DNA of 64,000 nucleotides. It comes from Anaeramoeba ignava BMAN. Lineage: Eukaryota > Protista > Anaeramoebae. Under the pieces are notes generated by a model. The model did not search any database. It saw only the letters and a program-made list of their open reading frames with translations, and was not told where the DNA came from. The first letter of the stretch is position 1; every line of letters starts with the position of its first letter. Shown here piece by piece: positions 1 to 64,000 of the stretch. The stretch spans positions 372,001 to 436,000 of the forward strand of contig JAPDFW010000033.1 in assembly GCA_028826165.1 (NCBI GenBank). Reading direction: 5' to 3'. Position numbers and translations under genes: made by a program.

Positions 1-45
1 TTGGATTAATTTTTTCTAAATTTCTTCTTTTTTTTTTCTTTTTAA

Positions 46-3000
46 CTCTTTCAAATTTGGGTTTTGGTTTTCCTCTACAAAAATTTGATATTGCCCAAAC
101 TGCATTTCGAAGAAGGGATAATGATTGTTGATTGTTGAAAAAACCTGTTATATTCTCAACTAAATCAAAATTTAAGATATAATCTCTATGTTCACTAGAA
201 TCTCCAGCGATATTACCAAGAGCCCAGATGGACTTAATAATATAAATATTTTTATTTTTAATATTTTGAATATTTTGGATATTTTGAATATTTTTAATAT
301 TTTGAATATTTTGGATATTTTGAATATTTTGGATATTTTGAATATTTTGGATATTTTGGATATTTTGAATATTTTTAATATTTTTAATTTAATTTAATAT
401 TTTGAATATTTTGGATATTTTGGATATTTTGGATATTTTAATATTTTGGATATAATTTAATATTTTGGATATTTTGGATATTTTGGATATTTTTGAATAT
501 TTTTAATTTAATTTAATATTTTGGATATTTTGAATTTAATTTAATATTTTGGATATTTTAATATTTTTAATATTTTGAATTTAATTTAATATTTTGAATA
601 TTTTGATATTTTTAATATCTTTAATTTAATTTAATATTTTGAATATTTTGGATATTTTTGATATTTTGGATATTTTTGATTTAATATTTTTAATATAAAT
701 ATATATTTCCTACTTGCTCTCTAACATTTGCATCAGGAGATTTTAAAAGTTTGATAAAATAAGGAACAGCTCCTGATTCAATAACTATACGAGTTTGTTC
801 TGAATTTCCACTTGCAACATTAGTTAAAGCCCATGCAGCTTCAAACTAAAAAAAAATTTATTTAAAAAAAATGTTATTAATTTATCTTCTTTTTAATTTA
901 AATAAAATACTTGAATATCAGGATGATCATCTAATGAAAGAAATTCAACAAGACGAGAAACAACACCAGATTCAATAATAGCTTGAATTGGAGGATTTGT
1001 TTCCATAGAAAGCATTCTACGAATTTTTGTTGTTGAATCCAAACATTCTTTTATATCTGAAGAATAAATTTTCATAATTATATCAGGAAGTTCTGCAATC
1101 TTTAAAGAATTTTAATTTTAATTTTAATTTTAATTTTAATTTTAATTTTAATTTTAATTTTAATTTTAATTTTAATTTAAATTTTAATTTTAATTTTAAT
1201 TTTAATTTTAATTTTAATTTTAATTTTAATTTTAATTTTAATTTTAATTTTGATTTTAATTTTGATTTTAATTTTAATTTTAATTTTAATTTTAATTTTA
1301 ATTTTAATTTTAATTTTAATTTTAATATTAATTTTAATTTTAATTTTAATTTTAATTTTAATTTTAATTTTATAAATGAATTTTAATTTTAATTTTAAAT
1401 TTTAATTTTAATTTTAATTTTAATTTCAAAATTAATTTTAATTACTTGTGTTTGTATAAATGCTATATTTTCTGGATTTTCAAAAGTTGTTTTCTTTTGA
1501 CTTGGAGCAAGTTCAGTATTCTTTGTTTTTTCTATAATTTCCTCAATATCTTTATCTACATCTTCATCCATATTATCACCAGTTTGAATAAATTCAATAT
1601 CAGAATATTGATCTTGTTCAGTTTGGAAAGTATTATCTTCTTGCATTGGCTCTTCATCTCTGATAAACTCAATATCATCTCTTTCTTCATCACGAATTAT
1701 AAAATACATTTCTCCAACTCGTAAATTTTTAAAAACACCATCTTCAGGTACTTCAATTTCATTCTTTGCTGATTCTAAAAATTCAATTGGAGAAACATTA
1801 AAATCTATTTCAAGTGCTTCAACAGTTACTTCATTAATTGGATATTGTTTTATATCTAAAGTTCCTTTGATACAAATTGAGACTTCAGCTAAATATTTAT
1901 TAATTTATTTATTTATTAAATTATTTATTAATTTATTTATTAATTTATTTATTAATTTATTTATTAATTTATTTATTAATTTATTTATTAATTTATTTAT
2001 TAATTTATTTATTAATTTATTTATTAATTTATTTATTAATTTATTTATTAATTTATTTATTAATTTATTTATTAATTTGTTTATTAATTTATTTATTAAT
2101 TTATTTATTAATTTATTTATTAATTTATTTATTAATTTATTTATTAATTTATTTATTAATTTATTAAATTATTTATAAATTTATTTATTAATTTATTTAT
2201 TAATTTATTTATTAATTTATTTATTAAATTATTTGTTTTATTAATTTGTTTATTAATTTATTTATTAATTTATTTATTAATTTATTTATTAATTTATTTA
2301 TTAAATTATTTATTAATTTATTTTATAAAATTATTTATTAAAATTATTTATTAAATTATTTATTAAATTATTTATTAATTTATTTATTAATTTATTTATT
2401 TATTAATTTATTTATTAATTTATTTATTAATTTATTTTATTAATTTATTAATTTATTTATTAATTTATTAATTTATTTATTAAATTATTTATTAATTTAT
2501 TTATTAATTTATTTATTAATTTATTTTATAAATTTATTTATTAATTTATTTATTAATTTTATTTATTTAATTTATTTATTAATTTATTTAATTTATTTAT
2601 TAATTTATTTATTAATTTATTTATTAATTTATTTATTAATTTTATTTATTAATTTATTTATTAAATTATTTATTAAATTATTTATTAAATTATTTATTAA
2701 ATTATTTATTAAATTATTTATTAAATATATTTATTAATTTATTTATTAATTTATTTATTTATTAATTATTTTATTAATTTATTTATAATTTATTTTATTA
2801 ATTTTATTAATTTATTTATTAATTTATTAATTTATTTATTAATTTATTTATTAATTTATTTATTAATTTATTTATTAATTTATTTATTAATTTATTTATT
2901 TATTTATTAATTTATTTATTAATTTATTTATTAATTTATTTATTTATTTTTATTATTAAATTATTTATTAAATTATTTATTAATTTATTTATTAATTTAT

Positions 3001-3147
3001 TTATTAATTTATTTATTAATTATATTTATTAATTTATTTATTAATTTATTTATTAATTTATTTTGTTTTTTTTTGCTCTCTTTGTTTATATTATTTATTT
3101 TGTTTTGTTTTGCTCTTTTTATTTTAAAAAAAATTTTTTTTACACAT
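46..3147 (-). CDS. Importin-alpha (karyopherin alpha)-like ARM-repeat protein, 3' end runs off window; exons ~3147-3144, 1888-1446, 1099-911, 845-714, 232-46
   Basis: Spliced translation gives [55 protein letters not shown] and [18 protein letters not shown], typical importin-alpha ARM motifs; GT-AG introns keep the frame. The 4-nt first exon is tentative. Confidence 0.9.
1895..3060. repeat. Intronic (TTTATTTATTAA)n-type array
   Basis: Visible 12-mer tandem repeat; source of the spurious 'LFIN' ORF. Confidence 0.95.
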
Positions 3148-3495
3148 TTAAAATTCTTTTTTAAAAATAGAAATAATAAGAAATAAGAAATAAGAAATAG
3201 AAATGAATTGGAAATGAAAAATGAAATGAAGAAAAAGTGAAAAAAATTTTTGTTTTTTATAATTTTTCTTTTTTTTTTAATTGAAATTTTTTTTGGTTTT
3301 TTGATAATTAACAATTTTCCATTTCCAACAAAAAAGCAAAACAACAAAAATTTTGTTTTATTTTTAAAAGAAAAATTTTAAATTTTGTTTAATCAATATT
3401 TTTTTTTTGTTAAAAAAAAATTCCTCATTGAAATAAATATTTCTTGATTTTTTGAGGAAAAAAAAAAGAAGAACAAAAACAAAAATTCATTTGTT

Positions 3496-6400
3496 TTAAA
3501 CTTGATTATTTGCGTCTGGAATTTCTTCATATGCTTGAGCTAAAGGAACTGCAAGATTAATTGAAGTTAATGTTAATTGATTGACTAATTAAAATTAAAA
3601 ATTTAAATTAAAATTAAAATTAAAATTAAAATTAAAATTAAAAATTTAAATTAAAATTAAAATTAAAATTAAAATTAAAATTAAAATTAAAATTAAAATT
3701 AAAATTAATTTACAGTTTTGGGTTTTTGGAGGAGGAACAAATAACACTAAAAGAATAACACTGAAAGGAAAAATCTCAAATAAAATATAATAGAACATTA
3801 ATAAAATAGAGAGCTGAAATGTTGACATTTTAGTATTTGAAGTATTAATTAAAACCAAAGCAATAATTCTCAAAAAATAACAAATTGTACAAATCAAAAG
3901 TACTCTAAATATTTTTTGGATTGCTTGATGATTTTGTGAAGAAATTTGCCTCTTAAAAGATTTTTGTAACCGAATTGAGTATATGAATAGTGATAAAGCT
4001 ACAACAGCATACATTGATGCTAAAAAGAAATTATGTGGATCTTTTTTTGTTGCAATAAGAGATATATGTATTCCATAAAGTAATACGTTTGCGGTAATAA
4101 ATATAATAATAATTTTTCGATAATTTTTCTTTAATGCAACTGGTGAAAAATTTTTTGTACGTGAATAAATTTGTGCTCTTTTTGTATTTTAAATTGAATA
4201 TTGAATTGAATATTGAATTGAATTGAATTGAATATTGAATTGAATTGAATATTGAATTGAATATTAAATTGAATATTAAATTAAATTTTAAATTAAATAT
4301 TAAATTAAATTGAATATTAAATTGAATATTGGATATTAAATATTGAATTGAATATTAAATTGAATATTGAATAATGAATTGAATATTGAATTGAATAATG
4401 AATTGAATATTGAATTGAATATTGAATTGAATATTGAATTGAATATTGAATATTGAATTAAATATTGAATAATGAATTGAATATTGAATTGAATAATGAA
4501 TTGAATATTGAATTGAATATTGAATTGAATATTAAATTGAATATTAAATAATGAATTGGAATTGAATATTAAATTAAATATTGAATTGAATATTAAATTG
4601 AATATTGAATTGAATATTAAATTGAATATTGAATATTGAATTAAATTGAATATTAAATTGGATATTGAATATTGAATTAAATATTGAATTGAATTGAATA
4701 TTGAATTGAATTGAATATTGAAGTGAATATTGAATTGAATATTAAATTAAATATTGAATTGAATATTAAATTGAATATTGAATATTGAATTAAATTGAAT
4801 ATTAAATTGGATATTGAATATTGAATTAAATATTGAATTGAATTGAATATTGAAGTGAATTGAATATTGAATTGAATATTGAATATTGAATTGAATATTG
4901 AATATTGAATTGAATATTGAATATTGAATATTGAATATTGAATTAAATTGAATATTAAATTAAATTGAATATTGAATATTTGAATTAAATATTAAATTGA
5001 ATATTAAATTCAAAATTGAATAACGAATATTGAATATTGGAATAAGAATCGATATTGGAATCAAATCGAATATTGAATTGAATGAATATTGAATATGAAT
5101 TGAGTATTGAAATAAAAATTAAAAATGAATATTGAATGAAATTGGAATATTGATAAAAATTGGGTGAATAAATATTGAATATTGGAATATGAAATATTAA
5201 AATTAAAATTGAATATTGAATATTGAAAGTATTGTTGGAAATTGAATAAGTGAAAAATTGAATGAATGTATTGAATATTGATTGAAATCGAGTATTGAAT
5301 AAATACAAAAATTGAATATTGAATGAATACCATAAATTGAATATTAAAATTGAATATTTGAAATATTGATTAAATATTAAATTGAATATTGAATCGAATA
5401 TTGAATATTTAAATTGAATATTGAATAATAAATTAAATTGAATATTGAATATTGAATTAAATATTAAAATTGGATATTAAATATTGAATATTGAATAAAG
5501 AATCAAATGGAAAATTGAATACGGAATTGAATTGAGCGAATTGAATATTGAATATTGAATAAAAATGGAATATTGAAATTGAAATATATGGAATTGAAAT
5601 TGAAATTTTGAAATTGGAATTGGAATGAATATTAAATTTGGAATGAAAAAGGTGAATTGAATATTGAATATTAAATTGAATATTGAATAATTAAATTCAA
5701 ATTGAATAAAAATTGAAATCAAATATTGAATCGAATTGAATAAATGGAATTAAAAATTGAATAATTCGAAATCGAATGAATATTGAATCGAATTGAATAT
5801 TGAATATTGAATATTAAATAAATTGAATATTGAATATTGAATATTGAATTGAATATGAATATTGAATATTAATATTGAATATTGAATTGGATATTGAATT
5901 GGATATTGAATTGGATATTGAATTGAATATTGAATTAAATATTGAATTGAATTGAATATTGAATATTGAATAATGAATTGAATATTAAATATTGAATTAA
6001 ATATTGAATTGAATTGAATATTGAATTGAATTGAATATTGAATTGAATTGAATATTGAATTGAATTGAATATTGAATTGAATTGAATATTAAATTGAATA
6101 TTAAATTGAATATTAAATAATGAATTGAAATTTTTGGAAAATTTACAGTGTAAAAATTAATAAAAGAAAAGCTGATAAAAAAAATTCAGCAAATACAGCA
6201 CCTGCAATATTTGTTTTATCAGCGTGATTAAGGAAATAATTCGTAAAAACAGCTGCAATAAAATTAACTGATGAACGACCTAATGTTCCAATAATAACCA
6301 AAGAAAAAAAAATCTAAAAAACAAAAACAAAAAGAAAAAGAAAAAGCAAAAAAAAAATTTTTTAATATAAAAATAAAATAAAAAATAAGTTTTGTTTGAA

Positions 6401-6554
6401 TTTTCTTGTTTGAAATAGAAAAGTTTTTAATTACTTTTTGATGATAAAGCTCTTTTGTGCGTTGAAATAATGTAATTAATCTCCAAATTGTCAAAAAACA
6501 CAAAATTACATAAAAAGAAAATAAAACTGAATAACAAGGAGTTGCAGAAGTCAT
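3496..6554 (-). CDS. 7TM protein, THH1/TOM1/TOM3 (GPR137-like) family; exons ~6554-6435, 6313-6147, 4177-3714, 3584-3496
   Basis: About seven hydrophobic segments after splicing; motifs HQKIFFSL..GR, FLSAFLLLIFTLAQIY, KIFRVLLICTICYFLR, YYILFEIFP resemble the TOM1/GPR137 family. Confidence 0.7.
4190..6130. repeat. Intronic ATTGA/ATATTGA compound microsatellite (~1.9 kb)
   Basis: Visible tandem ATTGAAT-type repeats within intron 2 of the 7TM gene. Confidence 0.95.
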
Positions 6555-6844
6555 TTCAAAAAAAAAAATTAAATTCAAATTTAAAATTTAAAATTAAAAT
6601 TTAAAATTCAAAATTAAAAAAATTGAAAGAGAAAAAAATGATTAAAAAAAAAACCAAAAAAAAATATTTTTTTTCTTTTTCTTCTTTTTAAAGATTTTTA
6701 TTTATTTTGATAAGTTATTTCCAATTTCCATTTTTGAGAAAATTTGATCAAATAAAAATCAAATCAAAATTTAATTGAAAAAATTTTAAATGAAAAATTC
6801 TAATTGTTAATAAATTGATTGATTGATTTATTTTATTTTTAAAT

Positions 6845-7844
6845 TTAGTATTTTGATTTTCTTCCTGATTTTGCTTCTTTTTTATATTGATAAATTTGAT
6901 TGATTAATGAATAAGCATCAGATATTTTTAGCCATCGTTTTTCACAATTAGAATCACAATTTTGAATTTTATCAGGATGATATTTTAAAGCTAATTTTTT
7001 ATAATGTTTTGATATTTCTTCTTGAGTATAATCACCATATTCCAAACCAAGAATTTTGTATTGCTCTTCAATATTCAATTCTTTAGGATCAAAAACATCT
7101 GCTTTCATTCTTAAAAATATAACAAAAATAAGAAAAAGAAGGAATAATAAGAATTTCCAATTGAGAAAACTTTTAAGAATAAAACGAATAAATGGGAAGA
7201 AAGAAATATTTAGTTTTTCATTTTCAAAATCATCTTCTGAATCAATTTCTGAATCAATTTCTGAATCATTTTGTGAATCAATTTCTGAATCATTTTGTGA
7301 ATTATCTTTTGAATCATTTTTTAAATTATCTTTTGAATCAATTTTTGAATTATTTTGTGAATTATCTTTTGAATCATTTTGTGAATTATTTTGTGAAGAT
7401 GGAGTTATTTTTCTGTTTTTAAGTTGAGATTTATTGAGAATTATATCAAATGAATCATTTTCCAAATTATCTTTTAAATTATCTTTTGAATTATTTTTAA
7501 ATTATCTTTTAAATTATTTTTTAAATTATTTTTTAAATTATCTTTTAAATTATCTTTAAATTATCTTTTAAATTATCTTTTGAATCATCTTTTAAATTAT
7601 CTTTTAAATTATTTTTTAAATTATTTTCCAAATTATCTTCCAAATTATTTTTTAAATTATCTTTTAAATTATCTTTTAAATTATCTTTTAAATTATCTTT
7701 TAAATTATTTTTTGAATTATTTTTTGAATTATTTTTAAATTATTTTTTGAATTATTTTTTGAATTATTTTTTAAATTATTTTTGAATTATTTTTTGAATT
7801 ATTTTTAAATTATTTTTTAAATTATTTTTTGAATTATTTTGCAT
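6845..7844 (-). CDS. Membrane-anchored DnaJ-domain protein with repetitive low-complexity N-terminus
   Basis: TM segment followed by J-domain (YKILGL...YKKLALKYHPDK...ISDAY). The only upstream ATG (7844) is out of frame with the ORF at 7465 because of 11-nt units within a 12-nt repeat, so the start is uncertain. Confidence 0.8.
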
Positions 7845-7919
7845 TTATTCTTTATTAAAAAAAAATGAAAAAAAAAATGAAAAAAGATTTTTTAAATTTT
7901 TCATTTTTTTTTTTATTTT

Positions 7920-8408
7920 ATGGTTAAATTTGCATTACTATTAAGTTTAGAATTACAAAAACTAACAAAATTCTGTGCGAAATCAAACAAAATCTGGCAT
8001 TTAAAATATACCTGTACACATTGTGGAGAAAAAACGAAGAATTTTGTAACAATAAATCCAGAAGATCAAATAAAAGTACCAAAAAGTCGAGGAATTGCAA
8101 ATTATCATTCCAGATGCAAATTTTGCAAAAGAGACTTAACAATCATTGTTTTGGAACCTACAGAAGATAAGCCAGTTTATATTTATGAAGAACATCATGA
8201 GGAATTCACAAAAATTGCTGTTTTTGAATGTCGTGGACTTGAACTTACTGATTTCGATCCAAAAGGTGATTTTGTTGCTATTTCAACTGAAAATGGAAAT
8301 TCTTTTGATATCGATTTTTCTGATGGTGATTTTTGTGATTTTGATGAGGATTCAAAAGCTCTTGTTTCTGTTGCAAATTTGAAATATAAATTTGATACAG
8401 TCAAATGA
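7920..8408 (+). CDS. CZIB: CXXC motif-containing zinc-binding protein (DUF866 / C1orf123 family)
   Basis: MVKFALLL start, CTHCGE, SRGIANY..RCKFCKR, FECRGLE..DFDP, DFCDFDE. Confidence 0.92.
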   Translation: MVKFALLLSLELQKLTKFCAKSNKIWHLKYTCTHCGEKTKNFVTINPEDQIKVPKSRGIANYHSRCKFCKRDLTIIVLEPTEDKPVYIYEEHHEEFTKIAVFECRGLELTDFDPKGDFVAISTENGNSFDIDFSDGDFCDFDEDSKALVSVANLKYKFDTVK

Positions 8409-8469
8409 TTTTTCTTTTCAATTTAATTTTTGATTTTAAAATAAAAATTAATTTTTCATCCAAATCTTG

Positions 8470-9650
8470 AATATTAAATATTAAATTTAATATTGAATAT
8501 TGAATTGAATATTGAATATTGAATATTGAATATTTAATATTGAATATTGAATATTTAATATTGAATATTTAATATTGAATTGAATATTAAATTGAATATT
8601 GAATATTGAATTGAATTGAATATTGAATTAAATTGAATATTGAATTGAATTGAATTGAATTAAATTGAATTGAATATTAAATATTAAATTGAATATTGAA
8701 TTGAATATTGAATATTGAATTAAATATTGAATTAAATATTGAATTAAATATTGAATTAAATATTGAATATTGAATATTGAATATTGAATAATGAATATTG
8801 AATAAAATTGAATATTGAAATTGAATTGAATTGAATTGAATATTGAAATTGAATTGAATATTGAAATTAAATGAATATTGAAGAATTGAATATTGAATTG
8901 AATATTAAATCGAAATATTTAAATTGAATCGAATATTAAAATGAATATTGAATTGAATATTTGAATATTGAAATTGAATATTAAATATTGAATATTGAAT
9001 TGAATATCAAATAGTGAATATTGAAAATTAAATTGAATATAAAATAAATATTAAATGGCCGAATTGAATATTAAATATTGAATTGAATAAATATTGAATA
9101 AATATTAAATTGAAATTAAATATTAAAATTAAATATGAATTGAATATTAAATATTAAAATTAAATTGAATATTAAATTGAATATTGAATATTGAATTGAA
9201 TTGAATATTGAATTGAATGAATATTGAATCGAATATTGAATATTGAATTGAATATTAAATTGAATATTAAATTAAATATTGAATTGAATTGAATATTGAA
9301 TTGAATATTGAATATTGAATTGAATATTGAATATTGAATTGAATATTAAATTGAATTGAATATTGAATATTGAATTGAATATTGAATATTAAATATTGAA
9401 TATTGAATTGAATATTGAATATTAAATATTGAATATTGAATTGAATATTGAATATTAAATATTGAATATTGAATTGAATTGAATTGAATTGAATATTAAA
9501 TTGAATATTGAATTGAATATTGAATTGAATATTGAATTGAATATTAAATTAAATATTGAATTGAATATTGAATTAAATTGAATATTGAATTGAATTGAAT
9601 TGAATATTGAATTGAATTGAATATTAAATATTGAATATTGAATTAAATAT
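8470..9650. repeat. Intergenic ATTGA/ATATTGA compound microsatellite
   Basis: Same motif family and orientation as 4190-6130. Confidence 0.95.
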
Positions 9651-9989
9651 TAATGAAGGAATAATCAAATTTTGAATTTTGCTTTATTTTTGTTTTTTTT
9701 TTTTTGAGATAAAAAAAATTTTTTTCAATTATTAAATTATTTGCCATAGATAAAAAAGAAATAAAAAAGAAAAAGAAAAAAAATATCACAATAAAAAGAT
9801 TTTAAGCCGGCAAAATAAATCATTTTTTTTTTCGATTTTTAATTATTCCTTTTTTCTTTTTTTCTTTTTTTTTTTTCAATTTTCTTTTCAATTATTCTTT
9901 TCCTTCATTTAATTTGCACATTTATTTTTTATAATTATTTGCATTAATTTTGTTTTAATTTTGTTTGAATTTTACACTTGATTTAAATT

Positions 9990-12900
9990 ATGGGCAGTTC
10001 TTTAACAAAAAAAATAAACAAAGCTGAAAATAAAAATAAAAATAAAAATAAAGATAAAAACAAAAATAAAGATAAAAATAAAGACAAAATAAAGCCAAAA
10101 TCTGATAAAAAAAAAGAAAAACAAAAAGAAAATACTTTTCATTTTGATTCTATTCATCAAATGAACTATAATATTGAAAGAATTTTAAATCAAGAAGATA
10201 ATCAATTTTATATTAAACAAAAAGCCTTATTTTTAGGTGAAATCAATTTCAAAATCAAAATCAAAATTAAAATTAAAATTAAAATCAAAATTAAAATTAA
10301 AATTAAAATTAAAATTAAAATCAAAATTAAAATCAATTTCAAAATTAAAATCAAAATCAAAATTAAAATCAAAATCAATTTCAAAATCAATTTCAAAATT
10401 AAAATTAAAATTATAATTAAAATCAAAATTAAAATTAAAATCAAAATTAAAATTAAAATCAAAATTAAAATTAAAATCAAAATCAATTTCAAAATCAATT
10501 TCAAAATTAAAATTAAAATTCAAAATTAAAATTAAAATTCAAAATTAAAATTAAAATCAAAATTAAAATTAAAATCAAAATCAAAATTAAAATTAAAATT
10601 AAAATTAAAATCAAAATCAAAATCAAAATTAAAATCAAAATCAAAATCAAAATTAAAATCAAAATCAAAATCAAAATCAAAATCAAAATCAAAATTAAAA
10701 TTAAAATTAAAATCAAAATTAAAATCAAAATTAAAATTAAAATTAAAATTAAAATCAATTTCAAAATCAAAATCAAAATCAAAATTCAAAATTAAAATCA
10801 AAATTAAAATTAAAATTAAAATCAAATTTTAGGTGTAAGTGAATCAGGAAAAAGTACAATTTTAAAACATCTTCAACAACTTCATCGAGAATTTAAAACA
10901 GAAGAACGTCAAGAATTTCTTAAAGGAATTCATTTAGATATTATCCAAAATATGCAAACTTTAATTATGGCTACAGAACAGTTCTTCAATCAAACTTTAC
11001 CTGAAGAACTTTATGAAGCCAGAAAAGAAATTGAAAAATTTACTCCAAATCAAGTTCCAAGTTCAAAAACTTGGCTCAATTTAAAACCTCTTTGGCAGTC
11101 ACCTTTGATAAGAAGTACTTGGGAAAACCGTTATAAATTTTCTCATGAATCACGTTTACAAATTAATGAAAATGCAGATTAGTATCTCATCTTTTATTTT
11201 ATTCCTTAAACAAATGAATCCAAAATATTTAATATTTAATATTTATTTAATATTTATTATTTAATATTTATTTAATATTTAATATTTATTATTTAATATT
11301 TAATATTTATTTAATATTTATTATTTAATATTTAATATTTAATATTTAATACTTAATATTTAATACTTATTTAATATTTAATTAATATTTAATATTTAAT
11401 ATTTATTTAATATTTAATATTTAATATTTAATATTTAATATTTAATATTTAATATTTAATATTTAATATTTAATATTTATTATTTAATATTTATTTAATA
11501 TTTTAGTTTTTTTAATAGGTTGAATTATTTTCAACAATTAGAATACTTACCAACAAATGAAGATATTTTGAAATCTTTTATCCCAACAACAGATTTATCT
11601 AAACAAACTTTAAGATTTAATAAAATTAAATGGGAGTAACTCAAAATTAAAAACTAAAAAATCTTCAAATTCAAAAAAAATCAAAATCAAAAATCAAAAT
11701 CAAAATCAAAACTAAAAATCAAAATCTAAAATTAAAATTAAAATTAAAATTAAAATCAAAATTAAAATTAAAATTAAAATCAAAATTCAAAAATCAATAT
11801 AAAAATTAAAATCAAAATCAAAATTAAATTCAAAATTAAATTCAAATTAAAATTAAAATTCAAAATTAAAATCAAAATCAAAATTAAATTCAAAATTAAA
11901 TTCAAATCAAAATTAAAATTAAAATTAAATTCAAATCCAAATTAAAATTAAAATTAAAATTAAAATTAAAATTAAAATTAATTAGATTTTTCGATCTTGG
12001 TGGTTCAAGAAATACAAGAAATAAATGGTAAAAAATTTAAATAATTTTAATCCAAAATTATTTAATAAAATTAAATATGATTTAAAAATAACTCTTTTTA
12101 TTCAAAAAAAAAACAAACAGGCCAAAATTTTATTCAGATACTGATGTTCTTTTATTTGTTGTTGGATTGAGTGAATTTAATAGAAATCTTCGTGAAGTTA
12201 ATGGAGAAAATAGAATTCGTGAATCAATATCATTATTTTCACAAATTTATAATCTTCCTTGGTTTGTAAAATCAGAAATTGTTATAATTTTCAATAAAGT
12301 TGATCTTTTTACAAAAAAAATTGAGACAGAAAATGTTAAAAATTTTTTTTCTGAATATAATGGTAATTTTCAAATTAAAATCAAAATTAAAATTAAAATT
12401 AAAATTAAAATCAAAATAAAAATCAAAATTAAAATCAAAATAAAAATCAAAATCAAAATTAAAATTAAAAATTAAAATCAAATTCAAAATAAAAATTAAA
12501 ATTAAAATTAAAATTAAAATCAAAATCAAAATCAAAATTAAAATTAAAATTAAAATTAAAATCAAAATTAAAATCAAAATCAAAATTTAAAATCAAAATC
12601 AAAATCAAAATCAAAATCAAAATTAAAATCAAAATTAAAATCAAAATAAAATCAAAATTAAAAATCAAAATCAAAATCAAAATCAAAATCAAAATCAAAA
12701 TCAAAATCAAAATCAAAATTAAAATCAAAATTAAAATCAAAATTAAAATTAAAAATTAAAATTAAAATCAAATTCAAAATTAAAATTAAAATTTAAATCA
12801 AAATCAAAATCAATTTCAAAATCAAAATCAAAATCAAAATTAAAATTAAAATAATTGAAAAAAGGTAATGAAAACTTTCTCGAAAGTGTAGAATTTTTTA

Positions 12901-13055
12901 AAACTCTCTTTATCAAAAATTTATACACTGAAGACCAAAAACTTCGTAAAATTCATTTCTTTCTTACTTGTGCTTTGGATCAAAATTCAATATCAACAAC
13001 TTTTGATGCAATTACTCAAATTATTTTGCAAAAATTATCTTCACAAAAAAATTAA
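9990..13055 (+). CDS. Divergent heterotrimeric G-protein alpha subunit; exons 9990-10236, 10833-11181, 11507-11635, 11986-12027, 12121-12362, 12865-13055
   Basis: MGSS myristoylation motif, G1 GVSESGKST, YLPTNEDIL, G3 DLGG, G4 FNKVDLF, G5 TCALD; frame-preserving GT-AG introns. Confidence 0.92.
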
Positions 13056-13357
13056 ATACAAAAAAATTAAATACAAAAAAATTAAATACAAAAAAATTAA
13101 ATACAAAAAAATTTTTATTATTCTTTCTTTTGTTATTATTATTCAATTTCTTTTAAAAATAGATCAAAAAAATATCTAAATTCATTCACATTAATTAAAA
13201 AATAAAATAAAAATAAAAATAAAAAAGAAAATATTTTTTTTTTGCAATCCACTTTTTTCTTTCTTTCTTTCTTTTGAAAAAATTTGGAAAAAATTTGAAA
13301 AAATTTGAAAAATTTGAAAAAAGAAAAAGAAAAGAAAAAAAAAATAAAATCCAAAAA

Positions 13358-14161
13358 TCAAAGATCCTTATCATCTTTTTTCTCCTTATTAATCGTTGAG
13401 AGTTGGTGAACCAACTCCAAATTTTCACTAGATAAACGGACAATTTGATTTGATAATTCAACTGTATAAGCACGAAGTTTAGAAACTTCATCTTGTAAAC
13501 CTTGGACATATAACTTCTTTTTTTCACGTGATTTCTTAGCATTAATTCTGTTTTTCAATTGTCTTCTTTTCTTTTTTTCTTCATCAGATAAATTAATAAC
13601 CTCTTTTCTTTCCATATCTCTAAGACAATTCATCTCATCAGGAGAAAAATTTACATAAGAATTTTCAGTTGAATCTTTCTGTTCAGTTTCTTCATTAATA
13701 ATTTCGTCTTCCTTTCGTTTTCTTGATGTCTTTTTTCGTTTTTCTTTTCGTTTTTCTTTTCGTTTTTGTTTTCGTTTTTCTTTTTCTTTTCTTTTTTGTT
13801 TCATTTCATGTTTTGGATCATTTTCTTTCATTTCATGTTTTGGATCGTTTTCTTTCATTTCATGTTTTGGATCATTTTCTTTCATTTCATGTTTTGGTTC
13901 TGTTTTTGTGTTTTCAGGTGTTGTTTGGGGTATTTCTGGATTAGATTCTAATTCTGGTTTTGTTTCACTTAAAATTTTCTGTTGTTTTAAATTTTCTTCC
14001 ATTTTTTTGATCATTAATTCTCGTTCATTTAATGTTTGTTCTTGTTCTTGTAATTTGAGTGTTTTTGATTGAAGTTCAGTTAGCTCATCTTCAAATCTTG
14101 GAGGAGGTTGTGAATTTATTGCGTAATGCAAACTTATTTTAGAAAGTTTCATTTTGTTCAT
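13358..14161 (-). CDS. bZIP transcription factor (CREB/ATF-like)
   Basis: Basic region KRRQLKNRINAKKSREKKK followed by leucine heptads; internal KHEMKENDP repeats. Confidence 0.88.
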   Translation of the reverse strand: MNKMKLSKISLHYAINSQPPPRFEDELTELQSKTLKLQEQEQTLNERELMIKKMEENLKQQKILSETKPELESNPEIPQTTPENTKTEPKHEMKENDPKHEMKENDPKHEMKENDPKHEMKQKRKEKEKRKQKRKEKRKEKRKKTSRKRKEDEIINEETEQKDSTENSYVNFSPDEMNCLRDMERKEVINLSDEEKKKRRQLKNRINAKKSREKKKLYVQGLQDEVSKLRAYTVELSNQIVRLSSENLELVHQLSTINKEKKDDKDL

Positions 14162-14343
14162 TTTTGTTGTTGGTTTTAAATAAAAATTTTTGATTGAATT
14201 TGATTAAAAAAAAGTATAAATTTTAAATCAAAATAAAATGTTTTGTGTTTTGTTTTTTGTTTTTTGTTTAAAATTGAAAAAAAGCAATTAGAAAAAATGA
14301 AAAAAATGAAAAATGGAAAATGATAAATAATTTTTTCTTTTTA

Positions 14344-14353
14344 ATGACGTAAT
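14344..14353. promoter_or_regulatory. Candidate CRE/ATF site ATGACGTAAT upstream of the bZIP gene
   Basis: TGACGT core in otherwise almost CpG-free intergenic DNA, ~185 bp upstream of the bZIP ATG. Confidence 0.35.
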
Positions 14354-14393
14354 AACATTTAATTAATTTTTTTTAATTTAATTTTTTTTTTAT

Positions 14394-16578
14394 TTAAAAT
14401 TTTTTTTTCTTTTCAATATAATCAAGTTGTGATCCAAAATTACTCAAAGTATCTAATACAAAATAATCAGGGATATCTTTCATTTCTTCAATAACATGAA
14501 GAGAAATATTTTCTTCAATTTTATCAGTGTAAAGAAACTTAATCAAAGTTTTAATTGCAGTAATTGATTTCCCACTATAATCTGATACTTTATTTGAATT
14601 ATCAACAACACTTAAAAACATTCCTCGATATAAATCGCATCTTGCAGCCAAAATTATCTTATGAACATGAATCATTTCTTGATCCACTATAATCACAAAG
14701 TCTTTTGATTCTTCTTGTTCATAAAGTTTTGAAAATGATTCAACTATTCCTGGTTTTCCACTCAATTCAAAGAAAGAATATTCTGATATTTCTTTGAATA
14801 TTTCAAAAGCTTCTTCTTTTTGATTTGTGAATCCTGTGTAAATCCATTCTAAAAATGATCGCATTTGGGCTTTTGTTTTGTCGAGAAAGTTGTTTTTGAT
14901 TTCTTCCATTTTTTTTCCTAATCGAGTTTCGATTATTATTGAATGAACCTTGAATTCTCCATCTAAACAAATGATTTTGCTATCACAAAATTCCTCTCTT
15001 TCAAATAATTTTTGGAAATCATTAACAAAAGATAATTTGTTAGCAAAATCCTTATTTGATTAAATATATGAATTTTAAATTGATTAATTGATTAATTTTT
15101 TTTTGGAAAACATTTTTTTTCCATTTACATGAATGCTTTTGTATAATATTTTTTTTTCTGGTCCACCAAAATAAATTTCTAATCCATCAGAACAAAAAAA
15201 CCAAACTTGAAAATCTATTTGAAAAGATTCTAAGCATTCATTACTCTTTTTGGAAAAAAAAATTATGTAAATGATAGAAAATAAATTTTTGATATTAAAT
15301 AAAGAAAATTCTTTTTGTTTTTTTTACATAAAGATCAAACACTATTATATTTCCTTTATCATCACATATAATTCCTATTCCACTTTCTTCTAAAATTAGA
15401 ACATTTGTAACTTCTTTATTAAATTTATGGATTGTTTCTACAAATTTTTGATCCTATTTTAAATGAAAATTAAAATTTATTTATAAAATTAAAATTAAAA
15501 ATTAAAAATTAAAATTTAAATTAAAATTTAAAAATTAAAATTTAAATATAAAAATTTACTTTAAAACTATGTTTTTTCACAAAACCATCATTTGAACCTG
15601 AATAAAAAAAGTCTTTCCAAATTGCAACAGTCCAAACTCCAAAAAGATGAGGATTAATTGTATTAATTAATTTTAGGTTCTGAAATTTTTAATTTTGATT
15701 TTATAAATGAATTTCGATTTTAATTTTGATTTTAATTTTAAATTAATTTTAATTTTAATTTTAATTTTAATTTTGATTTTAATTATAATTTTAATTTTAT
15801 TTTATAAATGAATTTTAATTTTAATTTTAATTTTGATTTTAATTTTAATTTTAATTTTAATTTTAATTTTAATTTTAATTTTATAAATGAATTTTAATTT
15901 TAATTTTAATTATAAATGAATTTTAATTTTAATTTTATTTTATAAATAAATTTTGAATTTTGAATTCAACTTTTCTATCAAGAATAGCTATGGATCCTGA
16001 AGAAGTACCACAAACAATATAATTTTCTGATACATCCAAACTCCAACATTTTATTTCAATTTTTAAAAATTTGTTTTTTCTAATTTTATCATTTTGAATA
16101 GAATAATTAATAATTTGATTTTCAAGTCCAGCATAAAGATTATCTTCATAAATAGCAATAGAATAAATTGTATTTTCTTCAAATTTTGATTTTGAAATTA
16201 AATTTCCAGTCTAAAAAAAATTTTTGAATTGAAAATTATTAAGAATAAAAAAAAGGAAAATAATTAAGAACAAAAAACCTTAAAATCCCATCCAATAATT
16301 TTATGATCACAAGAATAAATTATATTTTTATGAGCAGTTAAAGAAAAAACTAAACCATCTGCTTTAGATTCCCATATCTTTTTTTTAGTCTATTCATAAA
16401 AAAAATTTTTGTTATTCTTTTTTAATTTCAAAAAAAAATATTTCTCTAATAAATTTATTACTAAAATATCCCATTTTCTAACTTTAGCATCAAATGAACC
16501 TGTAAAAAGTGAACCTCTATAAACTAATAAAACTCGAATTTCTTGTGTATGATCTTCTTTTTGTTCAGTAAATTGCAT
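14394..16578 (-). CDS. WD40-repeat + tandem BTB domain protein; ~7 exons
   Basis: WD motifs (LFTGSFDAKVRKWD, FYSGSNDGFVKK) then EEFCD..FKVHS and KDFVII..HVHKIILAARCDLYRGMF..KFLYTD BTB motifs. Confidence 0.85.
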
Positions 16579-16669
16579 TTAAAATTAAAATTAAAAAAAA
16601 AATGAAAAAAATTTTTCAAAAATTAATTTTTTCATTTTTTTTTTCTCATTTTCTTCCATTTTTTGTTAA

Positions 16670-18792
16670 ATGAATGAAGATATAATTAAAAGTGATTTTG
16701 AAAGTGAACAAGAAGATCCAAATGATTTCGATTTTTCTCTTACTTTTCAACAAGATGGACAAAGATCTTTACTTCTTGGTTTGGAAAAAAAAAAAAACAA
16801 AAACATTTTCCCAAATTTAAAAAAAATTTTCTTATTGAAAAAATTAATTTCGAAATTAAATTTTAAATTATTTTAGGTCAAAATATAAATCCAGAAGATC
16901 AACCTTATTTATTTTTAGGTGGAAATGAAAGAACAAAATCGGAAAAAAATGCAAAAGTAATTTATAATTTAAAATTTAAAATTTAAAATTTAATTTAATT
17001 TAAAATTTTATTTAATTTTTCTTTAAGGAATTTCTTCATCAAATTATAGAAAGAATTTCAAATAATTTTAATTTAGATGATATTGACCAAGCTTCAATTA
17101 AATCTTTGCTTGATGAAGTTATTATTGCTAAGGAAATGAAGTAAATAATTTGAAAAATTTTTATTTTTATAAATAAATTTATTTTAAAATCAATACGTAA
17201 ATTTATAAATAAATTTATTTTAAAATCAATACGTAAATTTATAAATAATTTTATTTTAAAATCAATATGTAAATTTATAAATAATTTTATTTTAAAATCA
17301 ATACGTAAATTTATAAATAATTAAAGGATTACAGTACGTTTAGAAGTTTTAGCTGGAAGTTGTGTTCTTTTTTATTCAAGAATTTATCATAGACCAATAA
17401 GTATTTATGATATTTCAGTAAATTAAAATTCATTTATAAAATTAAAATCAAAATTAAAATTAATATTAAAATCAAAATTAAAATTAAAATTCATTTATAA
17501 AATTAAAATTAAAATCAAAATCAAAATCAAAATCAAAATCAAAATTAAAATTAAAATTAAAATCAAAACCAAAATCAAAATTAAAATTAAAATTAAAATC
17601 AAAATCAAAATCAAAATTAAAATTTAAAATTAAAATTAAAATTAAAATTAAAATTAAAATTAAAATTAAAATTAAAATTAATATTAAAATCAAAATCAAA
17701 ATTCATTTATAAAATTAAAATTAAAATTAAAATCAAAATTAAAATCATAATTAAAATCAAAATTCATTTACAAAATTAAAATTCAAATCAAAATTAAAAT
17801 TAAAATTAAAATTAAAATCAAAATAAAAATTAAAATTAAAATTCATTTATAAAATTAAAATCAAAATCAAAATCAAAATTAAAATCAAAATCAAAATTAA
17901 AATTAAAATTAAAATTAAAATTTATTTATAAAATTAAAATTTAAAATTTAAGTCTGAAATTGGTTGTCAACCTTCAAAACTTACTTCAATATGTCAAGAG
18001 ATAGGTCAAGTTCTTGAAAGAGATTTTCCAAAAATAGACGAAACAAACTTTATAGAAAGATATTGCAATCAAATACCAATTCTTTCACTTTCCCCAAATA
18101 TTTCAGATAACGATAATTTAAAAGAAAAAATTGATCCAAATGTTCGTAATCAAATTATTCAAGAAACAAAACAACTTGTTTCATATTTATCAAAATCAAC
18201 AACATTCTCTGGAAAAAATCCACTTGTGACAGTTATTGGAGCAATTTATTGGGTTAGTCAAATTCATGAAGTTAAAATACTAATAGATGATTTAGAAAAA
18301 ATTACAGGATTTTCGAAAATGGGAATTCGAAAAAGATACAAAGAAATATCCTTTTTTGTTCTTGAATTTTGTAAATTACTTCCTTGGTTCAATAAAGATA
18401 TCAAAATGATTTCAAATCAAAATTTCAAGTTTATTGTAAATCATTTGGCATTTTTGGATTGGCATAAAAATAGAGTTGATTTGAGGAAAAAATCTTCTCA
18501 AAACAAAAAAAAACGGAAGCAAAATAATATCGATTCATTTAAAGAAAAAAACGAGGTCCGAATTCCAAAAATTTCCCAAATGCCGTTAATTGATCAAAAT
18601 TCTCCTTTTGGTTTTCTTGAACCATTTTTTGATAATTTGATTCAAGAAAACCATGAAAAAGTTAATGATTCTGTAATTATTGGAAGTGATGATGATGATC
18701 ATGAAACTGGATGTTATATTCTTTCTCGTGAAAATGGAAAAAATTTTAAAAAAACAATTGTTGAAAAATTACAAAAGAAAGGAGAAAAATAA
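16670..18792 (+). CDS. TFIIB-related factor, BRF2-like; exons 16670-16778, 16877-16956, 17028-17140, 17327-17417, 17953-18792
   Basis: Two cyclin-fold repeats (LAGSCVLFYSR..RPISIYDIS; SGKNPLVTVIGAIYWV...IRKRYKEI), KLLPW motif and acidic C-terminal DDDHETGCYILS resembling the Brf TBP-anchor. Confidence 0.7.
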
Positions 18793-18937
18793 ATTTTTTT
18801 TTCTCTTTTTTTTTTCTTTTTTAAATAAAAATAAAAATAAAAAAATAAAAATCATTTTTTTTTCTTCAAATCAAATAAATTAGTTTTCTGAATTTTATTT
18901 TATTTTGAATTTTATTTTTGTTTTTGTTTTTGTTTAA

Positions 18938-21170
18938 ATGAAAACCGTTCATAAAGATGTTCCTTTAACTTCTTTGTTCAATTACACTCGAATTATTCGT
19001 CCTTACACTTGGAATCATCTTGCTTTTGCTCTTTGGTTTTTTACAATTGGTATTCCTTTAGCTGTTTTGCGTTATTTTTTGTTTATTATTGCTCTCATTA
19101 ATCTTGGTTTGTCTAATATCTTTCCTTCTATGAAAAAGCTTGTTGGTTTTTTTAATTATCTTCTTGGCTTTCGAGTTCAGAAAATTAATTTGTAAACTTT
19201 ATATTTATAATTATTTAAATATTTATATTTATATTTATATTTATATTTATATTTATATTTATATTTATATTTATATTTATATTTATATTTATATTTATAT
19301 TTATATTTATATTTATATTTATATTTATATTTATATTTATATTTATATTTATATTTATATTTATATTTATATTTATATTTTATATTTATATTTATTTATA
19401 TTTATAATTTATATTTATATTTATATTTATTTTATATTTATATTTATAATTATATTTATATTTATATTTATATTTATATTTATATTTTATATTTATATTT
19501 ATATTTATATTTATAATTGTATTTATGTTTATATTTATATTTATATTTATATTTATATTTATATTTATATTTATATTTATATTTATATTATAATTATAAT
19601 TATATTTATATTTATATTTATATTTTTAAATATTTATATTTATATTTATATTTTAAATATTTATATTTTATATTTATATTTTAAATATTTATATTTATAT
19701 TTATATTTTAAATATTTATATTTATATTTATATTTTAAAATATTTTATATTTATATTTATATTTTATATTTATATTTTAAATATTTTTGATTTATATTTA
19801 TATTTTGATTTATATTTATATTTATATTTATATTTATATTTATATTTATATTTTGATTTATATTTATATTAATATTTATATTTATATTTTAAATATTTAT
19901 ATTTATATTTATATTTATATTTATATTTATATTTATTAGAGATTTGTTAAAGAAATCAAAATCGAAAATTCTGGTTATGAACCATATGACAGATTTTGAT
20001 GGTATTCCTTGGGTAGATTTAAAAGGAAAATTTTTGGTTGCACCTTATTTTAAACTATTAAATAAGCTTACTTTATCAAGAACAATACCTTTTTTATTTG
20101 TTAATGATCCTGATATTAAAGAGAAAATTAAAAAATCAATTAAAGATGGAAATTATTTTGTTATGTGTCCCGAAGGAAGTACAACAAATGGAAAAGTAGC
20201 TTTAATGAGATTTGCTCGTTTTGTTTTCAGTCTTAATGAACCAATAATTCCTGTGTAAATAATTTTAATTTTATAAATGAATTTTAATTTTAATTTTAAT
20301 TTTATAAATGAATTTTAATTTTAATTTTATAAATGAATTTTAATTTGAATTTTAATAATAATTATATAAATTAATTTTAATTTTATAAATGAATTTTAAT
20401 TTGAATTTTAATAATAATTATATAAATTAATTTTAATTTTATAAATGAATTTTAATTTTAATTTTAATTTATAAATGAATTTTAATTATAATTTTATAAA
20501 TGAATTTTAATTATAATTTTTAATAATAATTTTAATTTTAATTTTAATTTTATAAATGAATTTTAATATTAATTTTAATTTTATAAATGAATTTTAATTT
20601 TAATTTTAATTTTATAAATGAATTTTAATTTTAATATTAATTATAATTTTAATTTTAATTTTAATTATAATTTTAATTTTATAAATTAATTTTAATTTTA
20701 TAAATGAATTTTAATTTTAATTTTATAAATGAATTTTAATTATAATTTTAATTTTAATAATAATTTTAATTTTATAAATGAATTTTAATTTTATAAATGA
20801 ATTTTAATTTTATAAATGAATTTTAATTTTATAAATGAATTTTAATTTTAATAATAATTTTGATTTTAATTTTTTTAGTACATTAAAAGTTGAAACAAAA
20901 TGGTTCCATGCTATCAATTTGGATAAGATTAATGATAACTTTTTCATCAATCTTTTCTTTTTCTTTGCACATCCTTGCATTTCTTACAAATATACAATTT
21001 ATCCTGAAATGATGATTAAAGAAGAAGAAACAGATATTGAATTTGCATCACGAGTTCAAGAATTCTTTGCTCAAAAATTAAATTTGATTGCTTCTCCATA
21101 CACAAAACTTCAAAAACATCAATTATTCAGAGAAATTATTTCTGGAACAACAAAATTAAAATCAAATTGA
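18938..21170 (+). CDS. Lysophospholipid acyltransferase (LPLAT; AUP1/LPCAT-like); exons 18938-19191, 19940-20254, 20879-21170
   Basis: N-terminal membrane segment, NHMTDFD (HxxxxD) and CPEGSTTNG motifs, FASRVQ near C-terminus. Confidence 0.85.
19200..19935. repeat. Intronic (TATATT)n microsatellite (same motif at ~28740-29040 and ~45295-45850)
   Basis: Visible hexamer repeat; source of spurious IYIY ORFs. Confidence 0.95.
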
Positions 21171-21527
21171 CAACCAATTGATTAATTAATTAATTCATTC
21201 TTTAATTCATTCTTTAATTCAAAAAAAAAATTTAGTTGAAGAGTTAATTGGAAAAAAATTAAGTTGTTTTATTTTATGATTTGTGAGTTTTTTGTTATTT
21301 CTTCCTTTTATTACTTCCATTCAAAATGATTTTTGGTTGTTATTTGGTTTTAATTAAAATTTTTTTCTTTTTTTTTTTGGGATTTTATTAAATCAAAATG
21401 AATTAATATTATCATTTCCTTATTAAAAAACAAACCCAAAAAAAAAAACCAATTTATTTTGAATTTATTTTGAATTTATTTTTTTCATTTTTTTCTTTTT
21501 TTTTTCATTTTTAAAAATAATAAAAAA

Positions 21528-22646
21528 ATGTATAATCCAAATCAATTTCCAAATCAATTTCCAAATCAATTTCCAAATCAATTCCAAAATCAATATCCAA
21601 ATCAATTCCAAAATCAATTCCAAAATCAATTCCAAAATCAATTTTACAATCAATTTTACAATCAATTTTACAATCCATTTTACAATCCATTCCAATTTCA
21701 ATATCCAATTCAAAATTCAAATCAAAATCAATTTCAATATCCAATTCAAAATTCAAATCAAAATCAATTTCCAATTCAAAATTCAAATCAAAATCAATTT
21801 CCAATTCAAAATTCAAATCAAAATCAATTTCCAATTCAAAATTCAAATCAAAATCAAAATCAAAATTCAAATCAAAATCAATTTCAATTTCCAAATCAAT
21901 TTCCAATTCAATTTCCAATTCAAAATTCAAATCAAAATCAATTTAAAAATAAGAAAAATAAAAAAAAAAATAAAAAGCATTTTAGAAAACATTATAAACA
22001 CAAATACCAAAAAAAGAAAAAACACGAAATCAAAAAATATGAAAAGAAACAACCAAATAAAAAGAATACACAAATACCAAAATCATGGAGATTTTGTCCC
22101 AAAATTGGAACAATTATTCCAGAAACAAATTTGATTGCATTTAAAACACCATTAAAAAAAGAATTCAACACAAGATTAAACGAAAATGAAAGATTTACAC
22201 CAGAAGAACTAATAAAAACACTTAAATCAATGAATATCGAAGTTGGATTAGTGATTGATTTAACAAACACAACAAGATATTATGATCATGAAGTTTTCAA
22301 TGAATACAATATTGAGTACATGAAGATATTTTGTAAAGGACATGATCATCCACCTCATAAAGAGTTCCCTCTTTTTGAGAAAACGGTGAATAATTTCCTT
22401 AAATCAAATCCAAATAAAATTGTTGGTGTTCATTGTACTCATGGTTTTAATAGAACTGGGTTTTTGATTTGCAAATATTTAATTGAAGATTGTAATAAAT
22501 CTCCTTATGATGCTGTTATTTCTTTTAAAAATGCAAGATCTCCTGGAATTTATCGTGAAAATTATGTCCAAGAACTTTTTCACGCTTATAATCAAACTGC
22601 ACCTCCAATTTCTATTCCAGAACAACCAATTTGGGTTGAAGATTAA
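21528..22646 (+). CDS. Cysteine-phosphatase-type RNA 5'-triphosphatase (DUSP11/PIR1-like) with Q/N/F-rich N-terminus
   Basis: IAFKTPL, GLVIDLTNTTRYY, active-site GVHCTHGFNRTGFLIC, ARSPGIYRENYV. Confidence 0.88.
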   Translation: MYNPNQFPNQFPNQFPNQFQNQYPNQFQNQFQNQFQNQFYNQFYNQFYNPFYNPFQFQYPIQNSNQNQFQYPIQNSNQNQFPIQNSNQNQFPIQNSNQNQFPIQNSNQNQNQNSNQNQFQFPNQFPIQFPIQNSNQNQFKNKKNKKKNKKHFRKHYKHKYQKKKKHEIKKYEKKQPNKKNTQIPKSWRFCPKIGTIIPETNLIAFKTPLKKEFNTRLNENERFTPEELIKTLKSMNIEVGLVIDLTNTTRYYDHEVFNEYNIEYMKIFCKGHDHPPHKEFPLFEKTVNNFLKSNPNKIVGVHCTHGFNRTGFLICKYLIEDCNKSPYDAVISFKNARSPGIYRENYVQELFHAYNQTAPPISIPEQPIWVED

Positions 22647-22716
22647 GATTAAAATAAATATTCAAATCATTTTTTTCATTTTTTCATTTTTTCATTTTTT
22701 CATTTTTTCATTTTAA

Positions 22717-25227
22717 ATGAATCAAATTTATTCAAAAAGTGCGTTTGTTTTATCCCAAGTTTTCGCTAAAAAAGGTACAGTTAAAGGTTTATCTTTAAAT
22801 CTTCCAAATGTTCCTTCTGATCGAAAAAAACAAATTTTCGCTATTGTCACTGAAACTTTAAAGAATAAAACAATAATTGATGAAATCATAAATTCAGTTG
22901 GAATATTCAAATCAAAAGGAAAACAATTTCGCAAAAAATATCCAATGATTTTAATTTTGATTTATGAATTTTTAATTGGAAATGAAAAATCAAAAAACAA
23001 TCAAAAAAATAATTCCAAAAAAAGAAGAATAAGGAAATTTAAATTTAGCGAAAAAGATCCACTTCATAAACATCTTTTCTCTTTTCGAACGCAAATTGTT
23101 TCACAGTTTGCAAGGTTAAAAATTAAAGAAAATTCAAAATCAAGTGGAGAAACAAAATCAAATCAAGAATTGGAATCAATATTTAGATATGCAAGAATAA
23201 ATATTTTAAAATGCAATAAAGAAGATGCGATTCAACACTTTATTTCTGAGAATTTCCATTTTATCGAGAATATAGAGAAGGAAAAACCTTTTGGAGATGA
23301 TAATAAAGGATTTTATTTGGATTTTGATGTTCCTAATCTTTTTGTTTTTGCTTCTGGAACAGATCTACATCAAGACACATTTGTTATTAATGGATCAATT
23401 ATACTTCAAGATAAAGCGAGTTGTTTTCCTGCTCTTGCTTTGAATCCTTCTGTTTCTGATGATGTTATTGATGCTTGTGCTGCTCCAGGAAATAAAACTT
23501 TCCAAATTTATGAATTGATGAAACAATTTCCAAATAATTCAGGAAAATTATTTGCGTTTGATCTTGATTTTCAAAGAACTGAGTTACTTCGGAAAAGGTT
23601 AAATGTTTTTGGAGCTAAAAGTTTGTATTTTTCGTTTAAAATTTAGAATTTGATTTAATTTAATTTTTGATTTGATTTAATTTGATTTAATTTAATTTAA
23701 TTTGATTTAATTTAAAATTGGATTTGATTTGATTTAATTTGATTTAATTTAATTTAATTTGATTTAATTTAAAATTTGATTTAATTTAATTTAAAATTTA
23801 ATTTAATTTAATTTAATTTAATTTAATTTAATTTAATTTAATTTAAATTTAATTTAATTTGATTTAAAATTTGATTTAATTTAATTTGATTTAATTTGAT
23901 TTAATTTAATTTAATTTAATTTAATTTAATTTAATTTTAATTTAATTTAATTTAATTTGATTTAATTTAATTTGATTTAATTTGATTTAATTTAATTTAA
24001 AATTTGATTTAAAATTTGATTTAAAATTGGATTTGATTTGATTTAATTTAATTTTGATTTGATTTAAAATTTGATTTGATTTGATTTAATTTAATTTAAT
24101 TTGATTTAATTTAATTTAATTTAATTTGATTTAATTTAAAATTGGATTTAATTTGATTTAATTTAAAATTTAATTTGATTTGATTTAATTTAATTTAATT
24201 TAATTTAATTTAATTTAAAATTTAATTTAATTTAAAATTTAATTTAATTTAATTTGATTTAATTTGATTTGATTTAAAATTTGATTTGATTTAATTTAAA
24301 ATTTGATTTAATTTGATTTAATTTGATTTAATTTAATTTAATTTGATTTGATTTGATTTAATTTAATTTAATTTAAAATTTAATTTAATTTGATTTAATT
24401 TAATTTAATTTTGATTTGATTTAATTTAAAATTGGATTTGATTTAATTTAATTTGATTTGATTTAATTTGATTTAATTTGATTTAAAATTTGATTTAAAA
24501 TTTGATTTAAAATTTGATTTGATTTGATTTAAAATTTGATTTAATTTAATTTAATTTAATTTGATTTAATTTGATTTGATTTGATTTAATTTAATTTAAT
24601 TTGATTTGATTTAATTTAATTTAATTTAATTTAAAATTTGATTTAATTTTTAGATGTAATTGCCCAAAATGAAGACTTTTTAAAAGTAAATCCAAATGAT
24701 CCACTTTTTTCTTCTGTAAAGAAAATTCTTGTTGATCCTTCTTGTTCAGGAACAGGAATTATTGCAAATCAAAATATTTTTGAATCTGCTAATGAAGAAA
24801 GAATTAAATCATTAGCTTCTTTTCAAAAAAAAATACTTCTTCATGCATTATCTTGTAAGGAAACTAAGAAAAAAAAAACAATAATTTTAAATTTAAAAAT
24901 TTAAAAATTTAAAAATTTAAAAAAAATAATCAAGTTAAAAATGTGGAACGTGTTGTTTATTCAACTTGTAGTATAACAATTGAAGAAAATGAAGGTGTTG
25001 TTGATTCTGTTTTAAAAGAAGATTTTGTTCAAAATTCTTTTCATCTTGAAAATATTTTTCCAAAATGGAAAAGAAGAGGATTAAATGGATTTGTTTCTTG
25101 TATTCGTTGTTCATTTGAAGATAAAACAAATGGATTCTTTGTTGCATCTTTTGTTAGAAATTTATCTCAAAAAAAATCAAATAAGAAAAGGAAAAAAAAA
25201 ATTCAATCAAATGAAAATTTAGATTAA
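22717..25227 (+). CDS. NSUN5: rRNA m5C methyltransferase NSUN5/Rcm1; exons 22717-23620, 24654-24854, 24935-25227
   Basis: RYARINILK, ILQDKASCFPA, IDACAAPGNKT, ILVDPSCSGTG, VVYSTCSITIEENEGVV, TNGFFVASF. Confidence 0.92.
23645..24650. repeat. Intronic ATTTA/ATTTG pentamer array
   Basis: Visible tandem pentamers in NSUN5 intron 1. Confidence 0.95.
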
Positions 25228-25364
25228 AAAAATTTTAGATTAAAATTTGTTTTATTGTTCTTTTAATGAATTTAAGAAATGTTGAAAAACCAAAAGAAAA
25301 AAAAAAGTTGAATTGAAATTTGAATTTGAGTTCTAAAAGTAAAAAAAAAAGAGGATTATTTGAT

Positions 25365-26889
25365 TTAATATCCATAATCTTTTAAGAAATCTTTGAGAGA
25401 AGAAATTTCATCTTTTTTCATTTCTTGTGCTTTTTCTCTAAGTTTTTTAATTTTCTTTTGGTTATTGTACCATTCTTTAGTTTGTGCTTTTCTTTTATTT
25501 TCTAATTGATTAATAAGTTCTCCATGATTCCAACCAACTTGAGAAGAAAGTTTTCCAAGGATTGTAGTTTTACGATAAGGCTTTTATTTATTTTTATTAT
25601 TTTCAATATTTTAATTATTTTCAATATTTTCATTATATTTATTATTTTCAATATTTTAATTATTTTTATTATTTTAATTATTTTTATTATTTTAATTATT
25701 TTTATTATTTTAATTATTTTAATTATTTTAATTATTTTTATTATTTTAATTTTAAATATTTTCAATATTTTCAATATTTTAATTATTTTTATTATTTTAA
25801 TTATTTTAATTATTTTTATTATTTTCAATATTTTAATTATTTTTATTATTTTCATTATTTTAAATATTTTCATTATATTTATTATTTTAATTATTTTTAT
25901 TATTTTCAATATTTTAATTATTTTCATTATTTTCAATATTTTCATTATATTTATTATTTTAAATATTTTAAATATTTTTAATATTTTCATTATTTTTATT
26001 ATTTTTATTATTTTAATTATTTTCAATATTTTTATTAATACTTTAATTCTAAGAACTCTAAGTGCATCTGGAACAATATTTCTTTTCTTTTTATCATATG
26101 GAGGTGGAATACCTTCGAAAACTTTCAATCTTCTAAGAGCTGAAGCTCCTCTTGGAGTTTTATGAGGAAGCATTCCTCTAACAGTTCTCCATAAAATTTT
26201 GGATGGTGCTCTGAAATGTTCAGGTCCATGACTAGGTTGAGTACTTGTTCTTTTTCTGAGGAAAGAAAGGAATTTGGCTTTTTTAAAATAATAAAATAAA
26301 TTAAATTAAAATAAATTAAATTATATTAAATTTATAAATTGAATTAAATTATATTTATAAATTAAAATTATAAATTAAATTATATTAAAATTAAAATTAA
26401 AATTAAAATTAAAATCAATATTCAATATTAAAATTAAATTAAATTAAATTATATTTATAAATTAAAATTAAATTTGAAAATTAAATTAAAATCAAAATTA
26501 AAATTAAAATTAAAATTAAAATTAAAATCAATATTCAATATTCAATATTAAAATTAAAATTAAAATAAAATTGAATTATATTAAATTATATTTATAAATT
26601 AAATTAAATTATATTTATAAATTAAATTAAATTATATTTATAAATTATATTATATTAAATTATATTTAAAAATTAAAATTAAAATTTAAAATTAAAATTA
26701 AAATTAAATTGAATTATATTAATTCGCCAAAATACCTTTGTTTCTTTTATGTGGGCCAGAAATTTCAATTTCTTCACATCTAACAACTATAAATTTTTGT
26801 CCACAAAGTAATTCTTTAGCAAGAATTGATGCAAGTCTACCAAGAAGATGACCTCTTGCATCTATTATAATTGGATTTTTCTGAAACAT
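25365..26889 (-). CDS. RPL13A: 60S ribosomal protein L13a (uL13); exons 26889-26736, 26277-26042, 25580-25365
   Basis: [62 protein letters not shown]. Confidence 0.97.
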
Positions 26890-27154
26890 TTCAAATTAAA
26901 AAGAAAATGAAAAAAATAAAAAATGAAAAAAAAAAAAAAAATTTAAATTAAAAAAAAATTTTTTTTTTAAAATAAAAAAAGAAAAATAAATAAAAAAATT
27001 TTTTCTCCTTTTAATTTTTCTCCTTTAAAACAAATTTTATTTTAATTTTTTTCATTTTTTCATTTTTTTTTGTTAAATTATTCTTTTTATTTCTTTTTTT
27101 TTCTTCCTTTCTTTCTTTCTTTTTTTCTTTCTAATTTTTCTTTTTTAAAAAAAA

Positions 27155-30100
27155 ATGTCAATTGATCCAAATGAAGAAAAAAATTCAAATGAAGATTCAA
27201 ATTCACAAGATAAAAATACAATAAATTCTAAAAAAACCAAAACATTAGATGATTTTGAACTTGGAAAAGTTTTAGGAGAAGGTTCTTTTGGACAAGTTTT
27301 AAAAGCAACAGAAAAAGCAACTGGAAATACATTTGCAATTAAAATTTTATCAAAACAACATATTCTTAAAGAAAGAAAAGAACGTTATGTCAAAATGGAA
27401 AGAAATGTTTTAACTTCTTTACATCATCCTAATATTATTAAACTTTTTTATGCTTTTCAAGATCAAGACAATTTATGTAATTTTCAATTAAATTTAAATA
27501 ATAAATTAAATTATAAATTATAAATTATAAATTAAATTATAAATTAAATAATAAATTAAATTAAAATTAAATTAAATTAAATTAAAATTAAATTAAATTA
27601 TAAATTATAAATTAAATTATAAATTAAATTATAAATTAAATTATAAATTAAATTATAAATTAAATTATAAATTAAATTATAAATTAAATTAAATTATAAA
27701 CTAAATTATAAATTATAAATAATAAATTAAATTATAAATTAAATAATAAATTAAATTATAAATTAAATTTCTTTAGATTTTGTAACTGAACTTGCAGAAG
27801 GTGGTGAATTACATGATGTGATTCGAAAAGTATAATTTTTTATAAATAAGATTTTTATTATTTTTTCATTATTTATTAACTAAAAAAAAATTTTTTTTTG
27901 AATTAAAAATCGAATTTAAAAATTAAATTTAAAAATCGAAATTTTATTTGCCAAATCTTTATTTAAACTCAAAAAAAAAACAACCAATTAAAATTTTGAT
28001 TTAAATTTTAATTTATTTTTTTTCTCTTTTAAATTTTAGGTTGGAAGTATTAATGAAGAAGGAAGTCAATTTATTGCTGCTGAAGTTCTTAGTGCTTTGG
28101 AATATATTCATAGCAAAAATATTATTCATAGAGATCTTAAACCAGAGAATATTTTGTTTTCAGCTGATCATCATATTAAAATTATTGATTTTGGAACTTC
28201 AAAAATTTTACAGCCAACTGATGGACAGACAGGTAAAATTTAATATCAAAAATAAAATTAAAATTAAAATTAAAATTAAAATTAAAATTAAAATTAAAAT
28301 TAAAATTAAAATTAAAATTAATATTAAAATTAAAATTAAAATTAAAATTAAAATTAAAATTAAAATTAAAATTAAAATTAAAATTAAAATTAAAATTAAA
28401 ATTAAAATTAAAATTAAAATCAAAATTAAAATTAATATTAAAATTAAAATTATAATTAAAATTAAAATTAAAATTAAAATTAAAATTCATTTAGTTCGAT
28501 CTGGTTCATTTTGTGGGACTGCTGAATATGTTTCTCCTGAAATGCTGAAAAATAAAGAAGCTACACAAGCAAGTGATTTATGGGCATTTGGTTGTGTTAT
28601 TTTTCAACTTTTTGCAGGAAAACCACCATTTAGAGCTTCAAATGATTATCAAATATTTCAAAAGATATTGAAAAGAGATTTTAAGTTTCCAAATGGATTT
28701 CCAAAATTAGCAAGAGATTTAGTTGAAAAATTACTTGTATATTTATATTTTAAATATTTATATTTATATTTATATTTTTATATTTATATTTATATTTATA
28801 TTTATATTTATAATTATATTTATATTTATATTTATATTTATATTTATATTTATATTTATTTTATTTATATTTATATTTATATTTATATTTATATTTATAT
28901 TTATATTTATATTTATATTTATATTTATATTTATATTTATATTTATATTTATATTTATATTTATATTTATATTTATATTTTAAATATTTATATTTATATT
29001 TATATTTATATTTATATTTATATTTATATTTATATTTATATTTATAGGTTCTTGATCCACAAAAAAGATTAGGATCAGGTGGAAATTATGCTGCAATTAA
29101 ACAACATCCTTTTTTTGAAGGAATTAATTTTGAAAATTTACAAAATTTAGAACCACCAACTTTTAAACCATATCTACCAACACTTGAAGAAACTAAAAAT
29201 AAACCAGAAAAAGAATCACAAAGAAAATCTAAAAGAAGAAATAAATCGAAAAAAGAAAATGAAAATGGAAACTCTCAAGATGAAAAAAGTAAAAAACCAG
29301 ATAAAGATGGAAATTCAAATGACGAGAAAGAGGAGAATGAATATGATGGAATTGATCCTAATAGAGTTAAGCTTTTAGAAGAACAAAAGAAAAAAAGCAA
29401 ATGGGCAAAATTCCTTTTAAGAAATGAATTAATAATTGAATCTGGATTGGTTTTTAAGAAAAAGGGTTTGTTCCCAAGAAAAAGGCATTTGATATTAACT
29501 GATTTCCCTCGTTTCCTTTATTTTGATCCATCAAAAATGGTCAAAAAAGGAGAAATTGAATGGCATGAAAAAATTCGAGCTGAAGCTAAAAATGAAAAAA
29601 TTTTTTATATAATTATTGTTAGTTTTATTCTTTTAAAAAACAATTCAATTCAAACAAATTTAAATTCAAACATTTTAATTCAAACATTTAAATTCAAACA
29701 AATTAAATTTAAACAAATTAAATTCAAACAAATTAAATTCAAACAAATTTAAATTCAAACAATTTAAATTCAAACAAATTAAATTTAAACAATTTAAATT
29801 CAAACAATTTAAATTTAAACAATTTAAATTCAAACAATTTAAATTCAAACAAATTTAAATTTAAACAATTAAATTTAAACAATTTAAATTCAAACAAATT
29901 TAAATTTAAACAATTAAATTTAAACAAATTAAATTTAAACAATTTAAATTTAAACAAATTAAATTCAAACAAATTAAATTCAAACAAATTAAATTTAAAC
30001 AATTAAATTTAAACAAATTAAATTCAAATAAATTAAATTTAAACAAATTAAATTCAAATAAATTAAATTTAAACAAATTAAATTTAAACAAATTAAATTC

Positions 30101-30648
30101 AAACAAATTAATTCAAACAATTAAATTCAAACAAATTAAATTCAAACAATTTAATTTAAATAATTTAAATTTAAACAAATTTAATTCAAACAAATTTAAT
30201 TCAAATAATTAAATTTAAACAAATTAAATTCAAACAAATTTAATTTAAACAAATTTAATTCAAACAAATTAATTCAAACAAATTAAATTCAAATAATTTA
30301 AATTTAAACAAATTAAATTTAAACAAATTAAATTCAAACAAATTTAATTCAAATAATTTAAATTTAAACAAATTTAATTCAAATAATTTAAATTTAAACA
30401 AATTTAATTCAAATAATTTAAATTTAAACAAATTAAATTCAAATAATTTAAATTCAAAAATTTTAATTCAAACAAATTTAATTCAAATAATTTAAATATT
30501 TAATTATTTCTATTTTTAGCCAAAAAGAACTTATCATTTAGAAGATATTCCATGTGAATCACAAAGATGGATTAATGCTGTTTCAAAAATGAAAGATTTA
30601 CTTACTCAAAAATCAAAAGATGCAACAGAAACAAATGAAAAAAAATGA
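27155..30648 (+). CDS. PDK1: 3-phosphoinositide-dependent protein kinase 1 with C-terminal PH domain; 7 exons
   Basis: [40 protein letters not shown]-domain [31 protein letters not shown]. Confidence 0.93.
29650..30500. repeat. Intronic ~15-bp (AAATTCAAACAAATT)-type array
   Basis: Visible tandem repeat in the last PDK1 intron. Confidence 0.93.
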
Positions 30649-31118
30649 TCCAAAAAATTTTTTCAATATAAATGCATAAAAAAAAATAAATAATCAATAA
30701 TTAATAATTCATTAATTTTTTTCATCAAAAATTTAAGCATAAATTTAATTCATAAAATGTTATCTGCTTTTATTACGAAGGAATTTTGGGATTTCTAATT
30801 TACCGTTTTGATATTTTTTTTTTCTTTTCTTTTCTTTTTTTTTCATTCTAATTTTTTTTTTTCCTTTTTTTTTTGTGAAATTACAAAAAGAAGAAAAGAA
30901 GAACAAAATTTATTTTTTTTTTCATTTTTCATTTTTTTCATTTTTTTCATTTTTCTTTCTTCCAATTTTTTTTTAAAAAAAGAAAAAAAAACCAAAAATT
31001 AACTTATTTAAAATTGCATTTTTAACTTTTTAAAACCTTTTCTTTATCTTTTTTTTACTTGTTTATTTTTTTCTTGTTTATTTTTTATTTTCCTTTTTTT
31101 TTTAATCATAATAATCAA

Positions 31119-34100
31119 ATGTTATTAAATTTAGTCAATTCTAAAACAAATGAACCAATTCCTCTTATTAATTGCCATATTGAATGCAAAATTGAAGATA
31201 TATTTTGTATTGTTACAATAAATGAAACATTTGAAAATCCAAAAGATGAAATAATATTAACAGAAATCATGATACCAGAAAAAAACAAATCAAACAATTC
31301 ATTTGAATCAATTCCAAATATAAGTATTTTTTCAATTGAATTTTTTACACAAAATAAGCATTATATTGGAAAAATAAGAAAAATTCCAATGAAAAAAATG
31401 GAAACAGAAACTGAAAATATAATACAAACAGAAACTGAGAATATAATACAAACAGAAACTGAGAATATAATACAAACGGAAACTGAAAATATAATGTAAT
31501 TATTTTATTTAATTTTTTTTTCATTTTCATTAAACAATAAAATGAAAGAAAAAAAATCAAATCAAAAAAAAAGTGTCAAACAAAATACACTTATTTATAT
31601 TATAATAGAGTTGGAGACTTGCAACCGCATAAGCAATGCATAATTTTGCTCAAATACATTCAATTATTAACGATTGAAAATGGGATTTACAACTTTGAAA
31701 TACCTCCTTTGTTAAAAAATAATCAAATTAAAAAGAATCAAAATGAAAATATTCAAAATCAAAATAATCAAAATCAAAATAATCAAATTAAAAAGAATCA
31801 AAATGAAAATAATCAAAATCAAAATATTCAAAATGAAAATATTCAAAATGAAAATATTCAAAATAATATTCAAAATAAAAATATTCAAAATGAAAAGGAA
31901 TTAAATAGGATTTCCTACAATTTGAAATCAAAAGGATATTGGGCTGAATTTTTAATAAAAACAAACACAAAAATCATTTCTATTGAATGTGAAAATATTC
32001 CAATTAAACCAAGTATTTTCCAAAACACTTGCTCGTTTTCTCTGACACCAAACCAAACAAACTTGGAAAATGAACTTAGAATCAAAATTAAAAACGAAGA
32101 TTTTCGAGCCTTTCGATTCATTTCTGAACCTTCTATTAAAGAATCAGAAGTTTCAATTATTATGATGAATCCACAATTTAAAGAAAATGAAAATGAAAAT
32201 AAAAATAAATTTGAAGTTATTTTTGTTGTTGATCAAATTCAGAAAATGCGTGAAGATAAAAAACAATTATTAACTCAAGTTTTGCAACGTTTTCTTCAAT
32301 CAATCAAGGATCGTTGCTATTTTAATATTTATGAATTTGGTGAAGGAAATTCAGTTCTGTTTGAAACATCACAAAAATGTGATGATTCGAATTTTGAAAT
32401 TGCTCAAAATTATATATCAGAAATGGGACCAAAAACAAATACTCGAGATCTCCAAGAAGCGTTAGAAGAGATTTATTCAACATCTCCTATTAAAGATTGT
32501 TCCAAATTATTGTTTATTTTTATGTGCAACTCATTTCCCAAAAACGCACCAAATACAATTAAAATAATTCAGAAAAATTCATTAAATTTGCGTTGTTTTA
32601 GTTTTGGAATCATTAATGATATCAATAATGGCACAAATTTATCGGATTTTTTAAAAGCAGTTTCATTTGCAGGAAGAGGAACTTTCCAGTTTTTCAGTGA
32701 GAATCTAGATATTGAGAAAATCATTTCAACACAAATAGAAAAAGTGCTCTTTATATCAAGATTTAGCCGCGCGAATTTAATACAATCAACAAAAAGCAAG
32801 AAAATCATAATAGAATTAGAGCCTTCAATACTGTTCTCGAATTCAAAAAACTTGGTTTTTTTTTGGGCTCATAAACAAGACTTAAATTTTGAACTCGAAA
32901 AAAAATATGCTTTAAATTTGTTTGTTGGAAAAAATCGTCTTGAATATAAACTGATGGAAACAAACGAAGAAACTTCATTTCTCGCCAAATTATCCGAAGA
33001 ATTTAAAACACAACCACTGCATTTACTTGCGGCAAAGTCAACAATATTTAATCTTGAAAATGCTCTAAGTTTCATTTCTATTTTGAAGAACGCGAAAAGT
33101 GCAAATCAAATGAAGGAAATAACTATCGAATATGAAATACAAAACTTGACAAAACATCATAATATCTTTACATTTCGGGATAATTCATCTATTTTTTTTC
33201 AGCGATGTGGACATAAAACCACAAAAAAAGATTTGAAACTTGCAAGAAGAGAAATGGAACTTACAAATCATGAAGTTGAACTAACAAATAAAGAAATGGA
33301 ACTAACAAATAAGGAAATTGAATTGATCAAAAAGGAAATGAACTTGAAGCAACTTAAAGCAAATGTTCTTGCTGAACAAAAGTCTTTGAACACTCGAATT
33401 GAGCAAGAATTTGCGAAAATAAACACTTCAAAAGAAAACCTATTGAAAAGACAACAGGTATTAATTGAAAAAGAAAAGGAGTTTAATCAGTTGTGTCAAG
33501 TATTTATTCAAACTCATCAAATTGAACCAAAATCATTTCAAAACAATCAGATTTATATTGAGAATGAGAATTTGGATCAAGAAGAAAATATTCTAATAAA
33601 CAATAACGATTTTTCCAAGAATTGAAGATCACCAAAATTTTTCAGTTAATTTAAATGAGAACAATAAAATAATCACGAAAGGTTTGAAAACCGACAACCA
33701 AAATGATTCAACAGAAAATAAAACATATCATATACTCAAGAATGGAAATCCATTAAACAGAAGTAAATGGGATTTTTTTTCAAAGGGAATACAAAGCGAA
33801 AAAGATGGAAAACTAGAAAACAAATTGGAAAAAACACAAGAAGATTTTCATAATCAAATATCACATTTAGAAAAAAGAAGAGAAAATGTTGAAAAGGGAC
33901 TAAATCGACTTCGTGACGAGCTTCAAAAGAACCAAGAATCCACACAGAAGCGAATGGAGCAATTCAAGATATTCAGACAATCAATTGATAACTATCAGCA
34001 ATCCTTTATTAAAAGAATTGGGAAGACGTGTTGAAATGCTTGATAAAGCGGAAGCAATGAAAAAGGATCTTGAAAAAAAAATCAGCGAACCAAATGATAC

Positions 34101-35603
34101 TGAGGTTCGCCAGCAGCAAATAATGAACCAATATAAAGAAGCTCAAAGACTTTGTGGTGAGCTTCTTTCAACAAAACAAAATTTACAAAGGCAATATGAT
34201 GAATATACAAAATATCTTGGATCAACAATGAAAGAGCAAGAGAATATTCTTAGTATGCTTTCAAATCGTTCATTTGAGTTGGAGTTTCTTCAAGATCGAA
34301 TGGAACGGAAGCTTGAAGAAATTACGAATACAATTGAGCGATTAAAGAATCAAATTTCAAATCAAAATCAAATGAAAAATTTAAATCAAAATCAAAATCA
34401 AAATCAAAATCAAAATCAAATTTCAAATCAAAATCAAATGAAAAATCAAAATCAAAATCAAAATCAAAATCAAAATCAAAATTTAATGAAAAATCAAATG
34501 AAAAATCAAATGAAAAATCAAATGAAAAATCAAATGAAAAATAAAATGAAAAATAAAATGAAAAATAAAATGGAAAATAAAAAAAAAGATAACAGAAGTA
34601 AACATGCAATTATCCAAAAACTCCAACAACAAATTTCTTTCCATTTTGAAAATATAAATGAAATTGAAAGAGAGAAAGAAAATACAATTCATTTGATATC
34701 AAATAGAATCAAAGGCTTGAATATGGGTATACAAGAAAAAAACAAGCAAAAAGAAGAAGAAAGACAACTTATTTTATTGGCAAATTCTGAATTTTCTTGC
34801 TATGAAAAATATAAACAACTTTGCCAAAAAAAACAAGAAATGGAAAACATTTTTTTCGAAAAAAAAAATTCACTTTCTTTAATTCGAGAAGAATATTTGA
34901 GGATCATAAACGAAAAAAAACAGAAATCGGAAATATTTCAATACAATTTAGAAGTTACTTTAAGATCATATTCTTCCAATTCCAAAAAATCAAAGAACAA
35001 TTTTTCATTCTGAAACAAAAAATAGCAAGTGATAATGAATTATTAAAAAGATTAAATGATCAACAAGAAAAATTAAATGAATTAAGCAATAAAAATGGGA
35101 CAGAAAAGAAAGATATTAAGATGATTGAAGAAATTTCAACCAAAATTGGAGAAATTGATTTTGTTTTAAAAAATACTGGAAAAAAAAGCGAATCAATTCA
35201 GAAAAAAATGGTAGAAATTGGACAAATTTTTGGAGAAATTGAACAACAAAAACAAGAAAACGAAACAAATTCAGGATTTTTTGAAGAATCAAAAACAGAT
35301 TTTGAGTTGAGAATACAGTCTATTGAAAATGATATTTTAGAAATTCAAAAAAAACTTGAATCAATGAATTCTGATTTGCAATCTTTTGAATCAGGATTAA
35401 AAACTGGAGGTGAATCTTCTGTTTTATTGAAAAAAATTGATTTAGAAATTGAAACAGCAAAACAAAAAAAAGAAGAATTGAAAAATATATTGAATGAAAC
35501 TTTAAGTAAACTTTGTCTTCAACAAAATCAATTAAGAAAATTAATAACAGTAATTCAAGAAGAAATTGAGTATTTAAAAAAAGAAGAATACTTTTTTTTT
35601 TAA
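31119..35603 (+). CDS. VIT + vWA domain protein with long C-terminal coiled coil; intron ~31496-31608; three apparent frameshifts (~33612, ~34012, ~34977)
   Basis: VIT-like IPLINCHIECKIEDIFCIVTINETFENP and VGDLQP..IILLKYIQLL; vWA EVIFVVDQ, YFNIYEFG, RCFSFGI; consecutive downstream ORFs join by single-base shifts. Confidence 0.75.
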
Positions 35604-35772
35604 AAATGAAAACAAAAGAAAAACAAAAGAAAATTAATTGGAATAAAAAAATAGATTTAAAAAAAAAAAAAACAGAAAAAATTTTTTGATTTTTTTTTCA
35701 ATTTTTATTTTTTTCATTTTTTTCCTTCCTCTTTTTTTCTAAATTTACTTTCAATCATTTTTTCTTTCTTAA

Positions 35773-38700
35773 ATGTATTTCTATAATCAAACTTTACAAA
35801 ATTCAACATCGATTGTGAATTGCATTTGTGGGAATTTTCGAAATCCGAAAATACAAGATATATTAGTTTCACATGGAACAGTATTAGAGCTTTACAAAAT
35901 AGGGGATCAAGGGAATCTTGTGAGCATTTTCAAGTCAGAAATATTTGGGCAAATCCGTTCGATGAAGACGTTTAGATTACCAGGAAGCAGGAAGGATTTT
36001 GTGTTTATTGGTTCTGATAGTGGTGCTATTACTCTTCTTGAATATTCTATTAATAAAAATCGTTTTATTGTTATTCATCAGGAAATATTTGGTAAAATTG
36101 GAAGAAGAAGAGTTGTTCCTGGTCAATTTCTTGCTGTTGATCCTCGTGGAAGAGCTGTTATGATTGGTTAGTATTATTTATATATAAATTATATTTAAAT
36201 TATATTCAATAAATAAATTATATTTAAATTATATTCAATAAATAAATTATATTTAAATTATATTCAATAAATAAATTATTTATAAATTATATTCAATTTA
36301 TAAATAAATTATATTTAAATTATATTCAAATTATAAATTATATATAAATAATATTTAAATTATATTCAAATTATATATAAATTATATTCAAATTATATTC
36401 AAATTATAATTTATATATAAATTATATATAAATTATATATAAATTATAAATAAATTATATTCAAATTATAAACAAATTATATTTAAATTATATTTAAATT
36501 ATATTTAAATTATATATAAATTATATTTAAATTATATTTAAATTATATATAAATTATATTTAAATTATATATAAATTATATTTAAATTATATTTAAATTA
36601 TATTTAAATTATATATAAATTATATTCAAATTATAAATTATAAATAAATTATATTTAAATTATATATAAATTATATTCAAATTATAAATAAATTATATTT
36701 TAAATTATATTTAAATTATATTTAAATTATATTCAAATTATAAATAAATTATATATAAATTATATTTTAAATTATATATAAATTAAAATTAAATTATATT
36801 TAAATTATAAATTATATTTAAATTATATTTTAAATTATAAATTATATTCAAATTATATTCAAATTATTTATAAATTATATTTAAATTATATTCAAATTAT
36901 ATTTAAATTATATATAAATTATATTTAAAATTATATATAAATTATATTCAAATTATATATATAAATTATATTCAATTTATATTTAAATTATATTCAAATT
37001 ATATTCAAATTATATTTAAATTATATTTAAATTATATTTAAATTATATTTAAATTATATATATAAATTATATTCAAATTATATTCAAATTATATTCAATT
37101 TATATTTAAATTATATTCAATTTATATATAAATTATATTCAAATTATAAATAAATTATATATAAATTATATATAAATTATATTCAAATTATAAATAAATT
37201 ATATATAAATTATATATAAATTATATTCAAATTATATTCAAATTATATTTAAATTATATATAAATTATAAATTATAAATAAATTATATTCAAATTATATT
37301 CAAATTATATTCAATTTATATTCAAATTATAAATAAATTATATTTAAATTATATTTAAATTATATTTAAATTATTTATAAATTATATTTAAATTATATTT
37401 AAATTATTTATAAATTATATATAAATTATATTTAAATTATATATAAATTATATTCAAATTATATTTAAATTATAAATAAATTATATTCAAATTATAAATA
37501 AATTATATTTAAATTATATTCAAATTATAAATTATATATAAATTATATATAAATTATATTCAAATTATATTCAAATTATATTCAATTTATATTCAAATTA
37601 TATTCAAATTATATTCAAATTATATTCAAATATTTATATTCAATTTATATTTAAATATTTATCTCATTGAATTAGGTTCTGTTGAAAAATCTCGTATCGT
37701 TTATGTTTTAAGTAGAGATTCTGCAAATAATGTAACTATCACTTCTCCATTAGAAGCTCATAGACCTAAAACAATAATATCTTCAATTTGTGGTGTTGAT
37801 GTTGGATTTGATAACCCAATATTCGCTTGTATTGAAACAGAATATGGAGAAATAGAAAATGATCAAACAGGGGAAGCAGCAAAAAATCCAAAAAAAGTTT
37901 GAATCAATTTAAATTATCTAAAATTATCTTAAATATCTTATTTTATGTTATTAGGAAATTTCTTTTTATGAATTAGATCTTGGATTAAATCATGTTGTTA
38001 GAAAATGGAGTGATTTTATTGAACCAACATCAAATTTATTAATTCCAGGTATTTATAAATATTCATTTTGAATTTATAAATATTTATTTTTATTTTGAAT
38101 TTATAAATATTCATATTTATTTTTATTTTATAAATATTCATTTTTATAATTTTATATTCATTTTTATAATTTTATTTTTAATTTGTATGGAAAGTTCCTG
38201 GAGGAAATTCTGGACCAGGTGGTATTTTAATTTGCTCGGAAAACAAAATCACTTTTAAAAATAAAGATCATGTTGATATTATTGAATATTTCCCAAAAAG
38301 AGAAATGAATGAAGAATTAAAAAGCGTTTTAAATAAAGTGATGACCCAATACAAAAAACAAAATAAAAACAATGAAAATAATGAAAATAATGAAAATGAA
38401 GAAGTCAGTGATAAAGATAATGATGATGATATGGAAGTTGATAACACACTGGATTCTTCTATTGAAATAGAAGATACTTTTATAACATGCTATTCAATGC
38501 ATAAGCAAAAAGGAATGTTTTTTTTTCTTTTGCAAAACCAATTTGGAGATTTATTCAAAGTGACACTAGATTATGATGAAGACGAAGTGAAGAAAATCAA
38601 CATTTCATATTTTGATACAGTTTCAATAGCGGTTGATATGTGTTTGTTGAAAAATGGATTTCTTTTTGTAGCATCTGAATCAGGAAACCATTATTTTTAT

Positions 38701-41662
38701 CAATTTCAAGGAACAGAATGGAATCAAGTGAAATCAATCACAGAAAACGAATCAAAAAACCGGAAGCAACCAAAAACATATCGAATTCACGAATTGCAAA
38801 ATTTAGCATCAATTGATGAAATGGAAAGTATTTCGCCATTGATTTCAGCGAAATTTCTTGATTTGAATAGAGAAGGAACACCTCAATTATATTGTACATG
38901 CGGAAGAGGAGGAAGATCAAGTTTCCGCGTTTTGCGGCATGGATTGTCAGTCCATGAAATTGCGACATCAATTCTGACAGGAACAGTTCCGCATGGTATT
39001 TGGACTATCAAGAGCAATATTGCAGCACAAATTGATAAATATATTGTTATTTCTTATAAAGATTCAACAATGTTTTTGGAAATTGGAGAAAGTGTTGAAG
39101 AAATCACAGAAAAACGTTTCTTGAATTCGGTCTCAACTTTACTTATTGGGTTAATGGAGGATGATTCTATTATTCAAGTTTATCCTCATGGATTCCGTCA
39201 TTCAAATGCAAATGGTCGGATTCGTGAGTGGATTCCTCCATCAAGAAAATCAATTGCAAAATGCACTATGAATTCTTCTCAGTTGGTGATTTATTTAACT
39301 GGTGGTGAATTAATTTATTTTGAGTTGGACGAGACTGGTGATCTTCAAGAGATAAGGAAGATTAATTTTACTGAAGAGATTGTTTGTATGGATATTTCTA
39401 CAGTACCATCTGGGAGAAGATATGCATCATTTTTTGTAAGCAATTTTAAATCAATTTTAAATCAATTTTAAATTAAATATTTAAATCAATTATTTAAATC
39501 AATTTTAAATCAATTATTTAAATTAAATTAAATCAATTATTTAAATTAAATCAAAATTAAATTAAATATTTAAATTAAATCAAATATTTAAATCAAAATT
39601 AAATCAAATATTTAAATTTAAATCAAAATTAAATTTGTAAATAAAGGCAGTTGGAACATATAACAACAACATTCGCATATTCTCTTTAGAATCCGAAAAA
39701 TGTCTCGAAAGTGTTGCACTTCAAATTTTAGATTCAAAACCAGAAAGCGTAATTTTTGTAGAAATGCAATCAACATTTGGAGAAGAAACGGAAACAACAA
39801 TAAACACACTTTTCCTAAACATAGGATTAGATAACGGAATATTTATTCGGTTAGTAGTAGATGAAGTTAACGGAACACTATCAAATTCACGAACAAGATA
39901 TTTAGGAACAAAACCAGTGAAATTATTCCGTGTAAAAAGCGCAGGAGAAAACTCAGTACTTGCGCTATCAAATCGTTCGTGGCTCAGCTATAATTTCCAA
40001 AGCAAATTTTATAACACTCCATTGATTTATTATCCACTTGATTTCGCAGCTCCTTTTTCATCCGAGCATTGCGAAGAAGGAATCGTTGCAATTTCCGAAC
40101 AGACAATGAGAATCATTTATATCGATCGGTTCGGAACAACTTTTAATGAAACATCAACTCCTTTGAAATTAACTCCAAGACATTTTGTTGTTCATCCAAA
40201 TAATCAATGGATAATGATGATCCAATCGGATCGAAATATGCTTTCTGAAACAGAACAAAATCAGATTTGTATGTATGAATTTCGGGATGAAATAGCGCGT
40301 CAAGAAAATAAAAGATCAGGAAATCAAAATTTAAATGAAAATCAAAATTTAAATGAATATCAATATCAAAATGAAAATCAATATCAAAATGAAAATCAAT
40401 ATCAAAATCGAAATTTAAATCAATATCAAAATCAAAATCAATATCAAAATCAATATCAAAATGAAAATGAAAATCAAAATAATGAAGATGAAGATGAAGA
40501 TGAAGATGATGAAGAGGAAGAAAAAAAGCAACTTCTTAACAAACAGGAACAATTCCTCCGTGCGCTTCGTCCTGGAGAGAACAAATGGGCATCTAGTATC
40601 AAGATATATGATATTATCCAGGAAAGCGAGGTGGAGAAATTTGAATTTGGAAATAATGAAAGTGCGATAAGCATTTGCACTTGCAGTTTCCAACAAGGAC
40701 TTTTTATCGTAGTAGGGACTGTAGAAGATCTAATTCTTGCGCCGCGATCATTTGGAAAGGCGTTTCTCTATGTGTTCCAATTAGTGGGGAATGATCCACA
40801 AATGATGGATAACGGAAATCAACGAATCATTGAGTTTATACACAAAACAAAAGTGAATGGGATTCCTTATGCATTGAATGATTTCCACGGGAGATTAATA
40901 GCAGGAATAGGAAATCATCTGTGCATATATGCAATGGGACAGAAGCAGCTTCTGAGGAAATGCATCAACCGAGGATTTCCAACAATGATTTCGCACATTG
41001 AAGTGCAAGGAAACAGAATATTTGCAGCAGATATAGCAGAATCAATACACTATGTGAAATACAACCAGATTGAGAACCAACTCACAATTATCGCGGATGA
41101 CTCGCTTCCTCGGTATGTAACAGCAATGACTGTTCTTGATTACGACACTGTTGCTGTGGGAGATAAATTCGGACAAATTTTTGTGTTGCAAATTCCCGAG
41201 CATATCGAGGATGAGCAAGACATCGAGACTGCAGAGCGGCTGCTGTGGGACAGAGGATATCTCAACGGCGCGCTCAACAAGCTCAACATCATGTGTGAGT
41301 TTCATGTCGGCGAGATTGTCTGCGGATTGCAGAAGACAGTCATGAGCGCCGTTTCTTGTCTGTTCTATACAACAATGATGGGTTCTATTGGTGTTTTGAT
41401 GCCGTTTGTTTCTAGAGATGATGTCGACTTTTTCTCCCTTCTTGAGTCGTTGATTCGCAAGGAATTACCTCCTCTTTGTGGTAATGACCATCTTAAGTTC
41501 CGTTCCTCTTTTTTTCCTGTAAAGGCCGTTATTGATGGTGATTTATGTGAAATGTTTTCTTTGCTTTCTTCAAAAAAACAATTGCAAATTGCAAATAAAC
41601 TTGAAAGATCTGTTGGTGAAGTTTTTAAAAAGTTGGAAGATTTTAAGAATAGGATTTTGTAA
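35773..41662 (+). CDS. SF3B3: Splicing factor 3B subunit 3 (Rse1/SAP130); exons 35773-36166, 37676-37896, 37955-38048, 38195-39435, 39647-41662
   Basis: [77 protein letters not shown]. Confidence 0.97.
36175..37660. repeat. Intronic (AAATTATATTT/C)n 11-mer array
   Basis: Visible tandem repeat in SF3B3 intron 1. Confidence 0.93.
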
Positions 41663-41829
41663 TTGAGTCGAGAATTTTTGCAAAAGAAGATAATACTTTT
41701 TTTTTTATATCTTTTTATAGATTAAAATTTGATTTTAATACAAAGAATTTCAAAGAAAAGAAAAACAAATCAAAGCTAATTAAATAAAAATCTCAAATTC
41801 AAATTCAAATTTTAATAAAAATTTAAAAA

Positions 41830-44630
41830 AATTTATTAATAATTTATAAATAATTTAATTTAAACAAATTTATTAATAATTTAATTTAAAAAAAATAGAA
41901 TAAATTTATAAATAATTTAATTTAAAAAAAATGAAATAAATTTATAAATAATTTAATTTAAAAAAATGGAATAAATTTATTAATAATTTAATTTAATAAT
42001 TTATTTTAAAAAAATGGAATAAATTTATTAATAATTTAATTTAAAAAAAGTGGAATAAATTTATTAATAATTTAATTTAAAAATGGAATAAATTTATTAA
42101 TAATTTAATTTAAAAAAAATAGAATAAATTTATAAATAATTTAATTTTAAAAGATGGAATAAATTTATTAATAATTTAATTTAAAAAAATGGAATAAATT
42201 TATTAATAATTTAATTTTAAAAATGGAATAAATTTATTAATAATTTAATTTAAAAAATGGAATAAATTTATTAATAATTTAATTTAAAAAAAGTGGAATA
42301 AATTTATTAAATAATTTAATTTAAAAAATTGGAATAAATTTATAAATAATTTAATTTAAAAAAAAATGAAATAAATTTATAAATAATTTAATTTAAAAAA
42401 AGTGGAATAAATTTATTAATAATTTAATTTAAAAAAAGTGGAATAAATTTATAAATAATTTAATTTAAAAAAATGGAATAAATTTATAAATAATTTAATT
42501 TAAAAAAATGGAATAAATTTATAAATAATTTAATTTAAAAAATAGAATAAATTTATAAATAATTTAATTTAAAAAAATGGAATAAATTTATTAATAATTT
42601 AATTTTAAAAAAATGGAATAAATTTATTAAATAATTTAATTTAAAAAAAGTGGAATAAATTTATAAATAATTTAATTTAAAAAAAGTGGAATAAATTTAT
42701 AAATAATTTAATTTAAAAAAAAGTGGAATAAATTTATAAATAATTTAATTTAAAAAGTAGAATAAATTTATTAATAATTTAATTTAAAAAAAATGAAATA
42801 AATTTATTAAATAATTTAATTTAAAAAAATGGAATAAATTTATAAATAATTTAATTTAAAAAAATGGAATAAATTTATTAATATTTTATTTTAAAAAAAT
42901 GGAATAAATTTATAAATAATTTAATTTAAAAAAATAGGAATAAATTTATAAATAATTTAATTTAAAAAAAATGGAATAAATTTATTAAATAATTTAATTT
43001 AAAAAAAATGGAATAAATTTATAAATAATTTAATTTAAAAATGGAATAAATTTATTAATAATTTAATTTAAAAAAATGGAATAAATTTATTAAATAATTT
43101 AATTTTAAAAAAATGGAATAAATTTATAAATAATTTAATTTAAAAATGGAATAAATTTATTAATAATTTAATTTAAAAAAATGGAATAAATTTATAAATA
43201 TTTTAATTTAAAAATAGAATAAATTTATAAATAATTTAATTTAAAAAAATGGAATAAATTTATTAATATTTTAATTTAAAAAAAATGGAATAAATTTATA
43301 AATAATTTATTTTAAAAAAAATGGAATAAATTTATAAATAATTTAATTAAAAATGGAATAAATTTATTAATAATTTTATTTTAAAAAGTGGAATAAATTT
43401 ATTAAATAATTTAATTTTAAAAAAATGGAATAAATTTATTAATAATTTATTTTAAAAAAGTGGAATAAATTTATAAATAATTTTAATTTAAAAAGTGGAA
43501 TAAATTTATTAATAATTTAATTTTTAAAAAATGGAATAAATTTATTAAATAATTTAATTTAAAAAATGGAAATAAATTTATAAATAATTTAATTTAAAAA
43601 AATGGAATAAATTTATTAATAATTTAATTTAAAAAATAGGAATAAATTTATAAATAATTTAATTTAAAAAAAATGGAATAAATTTATTAAATAATTTAAT
43701 TTTAAAAAAATGGAATAAATTTATTAATAATTCATTTAAAAAATGGAATAAATTTATAAATAATTTAATTTAAAAAAATGGAATAAATTTATAAATAATT
43801 TAATTTAAAAAAAGTGGAATAAATTTATAAATAATTTAATTTAAAAAAAATGGAATAAATTTATTAATAATTTAATTTAAAAAATAAAATAAATTTATAA
43901 ATAATTTTAATTTAAAAAAATGGAATAAATTTATAAATAATTTAATTTTAAAAAAAGTGGAATAAATTTATAAATAATTTTATTTTAAAAAATGGAATAA
44001 ATTTATAAATAATTTAATTTAAAAAAGTGGAATAAATTTATAAATAATTTAATTTAATAAAAAATGGAATAAATTTATTAATAATTTAATTTAAAAAAAA
44101 TGGAATAAATTTATTAATAATTTAATTTAAAAAAAATGGAATAAATTTATTAATAATTTAATTTAAAAAAATGGAATAAATTTATAAATAATTTAATTTT
44201 AAAAAAATAGGAATAAATTTATTAATAATTTAATTTAAAAAAAGTGGAATAAATTTATTAAATAATTTAATTTAAAAAGTGGAATAAATTTATAAATATT
44301 TTAATTTAAAAAAAATGGAATAAATTTATAAATAATTTAATTTAAAAAAAATGGAATAAATTTATTAATAATTCAATTTAAAAAAAATGGAATAAATTTA
44401 TTAAATAATTTAATTTAAAAAAAATGGAATAAATTTATTAAATAATTTAATTTTAAAAAAATGGAATAAATTTATTAATAATTTAATTTTAAAAATGGAA
44501 TAAATTTATAAATAATTTAATTTAAAAAAATGGAATAAATTTATAAATAATTTATTTTAAAAAAAATGGAATAAATTTATAAATAATTTTATTTTAATAA
44601 AGTGGAATAAATTTATAAATAATTTATTAA
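41830..44630. repeat. Intergenic minisatellite, ~38-41 bp unit A(n)TGGAATAAATTTAT(A/T)AATAATTTAATTT, roughly 70 copies
   Basis: Regular recurrence of TGGAATAAATTTAT across ~2.8 kb. Confidence 0.95.
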
Positions 44631-44875
44631 TAATTTATTAATAATTTTAATTAAAAAAAATGATTAAAGATTTTAATTTAAATTTTTATTTTAATTTGAT
44701 ATTTTTAAATATATATATGAATTATTATTTTAATATTTTTTAATATTTATTAAAAAAAATAAAAGAAAAAAAAAAGCAAAAAAAATTTTTTTAATTTTTT
44801 TTTTTCATTTTTTTTTCAATTCTTATTAAAAAATAAACAAAGAAAAAACCAAAAATTTTAATAATAATTTAATTA

Positions 44876-47800
44876 ATGGCAAAATTAGCAGATCAAGAGT
44901 GGATTAGAGTACAAAAAAAAGTAAGTATTTTCTTTTAAAAAATTAAAAATAAAAATTTAAAATAAAAATTTAAATTATAATAAATAGACTTTTACTAAAT
45001 GGGTTAATTCACATCTTTCCAAACGAAAACTTCAAATTGAAGAATTAGACAAAGATTTTGAAGATGGATTAAAATTAATTGCTCTTTTGGAAATTATTGG
45101 AGATGAAAAATTATCAAGATACAATAAGAATCCAAGACTTAGAATTCAAAAAATTGAAAATGTGAAAGTAGCTTTAAACTTTATTGAGAGTCGAGGAGTA
45201 AAACTAGCATCAATTGGAGCAGAAGGTAAAACAAACAAAAAAAAAGAAGAAAAAAGCAAAAAAATTTCAATAATAAAAAAATAATTAATAGTAATATTTA
45301 TATTTATATTTATATTTATATTTATAATTATATTTATATTTATATTTATATTTATATTTATATTTATATTTATATTTATATTTATATTTATATTTATAAT
45401 TATATTTATATTTATAATTATATTTATATTTATATTTATATTTATATTTATATTTATATTTATATTTATATTTATATTTATATTTATATTTATATTTATA
45501 TTTATATTTATATTTATATTTATATTTATATTTATATTTATATTTATATTTATATTTATATTTTATATTTATAATTTTATTTTATATTTTATTTTATATT
45601 TTATATTTTATATTTATATTTATATTTATATTTATATTTATATATTTATATTTATATTTATATTTATATTTATATTTATATTTATATTTATATTTATATT
45701 TATATTTATATTTTATATTTTATATTTATTATATTTATATTTATATTTATAATTTATATTTATATTTATATTTATATTTATATTTATATTTTATATTTAT
45801 ATTTATATTTATATTTATATTTTATATTTATATTTTATATTTATATTTTATATTTTTATATTTTTTATTTTATATATTTTTTAAATATTTTTAAATATTT
45901 TTTTTAAATATTTTAAATATTTTTAAATATTGTTTTAAATATTTTTAAATATTGTTTAAATATTTTTAAATATTTTTTAAATATTTTTAAATATTTTTAA
46001 ATATTGTTTAAATATTGTTTAAATATTGTTTAAATATTGTTTAAATATTGTTTATATATTGTTCAAATATTGTTTAAATATTGTTTAAATATTGTTTAAA
46101 TATTGTTTAAATATTTTTTATTTCTTGAAATATAAAGATATCGTCGATGGAAACCTTAAATTGATCTTGGGAGCAATCTGGACAGTCATTCTTAGATTCG
46201 CAATCGCAGACATCAGTATCGAACAACTAACAGCCAAAGAAGCACTTCTCCTTTGGTGCCAACGAAAAACCGAAGGATACCGAGATGTTGAGGTGAAAAA
46301 CTTTACATGGAGTTGGCAAGACGGACTTGCATTCAACGCATTGATCCACCGACACCGACCAGATCTTTTGAACTACGACTCACTTCAAAAAGAGAACAAA
46401 GGGGACAATCTAAATCAAGCATTTGATATCGCAGAGAAGGAACTCGGGATTGCGAAATTGCTTGACGCAGAGGATATGGTGGATATAAAACCCGATGAAA
46501 GATCAGTGATGACATATCTTTCAGAATATTTCAAAGTATTTTCAAAAGGACAAAAGGCAGAAGTTGCCGGAAGAAGAATAGGAAAACTCGCGCAATTAAC
46601 ACAACAAAACGACGAGTTAAAAGAAAGTTATGTAACAAAAGCAAGCGGATTGAAGGATTGGATCGTTGCAAAGACCGAAGAAATGAACGAGCGAGAATTT
46701 CCAAATTCGTTAGAAGGAATGCAAAAAAAAATGGATGAATTCAACGAATATCGAACGGACGAGAAGCCACCAAAAACGGCGGAAAAACTAGAACTTGAAG
46801 CGTTGATGAATTCGATCAAAATCAAGCTTGCGTCAAATAACCGACCAACTTATGTACCTCCTGAAGGACTTAGTGTCGAAGAATTGAACCAACTTTGGGA
46901 AGATCTTAATAAAGCAGAAGTTGCGCGATTAGAGGCTCTACAGAACGAGCTCGGGCGACAAAAACAACTGCGTAAACTTGTTGCGCAATTCTGGAAGAAG
47001 GTCCAACGTCTCGAGAACTGGGCTGGCGAGAAGGAAGCTTATCTCCAACAAGAGGAACACATCGAAACACTCGCAATGGCTCAACTTCAGCTCAAAATGC
47101 TCGACAACTACCGCAACGAATACGAGCAATCCAAGACAAGTCTCGCTGAATGCCTCGATTTGGGACAGAAAATCATCGATCTTGATTACGCAGAAAAGGA
47201 AGACGTTGGAAATAAAATGGAAGAACTCCAAAACCGTTGGGAGACAATCGTTGGTCTTGAAAAAACGAAACAGAAAATCCTCGAAGCCGAACAGGCAAAA
47301 CAGCAGAAAATGGAGGATCTCAGATTGCTCTTCAGCAAGAAGGCGCAAGATTATAACCGTTGGCACAAAAATCAAGTGGAAATTGCAAACGATCTCCTTT
47401 TCGGCGAGGATCTCCCCTCAGTCGAGGAATTTGCTGAGAAACTCACAAGCGACGAACAAGGCATCACAGAGGGTTCCACCGAGAAGCGAGATGAGCTTGT
47501 GGCGATCGACGATGAACTACGCGGTCTCGGATCAAAAGACAACAAGTACTCTGTGTTGACAATCAAAGACATCCACACAAAACACGATCAACTGATTGCA
47601 CTTCTCGCTCAGCGACGACAAGCCTATGACAAAGAGCTCGCCAAGCAGAAGGCTATGGAAGAAAAACGGCTCGAATTTGCCGCGCTTGTTGACACATTCA
47701 TCGAGCTTCTGGACACATTGAAATCAAAAATTTCCTCGATCACAGGCGATCCACAGGAATGCATCAATGAGACAAATACCGTCTACGATAATGCAAGTGA

Positions 47801-49106
47801 AGTCAACGCCCAGCTTGCGCGTCTGAAGGAGGTCGATGACGAACAGCACGCCATGCAGATCCGGGATAACAAGCACGCGAAGATGTCCTATGAATCATGC
47901 GTTAAAAAAGCAGACAAATTAGACAAGTGGGTATCTAATTTCCTTTCTGCATTACAGGAGGAAATCGACTTCACAATCCGCAAGAACGCGCAAGACAAAG
48001 AATGGGCAGAAAAGGATCGCATCGAGAATATGCGACTTGACTATGCAACACGAGCCCGTGAATTGCGACTGTGGATCGATTCATCAGAGGATATTATAAC
48101 GGAACCGTTATTCGCAGAATCAGTTGACGAAGTTCGCGCCGCAATTTCCGACACAGACTCAGTGCGGGAAAACATGGAATCCAAACAGGAAGAGCTCAAC
48201 AGCCTCGATACCCTCCACACTCAACTTCTAGACCTCGGCGTTACAGATTTTCTCGGTTATCCCTTTGACACAGTAAGTCAAAAGTGGCAGGATTTGATCG
48301 CTCTCCTCGATTCCAGAGACGCCGAACTCAAAACAGAACTCGACACACAATCGCGCAACGAGCAGATCTGCAGATCCTTCGCAACAAACGCTGAATCCCT
48401 TAACTCCTTCCTTACAGAACAACACAAACTCGCCTCAGCTGAACTTTCTGGTGATCTCAATTCTCAACTGAAAGATGCTCAGGAACAACTCCACTTGGTA
48501 GAAAAACGCGCCTCCAATGTCACAGACCTCAAGAACATCCAAGCACAAATTGACGCCCAACAAATCCATAACAATCCATTTACTTCCTTGACTTTAACAG
48601 ATGTCATCGTGTTTTTCGACCAAGTTCTTGATCTCGTTTCAAAAAAAGCAAACATGATCGAAAATGAAATTCTCATTAAAGAAGGAAGCAAAGTCTCTTC
48701 TTCTCAGCTCAACGACTTCAAAAAAATGTTCAACACTTTTGACAAAGACAAGAAAGGCAGTCTTTATGACTATGAGTTTTCCGCCGTTCTCAATTCACTT
48801 GGTGATGATCTTTCTGACCAAGAACTCAAGGATGTTTTCCAAAAATATGACACTGACAAGAACGGTACAATTGAATTTGACGAGTTTGTCCACTTTATGA
48901 CTGTTCGTCATGAAGATTCTGACACTCGTGAACAATCTCTTGAGAGTTGGCGTATTATTGCTAGTGGCAAGGACTATGTTACCCAAAATGATATGCAAGT
49001 TGCTGGCATGGATACTCAAACTGTTTCCTATTTGGTTCAAAATATGCCCAAGAAAGATGATGGTTTTGATTATGAAGCTTGGGTTGATGACGTTTATAAC
49101 CGATAA
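44876..49106 (+). CDS. Alpha-actinin (~1083 aa); exons 44876-44920, 44988-45225, 46138-49106
   Basis: CH1/CH2 (QKKTFTKWVNSHL, DIVDGNLKLILGAIWTVILRFAI, AKEALLLWCQRKT, SWQDGLAFNALIHRHRPDL, KPDERSVMTY), spectrin-repeat rod, C-terminal EF hands (FDKDKKG, YDTDKNGTIEFDEF). Confidence 0.95.
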
Positions 49107-49434
49107 TTCTTTTTTCTTTTCTTTTCATCAATTTCTTTTCTTTTCTTTTCTTTTCACAATTTCTTTTAATCATTTTTCTTTTGATTTGACAAACTTTCAA
49201 AAACAAAAAATAAAAAACAAAACAAAAATTAAATTTAAATTTTAATTAATAACATGAAAACTAAATTAAATTTAAATTTTAATTAATAACATGAAAACTA
49301 AAATCGGATAAAAATTCAAATAAATTTTATTTAATTAAAATTTGTTCAAATTCTTTTCAAATTAAAAATAAATTCAATAAAAAAAAATCTGTTCAAATCC
49401 TTTTCAAAAAAACAAAAACAAAAACAAAAACAAA

Positions 49435-51248
<1,814 letters not shown>

Positions 51249-52009
51249 TTTAAAAAAATAGAAAGAAATAAAAATAAAAATAAAAATAAAAGAAATAAAA
51301 ATAAAATAAAAGAAAGATAAAAATAAAAGAAAGATAAAAATGTTTTGTATTTTTTTGTTTTTTTTCATTCTGAATTTTTCTTCTTTTTATTTTGATTTAT
51401 TTAAAGGAATGTAATTGTGTTTATTCTTTATAACTTTAGATCCCCCAGTTAAAGAAAATAAAAATTATGATCTCTTTTTGTTTTTTTTTTCTTAATTTTA
51501 TTTTTTTCTTCGTGTATAAACTTTATTATCCTTTTTCTTTTTGATAAAATCTTCTACTTTTTACAATAATTTCCTTTAATTCGTTTGTTTAAATTAGTTT
51601 TTTTTATTGTGATCGTAAACGGGGGTTTTTTTTCAATTACAATTTTGATTTATATTTTCTTCTTTTTTTTTTACTAATAAAAAAATTTTTTTTTAATTAA
51701 ATCAACAAGAAGAAAAAAAGATTTCACTCAAATTAAAAAAAAATAATAAATATCCTTTACTTTTGATTTAAATGATTATTTTATAAATCTTGTTTTTTCA
51801 TTTTTAATTTTTGATTTTTAATTTTCATTTTGATCACAAAATTCACATCAACAAATAAAAAAATAAAGCAAATAAATTCAAAATTCTCAAAATAAAATAA
51901 TCAAAGAAATAATCAAAATTCCCAAAAAAAAAATAATAAAACAAATAAAAACAAAAATGTAAAAAAACAAATTAAAGGATAATTTTTTTAAAAAGGGGTA
52001 TTTTTTAAG

Positions 52010-53380
52010 GATTAATAAAAAAATAAAAATGAACTGATATATTTATAAAAATAGCAAATTCAAAATTCCTCAAAAAATATTTCAATCCATTTTTTATTAA
52101 ATTAAGAATTAATAAAGAATTGATTTAAAATTGATATAAAATTGATTTAAAATTAATAAAAAATAAAAAGGAATTGATCAATTTATAAAAATAACAAATT
52201 CAAAATTCCTCAAAAAATATTTCAATCCATTTTTTATTAAATTAAGAATTAATATAAAATTGATTTAAAATTGATTTAAAATTAATATAAAATTGATTTA
52301 AAAATAAAAAGGAATTGATCAATTTATAAAAATAACAAATTTAAAATTCCTCAAAAAATATTTCAATCCATTTTTTATTAAATTAAGAATTAATAAAGAA
52401 TTGATATAAAATTAATATAAAATTGATTTAAAATTAATAAAAAATAAAGGAATTGATCTATTTATAAAAATAACAAATTCAAAATTCCTCAAAAAATATT
52501 TCAATCCATTTTTTATTAAATTAAGAATTGAATTAGAATTGATATAAAATTGATATAAAATTGATTTAAAATTAATAAAAAAATAAAATAGAATTGATCT
52601 ATTTATAAAAATAGCAAATTCAAAATTCCTCAAAAAATATTTCAATCCATTTTTTATTAAATTAAGAATTGATTTAAAATTGATATAAAATTAATAAAGA
52701 ATTGAATTAAAATTGATATAAAATTGATTTAAAATTGATATAAAATTGATTTAAAATTGATTTAAAATTAATATAAAATTAATTTAAAAATAAAAAGGAA
52801 TTGATCAATTTATAAAAATAGCAAATTTAAAATTCCTCAAAAAATATTTCAATCCATTTTTTATTAAATTAAAATTGATTTAAAATTGATTTAAAATTAA
52901 TAAAAAATTGATATAAAATTGATATAAAATTGATTTAAAATTAATAAAAAAATAAAAAGGAATTGATCTATTTATAAAAATAACAAATTCAAAATTCCTC
53001 AAAAAATATTTCAATCCATTTTTTATTAAATTAAGAATTGAATTAGAATTGATATAAAATTGATATAAAATTGATTTAAAATTAATAAAAAATAAAATAG
53101 AATTGATATATTTATAAAAATAACAAATTCAAAATTCCTCAAAAAATATTTCAATCCATTTTTTATTAAATTAAGAATTAATTTAAAATTGATATAAAAT
53201 TAATAAAGAATTGATTTAAAATTGATTTAAAATTGATTTAAAATTGATATAAAATTAATAAAGAATTGATTTAAAATTGATATAAAATTGATTTAAAATT
53301 GATTTAAAATTGATATAAAATTGATATAAAATTAATATAAAATTGAATTAGAATTGATTTAAAATTGATATAAAATTAAT
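52010..53380. repeat. Compound tandem array: 8 copies of a ~80-bp core separated by variable runs of 11-mers
   Basis: Core ATTTATAAAAATA(A/G)CAAATT(C/T)AAAATTCCTCAAAAAATATTTCAATCCATTTTTTATTAAATTAA at ~52040, 52180, 52320, 52460, 52600, 52808, 52970, 53110; spacers of AATTGAT(A/T)TAA. Confidence 0.93.
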
Positions 53381-53473
53381 AAAAAAGAAATGTGGAATGA
53401 AAAGAAATTTTAATCAAAACTTGAATCATTTGAAAAAAAAAAAAGAAAAGAAAAAAGAAAAAAGAAAAGAAAA

Positions 53474-56400
53474 TCACCAAGACTCTTCAAGATAACGTTG
53501 CTCATCTTGAATCTTTCGATATGCTTTATCACCTAAAATTTGAGCAACAGTTTTGCGAACATCATTTCCCATAGACTTGCTACCACAAACTAAAACACAA
53601 CCATCATTTGAAATAACATCATTTAAAAGTGAAGAATTTTGATTCAGCAAATGTTGAACATAAACCTTTTCCTTTTGATCACGAGAAAAGGCGAAAAATG
53701 CTTGAGTAATAATTCCCTTTTCAATAAAATCTTGAATTTCTTTTTGGAAAATAAAATCAAATTTGGAAGTTCGACATCCAAAAAACAAATATAAAGCCTT
53801 GCGCTTGTTCTTTGGCACCAATTCCAATTGCATCATCATCCCAAGAAACGGAGCAATCCCAGTCCCTGCCGCAATTAAAATATTGGGCTTCTCAAGGGAT
53901 AATTTAAAAGGACTTTTCTCAACAAAAATTTTGACTTGAGAATCTTTTTGTTTTGACTGCAAAAAATTGGAGCACACACCTTTTTCCACAACCTGAACAG
54001 CAAGATCCAAATATTGCTCGCCATCCTTTTGGATCGAAGCAATAGAATAGTATCTTGGATTAAGACGTTGTATATTTTCAATGAAAAATTCCAACGGAAG
54101 TTGAACTGATTGAAAAGTCTCAAAAACATCAACAATTCCACGTTTGTGAGTGATCATCCATTCCTCATAAGCCTGGCGATCCTGTGACAGTTTTATCAAG
54201 TTTTGCCTATCATTCTCACCGTTGCAGAACACAGAGGCAATAATGGAAAGCACATCGGGTGGGACAGGACCAGATATATCGCAATAACAAGAAAAATATT
54301 CTCCGATGCTCATGGGTTTGGGAACTTTTTTCGTTGACGGTTTAACATCGAAAACGCGTTGGAAATCAAATCCGCCGCGTGAACACAATCTCTTGACAAG
54401 TTGCGGATCGTTTTCAGGAAGAACACCTGCAAGATCCCCTCCTTGAAATTGAAATCCAGAGTCTTTGACATCAAGTCGAATCCATCTGCATGATCTCCCA
54501 GGCTCGCGTCCTTCGCCAAGTAGCTCTGTGTTGAATATGACTCTTGCGCTGAATGGATTCCGGGAGTTGTGAATGCTCGATATATTCGCATTGTTCTCAA
54601 CTTCCATTTGATTGGTATTGTTTTCGTCTTTGAAAAAAATCTGGAACATTGAAGATTGTTTTTTTTGGATTGAATTTTTTTGCGAAATTGTTGGGAATCC
54701 ACCAAGTTTTCCGCAAAACTGCTCGATCAAACTTTGTGTCCAAGTGTCGAAGGTTTTATCTATTGAGTTATCTGCCTCATCTCCTTTGCCGAGAGGAGCA
54801 ATACGCTCTGCGCCCAAGTTCTGGAAACATGAATCAATCGTGATTGCAGCTCTTTGATAACGACCACCGTAAATAGAACTTCCCAGCCCGAATACAGCGA
54901 ATCGTGTCTGGGAGAGAATGTGAGAAGAAAGACCCGAGGTAGCAGATATGAGGTAATTGACAAAAACACGAGCATTATCGGGTGGTTCACCTTCGCCATG
55001 AGTTGACGTGATCACGAGAACAATTGTTTGAGAAGGAAGAAACCCTGGATCGAAATCTTCCATATCACGCACCTTGATGTCGAACGCAGACCCGATGATG
55101 TTATGCGTGGTGAGTGTGCGATAGAGTCTTCTGGAAAGTTCCTCTGAAGTTCCTGTTTGAGTACCGAATAAAATCAAAATTCTGTGTTCTTGATCGAATA
55201 AAGACCCAAAAAACGGATCACGTTCGGAAACTTTTTTCTCTCCTTTTTTCCCATACACAACTGCTGCAAGAGCCTCTGGATTCTGCGGTTTTTCAGCGAG
55301 CGGATTCTTATACTCATCTGACCATATTCCGGGAATCTTTGTTCCACATTTTGAACAACAACCTTTCACAATTCCTTCTGTTCTTGTGTTGTATCCCAAC
55401 CGTTGGATAAGTGTTGCTTTGCAGTTTGGACAGTACGTTGCTGTGTGTTTATCTGATGAAACATTTCCTGCGTAAATGAAATTTAATCCTTCTTCTTTTC
55501 CTATTTTGTATGCTTTTATAAGTGTTGATAATGGTGTTGATCTTCGTGATTTCATTTTATATGCCCCGTAGAATGCACTAATGTGCCAGGGAATATTTGG
55601 ATCAATTTTAACAAGAAATTTCGCAATATCTCGCATTTCTTCTTCTGAGTCGTTTTCATCTGGAATAAAAAGGGTTGTCTTTTTATTTATTTTAATTTTA
55701 ATTTTTTATCCGATTTTGATTTTAATTTTAATTTTAATTTTTTATCCGATTTTGATTTTAAATTTTAATTATAATTTTGATTTTTTATCCGATTTTGATT
55801 TTAATTTTAATTTTAATTTTAATTTTGATTTTTATTTTAATTTTAATTTTAATTTTAATTTTAATTTTAATTTTAATTTTAATTTTAATTTTAATTTTAA
55901 TTTTAATTTTAATTTTAATTTTAATTTTAATTTTAATTTTAATTTTATTTTAATTTTAATTTTAATTTTAATTTTAATTTTAATTTTAATTTTAATTTTA
56001 ATTTTAATTTTAATTTTTATCCGATTTTGATTTTAATTTTGATTTTAATTTTTATTTTAATTATAATTTTAATTTTAATTTTTAATTTTAATTTTAATTT
56101 TAATTTTAATTTTAATTTTAATTTTAATTTTTAATTATAATTTTAATTTTGATTTTAATTTTAATTTTTATTTTAATTTTTAATTTTAAATTTAATTTTA
56201 ATTTTGATTTTAATTTTAATTTTTATTTTAATTTTTATCCGATTTTGATTTTAATTTTGATTTTAATTTTGATTTTGATTTTGAGTTTTGATTTTGATTT
56301 TAATTTTAATTTTAATTTTAATTTTAATTTTAATTTTTATTTTAATTTTAATTTTAATTTTAATTTTAATTTTAATTATAATTTTAATTTATTTTGATTT

Positions 56401-58804
56401 TAAATTTTAATTTTAATTTATTTTTGATTTTAAATTTTAATTTTAATTTTAATTATAATTTTAATTATAATTTTGATTTTTAATTTTAATTTTAATTTTA
56501 ATTTTAATTTTAATTTTAATTATAATTTTAATTTTAATTTTAATTTTAATTTTAATTTTAATTTTGATTTTGATTTTAATTATAATTTTAATTATAATTT
56601 TGATTTAAATTTTAAATTTTAATTTTAATTATAATTTTGATTTTTTATCCGATTTTTATTTATTTTATTTTAATTTTTTATCCGATTTTGATTTTAATTT
56701 TAATTTTAATTATAATTTTTATCTCAAAATAAACTTACAACTTCAACCCAAACACCAGCATTTCTAAAACGTTCAATATTCTTGAGAACAGGAGCTAAAC
56801 GAACACCAGATAATTCTTGATAAAATTTATTACGAAAAGACTTAAGATCAATATTAATAGCATCAATATAAGGAGCAATTAACTCAACACATTCAGGGGA
56901 CATATATCCATTTGAAACATAAACATTCTTTATTCCATGTTTTTGTGCTAATTTTGCTGTATCAAGTGCATATTCAGTGAAAATAGTTGGTTCATTATAT
57001 GTATATGCAATTGATTTACATCCAAATTTTAAACATTTTTCAACTATTTGTTTTGGTGATAATTTTGTTCCTAATTCTAAATCTTCAATATCAGTTCCAT
57101 CTCTTGTTGCCATAGAAATATCCCAATTTTGACAAAATTTGCATGTGAAATTACATCCAACAGTTCCAAGTGAAAAAGCTTCAGTTCCTGCATAAAAATG
57201 ATGAAGCTTAAAATGATCCAATTTTAAATTTAAATTAATTCAATTTTATATCAATTTTATAACAATTTTATATCAATTTTATATCAATTTTAAATTAATT
57301 TTATATCAATTTTATATCAATTTTATATCAATTTTAATTCAATTTTAATTCAATTTTATATCAATTTTATATCAATTTTATATTAATTTTAAATTAATTT
57401 TATATCAATTTTATATCAATTTTAAATCAATTTTAAATCAATTCTATATCAATTTTAAATCAATTTTATATCAATTTTAAATCAATTTTAAGTCAATTTT
57501 AAATCAATTTTAAATCAATTTTATATCAATTTTATATCAATTTTATATTAATTTTATATCAATTTTATATCAATTTTATATCAATTTTAAATCAATTTTA
57601 TATCAATTTTATATCAATTTTAAATCAATTTTTATATCAATTTTATATTAATTTTATATCAATTTTTATATTAATTTTATATTAATTTTAAATCAATTTT
57701 ATATCAATTTTATATTAATTTTAAATCAATTTTATATCAATTTTAAATCAATTTTATATCAATTTTAAATCAATTTTATATCAATTTTAAATCAATTTTA
57801 TATCAATTTTAAATCAATTTTAAATTAATTTTAAATTAATTTTATATTAATTTTATATCAATTTTAAATCAATTTTTATATCAATTTTATATCAATTTTA
57901 TATCAATTTTATATCAATTTTATAACAATTTTATATCAATTTTATATCAATTTTAAATTAATTTTATATCAATTTTTATATCAATTTTATATCAATTTTA
58001 TATCAATTTTATATCAATTTTTATATCAATTTTATATCAATTTTATATCAATTTTATATTAATTTTTAAATCAATTTTAAATCAATTTTATATTAATTTT
58101 AAATCAATTTTATATCAATTTTATATCAATTTTAATTCAATTTTAATTCAATTTTATATCAATTTTATATTAATTTTAAATTAATTTTATATCAATTTTA
58201 TTTCAATTTTATATCAATTTTATATTAATTTTATATCAATTTTATATCAATTTTATATTAATTTTATATCAATTTTATATCAATTTTATATCAATTTTAT
58301 ATCAATTTTATATTAATTTTAAATCAATTTTATATCAATTTTATATCAATTTTATATCAATTTTATATTAATTTTAATTTTATATCAATTTTAAATAAAT
58401 TTTATATCAATTTTATATCAATTTTAAATCAATTTTATATTAATTTTAATTCAATTTTATATCAATTTTATATTAATTTTATATCAATTTTATATTAATT
58501 TTATATCAATTTTATATCAATTCTAAATCAATTTTATATCAATTTTATATCAATTTTAAATTAATTTTAAATCAATTTTATATTAAAAATCAAGATTCAA
58601 CTATCCAAAAATTACTGGTTTTTTCTCAATAGGATCAATATTAACTGCTATTGCTCTTCCATAAACTTCTAAAAATAATTTTCCATTTCGATTTCTTCTA
58701 ACTCCACATTCACCAAATTCATTAGGTGAAATGACACATCTATGATAACAACAAGTACACTTAACTTTTTTGTTATCTAATTTCTCATATAAAATTGCTT
58801 CCAT
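53474..58804 (-). CDS. amrS: AmmeMemoRadiSam-system radical SAM enzyme fused to a diflavin (FMN/FAD/NADPH) reductase; exons 58804-58616, 57206-56739, 55678-53474 (~953 aa)
   Basis: AmrS motifs VKCTCCYHRC..GECGVR, IDPIEKKPLHHF, GCNFTCKFCQNWDIS (CxxxCxxC), IAYTYNEPTI, VSNGY, NIDLKSF, WVEVTTL.IP.END, PWHISAF, FIYAGNV, TYCPNC..CSKCG.KIPGIW; then LFGTQTGTSE, STHGEGEPPDN, FGLGSS.Y, PRYYSIAS, AGTGIAPF, FFGCR, AFSR, VYVQH, VCG, terminal W. Confidence 0.92.
57225..58590. repeat. Intronic (ATCAATTTTAT/A)n 11-mer array
   Basis: Visible tandem repeat in intron 1 of the radical SAM gene. Confidence 0.95.
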
Positions 58805-59112
58805 TTTGATTTATAAAAAAAATGAAAAATGAAAAATGGAAAAAATTTTTTTTGCTTTTAAATTTTAATTTTGATTTTGATTTTGATTTTAATTTTAATT
58901 TTAATTTAAATTTTAATTTTAATTTTAATTTTAATTTTAATTTTGATTTTAATTTTAATTTTAATTTTGATTTTAATTTTAATTTTAATTTTAATTTTAA
59001 TTTTAATTTTAATTTTAATTTTAATTTTAATTTTTGATTTTAATTTTAATTTTTGATTTTAAATTTATTTTTGATTTTAATTTTAATTTTAATTTTAATT
59101 TTAATTTTAATT

Positions 59113-60897
59113 TTAATTTTGATTATTAAATTTATTAATTAATAAATCAAATAAATTTGGATTTGTTTGATTTAATTGAAAATAATCAATTCCTCTTTCT
59201 AATTCATCGATTATTTCTTGTGTAATTTGAATTTCTTCTTTAATTTGATTTGAATAAATCCAATATTCAAATATTTGAAATGATTTATTACTTAATTCAC
59301 TATAATCTGTAACTTTATTAGATTTATCTTCAGTTACAGATAAAAACATTCCTCGATATAATTCACTTCTCATTATTAATATTAATTTGGGAAATTTATA
59401 TTGTTTTTCTTTTCTTTCAATTATAAAATCTTTTTCATTTTCTTTTTCATTTTCATTTAAATAAATTCTTTTCATTGTTTCTTCAATTTTTTCATTTGAA
59501 TTTATAATTTCTTTAATTTCAGAATATAATTTTGGATTTATTTTGGAATTGTTTGAATAAATCATTTCAAATATTTGATTTGTTTCTTTAATTGATTTTT
59601 TTGAAATAATTTCTTTAAGTTTTTCAATTTGATTTTGATTTAATCTATATTTCAATATTAATTTATGAGCTTCAATTATTTCTCCATTTTCGGTTTTAAA
59701 TGAAATATCACAAAATTCTTTTATTCTAAATAATTTTATCAAATCTTCTTCAAGATTGGAAAAAGAAGGAGGAGAATAATAAAGAAATGATTTTTGATAT
59801 CCACAAGAAATATGATAATTTGAAATATTTTCATTAAATCTTAATTTAGGAAGTTCAATTTGAATTGGAATTGATTGATCATTTGTATTTCCAGTTCCTA
59901 AATGACCATATTCATTATCTCCAAATACTATAAATTTCCCTTTAGAAGTTAAAATCAAAGTATGATCAGTTCCAAGAGAAAAATCAATGATATTATCATT
60001 TTCTTCAAATAAAGATGATTTGATTTCAGTAAATTCATAAATATTCCGGAATTTTTGGCGAAATCCATTATATCGATAATCTCCACATGAATAAAGTTTT
60101 CTTTTTGGATTTTCATCTTCATCTTCATTTTCAATCAACATTATTGAATGAGAAGCTCCAGTTTTAATATCAATTATTTTGCCTTTTGGAATATTTTGAA
60201 TTTTGGTTAATTTTTGGATTGTTGTTTCTCTTATTCTTGATTTTCCTAATCCAAGTTGAGCAAATTCATTCCATCCGCATCCGAATAATTCTTGATTTGA
60301 ATTTAAAAGAAAAATAGAAGCTGAAGTACCTCCTGAAAATATTTTAGAAACATTTTTCATCATTAAAATTGGTTTTTCTGTTCGTTTAAGTGTTTCAGAA
60401 TCAAAGCCAAGTTGACCAAATTGATTTAAACCAATTCCATAAACATTTTGATTTGAAGTTAATAAGTAAATTGAATAAGCACCAGAAACAATATCTTTAA
60501 TTATTCTATCATTTATATCTTCAATTAATGATGAAATATTGATAAATTCATTTGGATTTATTAGATTAATATTATTTCCTTTTGCAAATACATTTCCTTC
60601 TATTGTTAAAATAGCTTCATTTTGATGACCAACAGTTACTTTTTGAATATTTTCTTCAATTTGGATTTTTGAAGGATTTTGATTTGAATCATTTTCATCT
60701 GAATATTTTATTGCTTTTCCATTTTTAAAAAGGAAAATTGTTGAAAAATAACTTGTTGAAATTTGTTTAATTTGTTTTTCATTTTCATTTTCATTTTCAT
60801 TTTCAAATTTAAATTGAATTGGTTTTGTTATTTCATTTGTTTTATTTTTTAAAAGTTTTTGAAATTGATTTAAACCAAAAAATAAACAATCATTCAT
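59113..60897 (-). CDS. RCC1-repeat + tandem BTB-like domain protein, intronless
   Basis: RCC1 repeats (YGIGLNQFGQLG, FGCGWNEFAQLGLG, GTDHTLILT, FGDNEYGHLGTG) and BTB motifs KEFCD..EAHKLILKYR, LILIMRSELYRGMF. Confidence 0.9.
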   Translation of the reverse strand: MNDCLFFGLNQFQKLLKNKTNEITKPIQFKFENENENENEKQIKQISTSYFSTIFLFKNGKAIKYSDENDSNQNPSKIQIEENIQKVTVGHQNEAILTIEGNVFAKGNNINLINPNEFINISSLIEDINDRIIKDIVSGAYSIYLLTSNQNVYGIGLNQFGQLGFDSETLKRTEKPILMMKNVSKIFSGGTSASIFLLNSNQELFGCGWNEFAQLGLGKSRIRETTIQKLTKIQNIPKGKIIDIKTGASHSIMLIENEDEDENPKRKLYSCGDYRYNGFRQKFRNIYEFTEIKSSLFEENDNIIDFSLGTDHTLILTSKGKFIVFGDNEYGHLGTGNTNDQSIPIQIELPKLRFNENISNYHISCGYQKSFLYYSPPSFSNLEEDLIKLFRIKEFCDISFKTENGEIIEAHKLILKYRLNQNQIEKLKEIISKKSIKETNQIFEMIYSNNSKINPKLYSEIKEIINSNEKIEETMKRIYLNENEKENEKDFIIERKEKQYKFPKLILIMRSELYRGMFLSVTEDKSNKVTDYSELSNKSFQIFEYWIYSNQIKEEIQITQEIIDELERGIDYFQLNQTNPNLFDLLINKFNNQN

Positions 60898-61011
60898 TTT
60901 TGAAAAGAAAAAAAATGAAAAAATGGAAAAATGAAATTTTAATTTTAATTTTAATTTTAATTTTGATTTTGATTTTAATTTTAATTTTAATTGAAAATAA
61001 TCAATTTCTTT

Positions 61012-62813
61012 TTAGAAAATTAAACAATTTTCTTTCTTTTTCTGATTTTGATTATTAAATTTATTAATTAATAAATCAAATAAATTTGGATATGCTTGAT
61101 TTAATTGAAAATAATCAATTCCAATTTTAATTTCATCAATAATTTGTTGTGTAATTTTAATTTCATTTTTAATTTGATTTGAATAAATCCAATATTCAAA
61201 TATTTGAAATGATTTATTACTTAATTCACTATAATCTGTAACTTTATTTGAAGTATCTTCAGTTACAGATAAAAACATTCCTCGATATAATTCACTTCTC
61301 ATTATTAATATTAATTTGGGGAATTTATATTGTTTTTCTTTTCTTTCAATAATAAAATCTTTTTCATTTTCATTTTCATTTAAATAAATTCTTTTAATTG
61401 TTTCTTCAATTTTTTCATTTAAATTTATAATTTCTTTAATTTCAGAATATAATTTTGGATTTATTTTGGAATTGTTTGAATAAATCATTTCAAATATTTG
61501 ATTTGATTCTTTAATTGATTTTTTTGAAATAATTTCTTTGAAGTTTTTCATTTTGATTTTCATTTTGATTTAATCTATATTTTAATATTAATTTATGAGC
61601 TTCAATTATTTCTCCATTTTTGGTTTTAAATGAAATATTACAAAATTCTTTTCTTCTAAATAATTTTATCAAATCTTCTTCAAGATTGGAAAAAGAAGGA
61701 GAATAATAAATAAATGAATTGTTTTCACCACAAGAAATATGATAATTAGAAATATTTTCATTAAATCTTAATTTAGGAAGTTCAATTTGAATTGGAATTT
61801 TTTGATATTTTCTATTTCCAGTTCCTAATTGACCATATGAATTACTTCCAAATCCAATAAATTTCCCTTTGGAAGTTAAAATCAAAGTATGATTATCACC
61901 ACAAGAAACTTCAAGAATATTATCATTTTCAAATAAAGATGATTTGATTTCAGTAAATTCATAAGTATTTTGAAATCTTTTGCCAAATCCATTATATTTA
62001 GAATAACCACATGAATAAAGTTTTCTTTTTGGATTTTGATTTTCATTTTCAATCAACATTAATGAATGATAATATCCACATTGAATATCAATTATTTCAC
62101 CTTTTGGAATATTTTGGATTTGTGTTAATTTTTGGATTTGTTCATATTTTCTTGATTCTCCTAATCCAAGTTGACCATCTTGATTCCATCCGCATCCAAA
62201 TAATTCTTGATTTGAATTTAAAAGGAAAACATGATAAGAAGAGTTTCCTGAAAATATTTTAGAAACATTTTTCATCATTAAAATTAGGTTTTTCTGTTTG
62301 CGGAAGTTTTTCAGAATCAAAACTAAGTTGACCTAATTCATTTGAACCAATTCCATAAACATTTTGATTTGAAGTTAATAAATAAATTGAAATGTATCCA
62401 GAAACAATATCTTCAATTATTCTATCATTTGTATCTTCAATTAATGATGAAATATTGATAAATTCATTTGGATTATATGGATTAATAGCAACTCCTTTGG
62501 CAAATACATTTCCTTCTATTGTTAAAATAGCTTCATTTCGATAACCAACAGTTACTTTTTGAATATTTTCTTCAATTTGTATTTTTTCAGGATTTTCATT
62601 TAAATATTTTTCACTTAAATATTCTATTGCTTTTCCATTTTTAAAAAGGAAAATTGTTGAAAAATCTGCTGTTGAAATTTGTTTAATTTGTTTTTCATTT
62701 TCATTTTCATTTTCATTTTCAAATTTAAATTGAATTGGTTTTGTTATTTTATCTGGTTCATTTTTGAAAAGTTTTGGATTTTGATTTGAACCAAAAAATA
62801 TAATTTCATTCAT
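61012..62813 (-). pseudogene. Tandem paralog of the RCC1-BTB gene broken by two +1 insertions (~62286, ~61540); pseudogene or assembly error
   Basis: Three overlapping ORFs (62813-62259, 62320-61511, 61563-61012) are collinear with and highly similar to 59113-60897. Confidence 0.7.
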
Positions 62814-62876
62814 TTTTGAAAAGAAAAAAAATGAATTTTATTTTTTCATTTTTTCATTTTTTCATTTTTTCTTTTA
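62814..62876. promoter_or_regulatory. 63-bp bidirectional promoter with opposed TTTCATTT initiator-like motifs
   Basis: Divergent ATGs at 62813 (-) and 62877 (+); AAAATGAA on the left, three TTTTCATTTT on the right. Same layout at 7845-7919, 16579-16669 and 26890-27154. Confidence 0.6.
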
Positions 62877-63181
62877 ATGAACGATCCAAGAAGAAAAGAT
62901 GCTATTGAACCTTATCAATTTGAAAATTATCAAACAGAAACAACCGAAACTGTAGATACATTTGTTGAGGTTTATAAAAAAAAATTGAAATTAATTCAAA
63001 AAGAAAAAAATAATTAAAAAATTTTCAATTAGTTTTTCAATTTATTTGCACTTGGAATTAATATAGCAGCTAGTTTTACAAGAAATCCTTATTTTGCTTG
63101 GCTTGGCTTATTTATTGGACTTGCCTCATTTTTAATAAAACGTTCAACTTCTTCAGGACAACAAAATATTCCTTCATTTAT
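62877..63181 (+). CDS. PAT complex subunit Asterix (PAT10/WDR83OS)-like, partial; exons 62877-62969, 63033-63181, next exon beyond window
   Basis: MNDPRR start, two hydrophobic segments with AWLGLF, ending ..PSFM, resembling Asterix (MSDPRR...CAWVA...SSFM). Confidence 0.7.
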
Positions 63182-63204
63182 GTAATTTTTTTGAAAAGAA
63201 AAAA

Positions 63205-63990
63205 AATCAATTTAAAATCAATTTAAAATCAATTTAAAATCAATTTAAAACCAAAATCAATTTAAAATCAATTTAAAATCAATTTAAAATCAATTTAAAA
63301 TCAAAATCAATTTAAAATCAATTTAAAATCAATTTAAAATCAATTTAAAATCAAAATCAATTTAAAATCAATTTAAAATCAATTTAAAATCAATTTAAAA
63401 CCAAAATCAATTTAAAATTAAAATCAATTTAAAATTAAAATCAATTTAAAATCAATTTAAAACCAATTTAAAATCAAAACCAATTTAAAATCAAAATCAA
63501 TTTAAAATCGAAATCAATTTAAAATCAATTTAAAATCAAATCAATTTAAAATCAAAATCAATTTAAAATCAATTTAAAATCAAAATCAATTTAAAATCAA
63601 TTTAAAATCAATTTAAAATCAATTTAAAACCAAAATCAATTTAAAATCAATTTAAAATCAATTTAAAATTAAAATCAATTTAAAACTAAAATCAATTTAA
63701 AATTAAAATCAATTTAAAATCAAAACCAATTTAAAATCAATTTAAAATCAATTTAAAATCAATTTAAAATCAATTTAAAATCAATTTAAAATCAATTTAA
63801 AATCAATTTAAAATCAATTTAAAACCAAAATCAATTTAAAATCAATTCAAAAATCAAAATCAATTTAAAATTAAAATCAATTTAAAATCAATTTAAAATC
63901 AAAACCAATTTAAAATCAAAATTAATTTAAAATCAAAATCAATTTAAAATCAAAATCAATTTAAAATCAAAATTAACTTAAAATCAAAAA
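63205..63990. repeat. Intronic (AAAATCAATTT)n 11-mer array
   Basis: Visible tandem repeat after the GT donor at 63182. Confidence 0.93.
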
Positions 63991-64000
63991 ACATTTTTTT

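What the first reader, a model, noticed from the sequence alone, without database searches (positions are those of the whole stretch)
53474..58804. Prokaryote-type AmmeMemoRadiSam radical SAM enzyme fused to its own NADPH diflavin reductase in an intron-containing eukaryotic gene
Seen: three exons (189+468+2205 nt) joined by two phase-0 GT-AG introns give ~953 aa. The first ~345 aa carry the full AmrS signature set (N-terminal Cys cluster, DPIEKKP, CxxxCxxC-QN, YTYNEP, C-terminal CxxC..CxxC). After a ~40-aa linker come flavodoxin, FAD-binding and NADPH-binding modules. The fusion junction lies inside one uninterrupted exon, so it is not a splicing-model artefact. Known: AmrS (TIGR04337) is a bacterial/archaeal enzyme that partners with AMMECR1 (AmrA) and Memo (AmrB) proteins, with unknown substrate and a proposed role in nucleic-acid modification. 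Eukaryotes generally keep AMMECR1 and MEMO1 but not AmrS. Radical SAM enzymes need a low-potential electron, normally from separate flavodoxin/flavodoxin reductase; Tyw1 fuses only the flavodoxin. Inference: a laterally acquired or anciently retained AmrS was domesticated (intron gain) and made self-sufficient, NADPH->FAD->FMN->[4Fe-4S], like P450-BM3 or NOS. It may reconstitute the three-component system in an anaerobic eukaryote. I know of no description of this architecture.
Basis: partly seen in the sequence, partly recalled or inferred. Interest (0 to 1): 0.93.

Follow-up and report, generated by a model that had tools for sequence, protein, structure and literature searches.

The report
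Radical SAM enzyme with built-in reductase
An oxygen-avoiding amoeba (Anaeramoeba ignava) has a real, transcribed, intron-containing gene that joins a radical-making enzyme of unknown job (AmrS) to a complete NADPH-driven electron supply, a design found in no paper searched, which could make this enigmatic enzyme easy to assay.

Summary
A three-exon minus-strand gene (58804-58616, 57206-56739, 55678-53474; two phase-0 GT-AG introns) encodes an AmrS radical SAM module (TIGR04337 profile 4-336, contiguous across the exons). A ~40-residue linker inside exon 3 joins it to FMN, FAD and NADPH modules. The genome is Anaeramoeba ignava. An independent transcriptome ORF (P0001, 99.7% identical) spans the exon 2/3 junction and the whole fusion.

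It is one of four fused paralogs in this genome, with another in A. flamelloides. Among 1.84 billion representative proteins, only Anaeramoeba proteins align over both halves.

- The reductase sits with eukaryotic CPR-like sequences, not bacterial CysJ.
- AmrS is not absent from eukaryotes. Kipferlia, Barthelona, Blastocystis, Paratrimastix and parabasalids have it.
- Parabasalids (Tritrichomonas) carry an AmrS-flavodoxin fusion, a partial precedent.

The genome also holds four AMMECR1 and three Memo genes.

Best reading (about 0.7): a self-sufficient radical SAM enzyme, NADPH to FAD to FMN to [4Fe-4S]. Activity and substrate are untested. I found no description in the papers searched; databases call these proteins "flavodoxin family protein".

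The scan had already noted two paralogs on other pieces of this genome (s1-692258, s1-707750).

The parts
58616..58804 (-). Exon 1 (63 aa). It holds the start codon, the N-terminal four-Cys motif and DPIEKKP, and covers AmrS profile positions 4-61.
   Evidence: Sequence read, with an in-frame TAA at 58813-58811 upstream of the ATG. TIGR04337 46.8 bits. Conserved Cys and DPxEKKP columns present.
57207..58615 (-). Intron 1, phase 0, GT...AG, 1409 nt. It is almost entirely an 11-nt tandem array.
   Evidence: Tandem Repeats Finder gives 57240-58583, period 11, 122 copies. The same intron position occurs in the paralogs on C104 and C60.
56739..57206 (-). Exon 2 (156 aa), the radical SAM core. It carries CNFTCKFC-QN (57155-57132), TYNEP and DLK, and covers AmrS profile positions 62-212.
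   Evidence: Pfam Radical_SAM 79.1 bits. TIGR04337 163.8 bits against 43.7 for PFL activase. Conserved columns present.
55679..56738 (-). Intron 2, phase 0, GT...AG, 1060 nt. It is almost entirely a 6-nt (ATTTTA) tandem array.
   Evidence: Removal of this intron is shown by transcript ORF P0001, which reads ...WVEV|TTLF.... The position is shared with the C60 paralog.
55313..55678 (-). Start of exon 3: the C-terminal third of AmrS (profile 213-336), including CxxC...CxxC.
   Evidence: TIGR04337 107.9 bits on exon 3 residues 1-122. Conserved Cys columns present.
55184..55312 (-). Linker of about 43 residues between AmrS and the FMN domain, inside the same exon.
   Evidence: Open frame with no stop. 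Transcript P0001 is continuous here. In the AlphaFold2 model this stretch has pLDDT about 69-83 and one short helix.
54740..55174 (-). FMN (flavodoxin-like) domain.
   Evidence: Pfam Flavodoxin_1 96.5 bits. The alignment to human CPR conserves the TQTGT phosphate loop, the GEGEPPDN loop and the FGLG..Y loop.
53981..54565 (-). Connecting and FAD-binding domain.
   Evidence: Pfam FAD_binding_1 131.6 bits. RYYSIAS is identical to CPR. The hinge just upstream (about 54584-54694) is the only stretch with pLDDT below 50.
53552..53878 (-). NADPH-binding domain.
   Evidence: Pfam NAD_binding_1 51.2 bits. GTGIAPF, GCR, AFSRDQ.EKVYVQH and VCG align with the corresponding CPR stretches. The reading of these as NADPH 2'-phosphate contacts, and of the Trp that ends the protein as the FAD-stacking Trp of CPR, is from my own knowledge; the printed alignment stops before the C-terminus.
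53474..53476 (-). Stop codon.

Best explanation
The gene encodes a soluble, probably cytosolic, self-sufficient radical SAM enzyme. An AmrS-type catalytic domain sits on the same chain as a CPR-like diflavin reductase, joined by a ~40-residue linker; a flexible hinge follows the FMN domain. The proposed electron path is NADPH to FAD (hydride), then FAD to FMN (single electrons). The FMN domain then swings on that hinge to deliver an electron to the CxxxCxxC [4Fe-4S] cluster, which cleaves SAM to the 5'-deoxyadenosyl radical.

The enzyme would act in the still uncharacterised AmrS/AMMECR1/Memo pathway, for which an RNA base modification has been predicted. The partner proteins are encoded elsewhere in the genome.

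Shown: the architecture, its transcription, and conservation of all cofactor and cluster motifs. Also shown: the paralog family and the presence of partner genes. Inferred: electron flow to the cluster, NADPH specificity, cytosolic location, and the link to AMMECR1/Memo and RNA.
For: Architecture and motifs. A transcript spans the fusion.

The fusion has been kept under selection. There are four fused paralogs in A. ignava, and A. flamelloides P0003 groups with the C60 copy, so the duplications predate the split of the two species. Three full-length copies score 344-357 bits against the TIGR04337 cut-off of 220.

An AmrS-FMN-domain fusion also exists in parabasalid-type proteins, so wiring a flavodoxin-type donor to AmrS is found in a second lineage.

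The AlphaFold2 model of P0001 is confident (pLDDT 89, pTM 0.78). Only the FMN/FAD hinge is disordered, as expected for a swinging FMN domain.

There is no N-terminal extension: a stop lies three codons upstream of the ATG and the start aligns with bacterial AmrS.

Partner genes are present: four AMMECR1 and three Memo. Metagenomic AmrS-AMMECR1-Memo triple fusions tie the three functions together. The RNA-modification prediction is in PMC2034487.

From my own knowledge: flavodoxin plus NADPH:flavodoxin reductase is the physiological reductant of bacterial radical SAM enzymes, and diflavin reductases are fusions of those two modules.
Against: From my own knowledge, the FMN hydroquinone of CPR-type reductases (about -270 mV in mammalian CPR) is a weaker reductant than bacterial flavodoxin. 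Reduction of a roughly -450 to -500 mV cluster would be uphill unless the potentials are tuned.

The docking test of the FMN domain on AmrS was not run by the tool.

One paralog (P0005, C88) keeps the reductase but has lost Cys1 of CxxxCxxC. The reductase may therefore have a use independent of SAM cleavage.

The AMMECR1 and Memo genes are unlinked and are of the ordinary archaeal/eukaryotic type (TIGR00296 scores best), which nearly all eukaryotes have. Their presence is weak evidence for a joint pathway.
Confidence: 0.7

Rival explanations
1. The reductase half serves some other electron acceptor, such as a small molecule, oxygen or xenobiotic detoxification, or another protein. On this view the AmrS half acts mainly as an Fe-S relay or scaffold, as in other anaerobe fusions of Fe-S enzymes to diflavin reductases. 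SAM cleavage would not be driven in cis.
For: Paralog P0005 keeps an intact-looking reductase although the radical SAM cluster site and DPxEKKP are gone. AmrS has two further four-Cys motifs that could hold metal centres.
Against: The window copy and three other copies (P0002, P0003, P0004) keep every catalytic AmrS residue and score far above the family cut-off. That is not expected of a mere scaffold. The parabasalid relatives carry only the FMN domain, which is the part that would touch AmrS.
Confidence: 0.15
2. The radical SAM half is a glycyl-radical-enzyme activase (of the PFL-activating type) made self-sufficient for anaerobic energy metabolism. It would not be an AmrS.
For: AmrS and PFL activases are related. 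JGI pipelines routinely name AmrS 'pyruvate formate lyase activating enzyme'. The only PDB sequence matches are to PFL-AE, and they are weak.
Against: On exon 2, TIGR04337 scores 163.8 bits against 43.7 for PFLA. The AmrS profile is covered end to end across the exons. The AmrS-specific N- and C-terminal Cys motifs and DPxEKKP are present. Paralogs score 344-357 bits against a cut-off of 220.
Confidence: 0.04
3. The fusion is an artefact: a misassembly, bacterial contamination, or a gene-model merge.
For: None was found. The only gap is that no read-level data could be laid on the region.
Against: The junction lies inside one uninterrupted exon. An independent transcriptome ORF covers it, with 2 differences in 734 residues. 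Four paralogs on four contigs, plus one in a second species, share the architecture and intron positions. The flanking genes are typical eukaryotic genes in 15-20% GC DNA.
Confidence: 0.01

Closest known systems
Prokaryotic AmrS (AmmeMemoRadiSam system radical SAM enzyme, TIGR04337)
   Same: The catalytic domain is the same, 51-57% identical (P0002 domain) to archaeal and bacterial members from Nitrosopumilus, Woesearchaeota and CPR bacteria. All conserved Cys motifs and signature residues are present.
   Different: Prokaryotic members stand alone at about 340 aa, or are fused to AMMECR1 and/or Memo. None in the 1.84-billion-protein representative set carries a reductase. The window gene has introns and a 570-residue reductase tail.
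Parabasalid-type AmrS-flavodoxin fusion proteins (e.g. Tritrichomonas foetus P0365, 535 aa; P0127, P0121 and relatives)
   Same: These are AmrS followed by a linker and a diflavin-type FMN domain, in the same order. They fall in the same eukaryote-dominated AmrS clade.
   Different: They end after the FMN domain, with no FAD or NADPH modules, so they need a separate reductase. Whether the two fusions share one origin is unresolved: SH-aLRT 97 under LG+G4 with two such rows, but unresolved under the mixture model and in the FMN-domain tree.
Eukaryotic Tyw1 (flavodoxin-like domain plus radical SAM domain)
   Same: It is a radical SAM enzyme of RNA modification with an FMN domain in cis (PMC9186531, listed).
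   Different: In Tyw1 the flavodoxin is N-terminal, the radical SAM family is different, and there is no FAD/NADPH module. UniRef mislabels the Tritrichomonas AmrS-flavodoxin protein as Tyw1, although it scores 304 bits on TIGR04337.
Self-sufficient CPR fusions (P450 BM3, nitric oxide synthase) and, in anaerobic protists, pyruvate:NADP+ oxidoreductase and hydrogenase-CysJ fusions
   Same: A CPR/CysJ-type FMN-FAD-NADPH reductase is fused to the enzyme it reduces. BM3 and NOS reductase domains are among the PDB matches. The protist examples are from my own knowledge.
   Different: In those enzymes the acceptor is haem or a non-SAM Fe-S enzyme. No papers searched describe a radical SAM enzyme as the acceptor.
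Bacterial flavodoxin / NADPH:flavodoxin reductase system
   Same: It uses the same cofactor chain (NADPH, FAD, FMN) that reduces radical SAM clusters in bacteria (from my own knowledge).
   Different: There it consists of two separate proteins acting in trans. Here both are on the same chain as the enzyme.

Membership tests
AmrS (TIGR04337) | Profile HMM score above the curated cut-off (220 bits) over the full profile length | tested here: met
   The exons were searched apart and not joined. They score 46.8 + 163.8 + 107.9 bits on profile positions 4-61, 62-212 and 213-336. This is a rough sum of 318 bits. Full-length paralogs P0002, P0003 and P0004 score 349, 357 and 344 bits.
AmrS (TIGR04337) | Radical SAM CxxxCxxC cluster motif plus the family's N-terminal and C-terminal four-Cys motifs and DPxEKKP | tested here: met
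   All are present in the window exons, checked against columns conserved in at least 85% of 149 AmrS domains.
AmrS (TIGR04337) | Co-occurrence with AMMECR1 (AmrA) and Memo (AmrB) homologs | tested here: met
   The same genome holds four AMMECR1 and three Memo loci. They are unlinked and of the general archaeal/eukaryotic type, so this is a weak criterion in a eukaryote.
AmrS (TIGR04337) | SAM cleavage activity and a defined substrate | not testable with these tools
   No member is characterised in the papers searched.
Diflavin reductase (CPR/CysJ type) | Flavodoxin_1, FAD_binding_1 and NAD_binding_1 in that order, each above the Pfam cut-off | tested here: met
   96.5, 131.6 and 51.2 bits. 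One alignment covers 552 residues of human CPR at 234 bits.
Diflavin reductase (CPR/CysJ type) | FMN, FAD and NADPH binding residues | tested here: met
   TQTGT, GEGEPPDN, FGLG..Y, RYYSIAS, GTGIAPF, GCR, SR..K.Y and VCG are conserved in the alignment to CPR. A Trp is the last residue of the protein, though the printed alignment ends before it. One difference: His replaces the Tyr of the first FMN loop.
Bacterial CysJ (TIGR01931) | Score above the equivalog cut-off (668 bits) and placement inside the CysJ clade | tested here: not met
   The score is 270 bits against a cut-off of 668. Bacterial CysJ forms a separate 100/100 clade that excludes the fused reductases.
PFL-activating enzyme (TIGR02493) | Score above the cut-off (231.75 bits) | tested here: not met
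   43.7 bits on exon 2.

The most novel reading that the evidence does not exclude
This is the first natural radical SAM enzyme that carries its entire NADPH-to-cluster electron chain in one polypeptide. It also marks a complete AmrS/AMMECR1/Memo pathway that is old in eukaryotes, kept by anaerobic lineages and stripped of its oxygen-sensitive radical SAM member in aerobic ones. If so, the unknown biochemical role of the human disease-linked proteins AMMECR1 and MEMO1 could be approached through an NADPH-driven, reductant-free assay of the Anaeramoeba proteins.
Probability: 0.4. Interest if true: 0.85.

Novelty: new variant of a known kind. Interest (0 to 1): 0.72.

Why it matters
Radical SAM enzymes are usually assayed with artificial reductants, because their physiological electron donors are separate and often unknown. 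A natural NADPH-fuelled, single-chain version would be a convenient tool and a design template.

AmrS, AMMECR1 and Memo form a widespread three-gene system whose chemistry is unknown, although AMMECR1 and MEMO1 are linked to human disease. A eukaryote with all three parts offers a tractable entry point, because the radical SAM part has its own electron supply.

The distribution is also of evolutionary interest. AmrS occurs in several anaerobic protist lineages and is fused to an FMN domain in parabasalids and to a full reductase in Anaeramoeba. This suggests a stepwise solution to supplying low-potential electrons in the cytosol of anaerobic eukaryotes.

Tried and rejected
- **Joined protein.** Exons were searched apart by reference. 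Database proteins P0001 (this gene's partial transcript ORF) and P0002 (a full-length paralog) served as stand-ins.
- **RNA reads.** There is no read-level evidence for intron 1 or for coverage across the linker.
- **Docking test.** It gives no verdict either way.
- **Careful AmrS tree.** The careful IQ-TREE search of 83 AmrS domains did not finish in three 300-s runs. Only the quick PMSF tree is reported.
- **FMN-domain tree.** It could not tell whether the parabasalid FMN domain and the Anaeramoeba FMN domain share one fusion event, because of long branches and an unresolved backbone.
- **Burroughs et al. 2019.** The JBC paper on Memo systems is not held in the library. What I say of it is from memory.
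- **Rejected readings.** PFL activase is rejected on scores. Bacterial contamination is rejected on introns, context and paralogs. The Blastocystis ST4 654-aa model with Ribosomal_L1 is not another fusion type; it is probably a merged gene model.
- **Gene linkage.** The AMMECR1 and Memo loci lie on other contigs. The one Memo locus that shares a contig with an AmrS copy (C60) is about 1.2 Mb from it.


Full report
**What is there.** The region lies in very AT-rich DNA (window GC mostly 8-20%, exon 3 about 35%). On the minus strand I read three exons with canonical borders:
- Exon 1, 58804-58616. An in-frame TAA lies three codons upstream of the ATG.
- Intron 1, 58615-57207 (GTAATT...AAG).
- Exon 2, 57206-56739.
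- Intron 2, 56738-55679 (GTAAGT...AAG).
- Exon 3, 55678-53474.

Both introns are phase 0. They consist almost wholly of tandem arrays: an 11-nt unit repeated 122 times and ATTTTA repeated 172 times.

Each was searched by reference.

**Domain content.** NCBIfam TIGR04337 (AmmeMemoRadiSam system radical SAM enzyme, AmrS) matches the three exons on profile positions 4-61, 62-212 and 213-336, with 46.8, 163.8 and 107.9 bits. The pieces abut to the residue, which validates both splice sites at the protein level. The next-best radical SAM family on exon 2, PFL activase, scores 43.7 bits.

Exon 3 continues in the same frame through a ~43-residue linker into three further domains, all above the Pfam cut-offs:

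| Domain | Exon 3 residues | Bits |
|---|---|---|
| Flavodoxin_1 | 169-313 | 96.5 |
| FAD_binding_1 | 372-566 | 131.6 |
| NAD_binding_1 | 601-709 | 51.2 |

I aligned each exon separately to 149 AmrS domains. Every column conserved in at least 85% of the family is matched in the window gene, apart from one Pro-to-Ala and one Pro-to-Gly change. The matched features are the N-terminal C..C...C....C, DPxEKKP, CxxxCxxC-QN, TYxEP, DLK and the C-terminal CxxC...CxxC.

The reductase aligns over 552 residues with human NADPH-cytochrome P450 reductase at 234 bits. It conserves the FMN loops, RYYSIAS (FAD), and GTGIAPF, GCR, SR..K.Y and VCG (NADPH). A Trp is the last residue of the protein; the printed alignment ends before it.

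**Organism and expression.** The best protein match is a 789-aa ORF from the EukProt transcriptome of Anaeramoeba ignava (P0001).
- It matches exon 3 at 99.7%, with two substitutions.
- It reads straight across the exon 2/exon 3 junction (...WVEV|TTLF...) and through the linker and reductase.
- It is 5'-truncated and starts at an internal Met of exon 2, so intron 1 of this copy has no transcript evidence.

Other large ORFs in the window are ordinary eukaryotic genes: alpha-actinin, RSE1/DDB1-like, NSUN5, bZIP, a kinase and RCC1-BTB. Contamination is therefore excluded.

**A gene family, not a one-off.** The genome holds four AmrS loci (C24 = this window, C104, C60, C88). The reductase half finds the same four loci as its best matches, plus one stand-alone diflavin reductase on C113.
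- NCBI models P0002 (C104, 951 aa) and P0004 (C60, 952 aa), transcript P0005 (C88, 961 aa) and A. flamelloides P0003 (982 aa) all have the full architecture.
- The intron after DPIEKKP is shared by the window, C104 and C60 copies. The intron after WVEV is shared by the window and C60 copies.
- P0003 groups with the C60 copy (SH-aLRT 93), so the duplications predate the split of the two species.
- P0002, P0003 and P0004 score 344-357 bits on TIGR04337 against a cut-off of 220.
- P0005 scores 200 bits. It has lost the first Cys of CxxxCxxC and the DPxEKKP motif.

**How widespread is the architecture?** A full HMMER scan of 1.84 billion representative proteins with P0002 found only Anaeramoeba proteins aligned over both halves.

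The next hits, P0121 (559 aa) and P0127 (520 aa), are AmrS plus a flavodoxin domain only. Both ORFs end in a stop after the FMN domain. A search with the FMN part of P0127 found ten more AmrS-flavodoxin proteins. Nine are 513-539 aa and one is a 420-aa entry. One of them is from Tritrichomonas foetus (P0365), which NCBI names 'flavodoxin family protein' and UniRef names Tyw1. P0365 scores 304 bits on TIGR04337. Its FMN domain best matches the FMN domains of NDOR1 and CPR.

Other long AmrS proteins in the scan are AmrS-AMMECR1-Memo triple fusions or AmrS-Memo fusions from metagenomes. These underline the functional link among the three families.

**AmrS in other eukaryotes.** Stand-alone AmrS genes occur in Blastocystis, Kipferlia bialata, Barthelona sp. 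PCE and Paratrimastix pyriformis. One also lies on a contig of an unnamed flagellate, next to a radial-spoke protein gene. All the named ones score above the family cut-off.

In a quick LG+G4 tree of 149 domains, the Anaeramoeba clade joined P0121 and P0127 (SH-aLRT 97), and then Blastocystis, Kipferlia and Barthelona (94).

In a quick LG+C20 PMSF tree of 83 domains, a 19-row clade (92) holds all the eukaryotic rows except Paratrimastix, with its internal order unresolved. The careful search did not finish.

By raw identity, the Anaeramoeba AmrS domain is 51-57% identical to archaeal and bacterial AmrS.

I read this as an old AmrS lineage in anaerobic protists. Vertical descent versus eukaryote-to-eukaryote transfer is undecided.

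**Origin of the reductase.** In a careful tree of the reductase part:
- The five fused Anaeramoeba reductases form one clade (100/99).
- Bacterial CysJ forms a separate clade (100/100).
- The fused reductases sit on the side of eukaryotic CPR-like proteins, together with the genome's own C113 reductase.

The nearest non-fused relatives are eukaryotic transcriptome proteins. The NCBIfam 'cysJ' label is far below its cut-off (270 versus 668 bits). NCBIfam is built for annotating bacterial and archaeal genomes, which probably explains why no CPR-type model outscored it.

**Partners.** The genome has four AMMECR1 loci and three Memo loci (a weak fourth match sits 2 kb from one of them on C57), all unlinked to the AmrS genes. 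They classify best as TIGR00296 and TIGR04336. That is the general archaeal/eukaryotic type that most eukaryotes possess, though most have a single copy (from my own knowledge). The multiplicity parallels the four AmrS copies.

**Mechanism.** The most likely reading is a self-sufficient radical SAM enzyme. NADPH reduces FAD, FAD reduces FMN, and the FMN domain passes single electrons to the SAM-binding [4Fe-4S] cluster.

The AlphaFold2 model of P0001 supports the moving-domain part of this. It is confident overall (pLDDT 89, pTM 0.78) and shows only the FMN/FAD hinge as disordered.

This copies in cis the bacterial flavodoxin/flavodoxin-reductase route (from my own knowledge). It also parallels P450 BM3 and NOS.

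Weak points:
- There is no biochemistry.
- The FMN potential is unknown.
- The docking test was not run.
- One paralog keeps the reductase without a cluster site.

The pathway's substrate is unknown. An RNA base modification was predicted from gene context (PMC2034487).

**Literature.** None of the ten full-text searches returned a paper describing a radical SAM enzyme fused to a diflavin reductase, AmrS in protists, or these Anaeramoeba proteins. The terms covered Anaeramoeba with radical SAM or flavodoxin, AmmeMemoRadiSam, AMMECR1 with radical SAM, radical SAM with diflavin, radical SAM with flavodoxin and Trichomonas, and AmrS. I also checked a 2026 Anaeramoeba pumila preprint directly, and it does not mention them. 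Subscription papers are not covered.

**Earlier scan notes.** Two notes on other pieces of this genome describe the same family. s1-692258 covers the inactive-looking copy and s1-707750 covers another paralog. My own tests agree with them.

**Verdict.** This is a new variant of known kinds (AmrS, and self-sufficient CPR fusions), undescribed in the accessible literature, and of good interest to radical SAM enzymology and to the AMMECR1/MEMO1 problem.

Noticed in passing
G000:C88:123500-129500 (L039); protein P0005: This paralog keeps the full reductase. Its AmrS half has Arg in place of the first Cys of CxxxCxxC, has lost DPxEKKP, QN and DLK, and scores 200 bits, below the 220 cut-off. It looks like a catalytically dead radical SAM module on a live reductase.
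   Followed up: partly
window 55689-56719 and 57240-58583: Both introns consist almost entirely of one tandem array each: ATTTTA repeated about 172 times, and an 11-nt unit repeated about 122 times. Read on the opposite strand, the arrays give long NFNF/ILIL pseudo-ORFs.
   Followed up: partly
G000 contigs C73, C93, C83, C13 (L001-L004); C1, C60, C57 (L005-L008): There are four AMMECR1 and three Memo loci in one genome, matching the four AmrS copies. Most eukaryotes have one of each (from my own knowledge). Pairing between particular paralogs was not explored.
   Followed up: partly
P0365 (Tritrichomonas foetus) and P0359-P0369, P0121, P0127; loci L021, L022: This is a family of 513-559 aa AmrS-flavodoxin fusion proteins, one named from a parabasalid. 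UniRef labels the Tritrichomonas protein as Tyw1, which the TIGR04337 score (304 bits) contradicts.
   Followed up: partly
P0294 (Blastocystis sp. subtype 4, 654 aa): This gene model joins a Ribosomal_L1 domain to AmrS. Other Blastocystis models of the same gene are 348-366 aa, so it is probably a merged gene model.
   Followed up: no
L041 (Logan SRR31929897 contig, 56.9 kb): A stand-alone AmrS (P0129) lies among closely spaced called genes next to Radial_spoke_3, phospholipase B and an amino-acid transporter. It belongs to an unnamed flagellate in the same AmrS clade.
   Followed up: no
G000:C113:63000-67500 (L040): The genome's only stand-alone full diflavin reductase (a 616-aa open frame) lies beside an actin gene. 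It is about 34% identical to the fused reductases.
   Followed up: partly
window 42001-46000: This stretch has 6-7% GC and extreme GC skew (0.98 and 0.42 in 2-kb bins). It is presumably simple repeats between the RSE1/DDB1-like gene and the alpha-actinin gene.
   Followed up: no
window 38305-41662: An RSE1/DDB1/CPSF1-family gene is split over at least two long ORFs (38305-39471 and 39764-41662). An alpha-actinin-like gene (CH, spectrin repeats, EF-hands) lies at 46092-49106, and an RCC1-BTB gene at 59113-60897, directly upstream of the AmrS fusion gene.
   Followed up: no
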